Shown piece by piece: positions 1 through 64,000 of a stretch of DNA of 64,000 bases (position 1 is the stretch's first letter; each line of letters opens with the position of its first letter). The position numbers and the translations under genes are program-made. This DNA is from Haliotis rufescens (taxonomy: Eukaryota), in NCBI RefSeq assembly GCF_023055435.1, contig NW_025964112.1, positions 15,562,001 to 15,626,000 of the forward strand, written 5' to 3'. The notes under the pieces were generated by a model that was not told where the DNA came from, did not search any database, and saw nothing but the letters and a program-made list of their open reading frames with translations.

Positions 1-972
1 AATAGAGGAAATACGGTACGTCGTGGGTCACAGACTTGTGCACAGTTAGATTTAATCTCGAAGTCAGTTCACTCAAGATTTCAACCATTCTTACATACTT
101 TCTCATATCAGCAGTCTTAAACTTGAAAGTGAAAGACAGAAAAATAAATGTTAGTCATATAATTATGCCTGATCATTTTCATGATAATATTTCAAGTCTT
201 TGTTATCTTCAAATTTGACACTTTCCAAGGCCCCAAGAGCCCCTTTCCTTCCTCTTCTCTTACCTAAGAATATGATCAAATATTCCTTTAAGAATTAAAC
301 ATTATATATTGCGAAATACTGACTTTGAAATAATAATCCAATTTTGGATACAAATCCTAGTTTCATGGACTGGATACTCAAAAACTGCAAAACTTCTTTT
401 AATGAAGATATGATAAGGAAAACATGATCACATTAATCACTTTTTTCTATCATTGATAAACTGCTAAATGATCTGTTTGAATTTTAGATTTCATATTGAT
501 AATAAAAAATGTAGACACTGTGCCAAGTTTTAACTCATCTTTTGAAAGAGTAGATAAGTGAAACATTACACACTTTAATTAACTGGAAAAACATTTTTAC
601 TGAAAATATATCGTATTCATGTTATTGAACATAATATTGTTATGCACTGGTCCATTAATGACTCATATTAGATGTAATAAATATTCTAGATTTAATGTTG
701 AATTACAGGTGGATGAGGTGAAATGGGGTTTAACATCGCATCCAAATATAAAGTATCAAGCAAACTTTAGTGTTGGATGAAAAGCCCAAAGTGATTCATG
801 TGTTTTTGACATTTACCATATTGACAAACCATACTGGCATGTCATGGATCTGGGATTCAAACCCAGAATAAGCATCTAAGCAAGATAACACTGACTGCCA
901 GATGTGCCACTTTAGTTGGGCCACCCTTGACCTCCATGAGATCTGTAGCACTTGAGCGATTTTGTTGTTAAG

Positions 973-1227
973 TGGTTGGTTGGTTGGTTTGTTGTTTAAC
1001 ACCGCACTCAGCAATATTCCAGCTATATGACGGCGGTCTGTAAATAATCGAGTCTGGACCAGACAAGCCAGTGATTGACATCATGAGCATCGATCCACGC
1101 AATTGCGACAACCAAGTCAGCGAGCCTGACCACCCGATCCCGTTAGTCGCCTTTTACGACAAGCATAGTCACCTTTTACGGCAAGCATGGGTTGCTGAAG
1201 ACCTATTCTACCCCGGATCTTCACGAG
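973..1227 (-). mobile_element. Family A headless short retroposon (SINE-like), full length, subfamily with duplicated hairpin module
   Basis: Matches the multi-copy consensus in this window (CCCGTGAAGATCCGGG...GCTGGAATATTGCTGAGTGCGGCGTTAAACAAC plus (CAAA/CCAA)n tail); no tRNA A/B boxes. Confidence 0.9.
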
Positions 1228-1894
1228 CCTCATATCAACCAACATTATATCCACTGAACATTCTCCTTCAAAACATTCCTTGTCAATATCCATATATACT
1301 ACTCAAAACAAGTCAAAGACCACCCCACTCTCCTACCCAGAGTTCCATGCGGCCGGCAGCCAGCTAGCATAGTACCTCTGCCACAGGCCAGCGCCATGTG
1401 ACGATTCGTCACATCTTTCACAGTCCATTCAAGATATTGCATATGCTTTTCATCCGTTTCATGTTTGACAAGTCTACACATTTTCATAAACAAATGTCAA
1501 AGAATGGTTAACTTTCATTGAGAAAGTATGCAACTACGTAAAAATCTACTTGTTTTTGCGTAGTTATCCTATGTTTACATTGGTTGTACGGCTCCACGTG
1601 CTGTCATCGAAGCCCAACGGAGAGCTAGCGACCCGGTCACTTTGATGCATAAATATATATTGTCATGCAACTCACTGTCGCAGTTGTAGTAGCATATCTA
1701 TATAGTTATGCAAAACAATATGTAAAGCGCCCCCAAATACTTGCATTAGTCCGTTCTATACTGATTTCTGAAAAAGCGTGTTTGTTTACAAACAAGAGAA
1801 AAGTCCGGTCCCGTGATATGCAAATTAGCCTGTGGCAGTGGTGTTATGCTGAGTCACCACTGCGACGGAGTGTGAGACCACCCACAAGTCTGAA

Positions 1895-2326
1895 AAATAT
1901 TTATCAAATATTAAGCATTGTGAATATAGAAGGCTAATAACCAAATTTAGATGTGGACAGAATACTCTTGGTATTCAACTTATACGTAGGGGTGTTGCTA
2001 ATATTGAGGAGGATGCCGTCTTATGTAAACACTGTCATGTAATTGAGGATGAACTTCATGTTATATACAACTGTCCTCTTTATGCAAGGCGGCGGGAAAT
2101 GTATATCCCAAAGACAGTTAATCATAATTATTTTTGTTTAGAAAGACTCTGTCAAGTATCCAACAACGATGCAATGATAAATTTTGCAAAATTTCTAATC
2201 TACGTGTTCTTAACACACACACACAAAAAAAAGTATCAATTAGGTAACTCTTAGATAAATAAAATGTAAACGTATTTTGTACAATGGGTCAAATGGCCTT
2301 ATACAAATAAATCTGTCTGTCTGTCT
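1895..2326 (+). mobile_element. 5'-truncated LINE 3' end (ORF2 C-terminus with CCHC zinc knuckle; RTEX/CR1-like)
   Basis: Open frame 1895-2254 reads KYLSNIKHCEYRRLITKFRCGQNTLGIQ...LCKHCHVIEDELHVIYNCPLYARRR, the R.C..C...EDE.H....C..Y...R motif of non-LTR ORF2. It is followed by AATAAA, a (TCTG)n tail and a flanking direct repeat GTCTGAA (1888-1894 / 2327-2333). Confidence 0.85.
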
Positions 2327-2528
2327 GTCTGAATTGGGTGTTCTTTAACTTCTTTTGAGTGGTATATAAGCATTTTCAAATTTATGGGGAATTTTAATGA
2401 TTTAAAAAAAGGAATCTGTAAATCAGCCAGAGATGAGAATCTAATCCTCCAAAATAATTTAATATCAAATAGGTCATGATAGTTGACAAATCAATCTTTA
2501 AATGATATTTTCTCTGTGACTATATATA

Positions 2529-2607
2529 TAATTTTGAATTAAGTTGGATGTATATATTTGTTTTTTCTAATAAGAATATGATTCACATCCAACTTAATTC
2601 AAAATTA
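2529..2607. repeat. Perfect 23-bp inverted repeat with 33-nt spacer
   Basis: TAATTTTGAATTAAGTTGGATGT (2529-2551) and its exact reverse complement (2585-2607). Confidence 0.9.
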
Positions 2608-3749
2608 AATAAATATACATCAAGTAATGCAATGTCTGGGCAATATTGTATATGACCTTATACACAGCTCTGATATTGAAATCTGATCGCAATTACCCAA
2701 CAAGCAAGGATCTGTTCTCCTCAACATTTCATGACATTTTCCTCCAATACACGCACGAACAAATCCTGGCCTAATAAACAAATAAACAAATCTGGACCAC
2801 AAGATAGGAAATATTTATTGGGATGTATCCCAAATTATCCTCTGCCCTAGAAATCATAATCAAATATCATGTTTACAGTTCTGTATGAATAAGAGGAGAT
2901 CCCGATTCAAGAAATATTTCGAAGCAGGTCTCACATTTGAATGCATCTGTCCTAACCGTAGCTATCTTCAACTGATGACATTTAAACAGTCATTCTCCAT
3001 ATTTCACGACTTGCACCAGAGTGCAGGAACACATGTTCAAGATGGCCGACCTACCATTGCACGCCATATTGTCAGGTGCTTGTTTTCATTCCCAAAAAAC
3101 TATTTGCACAACATTTTTTTGACGTTCAAAATTCAATATTCTGTTTTTATAAACCACTCCCTCGATTATCATTAAATAATCAATGAAGTGAAGATTTAAA
3201 GATGTGTAAATACAAGGTATGCCCGAAAAGCAGGACTTTTGAATCACTAATTGGCAAGGGAATTCTGGGTACATTTAGAAAAATATTTTATTTGTAGACA
3301 TTTAGATACAACAGGACCTCCCAAGATCATGCTTTACACATACAACGCCTACAGAGCTTTTGGTTATCATCCGCAATTAGGTCATAGCGCCATTTTTATA
3401 CAAAATGTGAAAACTTCATATATATTTTATGATATTGTTCTTTTGGCTTGGTAGAAAGATGAAGAAGAAGCAGACAGATTTCTGAGATCTGCAAAATTTT
3501 GTTTGTTTATAACAAATATTACATTTGGGATAACACTTTCCATGTTCTTAGTAAAGAACAGATTCTTGTTTGGGTTGAGTCCCATCTGGGATTCAAACCC
3601 ATACTGCAAGAGTGAGGCACCTACTCGCCAGCACACAAAGTCAGCGATCCAACCTACTCAGCCACCAAGACTTCCACAAAAAGAAAGTCCGACAACTGGT
3701 AGTCTAGATCACGTACTTTGTGTACCCCTCTGACAAGTGTAAATTGTAT

Positions 3750-3930
3750 ATTTGTTTGTTTGTTGTTGAAACTCTCACCCAAATTTTCATCTATATGACA
3801 GTAGCTTGTAAATAATCAAGTCTGGACCAGACAAACCCGTTTGATATGAGCACCAATCTATGCCTTCAGGGTATGATGACACACAGTCAAGCAAGTCAAC
3901 AAGTCTTACCACCCGATCCATTAAATCATC
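3750..3930 (-). mobile_element. Family A copy, decayed
   Basis: (GTTT)n tail, TGTAAATAATCAAGTCTGGACCAGACAA and ACCACCCGATCC motifs; many CpG>TpG/CpA changes. Confidence 0.7.
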
Positions 3931-6900
3931 TGTTACCATCATATGTTGCGAGGAAACTTGTGAATGTTGTATTATAGCAATAAGTTAGCCTGTAAACGAT
4001 TGAGTTTGGACCAGACAAACCAGTGACTGATAGATGATACTCTGAATATGATACACTACAGTACCACAAAAAGGCCGTGGATGATATATGCAACATTAAG
4101 TGTCTGTGGCCATCACTGACATGGGTACCCGGTAGAAAGCTAGGTGGCAGTATTCAAAATCAAAATGAAAGTCATAAAGTCCTTGTCATAACCCTAATGT
4201 CAAATACTAGAGTTTTAGGGGATGCTAGTTTCAAGAAAACCCCTCTATTTCAGACAATGGCTATTGAGATTTCATGGTTGACCACTTCTAACAATTTTTG
4301 GTCATTATCCTTTTGTACAGCATGCACAATTCTTTTCACAACCAGCTAAAGCTAAACCCACCCCACCCCAACACACCCCATGCTAAACATCACAAACAAA
4401 ACCATATTTGCACACAAAGGTAAATAACATTCAGACTTGAAACCGAATTGAAATGATACATTTAAGAAAAAACAAACAAACAAAACAAACAAATCATGTA
4501 ACATTTTTTAATACTGCACCTCAGCTATCACAATTTCATTCCTACTTTTCGATCGCGCAATAACTTTCATTCCCAATTTTTAATAGTGCAGTAACGACAG
4601 GGTCTAAATCCAGAAGTAGGCCCACCTGGGCTTATTTATAAGAGGCTGATGAGACGTGGTAATTACTTCTCCAGTATAGGAGAGCCACGATAAAGCTGCT
4701 GATGTATATGCGACAGCTGAGGCATTATGGGAACTGGTTTGGCGTAATTTACAATTGGGCACATGTCGGGTAAGGGGATCCCTGTCAAACACAGGAATGC
4801 TGACAAAGTGTACCTGTTTATTCAAACACCTGTTCAATAGGGCCACCTGTGCAAGGAGCTTTGTATGCTCTGTGCAGGGCCATTACTGTAATGCTTCTTG
4901 TTGGACGTGAGTTGGCATATGCCTTGCTAACATTTGTACAGTCTTTGTACAGTCGTATAGCTAGAGGTCGTAATGCTTGACATATTACAACAAGCTACAC
5001 GGGAGTCAGTTATTGGGTATTAAATGGAAGTTAGTTTTGTTACACAACATACCACTTTTGTATTTGCCGTGTTGAAAGAAGACCATACACCCTTACTCCG
5101 AAGAATGCAAGAATATTAGATAATTATGACATCTTGAAGGTGACATAATATTTTGTGTGTATGTGTTGACTGTACGGAAGCCTTTTAGGGCCATTTTTTT
5201 CTATCTTTTTTTCTTGAAATTTCAAGATATTAACTTGAAATTTCAAGATGTTATGATGAAAACAGACTATTATAAACAATATGTAACCTTGACACAGTTT
5301 TCATGACATTGCAAATTGGGCCAAATCATCTTGAAATGACAATAATACTACATCAACTTTGAATTTATAATTGATAATTATATATAACATTGAAAGTGAA
5401 GAAATTAATTATCATGAACGTAAAAGAGAAAAACTAACCCAGTAACCTTATATGGACAGTATGAAATACAATGTCTTTAACAGCGCATTCACAACCAGAG
5501 ACCGTGCTGCATCTTCTTTTACCATTTTCTTCATCATTTTTTTACGTATTAACCTCTTGATTAAATGTGATAAAAAAAGGATAAAATTTGTTCTGTTCAA
5601 AAAACTTCACATTCTGACAAATATATTATATATTTTTTATTCATATCTTTATGTGAACTCTTCATACATATTTCTCTGAGCATATAAATAAGTTCAACTT
5701 ATTTAATACAATGATCTGAGGATATTGAAAATTGCTATAAATGAAAGTAATCACAACAACTCAAATAATTTGCAAATAAATTTCATTGACTTTCCAAAAC
5801 TCACACAAAAAAACTTTCCAATACTTTAAAAGACAAGGTTTCATAAAAGATGGGAAATATGCGAAAGCAAAATCTGAACACGCAGATGGGCTGTAGAGCA
5901 CAAGGCAATTTCTATTTTTGATAGTTTCCCCGAGACAAAGAACACCAAGAGGCAGCCCCTTCCAAAGAGGAAACAAAACGGAAAAAATGTGATCATGATA
6001 ATAAACGTTTTTGCCTCCATTTTGTCTTGCACCAAGAAACAAGGTACAGTTTTGGAGTGCACAATCTGCTGCCATCTCTGGCAATCCACTGACAGCTGAG
6101 ACCCCATACAGTCTGGGTTCCTTGCCCACGATCACATGACTAAATGCGCCTCATTTGCGTCTGTTGACTCTTTCCCAATCATTTGGATCCGATTTCCTCC
6201 CGAATGACTTGTGAAAACATTTCTGTCCTTCAGCTCCTCACAGGGAAGAGGGGCACGGCAAAACTCCAACGGGATCGCTTCTTGTCTTTGAAGTTGATGT
6301 TTTGTATTTACTTTACTGTTGTACAAACTTGAGTTGAATAACTGATGGCTTGAATGATCACACTTTAACACATGTATTTTTAGTGTAGATTTGGCCTTTC
6401 TGTTTTGCTTGATAATGTAATACGCACACAAACTTAGCCCTTTGTACAAAGGCCGACATTTAATATCTTATTTTCCTATAGGGAGCAAGCAATATTTTCA
6501 AATGCTGTTGACCCAGTGACTTGTTCATATCTTTCTGGGAAACATTTGTCTAGTCAGTTTGTGAGTTATTTTAACACCCTGATATCATTTCAAAGGAACA
6601 CTCCCTCCTGAGAATATCTGAAATTTGAACAGTTTGCCTCAATGAATAATATATAATGTTTCCGAAATGAATGTGTTTGAGGGCATATGGGCATGATTTT
6701 AGCAGGGGAAGAGGTCAAAATGCCCCATATATATTTCAAGGAGAATTACTGGAAAGATGTAGAAAATGTTCACCAGCACCCATTACATCAAACTTTCAAC
6801 CAAACTTCAGGATAAGGAGGTTTAAGCTAGTCTTACATTTAAGCCATGAAATCTTTTATTCTCAGTGTTCCTTGTAACAACAAAAAACAATTCATTCAAA

Positions 6901-6939
6901 AACGATCAACGCCATTTCCTGTTTCCTGGATTCCAGACA

Positions 6940-7185
6940 CTTTGTTTTGTTTGTTGTTAAACGCCATAGTCAGCAGTAGTCCGTCTATAATCACGTCTAG
7001 ACCAAACAATCCAGTGACTGATATTATGAGCATCGATCGATGCAGTTGGGATACGATGACATGCATCAACCAAGTCAGCGAGCGTGACCACCCAATCCCG
7101 TTAGTCACCTCTTACGACAATCATAGTCGCCTGTTACTGAAAGCCTGGGTTGCTGAAGACCTATTCTAACACGGATCTTCACAGG
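6940..7185 (-). mobile_element. Family A copy (duplicated-module subfamily, internal deletion)
   Basis: Consensus match ending in GGATCTTCACAGG; carries the extra CATAGTCGCC...AAG module. Confidence 0.85.
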
Positions 7186-9036
7186 TTTTCAAGGCACCAC
7201 CTAGACTTGATCATCTAGGCTTGGGTGCATTTCCCTTTTTTAGATACTTTTGTTAACTTCATAACATGGGTAGAGTGTGCAATTCATGGATCCATCTTTG
7301 CTATAGTACTAACAAATGTACACATGGCAAGGGAAGATAACTCAAACATATTTGGGCTTGGGTTTGATGCCAGCTGTAGAGCAAAACATGTTTACCCTTT
7401 TTTCAACACATGCATGGTGTCATCACTGATTTTCAGTGATCCATTCATATCATATTCACTGCTATTTAGCCTTTTACACCCAATGGAATCTGTTTCGGCA
7501 GATAATGGAGGCTAAATATTTTCCCATTTACGCTTTATATTTACAGGACTGGTTCGCTCGAAACTAACCTCACTAAATGTCAGTGTCCCCGTCCACAAAG
7601 CCATCTTAGCTACGACTACTGTATATCTTGAAATTAATACGTCTCCAAAGTATTACGACTGCTGACCCCTAGCCAGAAATGCAACTCAAAATCAATGCGA
7701 CTCCCCCACCCCATCGCCAGTAGAATGATAAATATGCTTTCGCTCTTAATTGTAACAAAGAAGTTGTTCATCCATAAATTCTTATCCTTACTTAGAACGC
7801 CGACTTCTAATGCCTATCAAAGAAGTTATGCTTTCTTTTATCCAATCAATCAGCAAATAGCACCGCTTATTAGCACTCATTACAGCACTTCCGTAATAAG
7901 AATCAACAGTGTTTTCCTAATAACAACACACAGTATATATTTTTATTCTGTTGACTGGCATTAAGGAAGTTCAAAGGCAATAAAATAATTGAACAACACA
8001 GTTCACTGATTAGAGTGGTCAGTGATGCCTAGTTTGACACGAGTGGGTAGAACTCTTGATCCCAGCAGTGATAACTCACCGGGTGCCTATTGTGTAATTC
8101 CTATTCTTTAAATGACATTGTTATGTACTTGTTACAACTGCTGCTCAATAAACCGCGTTTGTGTATATATTCAAGTTGGTATTTCAGTATCCAAAGTGTG
8201 CAGTGATGCTGTCTTATTGTTGATAGTCATTTTGGAGACATAAATGTGAAGTTTCATTAATGCGAACAAAGACCGCTCACATTTTTCGCATTTAATTCAC
8301 ACTTGCGTTAATTTCAAGATTTACAGTATTATAGCCAATGTTCAAGTTTGGGAGTTATTATTGTCTTAGCGCTAAGATCACTTTGTGGAACGGGGCCCAG
8401 GTTATTACACGGCTATGTGCCAAAGCTAATTTAGTCTTCAAGAATAGTACACAAGCTCCCTTCTTGAAGACATGTACGATTAGAACAACAACTAGCAATG
8501 CATACATAAGCCTAACCGTCTGAATGCATTGTCTACCAGGATCAACATTGTCTGTTGTCATTACCTTGCCAAAAGCATGCTGACAAAAACATTTGACACA
8601 TTCCTGTAACAAACCGCAGTCTTGTAAACACTGTCTGAAAGCTGCGTATAGCTGACTGTCAAAAGAAACATTGAAGAAGCAGAGTAATTTGTTTGTTATG
8701 TCCATACAGTTAATACATGCTCAGATGGGAAGTGTTAGGACATAAACTCTACTGATGAGTGCTGGCGCCATTACGTCAGTGTACCATTGGAAAAACTGAC
8801 CTATGGGATATGGATTTAATTATATGTAGGTGTGCTGGTTGTAAAGGTGTACTTTTTTACCCCAACAAAGTGACTTTTTGCCTTTGCTTATCCTTTACTT
8901 TTGGAATGGTATTGATGAAACCATTAGCCTAATGAACAAGCCACACAGGACAAATTGTGCTCAGGCAAACATGTATTGGAAAATATTGATATAGCTTAGG
9001 ACTAAGACAGTATTGAATTTAATGGTCACAGTCCAT

Positions 9037-9545
9037 TGATATATCCTTATACACTCACACTGCATAAAAATATCCTTAGAACCCACACTGCACATTAAAA
9101 CCTACACTGCATAAGATATATCATTAGAATCCACACTGCATAGATATATCCTTTGACACCCACAAGGCATAGACATATCCTTTGACACCCACACAACATA
9201 GATATATCCTTTGACACCCACAAGGCATAGATATATCCTTTGACACCCACACTACATAGATATATCCTTTGACATCCACAAGGCATAGAAATATCCTTTA
9301 ACTCCCACAAGGCATAGACATATCCTTTGACACCCACACTACATAGATATATCCTTTGACACCCACAAGGCATAGATAGATCCTTTGACGCCCACCAGGC
9401 ATAGATATATCCTTTGACGCCCACAAGGCATAGATATATCCTTTGACACCCACACTACATAGATATATCCTTTGACGCCCACAAGGCATAGATATATCCT
9501 TTGACACCTTCATGGCAAAGATATACAATCAGACATCCACACAGA
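9037..9545. repeat. 29-bp minisatellite, about 17 units
   Basis: Unit CATAGATATATCCTTTGACACCCACAAGG with variants (-CACTA, -CACAA); homogeneous centre, decayed edges. It explains repetitive ORFs 9095..9424 and 9298..9528. Confidence 0.95.
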
Positions 9546-10395
9546 GATAAATCCTCAGACTCAATTACTACACACACTACAGATCTCTATGTTAGCGATG
9601 ACACCCAAAATGGAAAAATCTACCTCAGCACGGAACCTCAAACTGCAAGCACGGACACCATAACTACGTAAATCAACCACAGCGCAGGTGTACTTTAGCT
9701 ATTACCACACAAAATTATCCCCACTGCGCAGATGCACCTTGCGATGCACAGACAAGATTCCCTGCTCAAGTGGAGCACCTGTCCTTTAAGGATCTTAGAC
9801 ACGAACGAATGTCAATCTGTATTCTTTCCACTGACATTTCACAACTGCATGTCATGTTTTTGTCCTGTTACGTAATCCATTTTGACATGAGCCAGCAAAC
9901 AATGACAGGCATGAAGTAAGAACTATACAATACCATCTTTTTAGAACTTACAATTTTGGCAAATGAGTTTGGTCTTGGGTGGTATGGTATGCCATCACAT
10001 TAGGAGATGGAGGGGAACGGTAGGGTGGGTCTTTATGGACTTGTGAACGAGAGCTTGGTGCTGGGGTTTGGTCGGTTGATGAAGTTTGATATAATGAGGA
10101 TATTTCAAACTGTTAGTGTTATGTGTATTGGGAGTGAGGGGCTTGTTGGTTTGCTAGTTTACTATAAATATGTTTTATGTGTTTGTTTTTTTGTTTTTAT
10201 AAAGAATAGATGGAGGGTGTGTAATCTCAAGAAATGCAAAATGATAATCTATAGGAAAAATGATAATAAAATCATGTTGCTATGATACTGACAAGTTCAT
10301 GAAAAATCACACTCTTACAATTATACATTTACATTTTAATTCACTAAACATTGAACAAACGATCAACATTCACAAGAAAAAGAATTTGCACCAGA

Positions 10396-10647
10396 GTGAG
10401 TGAGTGAGTTTTGTTTAACGCCGCTTTTAACAGTATTCCAGTTATATTGCGGCATGTCAGCTTAATGTGGGAGGAAAACCTGAAGTGATGCAGGTCTCAG
10501 ACGTTTACCACTTCGGTGAAACCCACGAGCATGGGTATGGTGCTGACAAACCTAGAAACATAATTGGGGCGAACCGGGATTCGAACCCACAATCATAGGT
10601 TTTTGGCGTGCCGTGGCGCCTTATACGACTAGGCCACCCGTGCCCCC
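10396..10647 (-). mobile_element. Family C tRNA-derived SINE with 28-nt deletion in head
   Basis: A box TGGCCTAGTCG, B box GGTTCGAATCCC, (CTCA)n tail, perfect 10-bp TSD TTGCACCAGA (10386-10395 / 10648-10657). Confidence 0.92.
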
Positions 10648-11903
10648 TTGCACCAGATGAGAAGCATTCAATATAATAAATAATAAATATACAATACATG
10701 AATATTATTTGTTATGTTTGAAAACATGATTCCAATAAATACATAATGTCTACAGTATCATGAATATTTTACTGCTTCTAATTAACCATCAACATAGATG
10801 CGAGATCAGCATTTTTCTTGACTGGGTATACAAAACGAACTCCTTTAAGGTAAACCACAATCAATCAGGGCTTCAAAGCCTTAGGGTTTTTCATATCTCC
10901 TTTACATGTAAAGATCCAACAAGGTAAAACCATCAACTGATAGAATCCTAACTCTCAAATAATTATAAATAAATTGCAAGTGATTCATTGTTTGATTATC
11001 TAACCAAGCAATATTTGTTTATAAACTTGTGTGCAAACTTTGCGTAATTTACGGATTTGCAAAGAGCATAATTTTTTACGTTTATACATCCATAAATGCA
11101 AAAGATGTTGAAAAAATTCTTAATTAAACACCTAATTATGACACCAGGTGTCAGTCAAAAGGGAACCCTTACCAGGCAACACCCGTACAAGGTAATGTCA
11201 AGGTCAAATAAAGGTTAAGGTCAAGGTCACTACGCAGTTGACCCAAGAATAAAAAATTCTTCAACGATCCAAGCCCATGAACTTCACATATTTTAATAAC
11301 GACAACATGTATACAGAACAACTGAATCCAGGTTACATATTTTTTTAATAATGACAAAGAAAGTAGTACTTAAATCTCCACTTTTCACCTGACACATGTC
11401 ACACACCCAGATCAGCAAGTACAAGACCGATCTCAAGTGCTATACAAATATCAATATTAACAAACAAACATAATCTTGAACTCTTAATCTCACAGATTAA
11501 ATAATGTCCCAAAGCCAAAACGCTGGGTGTTCAACCTAAAGTATTTTTTCTGTTTTGTTCGTGTGACTGGATCAATATGCCAGATAGAATCTCGGACATT
11601 CAGCTGGTGATCAAATCGTACCTTAGTACACACTTAACGTGACAATGTAATCTGTGACTGCACTGGTCATACTACACACGGCCCTGTAACTGAGACCTGG
11701 CAGCTATGTCAACTATTTGTGTTGAATGGAGTGCAACTTGCTTTTACATTATAACTGGGTGGTCGATATATTCATTTTCGGGGAGCTATTATTTAGTTGA
11801 AATGTTGTATATGCATGTGGGTTTGTCTGTGCGAACAACTGAAAAAGAAAATCAGAATATGTGATGGTTATATAAATTTTATTTAAGTATTATTTAAACT
11901 GAG

Positions 11904-12040
11904 TGAGTATGGTTTTATGCTGATTTTAACAGTATTCCAGCAATATCACAACAGGGAATACCAGAGTTTCATGTGGGGAATCGAACCCAGATCTTCAGCG
12001 TGACAGGCAAACGCTGTAACCACTAGGCTACTCCACCATC
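11904..12040 (-). mobile_element. Family B tRNA-derived SINE, CpG-decayed, internal deletion
   Basis: GTAGCCTAGTGGTTA...GGGTTCGATTCCCC head; ~18-bp TSD AGTA(T/A)TATT(T/C)AAACTGAG. Confidence 0.85.
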
Positions 12041-13158
12041 AGTAATATTCAAACTGAGCCTGGTTCTCTAACAATATGACAACAATATTGAAGTGACGGA
12101 CACCTACCACACTGTTGATGCTGATGGCTCAACCAGGGTGATGACTTTAATTTGGGTGATTCTGAGATCCGGGATCCACCACCTTGAGATTCTGGTATAC
12201 AGAATCCGTCCCCTCAGACCATTGTTCAAACCGTGCCCTTTATTAATTCTGAATTTTCCTGTGTAATAGCTTATCAACTATCAGCTACTACCATGCATAT
12301 GTCTTAGATTCAAGGTCACCCAACAATTTCGGGCTATAAATGAAATTTTAAACCAAATCCATTAATGTTGACCATTTTCATTCCGTCAAACAGTCATTTT
12401 CATTCGTACTAAAAAAATACTTCAAACATGAAAAATAAAAATATGAATGTAAGATTCCATTAGCACACAATGCGTTTGGAAACAATGTCCCCGCACAAAA
12501 TGGACCCACTTTCCACATGACCTTGACCCATAACACTCAATGAGAATAAGTTGTACAATAACTATTATGTTCTACTCTGTCAGCAAGCTCTCCAGCTTAA
12601 GGACTGACTGACACATGCCTATATCATAATCTCACTCGTGCAATGTGAAGTGGCTTTAATAAAAGCAAATAAAGCGTTTAGGCCTACCATGGTTAGCTGG
12701 GCACTCTATCACATCAATCCTCAATTAGACAACACAGTTGCTTTTCTAGAAATTCAACAAACACAGGATGAAACAAACAAGACTACAATCAGCCCAAGTA
12801 TAAGACTAGCATGCTTCAAGGTTGTCATCAAGTATGATGTTCAAAAGACAATAAGTTGTCAGGACAATGTTCTCATTATCAGTGCCAGTTTTATCAGTGG
12901 GCGATTTCTACCTTAAATCTTGGCATAAGATCCCTGCAAACAAGAAGCAGGGGTAAGTAGTTTATTTCTTTTGACAGATTTACATTGTTGAAAACATGGC
13001 GGGAGTTGGGGTTAATGCCACCTAAACATGACTTTAGTCACAACAATGCATGTCAGGTTAACGTGTTTAGAAAACTCGAAGAAAAACAATTCTCTGACGT
13101 TGACCCTTTTTTAAAATGCAGGAGCATGAGCGTTAAAAAATTAAAGTGAAGAAATGGA

Positions 13159-13705
13159 GTTGTTGTTATTTAACGCCAAAATCAGCAATATTCCGGCTAT
13201 ATGATGGCAGCCTGTAAATAATCAAATCTGCACCAGACAACCCAGTGATTGATATTGTTAACAATTATTCATGTCATCGGCATGCTGTCAAGGAAGTCAC
13301 CAAGGTTGAACACTGATCTGGTCAGTTGCCTCTTACAACCAGCATAGGCTGCTAGGGTTAATTTTTAATTTTGAAATCCGAAATCCCGATGGGTGTCTCA
13401 AGTGTCACATAATAAGTTTACATGTATGTCAGGATATGTAGGGCTTTATGGCAAAATATATATGAGTTCCTAGTTTGCTTTTTTGTTAAATGCAGCACTT
13501 AGAAATATTCTAGTTCTATGGTGGCGGCTTGAAAAAATCTAATCGGGACAAGACAAATCAGAGATTGATATTATGAGCAAAGTCTCATGACACTGGGACA
13601 GGTGACAAGAAATCAGCCAAATCCTAGAGCCTGACCCCCTGATCCATCTATTGAATCACGTCATACCAACAGCAGAGATTGTTGAAGACTAATGCCAACC
13701 CTGAA
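13159..13705 (-). mobile_element. Two consecutive decayed family A copies (~13159-13395 and ~13472-13705)
   Basis: CAGCAATATTCC, TGTAAATAATC, CCAGACAA..CAGTGATTGA and GAGCCTGACC motifs recognisable in both. Confidence 0.65.
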
Positions 13706-14995
13706 TCCTCTATCACAGAAACTAATCATAGATTTACAGGGCTCCAGACATTTTTGTTAAAACCAGTGAGTATTTACTCACATGTCACGTTGATATTTTC
13801 ATAGTTTTCTTTGGGTATTCAATATATTTATACACCTTTGGATCAGTCTATTTATAAACCAATGAGTACACATTCTTAAAAAATAATTCTGCTTACAATG
13901 TTGTTTAGGCAACTTTTTATTTTATTCTCTTCAGGTGTTGCCCCATGTGTCATAGTGTGCATTAGCTCACAGCAGCGATACACGTCACGGCTACAATAAG
14001 TGATACGTAGACCTAGTGTGCACTATTCACTGCAGTGGAGTTTTATGAATATGTGATGCGTGCATTCAATCACTAAATATACGATATATCGCAAAGAACA
14101 ACTAGGAATGAATTGCGGTTTAATCACAATAAAACATTCTTCTATCATGACGTAATTTCTGGAGATTCGAACATGTGCTCGAAACTTGATGACGTCATAT
14201 ATTGGACGACGTTATTTTTAAGAGGGAAGTGTCTGGTGAGTTGTTCCCCATAGATTTAGCTTGGCAACGCAGATAAACGCAGTGGCGGAGAGTGGGAGAG
14301 ATATGACAATCAGTATTAGGAGAAAAGGTACAGGTAATCGATGTGAGGATTGTGAGAATGTGTGGGGATTACCAAACTTAACAATGGACTTGTCCAACAT
14401 AGCTGAGGTCGGACTCTATTCAGGGAGTCATCATTATCAAAATAGCGTGAATATTTATAAAGCTTGTACATTTCATTAACATTCTTAAAGGGGATGTACA
14501 AAATGTTGATATCTCATGTCAGAAATAAACAACTCCCACTCATCGTTTATCTGTTAAATATAGATGAGAAAAGATATTCTGGTTTGAAGCTTAGGAGAGA
14601 TGTAATACTACTGGGTTTTTCCAAATATTTCATGTGTAATTGTATGCTAGCATCTCAAATTAATTGATTATACTGATCTATTTTCCGTATTTGATTTTAT
14701 CACATGTTGTACTGATCCCGCACTAGTTAACTGTTTCATGTATCTGCAGTTTGACAAAAACATTTCGGACCAATTGCTTGTGTTTGGGAACTACTTTTGA
14801 ATCACCAACAGCTCAAGGATACAGCTGCCCCTTCACTGGAGATTTGCCACCCATGGAAAATATCATCAGCCCCAAATAACTTGCTGAAACAATTTCTTTA
14901 CATTGCTTGAACATTCTTCCCAAACCTTCCCCCTTCACGTTCCGTAACAATGAGTGTCATCGGTTGGGCAGGAGATGCTCTGATTGCCTCTAATA

Positions 14996-15110
14996 CCAGG
15001 ACCCACTTGCACAAAGCGATTTAAGCGCTACAACTATTGTAAGCCTATGTTAAAGCATGGGGGTTAGGATCATCTTAGCGCTAAGATCGCTTTGTGCAAG
15101 TGGGCCCTGG
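14996..15110. mobile_element. Palindromic ~110-bp MITE (family E, PIF/Harbinger-like)
   Basis: TIR GG(G/A)CCCACTTGCACAAAGCGAT / ATCGCTTTGTGCAAGTGGGCCC, flanked by CAG/CTG. Further copies or relatives at ~8315-8401, 18067-18175, 30961-31060, 37420-37613, 54533-54832 and 63170-63285. Confidence 0.8.
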
Positions 15111-18066
15111 TTTCTTCATTGTCATTACACAGCTTCATGCAAAAATATTATTTTCAAGTTATGTTTTTGTTACATTTTCATTTTCAGAAGTGAATGTTGT
15201 ACACTGCTGTCCCACAAAATAACCAGCTTTTTCAGTGGTTGATAGCATGAACAACAATCCATGATGCATGATCAGGGTGACATATGAAACACAATCTGCC
15301 AGGTAACCTAGGCCTCAATCCTCAATTCAGTCATCATAAAAAACATAGGGTGTGGGGAGTTATTATGAAACAATTTGCAGTGGGTTACTTTTGAAGAAAA
15401 TATTTTCATGAACATTTCTTTTCAAAATTTGCATTAAAATTAAACATGACAAGAGATATTTGTTTTTCAACATGGAGCAGTATATTAAAGCACACAGAGT
15501 AGAATATAAAAAGCAAAATTAACATGACACCAGGTAGTCTCAGAAATAAAAGCCTTTGAGCTGTCTCATAAAACTGAAGAGAAAAATTCAGATTTGTACA
15601 GACTTATTAAGCTAAAATGTCAGAATATGTATATGTATCCTGGCAAAAACATTCCCACACAATCAACATAACAAGTGAACAATTACCAAAAAACATTCAA
15701 GTCTCCTGATTAATGTAATCAGTACATTCGACATGTCTAAAAATACACTTCTGGGGGTAACGACACACTGCCATGTAACATCATCACGCTCTTTTCAATT
15801 ACATAACATCAATAACCAATCAATACCTCTATTTCCACAATCAGCTTGTACAATCCACTAAAACCTCGCATCCTACAGTGTTTGAAAATTAACTTAAAGA
15901 AGAAAATAATGCTGTCTCACAAGGTTCAAAGCCAAATTTCTTGGTGATTGATACAAATTATTTATTTATGTCCACAACTTTTTTTTACACTTAAGTCTCC
16001 ACACTGTGTGCCGGGGAGGGAACTCAATACATAGCTGTGGGTTTATCACTGTGAGTATGACACATGTAACAATTCACAGCTCGGAAAACATGGGCTGGGA
16101 GAATACACCCTTATATCGCGGACTTTGAGCAAGCGTCTAACAAGGGATAGGGTGACCGCGAAGAGAGCGGTCCGTGACATCCAGAACAAATGAGCTCGCC
16201 AATTAAGCTTTGTCGGAGTGCCGGCTAATTGTTGCTCGGTAAGCAGAGGAACGAATCGCATCCAGAACCCACAAAGGCAATATTCTCGGCTGCTTCTAAG
16301 CGTCCCTTCATCTTCGGTATCATCAGCAGCAACTGAGAGCTAGTCAGTCCTACACAGCCCAACGCTTGTTAACTGTCACCCCGATGGCCCTTACCTGTGC
16401 GGACTCACTGTTAGTTATTGTTCATTCTTTGTAAGAAAACCATCCTGCTGAAGTTTTGCTGGTCGTCCTTGCTGGTTTAGTGGTATGGTCGGACGATTTC
16501 TGTATGGTTGGACGACCCAAGTGGAGTTTTTTAACCTGTGACAGGTAAAGGGGATTTTATGGAAGGCGACTATCACTTGATATCTGGATGCTCCTTGTAG
16601 CGTCTCGCTTCTCAGGGAAATATACCTATGCGTTTTGGGACGGTGACGTTTAACACGAGGCTGACATTTTTACTGGTTTCTATGCCTAGATTAAAGAAAA
16701 TTAATACAAGTCTCATGTAACATGACTTCATTCTCAGATTTATTGAATACAATTCAACGTGGATTAATTTCCAAATTCGTAATTGTAGCGCAAGGGAGTT
16801 TTATTTACTCACAGTGGGGATTGGTAAAAATACGTTCAAGTGTGAAAAAAGTAAAAAAGTCGAGGTCCTTGACCTGATAGAGTTACCTCTGTGACCTCAA
16901 TGAAGCTATCCAATATTCAGAAACCTAATCTCAATTTCACATTATCATTCTCGAGTTTACAAAAAATGTCATCAGATGTATTCCGCCAAAATGTGATGTA
17001 TCATCTACTGATTTATAATACTAACTGAAAACTAATCCTTGTGTAAGAGATGGCCTCAATCTACTAAATCTAGGTTTCTGTTTCCAAAGTCCCTGCAAAA
17101 GTTTGTCTGTCAACAGCGACCTGTCAACATTGTTATCACAGATTGTACAGTATTACCTGTGACTCCAATAAGTCTCTCCCTGACACCAACACTAAGACTT
17201 TACAAGGCATTAACGTGTAGAGCTCTTCAAGTCTCACGATGCCTTCTTGGCAACAACCCATTTGGTCTACAGTGACTTTTTGAGGGGACATGTGGGATCT
17301 CTCACTGTGATATTATGCAGCGGTAGTTTTAATTTACTTGGATGCCTTGTGTTTATTTCTAAACAAAACCTTGGATTTCTGTGTTTTTTGTTGTAAACAT
17401 TTTGATTTCTTACATACTTTGTATTAAGAACCAATCAGAGTTAAGGAGTATTCTGAATGGATTAAGTTGTCTCCCTTGAATGGTTTTCTTTAATGGAAAC
17501 AAGAAGTCTGGTAAGAAGTTTTTCCTACTACAGCTGTAAATACTTCTTATTGTTATTATAAGTAAAGAATTATTATTAGTTTATTTTAATGTTATTCATT
17601 AACTCATACTGATAATCATGAAATTTCATTTCCTTGTGCCCATGAATTCCTGAAACTGAAGTCATACACTGCAAGGGAGCTCTTCTCAAAGAGACAGGTG
17701 CTTGACTCTATATGTGCAGTGGGAACTCTATTTACAATATTTGTTGAATCTATTTTTAAACAATAACTGTGCCAGGAGTGCCCTTTTTGAAATCTATTTT
17801 TTTTTATTGAGGGATCAATATGTTCATATATCATGGCATTAAGTTACACATCGACATGAACAATACATGTATTTAAGTCGGCGATGTTTGAGATAATGTG
17901 TTTACTCAGTCACCATTCATTCTACTGTAAGCTGTATATGATCCCTTTAAGAGAAACCATAGCTCTGGATATAAATGTTGTTACTCTTCACCTGAAATAC
18001 TGCTTTTTTAAACCTTTTTACAATCTGTGCACCCATCCCCAAAAGGTTTGTGATTCTGACTTTTGG

Positions 18067-18175
18067 CAGGGTGCTGTTGAATAAAGCGAGCTTAGCACTT
18101 AGGTGATCGTAACTCCCATACCTTAACATGGACTAAGTCGTAGCGCTAAGGTTGTTTTGTACAATGGCACCCTGG
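18067..18175. mobile_element. Family E MITE variant
   Basis: CAGGGTGC...GCACCCTG ends; shared core GATCGTAACTCCCATACCTTAACAT...GTCGTAGCGCTAAG. Confidence 0.75.
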
Positions 18176-18928
18176 TTAATAGGTGGGTTCTTCTTCATAA
18201 CAGAATATCAACAGTAAACACCACTAGTCTTAACCTCAGATATTAGGAAATCTCAATGAAAACAATAATTCTATTATTTAATGTTGTTATTATATCTTGA
18301 AAAAATTCCAGATCCAGATTGTCATATTTTTGGTGACCAAAATGGTTAAATTTACCTAAAATTGGTTCACTTGTTATAACATTCTTTTCACAGCAAAAAA
18401 TTTAAGGTGTCTGGATAAACAGAATTCAGCTGTAGAATATCAAATTGTGAAAAGTCAATTCAAGAATACAGTAAAATGGCATCTTTCATTTAATGGAAAC
18501 ATAAATGAAAGGAAAAAATATTAAAAATTTGGGTCTTGGCTTCTGGGTATTTGGAAAAAAATATAATTCCCAACTGTTAAGATAGTTGATTGTGAAGAGG
18601 ACTTCTGTTGAAAATCTGAGGACTTTATATGTGAAGAGGACTTCTGTTGAAATCTGAGGACTTTATAGTGTGATGACAAGCCAAATTACAAGATTTATGG
18701 CAGAGATGTAATAGATGTAGGATATTCGCAGGAATTATATAAACCATGACATATCCCAGTTCCATCAATGATAGATGTTCGAATCCGACATGAGACTCAA
18801 ACCAATAAGTACTAGAATGTGTACTTTACTAAGAAAGTGTAATCCCGAATATGACATTTGTTACATTTGACCACTTTCTAAATGGCATTGTGTATTTATC
18901 AATGATAGAGTCAATCTGTGTGGCAACA

Positions 18929-19229
18929 CCTGTGAAGATCCAGGTTAGAATAGGTCTTCAGCAACCTATTCATGCTGTAAAAGGGTGACTTTGCTTGTTG
19001 TAAGAGGTGACTAACGGGATTGGGTGGTCAGACTTGCTGATTTGGTTGATGCATATCACTGTATCCCAATTGCGTGGATCGATGCTCATGATATCAATCA
19101 CTTGACTGTCTGGTTCAGACGTGATTATTTACAGACCACCATCATACAGCTGGAATATTGCTAAGTGCAGCATTAAACAACAAACAAACAAACAAACAAA
19201 CAAACAAACAAACAAACAAACAAACAAAC
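18929..19229 (+). mobile_element. Family A copy, full length, long (CAAA)n tail
   Basis: Starts CCTGTGAAGATCCAGGTTAGAATAGGTCTTCAGC; duplicated module; most CpGs decayed. Confidence 0.9.
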
Positions 19230-19760
19230 TGTGGGGCAGCTGAATGTGGTAATAGTGTCTACACCATTTCCTATACCACAACCCTACCATACTTAGACTC
19301 CACCTAAACTCTACCAATCTACTACTGGTTCAACTGTAACAGAGTAATATCAGGTAATTCACTAATCTGGTCTAACCATTGAACCATTTACGACTCAAGA
19401 GTTAAGAACAGACGGATAGTTAACCCACTGGACCTTGGAGACTTCTGGTTGCAGGAATCGTGGGACACATATGTTTATCGTCAAGATATCAGGATATCAT
19501 ATTGGCTTGGGACTAAAGCTGTTGCACAATGCACTTCTGATATAATTACGCAGATAGTGTATAGCTGGGAAGCACTTACTTGGAAGATGACTGTCAAATA
19601 CCCAGGACGTGTAACTTCAGGGATATTCAGAGGATCTGAAAATAGTTCCATATCGTTGTATCATGGTGCAACACTGTGGATTAATATTTAACATCAATCA
19701 GCATCGGTGAGTGCATGTATGTCAATGTCAAGTTGTGTTCATTATTTATCGTTGATGTTA

Positions 19761-20066
19761 CCGTATTCGACGTAATTAACGCCCAGGGCGCTCTCAAAAT
19801 TAGAAATAGGGGGCTCTTATTGGAATATTATTTTGGTGAAAAAAACAGTTGAAAGATCGTAAATTCGTGGTTTATGCTGACAGCCTGAAATGTATATATA
19901 CGACAGATATATTTTTCCAGAATTTAATTGCCCATAATTAAGGGTGTATATAACACACGAGTGCATATCATACATGAATAAATAAGTCTTGTGTACATTG
20001 ATCAATCGGAAGGGGTGCTGATTGGGATTGTTCACTAGCCAATATATTAGCAAATATCACTGTGGT
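19761..20066 (+). mobile_element. Tc1/mariner-pogo-type MITE (family P), right TIR missing
   Basis: TA + CCGTATTCGACGTAAT...; internal sequence collinear with 22767-23101 and 23645-23995. Confidence 0.8.
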
Positions 20067-22309
20067 AATTATTTCATAAGCGTTGGTTTAAGTAATCCTA
20101 TGATATAAATTTAATGTAAAATGGACAGATTACATTTGGTAATTTATCGAAAATCTTTCCATAAGAAAATAAGTTGACCTTTTCTTGACTAACTACATTA
20201 ATTCTAAATTGACAAAACCTTTCTCACAGTCAGACAACTGAAATATCAGGAAAGGTTCTCGGAACATGCTGCCAACGATAAAGCTGTTTAAATCATGACA
20301 GATTTTCATCACAAACCAGGCATACATGTCGGATGTGTATTGAAAGATGTATCCTTGAATGTAGTGCACACGATTTTTTAAAGAAAAAATGAAAATGGAT
20401 CCTTTTTATATGGTGCAGCCAATTAAAATCCTACAGGTGTGGATTTTTAAAAAAAAAATGGTTAATTGCAGTGCACTTGAAGATTGGTTGAAGTGCGTTG
20501 ACACAAGAGCGTAACATGGAGTATTGCGAAGACATTCTTTTGCCAAGCACTTGAGACACGTCGTTGAGGACAGCATGAATGATGTGTAAAATTCTATTGA
20601 ATATTCGCCACAAAACTGTCCGGTCACCAATTCATATTTTTCCCTAATGATTAGGCAATCTTGAAAATGTTACACTCGTAAAGGACACATGTATATTTAC
20701 TAAGTTGTTCACGAAAGCAAAATAACTCAATGCGAGATATTGACAAAAGACGTACAAATACTTCAATATGGGCATAATGTTTATTGGGCGAGAATTCTAT
20801 CCAGGTATTTTACGAGGGTCCAATGTGTTTATAATGATGCTAGCTTGTTACATGGATGATTGCCGCTGAATGGCCGAACAGCGGAGGTGAGACGCTTCCC
20901 AAAGAACCCGACAAGGACTCAATAGACCCGTCAGACTCTCAATAAATACTGTCAATCAACCCACCAAGCAGAAAAGAAACACCTCAAATAGTCTAATAGA
21001 GGCATGGGGCTATTTATGCTTGTGAAGAGGGAGCAAAATACTTCAGGAAAACCACTATTATACTATATGGGTTATGTCTGAATGGAGGACTATTTAGGCT
21101 GTGAGTTCTGGAGCTAGCGTTGGATGGAGGCCCTTGTATTTGAGGGTTATTTACTCTTGATGTGGGCTCTACAATGGCTGTTCGTCAAAGATGAATTTAT
21201 CATGGTGAAGCCTAAGGATTAGCGAATGTGATACTTGGATAAGCTTGTGATTTCTTGTGGATTATCGTTGTATGTTATGGATATCAAGGAGTTGAATCAA
21301 GGTTTGTATACGATACATATCAGATTCATTTACTGGATGGTTCGGTGGTGGCTGAAATGCATGTTTCGCTTGATTTCATGGATTTCATGAACATCTTGAA
21401 GATGATATGAAACATCATTGCCAGAGAGTAATCAGTGTTTCATTGAGTTTCATTGGGTGTAGGAGGCAAAAGTGGTGAAAGCACAGTTGAATGAGGAAGT
21501 TTCAAATATGTATTTATGGAGTAGAGTGTTGAAAATATGATAGGCTATAAATGTGAACTTGATGCATGTATATAACATGTATAAGGTAACTCTGACAACA
21601 ATCATTTCTCGCTCCATAAAGATTCTTTCTCCCTCTTTCTTTCTACATTTCGTTCTTTCTCTCGCCATCTTTCTCTTGCCGTCTGCTTCCTCTCCAGCCC
21701 TCTCTCCATCTTTTTTCTCACCTCTCTTTCTCATCTCTCCTTCCTAATTAATTCTCTTACCATCTCCCTCCAACCCTGCTCAGTTTCTTACACTGATGCT
21801 GCCATTTTGAATCAGAACATATTCTTATCAGTGTTACGTTCACTTTTGACATGTCACATGCCATGATATATCTATATATGAGATGTTATCGAATATGTCA
21901 AGGACGACATCTTCACGTTTCAAATACATGAGACAAGCATTCTATTTCAGTGTGTTTTGCTACATATCCAAATATCTATTCCACGTTTTGTTACTGGACA
22001 TAGTTGACAAGCAAAACCGCAAATTATCACAATGTATTAGGTCATAACACAGAGGCATGCTCACTCACAGTGTGCAACATTGTTAACCTGGTCTATTGAT
22101 CAATGTGCATTCAAATTACATTCTCAGCTTCCTGGGGAGAGTGCAACACAAGCAGCTTCAGCGTTGTGTTCTGATAGCTGACCCACGTAAACAGAAGAAC
22201 CGATATCAACGTGATGCTGACAATTGCTCACAGTATTAATACCCATATATTTGTCCCTTAACCTACCCAGGTATCATATAAACAAACTATGTCTGAAGGC
22301 ATTACATGT

Positions 22310-22439
22310 TGGTATTGATGCTCATGATATCAATCACTGGATTGTCTGGTCCAGACTTGATTATTTACAGACCGCCGTCATATAGCTGGAATATTGCTGA
22401 GTGCGGCGTTAGACAAACAAACAAACAAACAAACAAACA
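22310..22439 (+). mobile_element. Family A 3' half
   Basis: GATGCTCATGATATCAATCACTGG...GAGTGCGGCGTT plus (CAAA)n. Confidence 0.85.
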
Positions 22440-22766
22440 TGTTGGTATTGTATAAAAACAATATCCATTTAGATCAAGTACTGCCATATTTTGACACATC
22501 AAGCATGCGGGATGCCATGATTCCTGATATATCAATGCACTCAAAACTTACAGCAGATATGATACATGATATGTTGGCAGAGGTATCAATTCATGCTCTA
22601 AAGCTGTAACCATTTTTATAACATAATATTTGTGAAGTTTGGCCTGATCACCGATTGGGCCCGCATTTCATTTCTGCCTATAACAGTATGTATCATATAT
22701 ATAACTATGTTTATATTATGAATATAACTATATATAAACATATATAACTACAAGTATATATGCCGA

Positions 22767-23101
22767 CCGATATTCGACTTAATAAGCGCCAAGGGCGCTC
22801 TCAAAATTAGAAATAGGGGGCTCTTACTAGAATATTATTTTGAGTTGAAAGATCGTAAATTTCGTGGTTTATGCTGACAGCCTGAAATGTTTAAATACGA
22901 CAGATATATTTTTCCAGAATTTAATTTCCCATAATTAAGGGTGCATATAACATACGAGTGTGTATTATACACAAATAAATAAGTCTTGTGTACATTAATC
23001 AATTGAAAGGGGTGCTAATTGAGATTGTTCACTAGCCAATATATTAACAAATATCGCCGTGGGCGCTTATTAGAGCAGGGCGCTTATTACGTTGAATATG
23101 G
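22767..23101 (+). mobile_element. Family P MITE, complete
   Basis: Imperfect TIRs, 3' end GGGCGCTTATTACGTTGAATATGG|TA. Confidence 0.85.
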
Positions 23102-23644
23102 TAACTATATATTACTCTCTCTCTATAACAGTGTAGATTTAAGGTGTATATATATATATATAAAAAACAGTGTAGATTTAAGATATATATATATATATAT
23201 ATAAGCCTCCCTCTCTCTCTCTCTTCTCTCTCTCTAAACAGTGTAGATTTAAGATATATATATACAATATATTGTATACCGTACATTGCATACCGTATAC
23301 GGTATGTTATTATCACACTAAATGGAGTAATTCCAACATACTCCGACAAATGAAGTTAACATGCTTTGGAATTCCTTGTATTAACACACCAAAGACATAA
23401 TTCAGACATTAATGCATAATTAAAATAGGTTTCCGGTGCATGAAGATCACATTTAGAAATCATATTTCTTATCGAAACTGATTCTTTTATGAAGTCAGTG
23501 AAAAATGTAGTTTCATACAAATAATCTCGACAAGCACATTAATGAACGTTTAAATATGCTTAATGGACAGTATGTCACAAAATTCCCCAAATGGTAAGGA
23601 TGAATTTCATTTTAACAGAAGGGAACAAACTTATTTCTTTATTA

Positions 23645-23995
23645 CCGTATTCGACGTAATAAGCACCCTGCTCTAATAAGCACCCACAGTGATATTTGCT
23701 ACATATTGGCAAGTGAACAATCCCAATTGGTACCCCTTCCCATTGATCAATGTACACAAGACTTATTTATTCATGTATTATACGCACACATTTGTAATAT
23801 GCACCCTTAATAACGGGCAGTTAAATTCTGGAAAAATATATCTGTCGTGTATAATAAGCACAGACTTTTCTTTTGTATCATTTCAGGTACATGAACCCAG
23901 AAATTTATGATTTTTTCCACTAAAATTATATTCTAATGAGAGCCCCCTAGTTATAATTTTGAGAGTGCCCTGGGCGCTTATTACGTCGAATACGG
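23645..23995 (-). mobile_element. Family P MITE, complete, inverted relative to previous copy
   Basis: 24-bp TIR CCGTATTCGACGTAATAAGC(A/G)CCC at both ends, TA target duplication. Confidence 0.9.
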
Positions 23996-25444
23996 TATTT
24001 GGCAATGGTGAAATATTCAGTAAGATCAAAAGTAATGTTATTATACATATTTATACCACAGATATCCAAGTACTAGCATCTGCTCAAAGGCAGTTTTATT
24101 TGTAGATCTGTTTGCATTCCAGTATCATTCTCAACTCCCTGGGGAGTATACAATCCAAGCTGCCTACAAGCGCTAAAAGGTTTTTACATCCACATCACAT
24201 ATCGGATACACTTAAGTTCCAAAGGGCACATCTAAACATCTCTTTGAGTGCCTCATGGCACACTTGAAATTGACATTTTGGGTCCTAATCCTGTATCAAT
24301 TTTCAGAATAATCACATCAGTCTTCAAACAGTAAATCAGATAATCATACACAAGTGATCCTCGTACATTTAATCATCAGCTAAATCAGGAAAATCCTAAA
24401 ACTGTTTCCTTCTTTCACAATATCAAATTAAAAAAAGGTAAAAAAAATTCAAACCCGCAGTAACACATGTTCTGAATTGAGTTGGATATGGATGAGCGCT
24501 CGGCAAACCTGCGGAACATTTTATGTTCTGTTAAAACCTAAACACAAATACTTCAAGCTTTATTTGTAACGGATCATCAATTAATGGTTTATTCAATGAC
24601 TGCAAGTGCTTTATTGGCCATGTGAGACAAGTTTACGATCCTTGGTCACTGTTTAAAGCTTGTGTATTACTCCATGAGCACGGAGCCAGCAAAACTTCCA
24701 ATAAATCACTAGCTTCCGTTGTGATGACTATAAAAGGGTTGCGAAATGGGCCTGCATGATCAACTTGAGGTTAACACATGGGTTTTGTATACATCTTAAC
24801 AGACAACTTGCAGAAAAAATAAACACTGGAAAAAATGAGTTATGGCTTTCAAATAAAAAGGCTCTATCATTTTTTGGTGAACTATAAATAGATCGAAACA
24901 CAAGCACCCTGATGGAAAATGGCTACGTGATGTTACATATGTTTAGAGATAGGCTGTGGGCTTGTGTTTATTTTCAGGATTTCTTTAACAGAAGTGCTAT
25001 TACTGATAATCTTAAATCTTCTAAGGCATATGTTTCATTTGTCACAGTCATATTACAAATTAATTACTAGACTTTCAAAATCTACATGAAAACAACAGAC
25101 TTAAAAAATCCAAAATTTGAAACTGCATCCCTAATTTTCTTCTTATAGCAAGGATGACCTGTTATGTTTTACTTTGAAATGTCATTTAGACCAGTTCATA
25201 ATTTTACTTTTGTAAGAGGTAAGGAAATGCTAACAACTCAATTTGGAACTTCAATGTTCAAAATAAAGAACAAAAGTCGAGTCCCTCATATTGAATATTA
25301 AAGATTAAAATCAGTCCCGAGATTGAAATAGTAAATCAAAAATCAATGACCAAAGAATATTAATTTTAGATCCAAAATTTGCTATTCATTAAAAAATAGC
25401 TGTCACTACTCGGGGCTAAGAATTTAAACTTTGGATCAACTTAC

Positions 25445-25498
25445 CTGACAGAATTACACACAGAAGTTGATTATTCTTTACGGTAGCTTTCCATTTGT
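25445..25498 (-). other. Candidate 54-nt exon
   Basis: Acceptor ATTTTGTTATTTAG| and donor CAG|GTAAGT; one frame is open (xKWKATVKNNQLLCVILS, phase 1-1). No homology recognised. Confidence 0.25.
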
Positions 25499-26507
25499 CT
25501 AAATAACAAAATAACTTTAGGGATTAAGCTGGGTCTATCCACTGTTGAGAGTGGGGGCTTCAGTAATGCATACAAGGGCTCCCTGGCATGAACAGGAGGG
25601 TTATTGACGAAAGACCTGCAGTACGCTTCACTTTCCAAGGACTTTACTGATGTAGTCATAACTATTAATTATTCAATTAGTCATTTATTAAGGCATAAAA
25701 GCCTTAAGCCTAATATGACTTGTAATTTTTACGTTAGATTTAAGAAAATAAACCTCTGACACGTTGAACTTTGAAATGTTTTGCCGATCCTTGCATTAAA
25801 ATCCTGTAAAGTTATATCACTGGGTGTGTCTTGACCGAATCACTGGTAGATTCCAAGAAAATGTGTGAGAGGGGTGCGCACTATACTCAAGAAAGTACGG
25901 TATATTTCTCACCAGAATACAAAATATCTGTTATATGTAGAATAGAAATTGTCACTTACATGTAAAAGGAAATCTACAATTTTGATAAACTTAATGATTC
26001 AAAAAGCCTCACTTCTTTGAATCCTACATGACTCGCAATGAATAGTATTCTCCATTCTCAAATTGTAAGTGAAATGAATGAATCCTTTGTGTCTGGTGAC
26101 ACCCTGTTAATGTACATTACAGGCGACCTTGATACACCAATTTCAATATTTGATAACCTAGTTTACTATACATGGGCTTTCTACGTTAAATATTTGACAA
26201 TCAAATATTTCGTCATGTGTACAGTTCCTCGTCAGTCAACAGAGGATAGTGATGATACACAGCTGTCTGATTAATCACTCTTTTATCCCAGTTTTCTTAA
26301 AGTATATTTGGGTAGTCAAGTGGTTAAAGTGTTCACTTGTCCTGCCAAAGACCCAGGATTGATTCCTCATAGGGGCATCAGGGTTTTACCTTGTCTTACA
26401 ACAGTGGGGGTCCAGGGGACCTCCAATATTTAATTTTAAGGGTCCTTGCAGGTAAATGAGGCGCCTGTACAGTGATGATACGCTGTAGTGTACTGTATGT
26501 GTAGGAG

Positions 26508-27160
26508 AAACCATGTCTTCGAGGGATTACTAGAGATTGTAAACCCTCACATGAGGGACGTTCCCGAATGTGAGGGTTTACAATCTCGAGTTGTTTGTTT
26601 TTGGGTTTTTTGTTTAACGCTGCACTCAGCAATATTCCAGCTATATGATGGCCGTCTGTAAATAATCGAGTCTGGACCAGACAATCCAGTGATTGACAGC
26701 ATGAACATCGATCCACGCAATTGGGAGCGATGACATGTATCAACCAAGTCAGCGAGCCTGACCACCCGATCCCGTTAGTCGCCTTTTACAGCAAGCATAG
26801 TCGCCTTTTACGGCAAGTATGGATTACAATCTCTAGTAATCTCGTGGAGACATGGTTTGTCCAACTTATAAACCGACTCATCGCATAGACAACGTTCTTA
26901 ATTAAATAACCGTAATAAAATCTCTCAAATGTATAACCTGTATCGGAGATGAAATATCGCCTGCAGTCATGAACTCGGTTCAATGAAACCGGTGACCTCA
27001 GCACGTGTTTCGCAACGGTGCGAAATCTGCACGTGCGTCTCGCAATGGCACGAAATCTGCACGTGCATCTCGTAGGCTCTTCCTAGTTTTTGTTCTATCA
27101 AGGGTTTACAATGATTGTAAGCCCTACTGCGAGGTGTTACAATCGTTGTAATACCTCCTA
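26508..27160. mobile_element. Hairpin-rich non-autonomous DNA element (possibly Crypton-like), interrupted by a family A copy
   Basis: ~45-bp inverted repeat (26508-26552 vs 26568-26590 plus 26837-26858) and two short palindromes at 27101-27125 and 27132-27156, all built on AGGGTTTACAAT. Classification is inference. Confidence 0.45.
26592..26820 (-). mobile_element. Family A copy, 5'-truncated, duplicated-module subfamily
   Basis: Consensus match; 17-bp TSD GG(T/A)TTACAATCTC(G/T)AGT at 26575-26591 / 26821-26837. Confidence 0.9.
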
Positions 27161-28021
27161 CGAGGTGTTTCCACAATTTCAAAATCTCCATATCGGGTTA
27201 CACAAACAGCCAGAAGGTTTATAAGTTTTGAGAATTACTTTAGAGCCTGGAATGAATCAGTGATCATGTGGACAGTGGTCATGATTGAGGGATGATATGA
27301 CAACAAACATAACTGCTCTTGATGCGCTGTAGGTACATTGAATATTATTCTGCGTCTCTCGGGATGGAGTATATTCTTTTTCTGCATCCAGTTTCAACAT
27401 AATGTGTGATGTGGGCGGTCCATTCTTGTGTCCTTATCCAAATTATGAAATTGACAAATGATCATATTTGAAAATGTATTGCATTGCCTGCTAGAGAGCT
27501 GATTTCAAACTTCAACTCAAGAAGTGATGAAATATGTACATTACATCTATGTATTATTTATATCCATAGTTGATGAAGATTCATTTTTGTCACTTGACAT
27601 TTACATGAATGTTTTAACAAATATATAGTGACTCACTATATATATATATATTTAGTAAGTATAAAACTGATTCCATTATTCTTATAGAAAATAGTAATTC
27701 TTAAGCTGATGAAATATTTCTATTATTTTGAAAATGCTTTTTTTTCCTGCACCATTCTATAAATAGGACTTTTGTTGTTTGAAGTTTCATATAAATTGAG
27801 CATTCAATCAATTCAAAAAGGCCTTCAAATATCATCCATAAAATCAATTTGTATTGACATTTAAGAAACATGCCAATGTTAGTTATTTACTTTTATTTCA
27901 TCAAAAGAATTCAAAATGACAACATATAGCGTATCAACCTTTACCATATCATTAATAGGGCCTACAATAATATTTTATTTGTCTTTATACACCAAGACAT
28001 ATCTGTTCATATCTAGATCTA

Positions 28022-28198
28022 GGGCGGTCGGGTAATCTTGTTGTTAAAGCGTTCACTCGTCATGCCGAAGACCTGGGTTCGATTCCCTACATGGGTACAA
28101 TGTGTTAAGCCCATTTCTGGTGTCCCCCACCATGATATTGTTGGAATATTGCTAAAAGCGGCATAAAACCATACTTACTCACTCACTCACTCAATCAC
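28022..28198 (+). mobile_element. Family B tRNA-derived SINE
   Basis: tRNA-like head with GGGTTCGATTCCC, shared 3' end, (CTCA)n tail, 15-bp TSD TCATATCTAGATCTA. Confidence 0.92.
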
Positions 28199-28714
28199 TC
28201 ATATCTAGATCTAAATTTTAATCTTATCTTATTGTAACTTACTAAAACAAAAGCAAACAAGTGAATTATAAGATGGATAATGTCACTTGACATTTACATG
28301 AATGTTTTAACAAATATATAGTGACTCACTATATATATATATATTTAGTAAGTATAAAACTGATTCCATTATTCTTATAGAAAATAGTAATTCTTAAGCT
28401 GATGAAATATTTCTATTATTTTGAAAATGCTTTTTTTTCCTGCACCATTCTATAAATAGGACTTTTGTTGTTTGAAGTTTCATATAAATTGAGCATTCAA
28501 TCAATTCAAAAAGGCCTTCAAATATCATCCATAAAATCAATTTGTATTGACATTTAAGAAACATGCCAATGTTAGTTATTTACTTTTATTTCATCAAAAG
28601 AATTCAAAATGACAACATATAGCGTATCAACCTTTACCATATCATTAATAGGGCCTACAATAATATTTTATTTGTCTTTATACACCAAGACATATCTGTT
28701 CATATCTAGATCTA

Positions 28715-28891
28715 GGGCGGTCGGGTAATCTTGTTGTTAAAGCGTTCACTCGTCATGCCGAAGACCTGGGTTCGATTCCCTACATGGGTACAATGTGTTA
28801 AGCCCATTTCTGGTGTCCCCCACCATGATATTGTTGGAATATTGCTAAAAGCGGCATAAAACCATACTTACTCACTCACTCACTCAATCAC
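28715..28891 (+). mobile_element. Family B SINE (copy carried by the tandem duplication)
   Basis: Identical to 28022-28198 including TSDs. Confidence 0.92.
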
Positions 28892-30706
28892 TCATATCTA
28901 GATCTAAATTTTAATCTTATCTTATTGTAACTTACTAAAACAAAAGCAAACAAGTGAATTATAAGATGGATAATGTTATTAGATATATCTTCAAAACGTT
29001 CGAAATAAAAAGATTATGAACGTATATCATAGGTCTACTTGCATTTTCAAACTTTGGCAATCAAAATCTGCTAATCTCAGTCGAAAGGTTTAAACTGTTA
29101 CACTTTTACGCTTCTCATTCTTTTCTAACATCTGTTCAGGAAAATATTTAGGTAAGAACAGAAGATCCCGGTCGGAAATACCTTTAACCAGCTGGGCCAC
29201 CACAGGATATTTGACAACTCGTGCCACACAATGTGCTGGGGTTTTGTTATACAAAGGGGCGTCACTCTTCATGACCTTTGACTTTCTTTATTATTCAATG
29301 TTACTTAATGCTCTGTGTGTATAAGTTCGAACCGGATCTACGAAAAATACGATCCATTGTATTTTTGCAACTTTGGTTACTGTTATCTTTTTCTGACTTT
29401 CAAGTGCTCTTGTTGTTCACATTCTTTTAACAAAGGGTACATCCGAATCGAAAAGTAAAAGATATAAGTGTTTCGTATTTTCTGTTTCAGTGTTGCCTAC
29501 AAAACACATCCTGAACCAGGGAATATTTTCGAAATGTATCATTATTTTGATGAAGTGTGCAGGAGGACATATTATGAATTTAATAATTAAGCTACGCATT
29601 CAAATGTCTTGATATCCGCAAAACTCTCACGCTGCGTTTTTTGTGGGTCTTTCTCTCGAAACGCTGTAAGCAATAAAAAAGCTTCCATATTGACTGTTTA
29701 TGTCTCATCAAAAACTAATGGCTTCTAAAAAGAGGGCTAAAAGCAATTTGAAGCATGTAGGTAGGTATGAATCACGCCGAGCTTTCATTTATGTAAACTC
29801 CGTACAAAAAACAGAATCTGCTGTCAAAAAACGAGGGGCAAAGGGCGTGCTTCCTTTTCATTTGATGTTTTTTGGACTCTGCTTTTAGTTGAGATTTCTT
29901 ACGATTATGGAAATATTTTTGTCGCTTTTATTTTCATCACAGTTAAAAAACCCACCCAATTCTAAACGTAACATCAGCATCTAAACAGTCATGACGTCAA
30001 GACTCTATTGATTAAGCGTTCTGATCACGGTTTTAAGACTAATCATGGCTGAATCCTGGGGTAATTGAGGAGCTTGCTTCGAACATATTGCACCACCCTT
30101 ATCGGGAGCCCCATCGGACAAAAAGAGCGCAGCGAAACTGACGCCAAGACAGACCTTTGGGGATGCGAAAAGCTAATCGTCAGATTTCAAAACATTGTGA
30201 GAAAAACCGTTTGCTAGCTTGGAAACAGGTCTTGAAAGTAGAAATAATATACCGACATAGGTCTCGAATCCTGCTGGCCCTGTTGTGGTCAATGCCCCGT
30301 GGGGAAGTGTTTTTGGCGTTAGTTTTATTAATGGTCCATCAAGGCTGCATGTCCCCTGCTGAATACGTATAGGATTAACCCAACTTGCCGTTACGGGAGT
30401 ACCGGTTTCTCAACTTGTGCACTTAAGGAAGAGGTTGTTGTTAGTCGTTTCTCCCCCGTTGGGAATCTGGTTGAAAAGCCAAAAGGTCACCCAATTTCTG
30501 TCGAAAGAACCGATTGAAATAAGGATCGGATGGTCACAATGTGTGGCCTGCCTGATGACGCGTCATCGCACACCATTGACGTGAATCTGTGCTCATGATA
30601 TCGACCTGCTAACCTGATAACTCACCTGCTCTAGAATTGATTACCACAACATATATGAAGCAGAGTGCTAAGTCGGTTGTTCCCCTGATCAAATTAGGAT
30701 AGGGAC

Positions 30707-30717
30707 AATGATGATGA

Positions 30718-30752
<35 letters not shown>

Positions 30753-30760
30753 ATAATAAC
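30707..30760. repeat. Compound (GAT)n(GGT)n(AAT)n microsatellite
   Basis: Direct reading. Confidence 0.9.
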
Positions 30761-31775
30761 AGCAGAATGTACACAAATACGTACTTTAGTAATTAGTAAC
30801 TCCAAAATAATGCGTGATTTTAGAGCTAATTAAGACACTGCTAAGAAATGTATGTAATATATTGTAAATATTTCTTGATATACATGAAAAAATATATCGC
30901 TTGTGTCGAAAGTTTGGCTTTACTATTGAAATGTGCCAAAACACAAATAGTTTGCCAAAGCAGGTCCCGTTTTACAAAGTGATCTCAGTGTCAGGACTGC
31001 TGAAAGTCTACGGGAGTAGCGTTAGTAACGCTGTGATAACGTTTTGAAACGAGGCTCAGGGCCTCTATAACGGTTGGCTACGCAGGATGCTAATGTGTCG
31101 CTTCTATTTCCAGATACGCTCAAGAACCTGAATGACAGCTCGCTTACGGTGGATTCAAAACCAGGAACACATTAGGTAAGACTTAGACATCTTGTTTACT
31201 TGGATGCTCATCAAGGAAAACGACATGGATGTTTTGGTTGACGGAATTTGTCCCAGCGGGTCAGACATTACATGTTAAGCCTTTTTCTGTGGCCTGTATG
31301 TTATGTACAATTTCGATAAAGAAATGTTTCACCGCCAAGCTCAGTGTTCAGAGATTTGTTTACGACACCTACGTAAGTGTGTTTACGGTAACGCTAAACA
31401 CACCTTCCTCGTTCTCTTTCCCGCGCCTCCGATGGTGAACTCTGATGAATGTTTAAGAACCTGCCAATCACATTTTACTGGTCAACATCGAGATTTTAGA
31501 GAGTGGATGCAAAACCAGTTGTATTCTAATCCTTTGTCCTCGTATTACTATTTTACCACTGATGCAACAGTTTCGGGAATAGTTGCTCCCCTTGGTCATG
31601 CCAGTATCCACTGATGCCAGTATCAAAACCCTTATGACACCTGGTTATGATCCTTGGTCGTGCTTAACAAAGTGACACGTTCACGACCTGCATCACAACC
31701 TCTTACAGTTAGCTGGCACACTGTGAACTAACTGAAAGTTGTGTTATATCTAGTTCACTCACTCACTCAGGAATA

Positions 31776-32144
31776 TGAATCAAGAATCAAGAATTTTTAT
31801 TGTACTGAACACCCTCGTAGGGCAGGGTACAGACTATCTACATATGAACATGTATATAATTATAGATATGAAAGGTATATGTATATGATGTACATTATGC
31901 ATAGAGGCATTACATGTTATTTCATTTACATCATATAAACATTTATGTATATTAGGATATTGAACATGTGGTATATAGTCCGGGCAACAAGACTTGACCA
32001 TTCTTTTGGTGGGTTCATAAAGTGTTTTAAGAGGTTGGTTTTATCGGTCTGGGAAGGGTCGCCTATTTCTATCAGTGGGATGAGATTACTCCTAAGGTCT
32101 GTATATAGTGGGCATGAGAGCAGGAAGTGTTCCTCATCCTCCAC
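31776..32144 (-). mobile_element. 5'-truncated LINE 3' end (RTEX/CR1-like)
   Basis: Minus frame EDEEHFLLSCPLYTDLRSNL (end of CCHC knuckle), then 3' UTR, AATAAA and (TTCTTGA)n tail. Confidence 0.8.
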
Positions 32145-33279
32145 GGAATGTGTGGGCGTTTTTGGAACATGTACCTTGTGTCACTGCATGGGTAACCTTA
32201 GAGGTAAGTCAGGTCAGACGCGTTTGGATATAATAATAACGCAGCCCAGCAAGCTCTCAAACAATCCTTCAAAGAGTCCAAACATCAAGATGATTCCGGC
32301 AGACCGTTTGGACTTGGACTAATCCCTGCACATGGGTCACCGAACAATTGATCATGCACATATGGTTTCTGTTTGTAAGGACCTTACTGTGTTAGAACTG
32401 AACCGAAAAATAACGATCATGTCGTACAGGAGAACCCTTTTCAGGTGCAACAACTGGGCGAAACATATGGTCGACTCTTTGCCAAGTCCTGTCTATTTGA
32501 AAAGTCACGTTAATGTCTCCCAAGTGCAGTGAGCAGTTGTTTGACAAAAGTACGCGCATGTTACACAAACAGCTTGTCTACACAGAGGATCCGTATTTGG
32601 TCGAAAACAGAAAGGGAATAACACTAATAAGAGCTAAACGCGTTCCTCTGAACTCTTCGTGTTCATGATTATGTAATGGATACGTTCCCGGGGATTTTTA
32701 AGTGTCTACGAATAGCTGATTTTTTGAGTTGAGTTGGAAAAATACGTTGGGATTATCCCGAAATGCCATTTGAGCACAGCATGACACAGTGGAACGCTGG
32801 ATTGGACGTGTTGGACAGCTTCAAGTGATTGTACTTTAGGTCTTCGGCTAGAGGGCTTTACCCTTCATGCAGCAAGTCGCAGTAAACATGTATATAAAAC
32901 CCATGGTAAATCCGGCCTTAGTCAGCCTACATCTCTTCCAAGAGTGAAGTTACCATGGAAGATCTAACGAAGATAATTTTCGCATTAGTATTTTATACCG
33001 AAACTTGGAGCGAAATCGAGTTGGGTTACAGAGCTAATTGTGCTGTCCTCAAGACTCAAAGTCTGTGGCATACGACGGGAGACGGAACCAAATTAGGCTA
33101 TGATTGCCGTAAATCACACCAAGGGGGTCTCATAATTGGACCCGTCCGTCCCCTACCGACTTTCAACTCCTCGGAGATGACGTCTTCATAAAACTAGGCA
33201 GATTTACTGCAAGCGTTTGTATGATAGACGAGGATTGGGGATGAGGCCAGTTCTCCACTGTCACGCCGCTCTGACCCGC

Positions 33280-33345
33280 TAATTGGCCGGAAGTTGCGCC
33301 ATGCTGGTTATGGCGCGATTTCGCGTCAAACATGGCGATGTCAGT
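33280..33345. promoter_or_regulatory. CpG-rich promoter-like motif cluster
   Basis: AATTGG (reverse CCAAT), CCGGAAGT (ETS) and two YY1-like ATGGCG motifs on opposite strands within 60 bp. Motif match only. Confidence 0.35.
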
Positions 33346-33939
33346 TTTGACAGACGCAAGTGGCGGCATCTGGCGTGGATTCCTGACATTATCCACGTGT
33401 TACTTGTGAAGCAGGTTATAGCAAATTTGGTATGGGTTCTGTGATAGATTGCCTCATAACTTGTCAATGCCAAAGAGCGAACAACATCCCTCTCTTGTTT
33501 ACTCGCGTCTTCCGCTAACGGCGGCAGTGGTTTTGACAAACTGATCCGTTTTAATTTTGCCATGTATGAACTTCTGTCTGTCAATTAATTCGCCACTCTG
33601 ATTATAAACGAACTATTGGAAAGTTATAAATCATTTATCTATAGGCATATCCTTCCTGTTGAAAATCTATTTTGAAATTCATTAATTTAATTTCCGTCTC
33701 TTTTTTTCATTTTATTGTCGATTTACATTACTCTTTTTCACAATAACGGATGTACATATAGTTCTTGTGTCTCCAATGAAGGTATCAACTTTTCTATTTA
33801 TGTCATAAGGATGCTTGTATGATATATGATATTCTTGTATCAATTTATCAAATATGAAATGACTATTTGTCGTATGCACAAAACATCGTGTATTATTGAA
33901 GCAGTAAAAATGAAATAAAATGCAATATTTTTACCAGAT

Positions 33940-34100
33940 CACAACAGCTTTTTTGTCACCGCTGTTATATCACGGTGTGTTAGCTTAATGTGGGAGGAAG
34001 TAAAGAACGAAGGAATGCATGTCTCCAAGTTTACCGCTTTGGTGAAACCTATTCGAGCATTGTGCTGACAAAACCTGAAACATAATCGGGGCGAATTCTG
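33940..34100 (-). mobile_element. Family C 3' part, decayed
   Basis: AGCTTAATGTGGGAGGAA, GGTGAAACC and TGCTGACAAA...ACATAATCGGGGCGAA. Confidence 0.7.
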
Positions 34101-34588
34101 TAATAAGACACGAAGTAAAGTATTGTATTTAGAGGTGACGTAGGAAGAGGTTGGTATGTAATTAAAAACATATTATTTTGATTTATTGTCAATCGGAAAT
34201 GTAAAAGTGCGTTGTAAATCCTACTGCGATCCCACGATCCTTCGCCCCCAGTAGTGACAATATAGAAAATTGATATGAAACCATGAAGGGATGAAGGGAT
34301 AAGGTAACCACAGGTACAGATGCGTGATCCCATTAAGCACCGACCCAGCCCTGCTACGAGCGGTGACCCCATGTAGGAAGGTCATAGATTACATGTACAT
34401 CAAGCTGAAGCACCTGTCACGAGCGTACCTGTCTTGCTAATACACGGTGACAAGTGTAATCAAGCTCAACCAGACGCCACCCCGGCCTTGTCAGACCATC
34501 CCGACTGGACAATTAGCCAGTGGTCACTCTGAATCTCGTGGCACGTGCTATCGTGACGTCGATTAGCTCGTGCAAGCAGTGACCAGAG

Positions 34589-34603
34589 GCGCCACCTGTT
34601 GGC
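34589..34603 (-). promoter_or_regulatory. CTCF-like motif
   Basis: Minus strand GCCAACAGGTGGCGC vs consensus CCASYAGRKGGCRS. Confidence 0.4.
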
Positions 34604-35518
34604 AATTCAGGTCTAAACTCAGAGGTGACGTAAACTAATGACAAATGATGGCCTCACGCAATGAGACAAGCTTCTACCCTCGCTGTAAACAAATGGCCCA
34701 GCAAGGGTAATTAGCTGGTCCGGCATTTGCCGCAACGATTACCATTTGTCATAGACTGACGGGTACTTTATTGAGATAATTAATATAACTGCTTGGATGG
34801 ATAAATTTGGTTTAGAATTGATTTAAATACGAGTGTAATTCACTGGTTTTTGAAAAATAATACATTTCGGAACCTGATGATTTTCTGAGTAAATTACTTT
34901 TTAGAGTTATGGCTGAGTGAAATGGATGATTAAATTCTTCTTCGTGTTTATTTTAATTGTCAGATTTGGAAACAATCCTATTATTTCAACATGCAATCAT
35001 TCGTCAACGGAGACGCGCGTTTCATTTCGAGATTTTAAAAAATCCCGCTGTTATCACAATAATCGCATTGATTCTTTCTTGTTTTGAGTAAATTAGTAAT
35101 AACTGCGTGGAGGGTTGAACATGACTAAGAAGAAAGTCCATATATATATTATTTTTTTCGGAATTTGGTTGAATGGGGACAAGATCAGCGCTAAGCGCTA
35201 GTACGGTTAATTCAAAACGTCAACATGAGCATTGGTTTGTCTGGTGCTACAAAGTATCTGATGGAGATGAAGGCACCAGGTAATAGTAGCCCCAGTCACA
35301 CAGACAGTGCCACAAATGACACTTGGTACAGAATCTAGACACACATTACCAGTCTATGGAGTATGGTCCGCCATTAAGAATTAATTAAAGTAATTAAGAA
35401 TTAATTAAAGTATCATCTATTTTTACCTACATTTACATTCAATATTAACATCGAAACGAAATTTTCATTCCAACTTTAGGATCATTTATTTTGTTATGTA
35501 AACTTACTAAAGTTGATT

Positions 35519-35675
35519 GGTGGCGGGGTAGCCTGGTGGTTAAAGCGTTCGCTCGCCACGCCGAAGACCCGGGTTCGATCCCCTACTGGATACAATGTGT
35601 GAAACCCATTTCCGGTGTCCCCGCCGTGAGATAACTAGAATATTGCTAAAAGCGGCGTACAACTATGCTCACTCT
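35519..35675 (+). mobile_element. Family B SINE
   Basis: GGGGTAGCCTGGTGGTTAAAGCGTTCGCTCG...CCGGGTTCGATCCCC...GCTAAAAGCGGCGTA. Confidence 0.9.
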
Positions 35676-35759
35676 CTATCACACTAACCCTGATTCCTGG
35701 CCATCAATCCGTCTGTGTTCACTTTATCAGGATGCCTTCATATTAAATAGTTCCTTTAT

Positions 35760-36240
35760 AGGTGTAGTTGCGTCCCTTGGCTTGGGCACCCCACAAAACT
35801 ATGATCGTGGATACGAAGCCATCCTGGTTCGTCCCGATTGTTTCTAGGGTTGTGCTCGTGCGTTTCACCAAAGACTTCGTGGTAAACGTCTAAGACCTGC
35901 ATTGTTTGTTTGTTTGTTGTTTAACGCCGCTCTCAGCAATATTCCAGCTATATGACAGCCTTCTGTAAATAAACGAGTCTGGACCATACAATCCAGTGAC
36001 TGACATCATGAGCATCGATCTGCGCAAATGGGATACGATGGCATGCATGAACCAAGTCAGAGCCTGACCACCCGATCCCGTTAGTCGCCTCTTACAGCAA
36101 GCATGGGATGCTGAAGACCTATTCTACCCCGCATCTTCACGGGTCACTTAGACTTGCATTATATCGGGCTTTCCTCCCACATCAAGCTAATAACCGGATT
36201 ACTGTTGAAGCGGCGTTAAACCCAACTCGCTCACTCACTC
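35760..36240 (+). mobile_element. Decayed family C SINE interrupted by family A copy
   Basis: C-type sequence on both sides of the insertion; duplicated AGAC(C/T)TGCATT at the junctions. Confidence 0.75.
35903..36143 (-). mobile_element. Family A copy, full length, single-module subfamily
   Basis: Consensus match from (CAAA)n tail to terminal CCCGTGAAGAT. Confidence 0.9.
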
Positions 36241-37419
36241 CTTGCAATAAGGGTACTCATTAACTGCTAGATTAATATATCTGATAAACACTGAGTTTGC
36301 AGGAAAACTGGGTTTTGAAGAGCGCGAATCACACGTGCAAGGACAGCATCCGGACCGAGTACTCTGTATAGGTTAACGATGTAACTGTCTGTGCAACAAA
36401 ACTGCCATGTTCATCGCAGATAATTTAAAAACAAACCAGCCTTCTTCCTTTGAAATGTCTCCGGAGAAAAAAATATATCATTGTCGGGGCTTGTTATTGA
36501 GTTAAAAAAGGCCCATAACATGTACTTAGTGACGTGCGCTGTAATAAGCAGGGTCTGAACAGAGGCGACCTGTTGTATAAATTGCAATTAGGAAAGGTCA
36601 AATGTCGACGGTGTTGTCAATGGTCCACACTACGTCTTCGCTGTCAGTCGTCGACGTTTAGAACAGGTTTTCGACCACACCAGACTTCAAACAAGCTGCT
36701 GACCAATCAGCGGCCAGCATTGCCATCCGTCGCGGCTTGTGATTGGTCGACTGGAATTTCGGTTGCTTACAATTAAGACGTGTGGGTCATGAGTATGTGA
36801 CTGTAGAGTGGTTAGTTTGATATATGTTTATAAACACTATGTTGTAATACAGATTCCGGTAATTGCATTACCGAGGCATTTGGGGATATAGACGGCACGC
36901 GCGCCAGTTGGACACTCGCTTGGTGCTCATCGCAAGGTAAGACGAGCCAACTGAAACGTGTCTTGATTTTATATGATAATTTAATACTTGTTAATTAATT
37001 TATATGATCGTATTTCTTTCAGGTTTATTTGTGTTTGAAGAATCGGTTTTAAATTTTGATGTCAAATCTTGTGGATCAGAGCTCGTTGTCCACCTGCACT
37101 GCAACTCATTGATTAGAGTTGCGCCCCTTAGCCACTCAGGATCCGATTGCTATGGGTTCGAATCTCAAATTTGCCCCGATAATGAACATTTGTCATGAGC
37201 ACCCTACCAATGGGTTTTACCAGCGTGGCAAGTGGCTATGACAATTTTCGAATTCACTTCGACCTTTCCCATGATATTACGATAAAAGCTGAAATATCTT
37301 TCAAAGCAGCGTCTAACCCAACTCATTCACTCATACGTTAGAACTTCAGTTAAGGTGTCACTGGGCCTGTCCTTACCACGGACTTCGTTTTACTACATGT
37401 ACATGGTAAAGTTATTCTC

Positions 37420-37613
37420 TGGGTCCCGTTTTGCAAAGGCACCGCAGCGCTTCGTTAGAGTTAAGTTCATACTAGTGCTGATGACGCTTTGTGAAATGGG
37501 CCCGGTGCCGTAGTATAGAGCGATCTTAGCGCTAAGTGATCGTAATTCCCATACCTTAACATAGAATTACGACAGTCGTATCGCTAAGGTTGTCTTGTAC
37601 AACGGCACCCCGG
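37420..37613. mobile_element. Two adjacent family E MITE variants
   Basis: GGGTCCCGTTTTGCAAAG...CTTTGTGAAATGGGCCC followed directly by GGTGCCGT...ACGGCACC. Confidence 0.65.
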
Positions 37614-37962
37614 TTTCTTAGTTTAGGCGTACGTACTTTCAATAACGTAAATGGTCTACTGTCTATATATTGGTAATGTGGGTGGAATGGACGTCGTTCA
37701 TGGTTATTTACGATTTTGTATATATTAAGCTATGTAATTTGATTTCGTTCACATTTCATATCAATTCTAATAAAAGTACCAGACACCAAATATCTATTTC
37801 TACTAATAATACAGACAGGATATTTGTTGGTGTATTAATAAACCAACCAGACGACAAGACCAAGGGTACATTCTCATATGATTTTAAACTTAACGCCAGC
37901 AAAAGAATGACAGTTGCCCGGCAGAGAGTTCCATAGACTGATTTCATCTTATCATTATGAGA

Positions 37963-38123
37963 GGGCAGTCGGGTAGCCTAGTGGTTAAAGCGTTCGCTCG
38001 TCCCGCCGAAGACCCGGGTTCGATTCCCGACATGGGTACAATGTGTGAAGCTCATTTCTGGTGTCCCCCGCCGTGTTATTGCTGGAATATTGCTAAAAGC
38101 GGCGTAAAAGCATACTCACTCAC
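37963..38123 (+). mobile_element. Family B SINE, near consensus (head tRNA-Asp/Glu-like)
   Basis: A box TAGCCTAGTGG, B box GGTTCGATTCC, 13-bp TSD TATCA(T/C)TATGA(G/A)A. Confidence 0.93.
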
Positions 38124-38408
38124 TATCACTATGAAACGGTACGATGCATAGGTTTACTAATTGCAGTGAATTAATACGACTACGAATGGGAATGGAAATT
38201 CACAACTCATACATCATAAATCAGTGTCTGCTACATGTTCTCATGAATGTTATCACCTTTGAAATTCACGCATGTTAACAATACTGATATGTGTCTTTGA
38301 ATGAGTATCATGGTTAAATAAACATGGATCCATCGTCATTTTTCTACCCAGAGTTCCCTGCTACGTCATCACTGTGCCAGAACGTAGGCTGCAACATTTT
38401 TAAAAGAT

Positions 38409-40310
38409 GGTTACAATGTGTGACCCGAGCCTCGTTCCATACTTCATGGACATCAGTTGGTTACCAATGGCGACCTGAGCCTCGTTTCATACTTCATGGA
38501 CATCAGTTGTTTACAATGGGCGACCTGAGCCTCTTTCCACATTTTTATTGGGATCAGTTGTTGACAATGAGCGACCTAAGCCTCGTTCCACACTTCATGG
38601 ACATCAGTTGTTGACAATGAGCGACCTGAGCCTCGTTCCACATTTTTATTGGGATCAGTTGTTGACAATGAACGACCTGAGCCTCGTTCCACACTTCATG
38701 GACATCAGTTGTTTACAATGAGCGACCTGAGCCTCGTTCCACATTTTTATTGGGATCAGTTGTTGACAATGAGCGACCTGAGCCTCGTTCCACACTTCAT
38801 GGACACCAGTTGTTTACAATGGGCGACCTGAGCCTCGTTCCACATTTTTATTGGGATCAGTTGTTGACAATGGGCGACCTGAGCCTCGTTCCACATTTTT
38901 ATTGCGATCAGTTGTTGACAATGAGCGACCTGAGCCTCGTTCCACACTTCATGGACATCAGTTGTTTACAATGGGCGACCTGAGCCTCGTTCCACATTTT
39001 TATTGGGATCAGTTGTTGACCATGAGCGACCTGAGCCTCGTTCCACACTTCATGGACATCAGTTGTTTACAATAAGTGACCTGAGCCTCTTTCCACATTT
39101 TTATTGGGATCAGTTGTTGACAATGAGCGACCTGAGCCTCGTCCCACACTTCATGGACATCAGTTGTTTACAATGGGCGACCTGAGCCTCGTTCCACATT
39201 TTTATTGGGATCAGTTGGTTACAATGGGCGACCTGATCCTCGTTCCACACTTCATGGACATCAATTGTTTACCATTGGCGACCTGAGCCTCGTTCCACAC
39301 TTCATGGACATCAGTCGTTTACAATGAGCGACCTGAGCCTCGTTCCACACTTCATGGACATCAGCTGTTTACAATGGGCGACCTGAGCCTCGTTCCACAT
39401 TTTTATTGGGATCAGTTGTTGACAATGAGCGACCTGAGCCTCGTTCCACACTTCATGGACATCAGTTGTTTACAATGGGCGACCTGAGCCTCTTTCCACA
39501 TTTTTATTGGGATCAGTTGTTGACAATGAGCGACCTGAGCCTCGTTCCACACTTCATGGACATCAGTTGTTTACAATGGGCGACCTGAGCCTCGTTCCAC
39601 ATTTTTATTGGGATCAGTTGGTTACAATGGGCGACCTGAGCCTCGTTCCACACTTCATGGACATCAATTGTTTACCATTGGCGACCCGAGCCTCGTTCCA
39701 CACTTCATTGACATCAGTCGTTTACAATGAGCGACCTGAGCCTCGTTCCACACTTATATTAGGATCAGTTGTTGACAATGAGCGACCTGAGCCTCGTTCC
39801 ACACTTATATTAGGATCAGTTGGTTACAATGGGCGACCTGAGCCTCGTTCCACACTTATATTAGGATCAGTTGTTGACAATGAGCGACCTGAGCATCGTT
39901 CCACACTTTTATTAGGGTCAGTTGTTTACAATGAGCGACCTGATCCTCGTTCCACACTTCATGGACATCAGTTGTTTACAATGAGCGACCTGAGCACCGT
40001 TCCACACTTTTATTAGGATCAGTTGTTGACAATGAGCGACCTGAGCATCGTTCCACACTTTTATTAGGGTCAGTTGTTTACAATGGGCGACCTGAGCATC
40101 GTTCAGCACTTTTATTAGGATCAGTTGTTACAATGAGCGACCTGAGCATCGTTCCACACTTTTATTAGGATCAGTTGTTGACAGTGAGCGACCTGAGCAT
40201 CGTTCCACACTTATATTAGGATCAGTTGTTGACAATGAGCGACCTGAGCACCGTTCCACACTTTTATGGAGATCAGTTGGTAACAATGACCGACCCGAGC
40301 TTCGTCAGAC
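38409..40310. repeat. 50/51-bp minisatellite, about 38 units, with 101-bp higher-order alternation
   Basis: Unit a GCGACCTGAGCCTCGTTCCACACTTCATGGACATCAGTTGTTTACAATGR (50 bp); unit b ...CCACATTTTTATTGGGATCAGTTGTTGACAATGA (51 bp); variant c (CACTTWTATTAGGATC, GAGCATCG) at the right end. Confidence 0.97.
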
Positions 40311-40689
40311 ACATCGATCGATCCCACTGAGTTGTTTATACTTGTGGCAGCTTCTTGTACATTGGTCTAAGGTGCCTCTACAAGCTGCGCAGAGTTGCGT
40401 CCCTTGCTCGTCAGGATCCAACAGACGTGGGTTCGAATCAAAGATTCGCCCCGATTATGATTCAAAGTATTTCGGCACCAGTTATCGTATGTTTCATCTA
40501 CTACCTCATCAAGCCGTGATATATCTCAAATACTTTTCAAAGCGACGTCACTCGAAATCAGTATTGTTATAACTCCGCCCTGATAGGTTTTACCAAGGAA
40601 ATCTCCTTATCACGTACACTGATTACCTTAGAAATGCATGTTTCTCCGTCTGTATCAGCTCCTCTGTTTCTAAACCCATCGATGTATTA

Positions 40690-41560
40690 CCGACCCCCTC
40701 CCTCTGTCATACTCTCTGCCGTTGATCCTCCAGAAGCTGACTGTCCGTCCTCCTCATGACGATTCCTAATGTCTTCTCATTCCTCCGGACCAACCCCTGG
40801 CTCCCACCACCGCCTCGGTGACACCCACACCCACGTGGACGATAAAAATAAATGAGGAATCCTTTATATAGATGCACTTCGAACATCCTCGTCGAGGAAA
40901 GGCTTGTGAACGTCTCCAATCGACCTCACCAGGCACTCCACTCTGTCATATCCTGCCAAGTCAATCCATAACTTTAACTCCCCTCTATCCTTGCCTCTTT
41001 TCCCATAACCAGACTCTCAGCCCCCAGCTCATTGTTTTTTCCGCGGAACACCCCTCATTTCATCTGAGCTCCAATTACCACAACCGTGTACCTACTATCA
41101 CCCCTACCTCTGCTATCTTCTCCCAGAAGCCTACTCTTTAAACTTAGTGTCATTCCCATATTCCAATCGACCGACTCATTGCACCCTCTCTCAATATGTA
41201 CGTCAGTCTTATATTGCACCAAACTGCTGCTCGCATTTGCACACTATCATCCCGTTGCACCGTCTTTCTCAACGACCCCCACCTTGTTCGAATCCACCCC
41301 CATTGCCTGTCATTCCTTCCAACAATCGCACTCTTCCAAGATGTTCTTTGAGTACCTGCTTTACCGTTATCACCAAGCAAAAGACGCCACCATCCACCAA
41401 TGCCCCACCCCTACCACACGATCCATCAACATTTCTCCTCCCCAAGCCCCTACCTTCCATCAAGAACTTCTGTCACAGTTAATTGACTCATCTTCCGAAC
41501 CACACCACCTATCTGACCCCTTTCACCCCCTCCCGTAAAGTCTTCATCTACCTGTTCTAT
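40690..41560 (+). mobile_element. Highly decayed LINE fragment (AP-endonuclease region)
   Basis: C-rich strand bias; residual motifs SVILSAVDPP (~40704), LGDTHTH..N..G.L (40814) and in-frame SPIDLT (~40913), resembling APE YxPP / GDFN.H / S.IDL; many stops. Confidence 0.4.
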
Positions 41561-41799
41561 ATCCATCCCTAGATGATGATACCAAATTAATTGACTGTCA
41601 TTTCTTGCACGTAGCGCTCTGCCTGAATGACAACATAACTAAGTGATTATTTCATCATGCGATCCCAACCTTTGAATGCACCTAGTCGAGTGACACGGGG
41701 ATGCAGAGTGGGCAAAAAGTTCACCCAGATAGCATGAATATGTCAGTTAATGACAGCTACCTTGCCGTCTCTCAGAGATGATGTTCACAATTTCTGTCA

Positions 41800-43040
41800 A
41801 ACTTCGATTCCTATTGTGCTAACGTCGACCCCTCGCTTCTCAGTCCGTCTTACGGCGGTTGGCAAACCACTAGCAAATCAATCTCGCATTCATGCACTGC
41901 CGCTAATGCCATGCTGCAGCATTCGATTATACTTACAAGTAATGTTCGCCTAAATGGTTGTCATTGATTTTGGTTTTCTCATTCTGGGAGCTGCTGCCTT
42001 CATTTGCGGCCGTGTTTTCCTTTATGTAACCGTTTTGTCTGATCAATGGAACTGCATTGTTGGCTAAGAGGAAGGCCGTATTTCAATGAGCTGATGGCGA
42101 GTTCTCGGGCCACTCAACCGAGGCAATCCCACATCGATATTCGCAGAATAGTTTTTCGAATTGACGGTATATTTACCCAGTGCCTTGAAATTCAACAGAA
42201 TACTTTTACACTGAATCCATGGAACGGCGGACACTAAAATCTGCAAACATCACCGATAGACAGTGTGCGTTTTGAGGACGCGGAGATCGTACCAGAGTTT
42301 GCCAAGTAATAAACTGCCTAGGCATGATATGTTTGTGAAGGTTGAGAGCCGATAGCTATACAACGCTGTATTTACATTCTTTCGGTTACATAGAGGATTG
42401 AGATTCAATCGTCCATCTATTCAGCCGCGATGGTGGGGAATAGTGTTGTATTGAGATGCCATGTCGGTTGAATTCTTGCCGACTAAGAAGCACTTTAGGA
42501 ATGGTTAATCCTGACGGTCACTGAAGTACTATCCGGTCGCTGTTATTATTTCTTTCGGAGTATGATTATGTCATTTCTATGGTAATCGATAAGTCAGGAA
42601 TAGTAGCTTCATCGAGTAAATTAGTACAAATATCCCGACCTTATATTCCCATGGGCCTTAAGTACAGGCATAATGGCGTTTGCTTGCTGGTCATTAATAG
42701 TATTAAACAGCATGGAGCACGAAGGATGGTTGTATTTAGGACTATTTTAAAATACATTTAGAAATGCCAGGACACGAAATGGAGGGCTCGACTGCTTGGT
42801 GTTGCATGTTATTTCTATTAGACGTTGTACATACAGTTGATTCTAGATATTACGATTCAGAGATTGTCAGAGGCTGTCGCCATGTTCAGTTGTCCGTGTG
42901 ATGAAGTACGTGAATGGAACTGGAGACGTCGTTTGTTTTGTAACCAGGAGTTGTTGGAACTGTTTTTGTAGAATCTCGTGGTATTCCCCGTGGAGCGCGG
43001 TCTATGTTAACTGCATGGGTTAGTCATTGTCTTCAGCATT
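41800..43040 (-). mobile_element. Highly decayed LINE fragment (possibly I/Nimb clade RNase H region)
   Basis: Minus-strand ATGTGG...GAACTCGCC-ATCAGCTC (42088-42104) resembles W......GNELADQL with a 1-nt deletion; otherwise only composition supports it. Confidence 0.3.
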
Positions 43041-43048
43041 CATCACGC

Positions 43049-43049
43049 T

Positions 43050-43115
<66 letters not shown>
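43049..43115. repeat. (GA)n microsatellite
   Basis: Direct reading. Confidence 0.95.
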
Positions 43116-43118
<3 letters not shown>

Positions 43119-43176
43119 TTTTCTTTGTTATTATTTAGGACATAACATTGCGGGGAACATTGGGTTTCACATAGTA

Positions 43177-43336
43177 TGTGAGTGAATGAGTGAGTGAGTA
43201 TGAATTTACGCCGCATTTAGCAATATTCCAGCAATATCCAGGAAATGGGCTTCACACATTGCACATTGTACCTATGTGAGGAACTGTACTCGGGCCTTCG
43301 GCGTCACAATCCAACGATTCAACCAAAATACCACCA
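43177..43336 (-). mobile_element. Family B SINE, diverged
   Basis: (GTGA)n, TTTACGCCGC..TTAGCAATATTCCAGCAATATC, GGGCTTCACACATTG. Confidence 0.8.
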
Positions 43337-43472
43337 TCTCACACACCAAATACGAACAGAATTACAAGAGAAACTCGATGTGACAGAAGTACATGCCTTA
43401 TAGCTCCATACTGATATTTCGTTCTCTCGAAGTCCTCCGTAGTAGTGCGTAAGTGTGCAAAACGTCTAAAAT

Positions 43473-43735
43473 TGAGTGAGTCGCTTTTAACAGTATTCCA
43501 GTTATATCGCGGCGTGTCAGCTTAATGTGGGAGGAAAGCCCCAGGTGATTCAAGTCTTAGATGTTTACCACTTCGGTGAAACCCACGAGCACGGGTATGG
43601 TGCTGACAAACCTAGAAACATAATCGTGGCGAACCGGGATTCGAACCCACAATCATAGGTTTCTAGCGTGCCCAAGGGACGCATCTCTGCACAGCGAATC
43701 GCGGCGCCTTAGACGACTAGGCCACCCGTGCCCCC
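43473..43735 (-). mobile_element. Family C SINE
   Basis: Full head; 14-bp TSD CAAAACGTCT(A/G)AAA. Confidence 0.92.
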
Positions 43736-44130
43736 CAAAACGTCTGAAAAGATATATCGGGTTTAAAAGCGTTTGAATATTAGAGGTGTCACTCTGGCCA
43801 CGGCTGCAATCCCGTATTGAGCGGACAGGGAGTGGTCACGGGTGCAGGGGCACTGGGCGAACCTTCTGAAATCGTTTAGGATTAGAACTTACCCACCAGG
43901 GCATTTTGTAGCTATTCAGTAAATTTCTCAGAACGTATCTTGTTAACCATCTAAATCTCAATTAGTGCTCCTCCCTTCTCGTGTTACCCCTGGCCCATAT
44001 AGCCAGCGGGGTTAATGCAGATCAACAAGGGTTAAACCTAGGTCTTCGGAAAAACTGCTTGGTCACCCTATTTTAATGAGGTGGGATTGGGGTGAGAGCC
44101 GTCCCAGATACTCGACAATATTGAGTATAC

Positions 44131-44496
44131 ATTAGACTAGCATCTAGTCTTTGAAATGAATCATTTTACAGAAAAAAAAATTGTTAAATTATTTAATGAA
44201 ATATAAAAAAAATAAGGCCCCCCCCATACTTTCTTTATTTTCAGAAACTGCCGTAATCTAGACTTGCCAACGTTAATAGACTTACATTGGATGTACAGTA
44301 AAGTACGGTTATAACAAACTCAAAGGGACTACTAATTTTAGTTCGTTATAACCGTAGTTCGTTATAAGCATATATACAGCATAACTACAGCGAATAGTCG
44401 GGACCAAAAAAGTAAGTTCGTTATATCCGTCAGTTCGTTATAAGCGTATTCGTTATAACCGTAGTTTACTGTATTGGATATTTGTTTCAGGGTCTA
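44131..44496 (-). mobile_element. Unclassified ~200-bp element (family G) interrupted by MITE F
   Basis: Reverse-complement homologue of 54579-54778; terminal hairpin AGACTAGATNNTAGTCTA. Confidence 0.6.
44296..44471. mobile_element. Tigger/pogo-type MITE (family F)
   Basis: TA|CAGTAAA.TACGGTTATAAC...GTTATAACCGTAGTTTACTG|TA; internal GTTCGTTATA repeats; near-identical copy at 57310-57486. Confidence 0.9.
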
Positions 44497-46301
44497 TATG
44501 AGTACTGTAGGCATATATCTGGGCCCGTATGAGTGCAGAAATTGCTGATAGGCCCCCATGCGTAAATCGTCGGTCACTCACAGTGAAGCACATTTGGTTA
44601 TCCCGAGGAACGTTCATGCCACTCCTTCCTCGTATTACCGGTTGTCTCGAAGTTTAAGGATATATAAGGAGCAAGGTGTAATTCAAGGTCAAGGTTGGAA
44701 TCTCAGTGACATGTACCAGCTTAATAATAATATTCAAGTAAGAGAATATTTAAACCTTAAACTACTTTTTTCAAGAACATCGTACAATCACATGATGCAT
44801 GGATTGAAAGTTTTATTCATCGAATCAATTATTTTAAATCTAAGCCGGAACCGATGATAGATAAAACAATAAAACCAGAATCATGGGTTAGGTGTCGGAC
44901 AACCAAATATAATCTGTTTTCAGATGAACAATTGACTTGCCTTTGCATGTATTTGTGACGGATGACAGGATATGCTCACCTTTTCGCGGATACCTCGTAT
45001 GATCACTATTTGATAGTGATTCATGCTTGTGATTTTGTGATTCACAAACGCATGCTCAAGATCTAGTCGGAATCGTACAATGGAAGAGATTTCTTATTTT
45101 TGTCGCTATTTATTTAAGGAACAACTACATGACCTAGGATTTAAATAAGAAACAACGAATTGTTACCGCGGTTTAGATTAAAAAATGCATTACAGTTATT
45201 ACCTGTTTATGTTTTTCATGGATGTTCAATATTTGTTTAACTGTCCATTGTGGGGATCTATTTAATTCCTGCGGCAGTTTTTGTCATCGCGTGCACGTTG
45301 CGAGATATCCCGTGATGCTAGACTCCCATCACTGCCACAACGTGATATTATCGCCCAGTCGCCACCAGTTTGTACCCCCGATTGGCTGCCACAGCGTTAT
45401 AGAGAGAGTATTAGCACACAATGTGTCCTATCTAGTTTGTTAGAGAGGATAGAGCTGATTTTATGTACCCCGTGACCTATGAAATAAGTCTAACGAGCAT
45501 CTATCACGAACGGTGTCGTTTGTCTCAGCAGTGCATCTACATACAGAAAATTCACCTATTCACGAAATCCTAATATCATTCTCTCTGAAAATCCGTCGAT
45601 TCGGTAAAATCACTCCGAGTGGACGTTAGGTATGTTGTCGACCGCTGGTTCAAGCATGTCCACTTGGACACGCACGCTACCGCTAAACCGATATTGACAT
45701 GCCTCTTCGGCCGATGGAGTAGGAATAACGGTTACCTCCCTTTGACAATCACCGATAGACAACATACTGAACACACGAGTCTTTCATTTCAGATTGTTTG
45801 GAGAAATAGACGTGGAGGTAGATGACTAGATGTCTGGCAAAAGGTGATCAACGATAGACTTACAGTGTAGAATTAAATCGGTGAGTATCTATTTGCGTTA
45901 TTTCATGTTTATATATCTTTGTAACAAATGAATAATTGTTTAAATTTGAACTTTGTGATGGTGTGTCCCCAAACCTGGCAGCAGGACTTTTCCAATTGGT
46001 TCTCCCCATACGTATGGTTTTTGGGATCCATTAAAGAAAATTCAATTCTGTGAACGACACAATTTCGTCTCCGATTGATAAGTATATACATTCTAAGGTA
46101 TGTCTATATACTAAGCGACTCCACACAAGCTAATGCACCTGTAGAAAAAGCAGATTTGAAGAACGGTGATTGAAAGCATCTTCCACTCGCCGTCCCATCA
46201 AATGGAACTATGTCACTTGATATTGATTAGATTGTTGAGGCCACTGGATATCTTCCCATTTAGAATTCTTGTCGTTTGTTTGAATGATGTAATCAACTTA
46301 C

Positions 46302-46373
46302 CTGGATTGGAGCAAGTTCGGCTTAGCCATGAGGTCAGAAAGGGAGGTCAGTGTGTTGATAAGTGCTGTTGTG
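46302..46373 (-). other. Candidate 72-nt exon
   Basis: Donor CAG|GTAAGT, weak acceptor CATCTTTAG|; open frame TTALINTLTSLSDLMAKPNLLQS. Confidence 0.2.
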
Positions 46374-46385
46374 CTAAAGATGGTG

Positions 46386-46807
46386 TTTTTGTTTGTTTGT
46401 TTGTTGTTTAACGCCGCACTCAGCAATATTCCAGCTTATGACGGCGGTCTGTAAATAGTCGAGTCTGGACCAGACAATCCAGTGACTGATATCATCGATC
46501 CACGCAATTGGGATACGATGACATGCAGCAACCAAGTCAGCGAGCCTGACCACCCGATCCCGTTAGTTTCCTCTTACATTAAAACATTTGTTCGTCACTC
46601 CGAAGGCCCGGCTCTGATTCCCTACATGGGTAAAATGTGTAAAATGTGTGATGTCCTCCACTGTGATATTGCTGGAATGTTGCTAAAAGTGGCACAAAAC
46701 AATATTCATTCACACTCTTTATAGTTATGAGTTATAGAATATTGAAAATGTGTTTACGGCAAGCTTTGGTTGCTGAAGACCTATTCTCTACCCGGATCCT
46801 CACGGGT
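46386..46807 (-). mobile_element. Family A copy interrupted by a decayed family B copy (~46578-46720, + strand)
   Basis: A sequence stops at CCTCTTAC and resumes TTACGGCAAGC...CCTCACGGG; B motifs lie between. Confidence 0.8.
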
Positions 46808-47189
46808 ATATTAATGATGTATGGAGGCTGAATGATGTAGAGATGAAATAACCTATTTTGGGAGAGGGTTTTTGTATGGTGGTGTAGATGATGTAGAGAC
46901 GAGATAACCTATTTTTAGAGAAGTTTGCAAAAAAAGTTGTGATAACTTGTTCAAAATCCATTTTAATAATGAAATGTGTTTAAACACAAATAATATAGGA
47001 ATTTAGAATATGGCCTGTGCTTTGTATGAAATGACGACGATGATGATGGTACAGTTTTAGTTTCATCTTTGTATCTCATTATGGTAATAATGATGATAAA
47101 TATTGATAAACATGATGTAATATGTCATCCTTTTCTCGTACAATAGCACTGATGATGATTGTGATGAAATAGTTGTATTTGGCATAATG

Positions 47190-47280
47190 TTAATGATGAT
47201 AACGTTGATAGTGATGATAATGTTGACGATGACGATGACGACGACGACGACGATGGTGATGATGATGGTGAGGTTGATAA
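47190..47280. repeat. (GAT/GAC)n imperfect microsatellite
   Basis: Direct reading; explains the poly-Ser ORF 47125..47439. Confidence 0.85.
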
Positions 47281-50200
47281 TGCCTTGAATAAAGCTATCG
47301 TGGGAGAGGGAATGTCAGCAGAGATCCTATATACAATACGGTCCACAAATGTTCGCAGTGCCCATGGCTTGTAAAACGAATCGTTATGAATCATATATTC
47401 AATATGATTATTCACCATAATCATTGTCTGTTGGAGCAATGTATATCTTTTCAGCTATTGGGAAATCACCTATTCAGATTGGTTATTTGTTTAATTAAGA
47501 AGTTTTAATATTTTACTTTACATTTGTTAAAACATCTTTCCATGTTTCTGGAAGCAAGTTAGTCGACTTTGTGAGTGTAATGCATGAATGACGAGGTGTG
47601 TCAGATTAAGAGACTTATCGCTAACCGAACCGAATATGAGCTATTGATACTTATTAAAAGAATTTTTAAATGTTGACCATGTTCATATGGCATCGCCCTG
47701 GCAGTACGTAAATATGAACTTTTTATATTTTTCCATAAGGAACATTTACCATGGTTAGTCTGTTAGATGATCATGACACTGTCGTGTCAAACTGAACTGT
47801 CAGTCAAATATGTAACGTACATAATATGCCCCTCCCACAGTTGTCTGCGCTGTCACTCACACCTAAAGGATATGGTGCTATAAATAGGTAATTTAGTAGT
47901 TATAAAGCTGATAAAAAAACATGTATTTTAGTCGGACATCTTGCAAATTTTAGAGTATGATTGAAATGGGAAGTAGTTTTGGAAACACTACACCCCGTTT
48001 GATATAAGCGGACTATTATTGCTAGTTGCTAAGTAACCTGTGCGTGAATCATGACGTCATCGTGAAGGAAGTTCCAAATGAAAGAGACTTTCTTTTGATG
48101 CGAAAGGTTTCGAAAAACTATCAAGATTTTTGTTGTGATCGATTTTTCATGACTTCATCTGGAAATATAAAATAAAGCAATTTGTAAGTTATTTTTTCTT
48201 ATTCGGGTCCTCGATTCTATTGAACTTGTGACTAATTGGTGAAATTAATAAATTTGGGGCTCGCGTTATGGGAATTATACGCCTGGGTTGACCGGGGTAT
48301 GTTTTCTGGAGCTAATGAAATGTTCAAATAGTCTTTAGGTTTGATATTTTGCTGTTTGGGCTCTTTGTACTTCGAGATTCAAAGCTCGGGATTAAAAGGA
48401 TACTGACTGCTGTGTGAAGTGGCAGGGACGATTAAAAGGGCGTATCCATGCGTGTTTTGAGAACAAATTACTTTTATTTATTACGTTTATTACTTAAGAT
48501 GGCAATTTGAAAAAAAATGTTATATCGTAGAATTCGAAAGAAACTATGATTTTTCTTTTAAGATACGTTTGCCATGAAAACATCTTACATAAATGAAACA
48601 GTCTGCCGACCGCAAGTATAACACGTGTCTGCCGTATTGATGAAATTATTGCCACTCGTTAAAACTTCAAAACATATTCAATAATGACAATGAATAACTA
48701 TGCATTCGGGTGAATAAGTTATTCTTGCGTTGTATTACTGATTTTTGATGACAACCTCAAGTCATTCACTATTGTATAAAACGTCTCCTTGAATACAAAG
48801 CTCCTTGTCTTTGTGATCATTCTCTACACTTTGAAATTAAAGTGCTTGTTTTGTCGGTTGTAAACGGCCTAATTGTTCTTAACAGAACATTCGGTGGGAT
48901 ACCCGCAGTGACACTTAAAAACACGCTGACACTTTTTCAATTAGTCTCAGGGGTAAATTTTGTATAACCCACCTGCATATTGGAGCATAAATGGTGATGT
49001 GAAGTAATCCGGTTGAAAGATTGCATGTTGTCTGCATTCAGTGGCTCTTAATACGGACGAATGTACACGTTGCCAATAGACAGAACACTGCATTAAAGTG
49101 ATTTACGGAAGTTATTAAGAGAACTCACGTGTCACACAGTCGTCCAGGTAAGCACGCGGCTCTTTCATGCGCGCGCATACACACCGGCAGACGACCGGCC
49201 ACGCGCTACTTGGTAAAAGGAGAAATACTTAGTACTCCGAAGATGTCTGGTGATAAAAAGTTTTCAAAGTTTTCAAAGCGACTAAAATCTTGTATCCGCC
49301 CATTAAATAGGCTTTGGAGAATTCGAGATGTGTATACATTCTAATTCAGCTGGCATCTCGTTAGGTCCGCACTCCACGTGAATAGCTTACATTTCCCGCC
49401 ATTAGGGCAAAGCAGACGAGATTGGATAGACAGGATTGGAAGTAAGTTGGATGGTTTCCATTGTGTTCCCCCTCACCCCTCTCCCCTCCACCATTCCCCC
49501 TACCCTCAGGCGGGCTCCTGCCTCTAGGGTGCTTGAAGCTCGATCGGAGACGGTGGGGAAGTCATGAGACAGAAAAGTTGCCATTGGAAAGGTTTCTCCG
49601 TGCTTCTTTAGGAAAAAATAATGCTTGTTTGGTACATTTTTTTACATCGGGGATGAAAGTTGTAATTATGACCGTCGAATATGCCTGCAGCTCGTTGACT
49701 GCTTTAATTAGATCCTTGCCGTGGCAGGGACGTCGTGGTTGCCGGCCACAGCGTGATAAGTTTGGTTTGAGCAATATTTGCGCGATATTAGGTTGTTATT
49801 TTGTCCGCCTCTGGCTATTCCAGACACTGTCTCCGCCTTCTTTTCAATAACTCTCTCTCACTTGTCAATCAACACAGGTAGTTTTTCCTGCACCCCTAGC
49901 TTATTTAGATAATTTCGCCATCAGTCTACACAGATGAGCGTTTTGGTGGAGACGTTTAAATCGTTCAAGAGTTAAGTCCCCTTGTGAGGGGAAGGTGAAG
50001 GCCGGCAACTTTAAACTAATTGAATCAATTTTACTTGTTTTATTGTCTTTTATCTACATGACATTGTTGTGAAAACGATCCAAAATTAAATTGGGAAATG
50101 TAGAGGTTCGTAAGCGCACCCAAAATATGTTTAAGTTAAACTTGTGGAAACTCTTCGAAAAACGTGACTTAAATGACTAGTATTCTTTTCGGTTGATTAA

Positions 50201-50970
50201 ATAAAGTCTTGAAACAGATGTAACACACGCATTCTCTCTCTCTCTCTCTCTTACTCTCTCTCTCTCTCTCTTTCGTATCAGTGGTGGTATCTCTCCCTCT
50301 CTCTCGTCCAGACAAATCTCTCCCTCGTGTCACCTTCACCTGTGATCCACGAACGAGCGACGACTAATTAAAGGCGATGTCTGACGCCGTCAGATCTCGG
50401 GTGTTGTCGGTCCCAGTCGGTCGCGGTCGGTAGTATTCGCTGAGGAATGCCTGAACAAACGCTCGTCCATCTTTGATCTCAGCTATTTCATTAAAAATTA
50501 TACCATACCACGCCTGAATCAAAGGCAGTCGTCATGTGTGTGTCACCATAGCTCCGTAATTGATTTAATATTTTCTGGATATTTTGATTTTGAGGTGTTT
50601 TATTTTGTCACTTTGAATCTTGTTCCCTAGATTCGAGACCCACCGAGAGTGACAAGATATCAGAACAAATCACATCAGGCCTCTCTTTGATTTACAAGAA
50701 CGCGCGGCTGGAAATGTCACAAATAGGATTGCGTTTGTTACTACGGTGATTAAGATAGAATATACGTACATATGTACCTTGAAAGACTGTAGGGATAATA
50801 GTTTATGCTTTCATATGCGAATGAAATCACATTTTGTATCTGTATATGTTACTCAAAAGAAGTTAAAGATCACACGATTAACTATAGCCATTTGACAGAA
50901 TCTGGTGTTCTACCTTCTTTTGAGTAGTATATTTGTCATCATGCGAAAGATTGGACTATGGCGCTCTTTT

Positions 50971-51244
50971 TGGTGGCCCAGTCGTCTAAGGCGCCACGAT
51001 TCGCTGTGCAGAGTCGCGTCCCTTGGGCACGCCAGAAACCTATGATTGTGGGTTCGAATCCCGGTTCGCCCCGATTATGTTTCTAGGTTTGTCAGCACCA
51101 TACCCGTGCTCGTGGGTTTCACCGAAGTGGTAAACGTCTAAGACCTGCATCACTTCGGACTTTCCTCCCACATTAAGCTGACACGCCGCGATATAACTGG
51201 AATACTGTTAAAAGCGGCGTTAAACCCAACTCACTCACTCACTC
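50971..51244 (+). mobile_element. Family C SINE, near consensus
   Basis: GGTGGCCCAGTCGTCTAAGGCGCC...GTGGGTTCGAATCCC...AAAAGCGGCGTTAAACCCAACTCACTCACTC. Confidence 0.93.
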
Positions 51245-52329
51245 TGGTGTTGTCTTGTTATGGACTTCCCGCAACGAAAGCATTGCGTAATTTCACATGA
51301 AGATTCTTTCTGTAAAAGAATTGATCAACCATTCAGATGCAGAACAACGACCTCAAACCACGAAGAAAGGATATTCTCACGCTAATGTATATGAGAATGC
51401 CACATTATTCGTTTAAAAACCTAATTTGAAATACTGTTTTGGGCCGGTTAAAGTGTTCGCTCGTTGTGCCAAAAGATAGAGCTGGAATATTGCTTAAAGT
51501 GACATTAATGTCTACTCGCTAAGTGAAATTGTTGGAGTATTTGGAAAATAAAATATGTTTTGTGGATACAAAAACTACATGGCCCGAGTTTCTTCCCAGT
51601 TTTACAATTCATTGAAAAAAAAGGCTTCTCAAGTTTAATGATTTCTGTTACCATGTTAATCAAGTATAGTTTCGTACATGTTGTTATACTAGTCCATTAG
51701 GCATTACAAGATTCTCGAGCCTCACGACGAGACGCTATCCACTACTCTATAGTTGCTTGCTTCACGGCGCCGTTCAGCTCCCAAGCAATGAATTGTCTAC
51801 AGGAAAAGATTTCGTCGGGAATCCACGTGGCCACTGGAGCTTTCACAACCGGAACTTGGCGATATTTTCGTTTCAAAGTAAATTACAAACTAAACCGCCG
51901 CAGCACGCCACGTACATCTTCAGCCATTGGTCTCCACAATAGAACGTACACCGTCGTTGTCGTGGTAGTTTAATGAATGTATTTCATTTGGTATTTATCT
52001 CCCAACTCCGTCCTCTCTTCCAGACTGATAGTCTGGTGATGCGATTCTACCTGTCTATCTATTGTTATAGTGTGCATTAACTCGCAGATGGCAACAACCC
52101 GGAGGTTCTGTATCTCCTCTATTGTTAAATCTCACGGCTCCATTCCCTATTGTAGGGAGAAGATATTGATTTGGATGGCCATTGACAGGTCTACTGTTTG
52201 TGAAAAGTTACTGAGACTTGGCAGGGTATTACTTGAGCAAATACGTATAAAGTGTATTCGAATTGTGAATAATGTTCTTTGACCAACGATATATTGTCTA
52301 AGTGGTCACATGACTATATAGCGACGCTG

Positions 52330-52382
52330 TGTGTGCGTGCGTGTGTGCGTGCGTGCGTGCGTGCGTGCGTGCGTGTGTGTGT
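52330..52382. repeat. (GCGT)n/(GT)n microsatellite
   Basis: Direct reading. Confidence 0.9.
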
Positions 52383-52399
52383 GATTGTACATGTCCGAA

Positions 52400-52615
52400 C
52401 TAATGCCGGTTTTATATCAGATACTCAGATATCATGCCTCAGTTTAACATTGAGACCCCACTCAGACTTCTGGTCTGAATCAACAAATCTTTGTTTTATC
52501 GAGCGCCAGGCAGGATAACAACAAGTACCATCTTTTAACGTCTTATGGCATGACGAGGTCGGGGATCGACCCACCGACCTTCTGCTCGCTAGGCAGACGC
52601 TATATCCACTACAAC
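52400..52615 (-). mobile_element. tRNA-derived SINE with Meta/MESC-type central domain, decayed
   Basis: Minus strand GGGTCGATCCCCGACCTCGTCATGCCATAAGACGTTAAAAGATGGTACTTGTTG..CCTGCCTGGCGCTCG...GTCTGAGTGGGG; homologous to 56830-57040. Domain name is from memory. Confidence 0.7.
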
Positions 52616-52794
52616 AAGGAGGCTGTCCATGTCCTTAAGAATTTGTGAACAGCCCGGTATTTGGTCTTTTCTTGTTGATGGTCATTCTGCTTGTACGGAT
52701 GGTAACTGGTTGTTTTTTGTCACAAACCCGTTCGTAAAATGGTACGTACCGTTGAGACACATTGCATGGTTTCAAGGGGTCATTGGTATGTACA

Positions 52795-53045
52795 TAGGCA
52801 TGGGTGGCCCACCCGTTCAAGGCGGAGCCGTTCGCTGTGAAAAGTTGAGTTCCTTAGGCCTGCCAGAAGCCTATGATCGTTGTGGGTTTGAATTCAAGAT
52901 TCGCCTTCATTATGTTACAAGGTGTATCAGCACCATACCCGTGCTCGTTGGTTTAAACAGGAACTTCTAAGACCTGCACCACGGGCTTTCCTCCATTATG
53001 CCTAGAATACTGTTCAAAGCGGCGTTAAATCCAACTCACCCATTA
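52795..53045 (+). mobile_element. Family C SINE, decayed
   Basis: GGGTGGCCC, TTCGCTGTG, TCAGCACCATACCCGTGCTCGT and GCGGCGTTAAATCCAACTCAC. Similar older copies at ~37110-37335 and ~40365-40600. Confidence 0.75.
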
Positions 53046-54437
53046 GTGTACTGACAGGATCCTCTTCCGATAGATGAAGACGTTAAGATTCAAACCGCTT
53101 CATCTATGGTGATGCGCAAACGCACAACCCAATACGCTAACACCAAACCAAAGCACATGGACCGAGTCATATTTTCAAAAACGGATTCCTTTTTTTTTTT
53201 TCATGAGAACCTCATTACAGATGTGTCCGTGTTCGGCCAATTTCCCCTTTCCGATGTCCAAATCAGTGCCCAAACCATCCCATCTCTGCACCAGCGTTTC
53301 TGGGTCCGCCAGATGACTAACTGACTCGGAGTATGGTAAAAGGCTGTTCTGTTTGTCACTCATAAAATTACCGTCAGTCCTTGCCAATTCTGACTTCAAT
53401 TTCCCTGTTTTTAAAAGTCGTCTGCTTCATACAGCTCCTCCCCGTTAATTAGTCCAACAATTACCGCCTAAACCCTCTTTGTAACCCAAACGACACGGCC
53501 GTCATTACGGGACCAGGCCTTCAATAACGTCGCCCTCGATGGTGAATTAATGGACTCGGGAACTAATTTCTTCCGCGGAGTCGACCAAATAACATGTCAC
53601 GTGACAATGTCAAATCAGAAGGGAGGTTGGAGCTGGGACTGGAAGCGAAGCACGAGTTTTGAGAAATATGAAAGTTGGCAATTGTAATTAGCAAACATTA
53701 ATGCACGGTGGTTAGATAGAAGGGCCTCATCTGTGTGGCGAAGGCTGGTGTTGCTGGGTGTCGTTATTGCGCTATCGAAGTCACTGGTTATGTTATCGAC
53801 AGTGGTATAGACAACGAATCTATCATCTTAGACATCGATGGAAGTTCATTTAAATCATGACCGAATTTGAAAGGCCGTTTTGCTACAATCTTAATTCAAT
53901 CGTACAATTCTCCCTTCTATACATGTATTTAAACTTAAAAGATAGATGAAAAAATCGGTACATGTCTGACGTATTCACTATTTGTTTGTTTTATAAATAC
54001 AAAGTCCTTATCATCATTTTGTCCATGAGAAAATGCATTCCTGGCTTACAAGAGAAGTCCTCGCTTATATGATAGAGAATCAATCAGTTTGAAATAAGTC
54101 TGCATGCAACCTTAAAAACGGGATACTGTGGTATCTCTCTATAGAATTGTCATGTAATGCACATTATACGGGAACATTTTAGGGAGCCTGAAAAATGGAG
54201 GTTGGTACCGATGTTTTTTTATGGTCAGATATCCATATTTTAACTGATTAACCAGTAGTAATGGAAAAAAAAGATACATGTATCCCTTGAATGCCTGAAG
54301 AGTATTACTGCTAAACAGTTCACCTTCATGGAATCGATATACCGATGTAATGATGATGTTTGTAAACAGTGCAACCCCCTTATTGCAGAATCTCTGTTAT
54401 CTGGGCAATAACGTTGGGGAACGTCTAAATACAATTA

Positions 54438-54895
54438 GGGCGGTGGGATAGCAAAGTGGTAAAAGCGTTCGTTCGTCACACTGAAGGCCCGGTTTCGATT
54501 CTGACAACGGTACAAAGCATGCAGCCCATTTCGATCTTAGCGCTAAGACTATTGTAAGCCTATGCTAAAGTATGGGAGTAGTCTGTCTTACAGACCCTGA
54601 TACAAATATATATCAAATACAGCTCATGCAAGTCTATAATGTTTGGCAAGTCTAGATCACTGCGGTATGAAAATGAAGAGAGTCACTGGGCTCCTTTTTA
54701 TTATATTTTTATTAAGATAACTAAACAACTGTTTTTTTATGTACGATATGTTCATTTCAGAGACTAGATTTTAGTCTAGTATGGGAGTTACGATCATCTT
54801 AGCGCTAAGATCGCTTTGTGCAAGTGGGCCCTAGTTTCCACAAAGTGATATTGCATGAATATTTCTAAAAGCGGCGTAAAACCATGCTCACTCAC
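54438..54895 (+). mobile_element. Nested cluster: family B SINE > family E MITE > family G element
   Basis: B head 54438-54532, E 54533-54832, G 54579-54778 flanked by duplicated AGTATGGGAGT, B tail 54835-54895. Confidence 0.8.
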
Positions 54896-54931
54896 AGTAT
54901 TACTCTCATACCTACCACTTCCGATTCCTTT

Positions 54932-55165
54932 CGTAAATACGGGTTAGAATAGGTCTTCAGCAACCCATGCTTGTCGTAAGAGGCGACTAACGGGATAGGG
55001 TGGTCAGGCTCGCTGATTTGGTTGATGCATGTCATCTTATCCCAATTGCGTAGATCGATGCGCATGATGTCATTCACTGGATTGTTTGGTCCAGACTCGA
55101 TTATTTACAGACCGCCGTCATACAGCTGGAGTATTGGCGAGTGCGGCGTTAAACAACAAACAAAC
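54932..55165 (+). mobile_element. Family A copy, single-module subfamily
   Basis: CGGGTTAGAATAGGTCTTCAGCAACCCATGCTTGTCGTAAGAGGCGACTAACGGGA...GGCGTTAAACAACAAAC. Confidence 0.92.
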
Positions 55166-55607
55166 CTCTCATTATTTTTCTTAATGCGGGCGTCTTTTAG
55201 CGCTGTATGATATGATATAAAGCTCGAACTTAAGATCCTTTCAGGACTTAACCCCAAATCATTCTCCAAAGACTGGTAAATGTTAATGTCTTTATGGCTT
55301 GTCAAATACATTTACCTATTTCCTCAAAATCACCAACAGAGCAATTCAGGACAAGTGGCCATTTACAACACATGCAATCGGAACATTAATTACAAAGCCT
55401 ACAAGGACACCTTAATTGTATACACCAATTCCACCAGGCAGCCTCTTTGAAATTTAGTTAACAATGTTACACTAGAGTTTCTGCGATAACTTATTGTTGG
55501 AGGGTTTTATTTGAATGCCTCAACACCTGTTCCATGGTGTCTTGGCCACGCACCATCTTGTTAGCACAACGTTCCAACGTGTTCATTGCTTACATACTGA
55601 CAGCAAG

Positions 55608-55622
55608 GCCGACAGGTGGCGT
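55608..55622 (+). promoter_or_regulatory. CTCF-like motif
   Basis: GCCGACAGGTGGCGT vs consensus CCASYAGRKGGCRS. Confidence 0.3.
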
Positions 55623-55949
55623 TGCCACCGCTCGTGCCTGTCCGTCACTTTGACGGGCCGCCGTAAATGTACGAAATAACCCGAGAGTGTTGATTTACGA
55701 GAATTGCTGTAGTGTTCGTCGTTTGCCTCTCCTGCTGAGTGACAGGGTACAGTTATGAATGAGTTAATCTCCCGATCGTTATGCGGCGGTGTAATGTATG
55801 TAAACACCGCGGACAAAGATTTATGACATTTTGACGATTACCCACACGTGATTTGACGAGTTAACGAAGTATACCGAGTAGTACGGAACACATTTTTGTC
55901 AACGAGGGAAGTTACAGCCAGTCAGGTGGGTAGTTATAGAGCCTTTTGG

Positions 55950-56122
55950 GGATTCCCGGTTGGAACTGATCCCCTGCAACCTGTGCTTGTCGACTTTGTG
56001 GATTATCGTATCCTACCTCGACGACATGGGACACTGTTCGTGATATCAATCACTTGTCTGATCCAGACTCCACTAAGTACAGGTCTCAAGCTGGAATATT
56101 GCTGAGTGCGGCGTTAAACAAC
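55950..56122 (+). mobile_element. Family A relic
   Basis: Intact 3' end GCTGGAATATTGCTGAGTGCGGCGTTAAACAAC; decayed upstream motifs. Confidence 0.65.
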
Positions 56123-56829
56123 ATTTATTGAATCTGTTCCAAAGTCACCGTGCAGCAATTGCTCCAATTGTTGAATGGAAATTGAAATTTCAGCATATGA
56201 GTCTCATCATTGCGAAACCCGAAGACATTTACATTTTGTGAAACGACATCCTCGATTATCTAGGGTATATTATCTCCATTCTGTTTTAAGTACCCTGGTC
56301 CTTTTGACCACACTTATTCGTTTTGAGTTCGATTCATTTTTACAGATGCTTAACCAGTTGTCCGATTATTTCAAACTGTCCGAGAGTATTCAGTGGGATG
56401 CAACTGATACGAGAGATGGATGCTGTGCCGCCAGCTCCTTCATGAACCACTGGTAGCAAATAGGTCCGGGGCATTTATCCCATTAGAACTGAAATATAAT
56501 GCATTGATGATCCAGAATGTTAAAACCCATGGGCTGCTGCATACAGTCCAGGGATCATTATAGGGAATGATCATGGATTCGAACCCAGGATCATTCGATC
56601 CTGACGTTACAGTATACCGGCTTGCGCCACCACTGGGCAATCGACAGGAAACGTCTCAAGAAAGACTGGTCAACATCCATTAAGAAGCCACTTAATTTTC
56701 AATGGTCTCGTAGTATACCGACTCAGGCTCAATGAATTCCTCATAACAAGGCCGTTTCCGTGAATCAATAACATTCCAGGACAAGCTTTGTCAAGCATTC
56801 ACTGGCACGCATTAAAGGTAGCCATCAGA

Positions 56830-57040
56830 TGCTTGTACAAAGCTCTGAGACACCATACCGTAGTTTAATATGAATACCCCACTCAGACACATTATGCTGA
56901 CTCCGAACCGGCCAGTCCTTGTTTTGTACCCTTATTGCCGAGCGCCAGGCAGGGTAACAACGAGTACCAACGTCTTGGTATGACGCGGCCGGGAATCGAA
57001 CGACCGACACTCCGCCCGGGAATCGAACCACTGACACCGT
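56830..57040 (-). mobile_element. Meta/MESC-domain SINE with duplicated B box
   Basis: Minus strand GTTCGATTCCCGGCCGCGTCATACCAAGACG..GGTACT...CCCTGCCTGGCGCTCGGCA...GACTGG...TCAGCATAATGTGTCTGAGTGG. Confidence 0.75.
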
Positions 57041-57309
57041 TAGATTCCAGTTAAAGTTTCTTGCAGGCATCTCGAGGGTCAACCGACCAAAATGTGAAAA
57101 CAGTACACGTCTCATCTCGACAAATTGGATAGTAGAGTGGTTAATGCGTTTATTTGTCACACTAGGGTTCCTGGTTCGATTCCCAATATTCCCAGTTTCT
57201 AAGGCCTTGTAATAATGTCCTAAACGACCTTAAATATGTTTTCCCGCCCCATCTTTCACATTACCAGTCATCATGCCAATTTCGACATTTGCAAATATTA
57301 CAGTCACTA

Positions 57310-57486
57310 CAGTAAAGTACGGTTTTAACGAACTCAAGGGGACTACTAATTATAGTTCGTTATAACCGTAGTTCGCTTTAAGGATATATACAGCATAACT
57401 ACAGCAAATAGTCGGGACCAAAAAAAGTAAGTTCGTTATATCCGTCAGTTCGTTATAAGCGTGTTCGTTATAACCGTAGTTTACTG
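57310..57486. mobile_element. Family F MITE
   Basis: TA-flanked, near-identical to 44296-44471. Confidence 0.9.
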
Positions 57487-59039
57487 TATTTGTAAAAATG
57501 GTAAAAAATGAACAGGCCTGAACTGTGGTAACCGTTATTTATCGTGTTTATATACACGGTTCACTTCAAGGACATTGTGAATTAAAGTACAGGTAGTTCA
57601 TTGTTCATGGAAACGAAGGTAGGACTGGAGTAGTGTGCTGCCTCATCAGCTCAAGTGGGATGTCTTCACGCAACGTTGGATCTGAGTTCTCTGCGACGGA
57701 TACCAATCAATGTTCCTGCTGAAGCAGCCCCAGTTACATCTACCTGAGCACATCACACTGCTATGGATAAGGTGCGTTCTGACGTCAAGTGTCTTGACGA
57801 GGACCCAGATCGAACAGCTCAATATAGAATGACCTTCACGACCTTATATCAGCGTTAAGGGTCATATTAGTTGATCAGCTTGCTTGCAGATCTCGCGATT
57901 AATCCTCCATTGCACAGCCTCGTAAGTCCATTACATTGCCTTTGAATTTGGCAAATATTAAAATACAAGAAATGGCGTAATTGTGATGTAATATGGCCGA
58001 TATTAAAATCTTCAATATTGAAGAAGCCCTATAAGAGAGCATCGGGCTGTGATCACCTTAACCTTACGTTGTTTGCGGGCTTGATAATGTGCTTGTGAGG
58101 ACGGGCCCGTGATCTCGGGACCAGAGTAGCATTCTTAGAAGCACCGTGTCCTTCCTCCCTCCAGCTTTACAGTCCCGTGATCCAAGTTAGGCACGAGATC
58201 AGGAGCTCTTTCCTCGTGGACGTAATCAATATATGCAGGTAAGAGTTGTCGAAGCGCAAAATCACTTTTGTGGCTTTCTTGGGTTGTTCTATATTACTGC
58301 TGGAGTATTAACGTTAGGATGAGGGAGGAGAACGGTGCCTCTGGCAGCGACATTATCAAGCAGAAAACTACTAATGAAGGCCTATATTGATTTCACTTAG
58401 GCCCCCGTAATGCCTTATCCAGTTAGCTGGTGAGAATACCTTAGGGGGGTAAGGGGAAGGGGACATGGGAAGACTCCATCAGCCAATCAGATTTCGTCTT
58501 GATTCCTGTGCGCTCAGAGGCGCTAGGGGCACTGTCAACTTCCATCGATATTGCAGATAATCTTCTCTTCTGTCTTAGAGTTTGGGAGGTTTACTATAGA
58601 GCAAGCTGGATTCTCTGAACATGCTATGTACATGATGCTATTTAATTCCGGTATGTGATTCAATGCTGTCCAATACAAATAAAACATTTGTAAGGTTCAT
58701 TTCAATCTTCTATCCGATAACGTCACCCATTTAATGACATTTTGGATTGAAATGAAATTGGATTTAGAATGAAAAGATAGTTTGACGTCTTTCGAAATGT
58801 CGACAATTCCTTTTAATATTTTATAACAAGAATGGGGTGAACGAATACATCATATCTTTACGACATCGCGGGGAATATTTGTGTACGCTTCTGAAGCTGA
58901 TAAAGTAATCGGTAAATGTAATTACCTATCTGTCAGTCATTGAAAGGGCCTCGTTGCTTGATATTTCATATCAATTAGCTTCACTAAAGGCCATGAACGT
59001 CGACAGTATGCCACCGCTCCTGCTATCTTGGATGTTTTG

Positions 59040-59098
<59 letters not shown>

Positions 59099-59490
59099 TT
59101 TCTGTTTCTTTTCTCCAGTTTCGTGGTACAGTGGTACAATGTCTTGTCATCTCTCTGCCCCCCCTCTCTCTTTTTCTCGTTCTCTCTCTCGCGCGCGCTC
59201 TCTCTCTCACTCTCTCCTTTTCTGTTTTTTTTCTCAAGTTTCGTGGCACTGGTACGTCTTGTCATCTCTCTCTCTCTCTCTCGCGCGCGCTCTCTCTCTT
59301 TCCTTTTCTGTTTCTTTTCTCCAGTTTCGTGGTACAGTGGTACAACGTCTTGTCATCTCTCTGCCTCCCCCCTCTCTCTCTCTTGTTCTCTCTCTCGCGC
59401 GCTCTCTCTCTCTCTCTCTCTCCTTTTCTGTTTCTTTTCTCAAGTTTCGTGGTACAGTGGTACAACGTCTTGTCATCTCTCTGCCTCTCA
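59040..59490. repeat. Compound tandem repeat: four ~85-120-bp units with (CT)n tracts
   Basis: Core CCTTTTCTGTTTCTTTTCTC(C/A)AGTTTCGTGGTACAGTGGTACAACGTCTTGTCATCTCTCT at ~59096, 59216, 59302 and 59422; explains the long low-complexity ORFs. Confidence 0.92.
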
Positions 59491-62479
59491 TTTTATTCCT
59501 CCTCTCCTTGTCTCACCTTTATTCTTATCACCTCTCCTTTTAGCCTTCTTTCTCACCTCCTTCTTAGTCCTTTCCCTCCACACTAACGTTCCTTCTCAGG
59601 CTCGGCTCGTCTACATGTGTTGCAGCCGAGCATGCTGTTTGTTCCCGTCATCACTGCCTGTACCTAAGGCGGTTGTGATGGTTTTTAATGTGCGACCAGC
59701 ATTGGATGTCGCGGACAGTTATCTTCTAGATCTTTAATCTATGCAACCATTCCCATCACGCTAGACAATATCGACTTTATAGATTAATTTATCGAAATGA
59801 AATCATAAACCCATTCCAGACGGCATGAGTTTAGTCCAATGTGTGGGAATATTTCATTCTAAGCAGCATTTCTGTGAACAGAGGCAGATGGTCTGAAACC
59901 GTAGCTTCCCGCTTGAACGATGGGGGTACTCAAGAAAGTATTACTGATCTCAATAATGTACAAATAAATGTTCCATCAATATCAGGTCGTTGATGTAAAA
60001 TCCACACCATAACGTTATTTCACGTGAGTCGTGATAAGAAATAACCTTGACCTTTGACGTTCTGTGATGAAAATAACCGATGTCCTTGACCTTCTTTGTT
60101 GCAAAGTAACTAGTCCCCATCCCAACATGTCAATGACAACATGGCGTTGATCATTAATCTGCATCCCAAATTATAGACCACCAATCGGTCGTCCTTTAGG
60201 CAAGTCGTCATTTGAAATTCATCTGTAATTTTACAAGGTATGAATAAGGTTATCATGGCTGATTGGACAGAAGGCAATCGTGGTCAGATTTGTTCTTCAT
60301 TACGCAAGTCTCTCATCCCCCTCCCCCTTCCTCATCACCACCCCGCTCCTCATCCTCTCATCCTTCCCCGAACCTCTCCCCTCGTACGCGTAATAGTATG
60401 CGTCAGCTCTCCTTTAGCTCGACGAAGGCTATTCCCTCCATTACATCCAACAAGCAATGCCTAGAAGTTTTGTTTCGGCCAAAAAAATACGGGTCTGAGA
60501 TTTGGCAGATGGCGCTGCGAACAGAAGCGGAGGAAGAGACCGACTGAGTTACACAAGTTCCGCACTAATTAACCCCCAGCTCCGACAAATAACGCCGAAC
60601 GGCGATTTGCTCTTCCCACATGTCTTCGGGAGAGAATCACCACGGGGGGTATATTTCACGTGAAAGGGGGGATATCTCTCGACCAATCAGATGTCCGAAG
60701 TTTTCAGGCAGTGAAATGGACCCGAACTAAGCCATTCCGACTGCCTATGAGAAAGCTTGCTGCCTATAGCTCCGCTAATGTAGTCCTGGAAGCGTAATTT
60801 CAGGAATTAGACCTGATTATGTGGTATTAGTTCGATTAGGAGCTTGAGAATTCACTTGTACGTAGCCCCGTCCTGTGAATGGCAAGGCGGCCCATCAAGC
60901 TGCCTCGGTGGATCTTTACAAAGCAGCGTTCATGGGCGGGTGGAGTGCGCCTTCTCCCCACCATTGTGTCGTACTGGGTCAGAGAGTAGGGCAGAGCCTG
61001 CTCTCTGGTGATAATTTTGCCACCAATTTATGTTGTCATCAGAATGCGTTAACCATGGACTTACGCATGACGATAATAGACATGTGTGGTGTCTTTCAGC
61101 TCTTATGTCAAGACTGAAATTTTGCGTAGGCTTAAGACGTGCATTTTTTTAGTGTCGCAAATGGATGCTGTACTATGTTGACGGGATCATCAATAGATAT
61201 CTGTACCTTTCTTCAAGTGATTTTTTTTTATTTAGTCTTGTGAAATTGTGATTGTCGGTAAATAGAGACAAGATTTTGTGTTGTGACATTAATTTACAAG
61301 GTTGGACATTGCGTGCCTGTATATTATTTGGGCAATGGGTTTTCGGATATCGTGTTGAATCAAACCCTCAAACGCAGCACGTTTGCGATAATGTCACGCC
61401 TGACCTATATATATATATATAAAAAATATGCCCCATATGACACGTTTTGATAGCCCGTGGAGCGTGGCGCTTTAAATCCCTGCCAATTTGACTCAATCAG
61501 TATGTACTTTGCCTGAGGCAGTAGCGGCTCTAATAAGACTCCTGTTACTCGTGTTCGTTCCTCCCGCTCCCATTTGTTCGCAAATCCCCTCACCCCCCTC
61601 ACATGCGACCCCCCTCCTCGACCCCCTAGAACCATGACGTCTTAGGTGAAGCAGTCCTCCTACCCAACCAGGTCCAACGTGACCGACGTAAGTGTAGGCT
61701 AACGGCGTGTCAAGAGGCGCAAGGATAGAACACTACATTAATCGGCGTGATGCCCACCCCATTACCTGGCCTCCACCCCACCCAACCATGCTCCCACCCC
61801 CGTCACCCGCTGGGGTATGTTCATGAGGGTATACTCGCTGTCTTCCACAGTTTCTAATGTGAACCCCAGCGTGAGGTTGCAATCACAGCGTTCGTGAGGG
61901 AACGTCCTCATTTCCGCCCCCCCCCCCCCCCCCCCCCCAACTAACCCCAACTCTCCCCTCTGTGCATGTCAGCCCGGGGGTGCATCGTGATCACGCGGCA
62001 GACTGATACAGTTAGAGCAGTCTCGTCAATGATTCAACCGTGCATGCGTGCGCTTTCACGTGGATGTCGCGCGCACATGGGCCCACACGCATGAGTAATA
62101 CGGGTTAGTGGCGTTTGGACGAAACACGGGGGCAATCACCCCATAATGAGGGGGGAGGGGGGTGTCATTTCCCTCTTTTTCCCCCTCCCTTCCTGTTCTG
62201 GTTTCTTCATGTCCTAGAGATTTGCTCTAACCAAACAATTTGGCTAGTTTTTTCAAAGCTATGTCCCTGGATTCATTTCAGTGGATTTTTCGATCTGCTG
62301 TTTATTTGATAGATTGTACGTGTCAATTAATCATTTTGTTTTGCAGAAAATATTTTGGTAATAGTTTTCTTCTTGGAATAGATGTCGTCTTATATTGACG
62401 TCGTAGCCATGTCGGAGATCGCACAGTGCGTGGCCGTAGGACTTTGCTAAGAATAACCTCACAGTATATAAGCTGACGC

Positions 62480-63102
62480 GTGACCATTGTCCGCCATCAT
62501 TGGACGTGTCCTCTCGACTTTGCACACTGAACGTGACCATTGATTGTCGTTATCGTTGTCTCAGATTCATAGGAAATGACTGGTGGACGTCACAGCTGAT
62601 CGTTGCTTTAGGACATGACCTTTGAACGCTGTCTTAGGACGTGGCCATTGATAACAGTTCACTATTGGAATGAATAAATGTGATAAGCAATGATGCATCT
62701 GTGTTTGATTTGACCATTCGGACCGATAGTCTGGACCATTATTTACAGAATGCCGTCATATAACTGGAGTATTGCTGAGTGTTAAACAACAAACAAACAA
62801 ACTAACAAACAATTCGGAGCTGTTTTAGACAGCCCTGACTACATACATGGGGTTCTGGCGACCTATTTTTCCCAGAATGCCAACCTTTGGACGACCTTGT
62901 AGGACATGACAATTAACCCGATTATTGACAATAGGATATGACTACTGGACGTGACCCTTGACCCTGACTCTAGCATATGATTACTTGACGTGACGTCACC
63001 ACGGGATTACTGGTCCATAGGACGTCGCAACAGCACGTGACCATTAATCGTGGCTCCAGGACCTAACCACTGAAGGCCGCCACCACAGGACAAGGCCACT
63101 GT
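62480..63102. repeat. Degenerate ~26-bp tandem repeat with core AGGACGTGACCATTGA, split by a family A 3' fragment (~62725-62812)
   Basis: Cores at e.g. 62478, 62529, 62610, 62636, 62901, 62947, 63032, 63058 and 63087; 26-bp spacing is preserved between some neighbours. Confidence 0.6.
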
Positions 63103-63169
63103 AATTATTACGTCTCATTTCTAATTAAACACGTTGATATTAGTTTGTCTCTGGTTCTGCAAATGAAAC

Positions 63170-63285
63170 CTGGGCCCACTTGCACAAAGTGATTTTAGCG
63201 CTAAGATGATCGTAACTCCCATACTTTAACATAGACTTACAAAAGTCGTAGCGCAAAGATCGCGTGACACCAAAGTGCGCCCTGG
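63170..63285. mobile_element. Family E MITE
   Basis: CTG|GGCCCACTTGCACAAAG...CCCATACTTTAACATAG...GCCCTGG. Confidence 0.8.
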
Positions 63286-63512
63286 TCGTTAGGCCTAGCC
63301 TAAGTCTAATATCAGTCACGTGCCAGTCAGGTCTATCATTTAAACCTGCACGTTCCAATTTCTTTACACATTCAACCTTCACTGCCCGTCTCTGGAAGCG
63401 GCCTTGCGGTTTTTTTATTTTCTTCAAACGCCAAACTGAATTCAAATCAATGTTCTCGGTTCGATTGGAAGGAGTATGTTTCAAACGTTAAAATGTAGAT
63501 GTAGATTTGTTT

Positions 63513-63792
63513 AGTGAGTGAGTGAGTTGGGTTTAACGCCGCTTTTAACAGTATTCCAGTTATATCGCGGCGTGTCAGCTTAATGTGGGAGGAAAGCCCG
63601 AAGTGATGCATGTCTCAGACGTTTACCACTTCGGGGAAACCCACGAGCACGGGTATAGTGCTGACAAACCTAGAAACATAATCGGGGCGAACCGGGATTC
63701 GAACCCACAATCATAGGTTTCTGGCGTGTCCAAGGGACGCAACTCTGCACAGCGAATCGCGGCGCTTTAGACGACTGGGCCACCCGTGCCCC
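63513..63792 (-). mobile_element. Family C SINE, near consensus
   Basis: Reverse complement of 50971-51244 with few differences; imperfect TSD AGAT(T/C)T(G/T)TTTAG. Confidence 0.93.
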
Positions 63793-64000
63793 AAGATCTT
63801 TTTAGCCGTCTGCGTTATTTACATAAGCCTATTCATATCAACATTATATACTCACCGCCAAAAGAAACATACGGAGAAGTATGTACGTCAAGAAGAGACA
63901 CTTAATGACAAAACTAACAATCAGTCAAGTGTTACAATAGCGTGTCTTTATTCTTATCGCGATATGCTGCACGTGATTTCCAAATGGCGCATCTCGAGTC

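Follow-up and report, generated by a model that had tools for sequence, protein, structure and literature searches.

The head of a SINE copy in the Haliotis rufescens genome is a conserved RNA module that is predicted to fold into two stacked pseudoknots and a T-loop-like hairpin. By sequence comparison it is the "LP" (LINE-promoter) domain that the accessible part of PMC4758252 describes from mollusc SINEs and Nimb/RTE LINEs. We tentatively favor the explanation that the module is an exoribonuclease-resistant (xrRNA-like) fold, which would block 5'-to-3' exoribonucleases (Xrn1/Xrn2); this one property, stopping a 5'-3' exoribonuclease, would account for both the retroposon and the viral placements of the module.

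The focal repeat (~245 nt) lies on the minus strand of the window, as we call the whole stretch of 64,000 nt analyzed here, and extends from 36145 to 35904, that is, from G1 through an (AAAC)n tail. It belongs to family A, which is of LP type, and the stretch flagged in an earlier note is its head. The flanking TSD has its 5' copy at 36147–36160 (14 nt, with two mismatches to the 3' copy) and its 3' copy at 35890–35903, both read on the minus strand.

Fold of the module and covariation

The module is laid out as P1a(4)-U-P2a(7)-P1b(4)-insert-AGAAUA-P2b(7)-P3a(4)-loop-P3b(4)-U-GUCG-UAARAGG-CGAC-UAA-P5b, an arrangement that is fixed in 13 short-insert lineages. In the focal copy (all coordinates on the minus strand), the first two bases, G36145 and A36144, are followed by the P1 5' strand (CCCG, 36140–36143), the 1-nt loop 1 (U36139), the P2 5' strand (36132–36138), whose last pair is broken in this copy, and the P1 3' strand (36128–36131). 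Next comes the variable-insert site, which holds 2 nt here and more than 100 nt in some families, then the conserved AGAAUA loop of pseudoknot 1 (36120–36125) and the P2 3' strand (36113–36119). The P3 hairpin (AGCA/UGCU, 36100–36112) carries in its loop, UCCCA, the 5' strand of P5; the P4 hairpin (36084–36098) has a 7-nt T-loop-like loop, UAAGAGG, and a stem that in this copy has decayed to GCUG; and the conserved UAA with the P5 3' strand (36076–36083) closes pseudoknot 2. In other copies the site between P1b and AGAAUA holds an extended hairpin, CT-rich sequence of more than 100 nt, or (TAAG)n repeats (L286:1-617, L132, L082, L115).

An earlier note had advised checking the module by covariation, and the check supports four helices (P1, P2, P3, and P5) that would form two stacked pseudoknots. 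It used one real copy from each of the 13 short-insert lineages, of which 7 are cellular and 6 viral, leaving aside 9 of 22 lineages because their inserts were long, they had deletions, or close relatives were in the set. Pairing partners were permuted 20,000 times; the lineages are related, so the resulting counts are not probabilities. P2 keeps 87/91 pairs against 59.5±4.0 when permuted (0/20,000), P3, at fixed offsets, 47/52 against 30.6±2.9 (0/20,000), P1 45/52 against 36.2 (7/20,000), and P5 46 against 34.4 (15/20,000), the last being weak or absent in three viral copies (L193, L194, and L197). When the 13 lineages and the focal copy are aligned with MAFFT, 93% of 266 cells are paired, compared with 30–47% in slid controls, and double changes number 60 against 17.9 and are seen in 12/19 pairs. 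Folded by nested MFE, the focal copy does no better than shuffles (z −0.18); the support for the fold is comparative.

These helices bear out the TGAAGATC:GGTCTTCA pairing drawn in the earlier note, which is the 7-bp helix P2. That note had also offered two partners for the loop, of which the 5' CCCG, pairing with loop CGGG, stands as P1, whereas loop GGG with AACCC does not covary (35 pairs against 33.9 permuted); a further pairing, of the 5' end with the 3' strand, is likewise without covariation in the 13 lineages (39 against 38.0). Its CCC:GGG closing pair covaries as P5, but the note missed P3 (AGCA:TGCT), a helix whose presence makes the CCC:GGG pairing a second pseudoknot.

The P4 hairpin appears nearly invariant in the sequences compared; it hardly varies across lineages, with one double change, in LINE copy L529, so that covariation does not prove it. 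Because the 18-nt hairpin served as the search pattern, its invariance is partly built in; in a scan that left the loop free, a 7-nt UAWRAGG loop was found in 5/5 further matches having good P2 and P3. By its match to the pattern U-N-N-R-A plus two extruded bases, this loop is a putative T-loop, and its positions 3 and 4 vary, as a T-loop predicts.

Family A and its exact 5' start

Other copies in the window carry the module with a duplicated P3b-P4 unit at 1135–1227 (minus strand, 66 bits), 7093–7185 (minus, 53 bits), and 18929–19022 (plus, 57 bits), broken inside P4 by an insertion at 46754–46807 (minus), and truncated at its 5' side at 54932–54998 (plus, 55 bits), where the hairpin, at 54973, is the only exact one in the window. 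With up to two mismatches the hairpin has seven window matches against 0.02 expected. The motifs quoted in the earlier note are the majority forms of the family, from which the focal copy departs in having GAAGATG (one P2 mismatch) and GCTGTAAGAGGCGAC; the 46807 copy does retain its pairing through G-U, as had been claimed, and is split by the insertion as well. A family B repeat is what is inserted there; family B has a tRNA-like head, occupies 35535–35700 and 46580–46750 of the window, and has tail words in common with family A. Intact family-A heads number 45 in 864 kb of stretches chosen by position, which extrapolates to ~70,000 in the whole genome. The P3b-P4 unit (22 nt) is duplicated in 33/65 family-A copies, the first unit being mostly GCCG and the second GUCG.

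Family A has the features of LP-SINEs, namely, a head of ~70 bp that derives from a LINE and not from a small RNA, variable TSDs immediately on either side, and a tandem-repeat tail; TSDs, a tail of this kind, and a LINE-shared head are also what the accessible part of PMC4758252 gives for Hdi_LP, Hmi_LP, Lsa_2, and Sgl_LP. That source places LP-SINEs in gastropods and bivalves, finds their first ~70 bp common to Nimb-17_LMi, I-3_DR, and RTE-9_CPB, proposes the head as a promoter with the Pr77 ribozyme as analogy, and calls the LINE partner unidentified (PMC4758252). Scallop rows of its supplement show the module motif AGAAT...CGTAAGAGGCGACTAA, and its Haliotis LP consensus, listed at 255 bp, fits family A in a comparison by length alone. 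In the accessible text of PMC4758252 we saw no fold, covariation, viral copies, or HDV-headed LINE, all of which were found here, and our search for literature on LP-SINEs brought up no relevant work beyond this 2016 paper. The DNA domain was known already, as the LP head; the present analysis adds a LINE with an HDV-like head and a satellite that bears the module.

The earlier note saw no A or B boxes in the family. It was right insofar as a tRNA-like 5' head is absent and ARAGORN and Rfam find no tRNA; however, GWTCRANNC is matched at nt ~126 in 36/73 copies, and box-like words lie 85–135 nt inside family A rather than at its 5' end. The SINE body of the focal copy contains degenerate words like an A box and a B box (36012–36061, minus strand), and the box-like words may hint at a buried tRNA-derived part of family A.

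Five window copies had been said to share a start. A common start holds (a 12-mer at no more than one mismatch occurs five times against 0.23 expected), but it lies 2 nt earlier than claimed: family A starts precisely at GACCCG, and the first base of the focal copy is G36145, not 36143. The TSD adjoins GA-CCCG in 7/13 TSD-resolved top matches, with G or A ambiguous in 2 more, and in 5/15 of a sample taken by position. In the unbiased sample of family-A copies, G stands at −2 before CCCG in 32/45 and A at −1 in 36/45, with mild enrichment further upstream (A at −3 in 21/45, G at −4 in 18/45), and 59/148 BLAST pieces begin at nt 1–3. Four other host families, X, Y, Z, and V, with inserts before AGAAUA of 3 to over 60 nt, start one purine before the C run (A in 20/26 for X, G in 18/20 for Y, A in 6/10 for Z, G in 5/7 for V), the next base being random, and their starts carry no extra-G (cap-copy) signal. 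The start stays at P1 whether the insert before AGAAUA has 2 nt or anything up to over 60 nt, so the 5' end is tied to the fold and not to how far away the conserved 3' motif lies. Small-RNA reads of a relative, 4–43 in each of three runs, are mostly antisense and lack a 5'-end peak; they are too sparse for either side.

A purine start, found in all five SINE families tested and absent where the module is internal (the HDV-headed LINE) or viral, would suit an internal promoter that works as DNA, the role that the accessible part of PMC4758252 proposes for LP heads, and Pr77 of L1Tc is promoter and ribozyme at once (PMC3383444). However, the start keeps no fixed distance from a conserved downstream motif, and the compensatory base-pair changes and the RNA-virus copies demand a role of the RNA. 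We consider a promoter very unlikely to be the explanation; a pure DNA promoter is rejected as the sole role because it leaves the RNA-virus copies unexplained, and it could be a second role in retroposons.

Copies in virus contigs

Viral contigs contain 10 exact 18-mer matches, with the whole module at 7 and not at 3. Against a model built from 9 non-viral sequences, the viral copies score 48–72 bits, compared with at most 31 for chance 17-mer matches; a relaxed scan added L607, with modules at 44 and 27 bits, and among the matches listed those of loose viral scans are mostly chance. The RNA-virus-like contigs encode RdRP_4 (L195), RdRP_3 with a nodavirus-type capsid (L197), RdRP_3 (L199), RdRP_3 with an S-domain coat (L607), or a Peptidase_A21 capsid (L193/L198). 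The module is in tandem in two contigs, L607 and L191, the latter unclassified, its long ORF having no Pfam match. In five distinct contigs with RNA-virus proteins, the module lies on the coding strand 6–124 nt past the last stop codon, and from P1 to the contig end there are 89–183 nt in L193, L195, L197, and L199. A hairpin upstream of the viral module beats shuffles in 3/6 tested, at 6/300 or better. Each viral copy has its own compensated sequence, without the SINE body, which would tell against chimeric assembly, and since a DNA promoter has no meaning in an RNA virus, these copies point to a conserved role at the RNA level. L194 is a 212-kb AT-rich DNA-virus contig in which the module lies between genes, ~155 nt upstream of a long ORF.

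Such placements also bear on whether the module is a cap-independent translation enhancer, or an element that binds ribosomes or initiation factors, while something else sets the 5' end. It would then serve as a 3' CITE in viruses, help uncapped LINE mRNA that follows the ribozyme, and bring SINE RNA to ribosomes making ORF2p. The 3' UTR site right after the stop in tombus-, toti-, and tetra-like contigs suits this, as do the position upstream of the L194 ORF and that between the HDV-like ribozyme and ORF1 of the LINE described below. BTE elements have a conserved 17-mer, and the upstream pseudoknot domain of tobamoviruses consists of stacked pseudoknots; the module resembles both in its invariant ~18-nt hairpin and its stacked pseudoknots. 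Against this, no such family has an Rfam match to the module, and the exact P1 starts of five SINE families are left unaccounted for, so that we give an enhancer only a small chance of being the answer.

Other hosts

A metagenome scan gave at least 120 loci in several host families. Among the listed 17-mer matches to prokaryote genomes, AGAAT stands upstream in 10/120 and the full module is present in ~6. Prokaryote bins L243, L268, L273, L286, L315, L316, and L270 hold full or partial modules beside microsatellites or a LINE-like 5' UTR, and modules in such bins are probably animal DNA in the assemblies. Sequence following the module in L084 and L130 resembles the conserved RTE 5' UTR domain, which suggests that RTE elements use the same head as family A.

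The satellite is one ~67-kb array of ~640-bp AT-rich monomers at G000:C57:2176605-2243777 (L515, L516, L519-L525). Its 99 matches all fall within the G000:C57 array, each monomer has an intact module, and relative to family A the P2 and P5 changes are compensated.

A LINE with an HDV-like head before the module

A pattern search of the abalone's own genome returned 228 matches and led to L517 (G000:C2:22556001-22566000, minus strand; grouped with L518, L056, L526-L555), a full-length LINE with EN, RT, and RNase H, ORFs of 453 and 1229 aa, and a 14-nt TSD. The family-A tail is like the 3' end of this I/Nimb-type LINE (35920–35965 of the window, minus strand; 28/41 aligned columns identical for copy L012), which makes an I/Nimb-type LINE the likely partner of family A. 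The earlier note's view of the head as a LINE-shared, structured, pseudoknotted 5' module gains support from the covariation and from its presence in this genome's own LINE with EN, RT, and RNase H.

Ruminski reportedly described HDV-like ribozymes at the 5' ends of non-LTR elements in 2011. The first ~55–58 nt of L517 fit such a ribozyme, with the module directly 3' of it and upstream of ORF1; the head scores 28.5 bits against Rfam RF02682 (E 0.0023; below the gathering score of 44) and has G1, a P1 of 7 bp, P2, a P3 of 3 bp, L3 UCCUCGU, GG, and J4/2 with its C, and over 30 copies P1 averages 7.0/7, P2 6.9/7, and P3 3/3. On this fit it is a candidate HDV-like ribozyme. The 30 LINE loci are part of 40 scored among 2,348 candidates, retrieved with a query that did not include the HDV part. 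In all 30 the first base is the HDV G1, next to random flanking sequence, and their module helices stay largely paired (P1 4.0/4, P2 5.9/7, P3 3.5/4, P4 4.0/4). Their module may be relaxed, because in 29/30 copies the loop or the UAA departs from the commonest form of the core (CAA or CGA for UAA in 20, UAUGAGG in 9); CAA and UAUGAGG are found in viral L607 too, and older HDV-headed copies have the core intact.

The earlier note's idea was that the module is a self-cleaving ribozyme of a new class, cutting just 5' of P1 so that host transcripts release the retroposon. The module would then occupy the slot of the HDV-like and twister ribozymes of other LINEs (PMC5786205, PMC8501958), its start at the first P1 base with a purine recalls HDV geometry, and linear RNA viruses do carry ribozymes in UTRs (PMC13725137); the strongly conserved core, the intact module in every monomer of the 640-bp satellite, and the core variant in most HDV-headed LINE copies agree with it. 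However, a cut at the 5' border in the 3' UTR of an RNA virus would remove the genome end, viral copies have no conserved base at the would-be cleavage site, and those viral ribozymes whose position is stated in the accessible part of PMC13725137 lie in 5' UTRs or in tandem pairs. The module has no known catalytic core, and the LINE core variants recur in L607. Further, a module cutting at its 5' border would throw away the HDV-like head, which is inherited in 30/30 loci and also stands before intact cores in older copies. Self-cleavage is thus now the weaker reading, and we think it unlikely.

A possible exoribonuclease-resistant fold as the favored explanation

In the xrRNA-like reading that we prefer, P1b and AGAAUA would wrap the 5' strand as a ring, and read-through or decapped transcripts would be trimmed until the enzyme stalled at P1. 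The RNA copied by the I/Nimb-type LINE protein would thus begin at P1. In viruses a stall at the module would yield a short 3' subgenomic RNA or protect the 3' end, and the HDV-headed LINE would gain from it a backup for its uncapped end. Consistent with this are the covarying helices P1, P2, P3, and P5 in their fixed arrangement; the retroposon start, which lies precisely at P1, with an end that follows the fold; the RNA-virus contigs that carry the module just past the last stop, in tandem in two contigs; and the module kept, its helices largely paired, behind the HDV-like ribozyme in 30/30 LINE loci.

Several observations weigh against the xrRNA-like reading. The ring was counted on a 2D drawing. 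Known xrRNA halt sites have several unpaired bases upstream, more than the retroposon starts offer, which give just 1–2 nt ahead of the P1 core, and the purine start in five SINE families suits transcription initiation or a cleavage-site preference. The ~30 near-invariant bases, including the whole hairpin far from the ring, exceed what a mechanical block would be expected to need and would suit a catalytic core or a protein site. The LINE argument is weakened by the 29/30 deviating copies, and 0/30 LINE loci start at the module, although trimming predicts that some should.

A 2021 review considered cellular xrRNAs still to be found (PMC8374639, in its accessible part). We hold more loosely the further claim that the module is a new xrRNA class, the first from cellular genomes, which LINEs of different clades have exchanged with one another, with their SINEs, and with unrelated RNA viruses, and that it offers a third route to a 5' end, in which a host nuclease trims without promoter or ribozyme. 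The module bears on how full-length 5' ends arise in non-LTR elements that lack an evident promoter or ribozyme, and with 70 nt, a defined helix set, and tens of thousands of sites besides RNA-virus 3' UTRs, it makes both questions, that of 5' ends and that of cellular xrRNAs, testable. Cleavage would make it a new ribozyme class, and enhancement of translation would connect viral CITEs with LINE biology.

Comparison with known systems

Scanned against Rfam, neither the window nor 20 homologous loci nor a single SINE copy gave a relevant family. That the fold does not fit HDV, hammerhead, twister, or pistol, as the earlier note had said, is borne out, with 0/13 lineages fitting and no Rfam match in the 20 loci; hammerhead, twister, and pistol were tested by their conserved core words. 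For HDV, 0/13 lineages fit a nested-double-pseudoknot descriptor (P1-P2-P3-L3-P1.1-P4-J4/2, catalytic C) that a positive control does fit, and a circularly permuted twister, also tried on the module, fails. In the literature within reach (which excluded subscription papers, figures, and bioRxiv supplements), the exact motif was not found and no xrRNA was reported in retrotransposons.

Known xrRNAs have a ring of 15–16 nt closed by a pseudoknot and are often in tandem in viral 3' UTRs, as in flaviviruses (PMC8374639), and the predicted ring of the module, counted on the 2D model, has 14–15 nt in 6 viral copies and 14–19 in the 13 lineages. Like viral xrRNAs (classes 1a/1b/2, the Tombusviridae/Luteoviridae class, and coremin; PMC8374639, PMC10520033), the module has a pseudoknot on its 5' side, a place in the 3' UTR after the stop codon, tandem copies, and a spread over unrelated virus families. 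It differs from them in its far higher sequence conservation and in occurring in cellular retrotransposons. The three-way junction core of xrRNA classes 1 and 2 is lacking, the covarying helices being two stacked H-type pseudoknots with the T-loop-like hairpin, and no Rfam match links them; the topology matches no class in the accessible part of PMC8374639, which counts against the xrRNA-like reading.

The HDV-like ribozymes of R2, RTE, LOA, and L1Tc/ingi (PMC5786205, PMC3383444) and the twister variants of Perere-3 (PMC8501958) hold the same element position as the module, and in both, as in the module, the 5' end falls precisely on the first base of a helix. Unlike them, the module is without the P3/L3/P1.1 core, and in one LINE family a separate HDV-like ribozyme precedes it. 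ENE triple-helix elements are stability elements common to viruses and transposons that guard the 3' poly(A) end. The module, too, is both viral and transposon-borne, but in retroposons it sits at the 5' end, whereas ENEs sit at the 3' poly(A) end.
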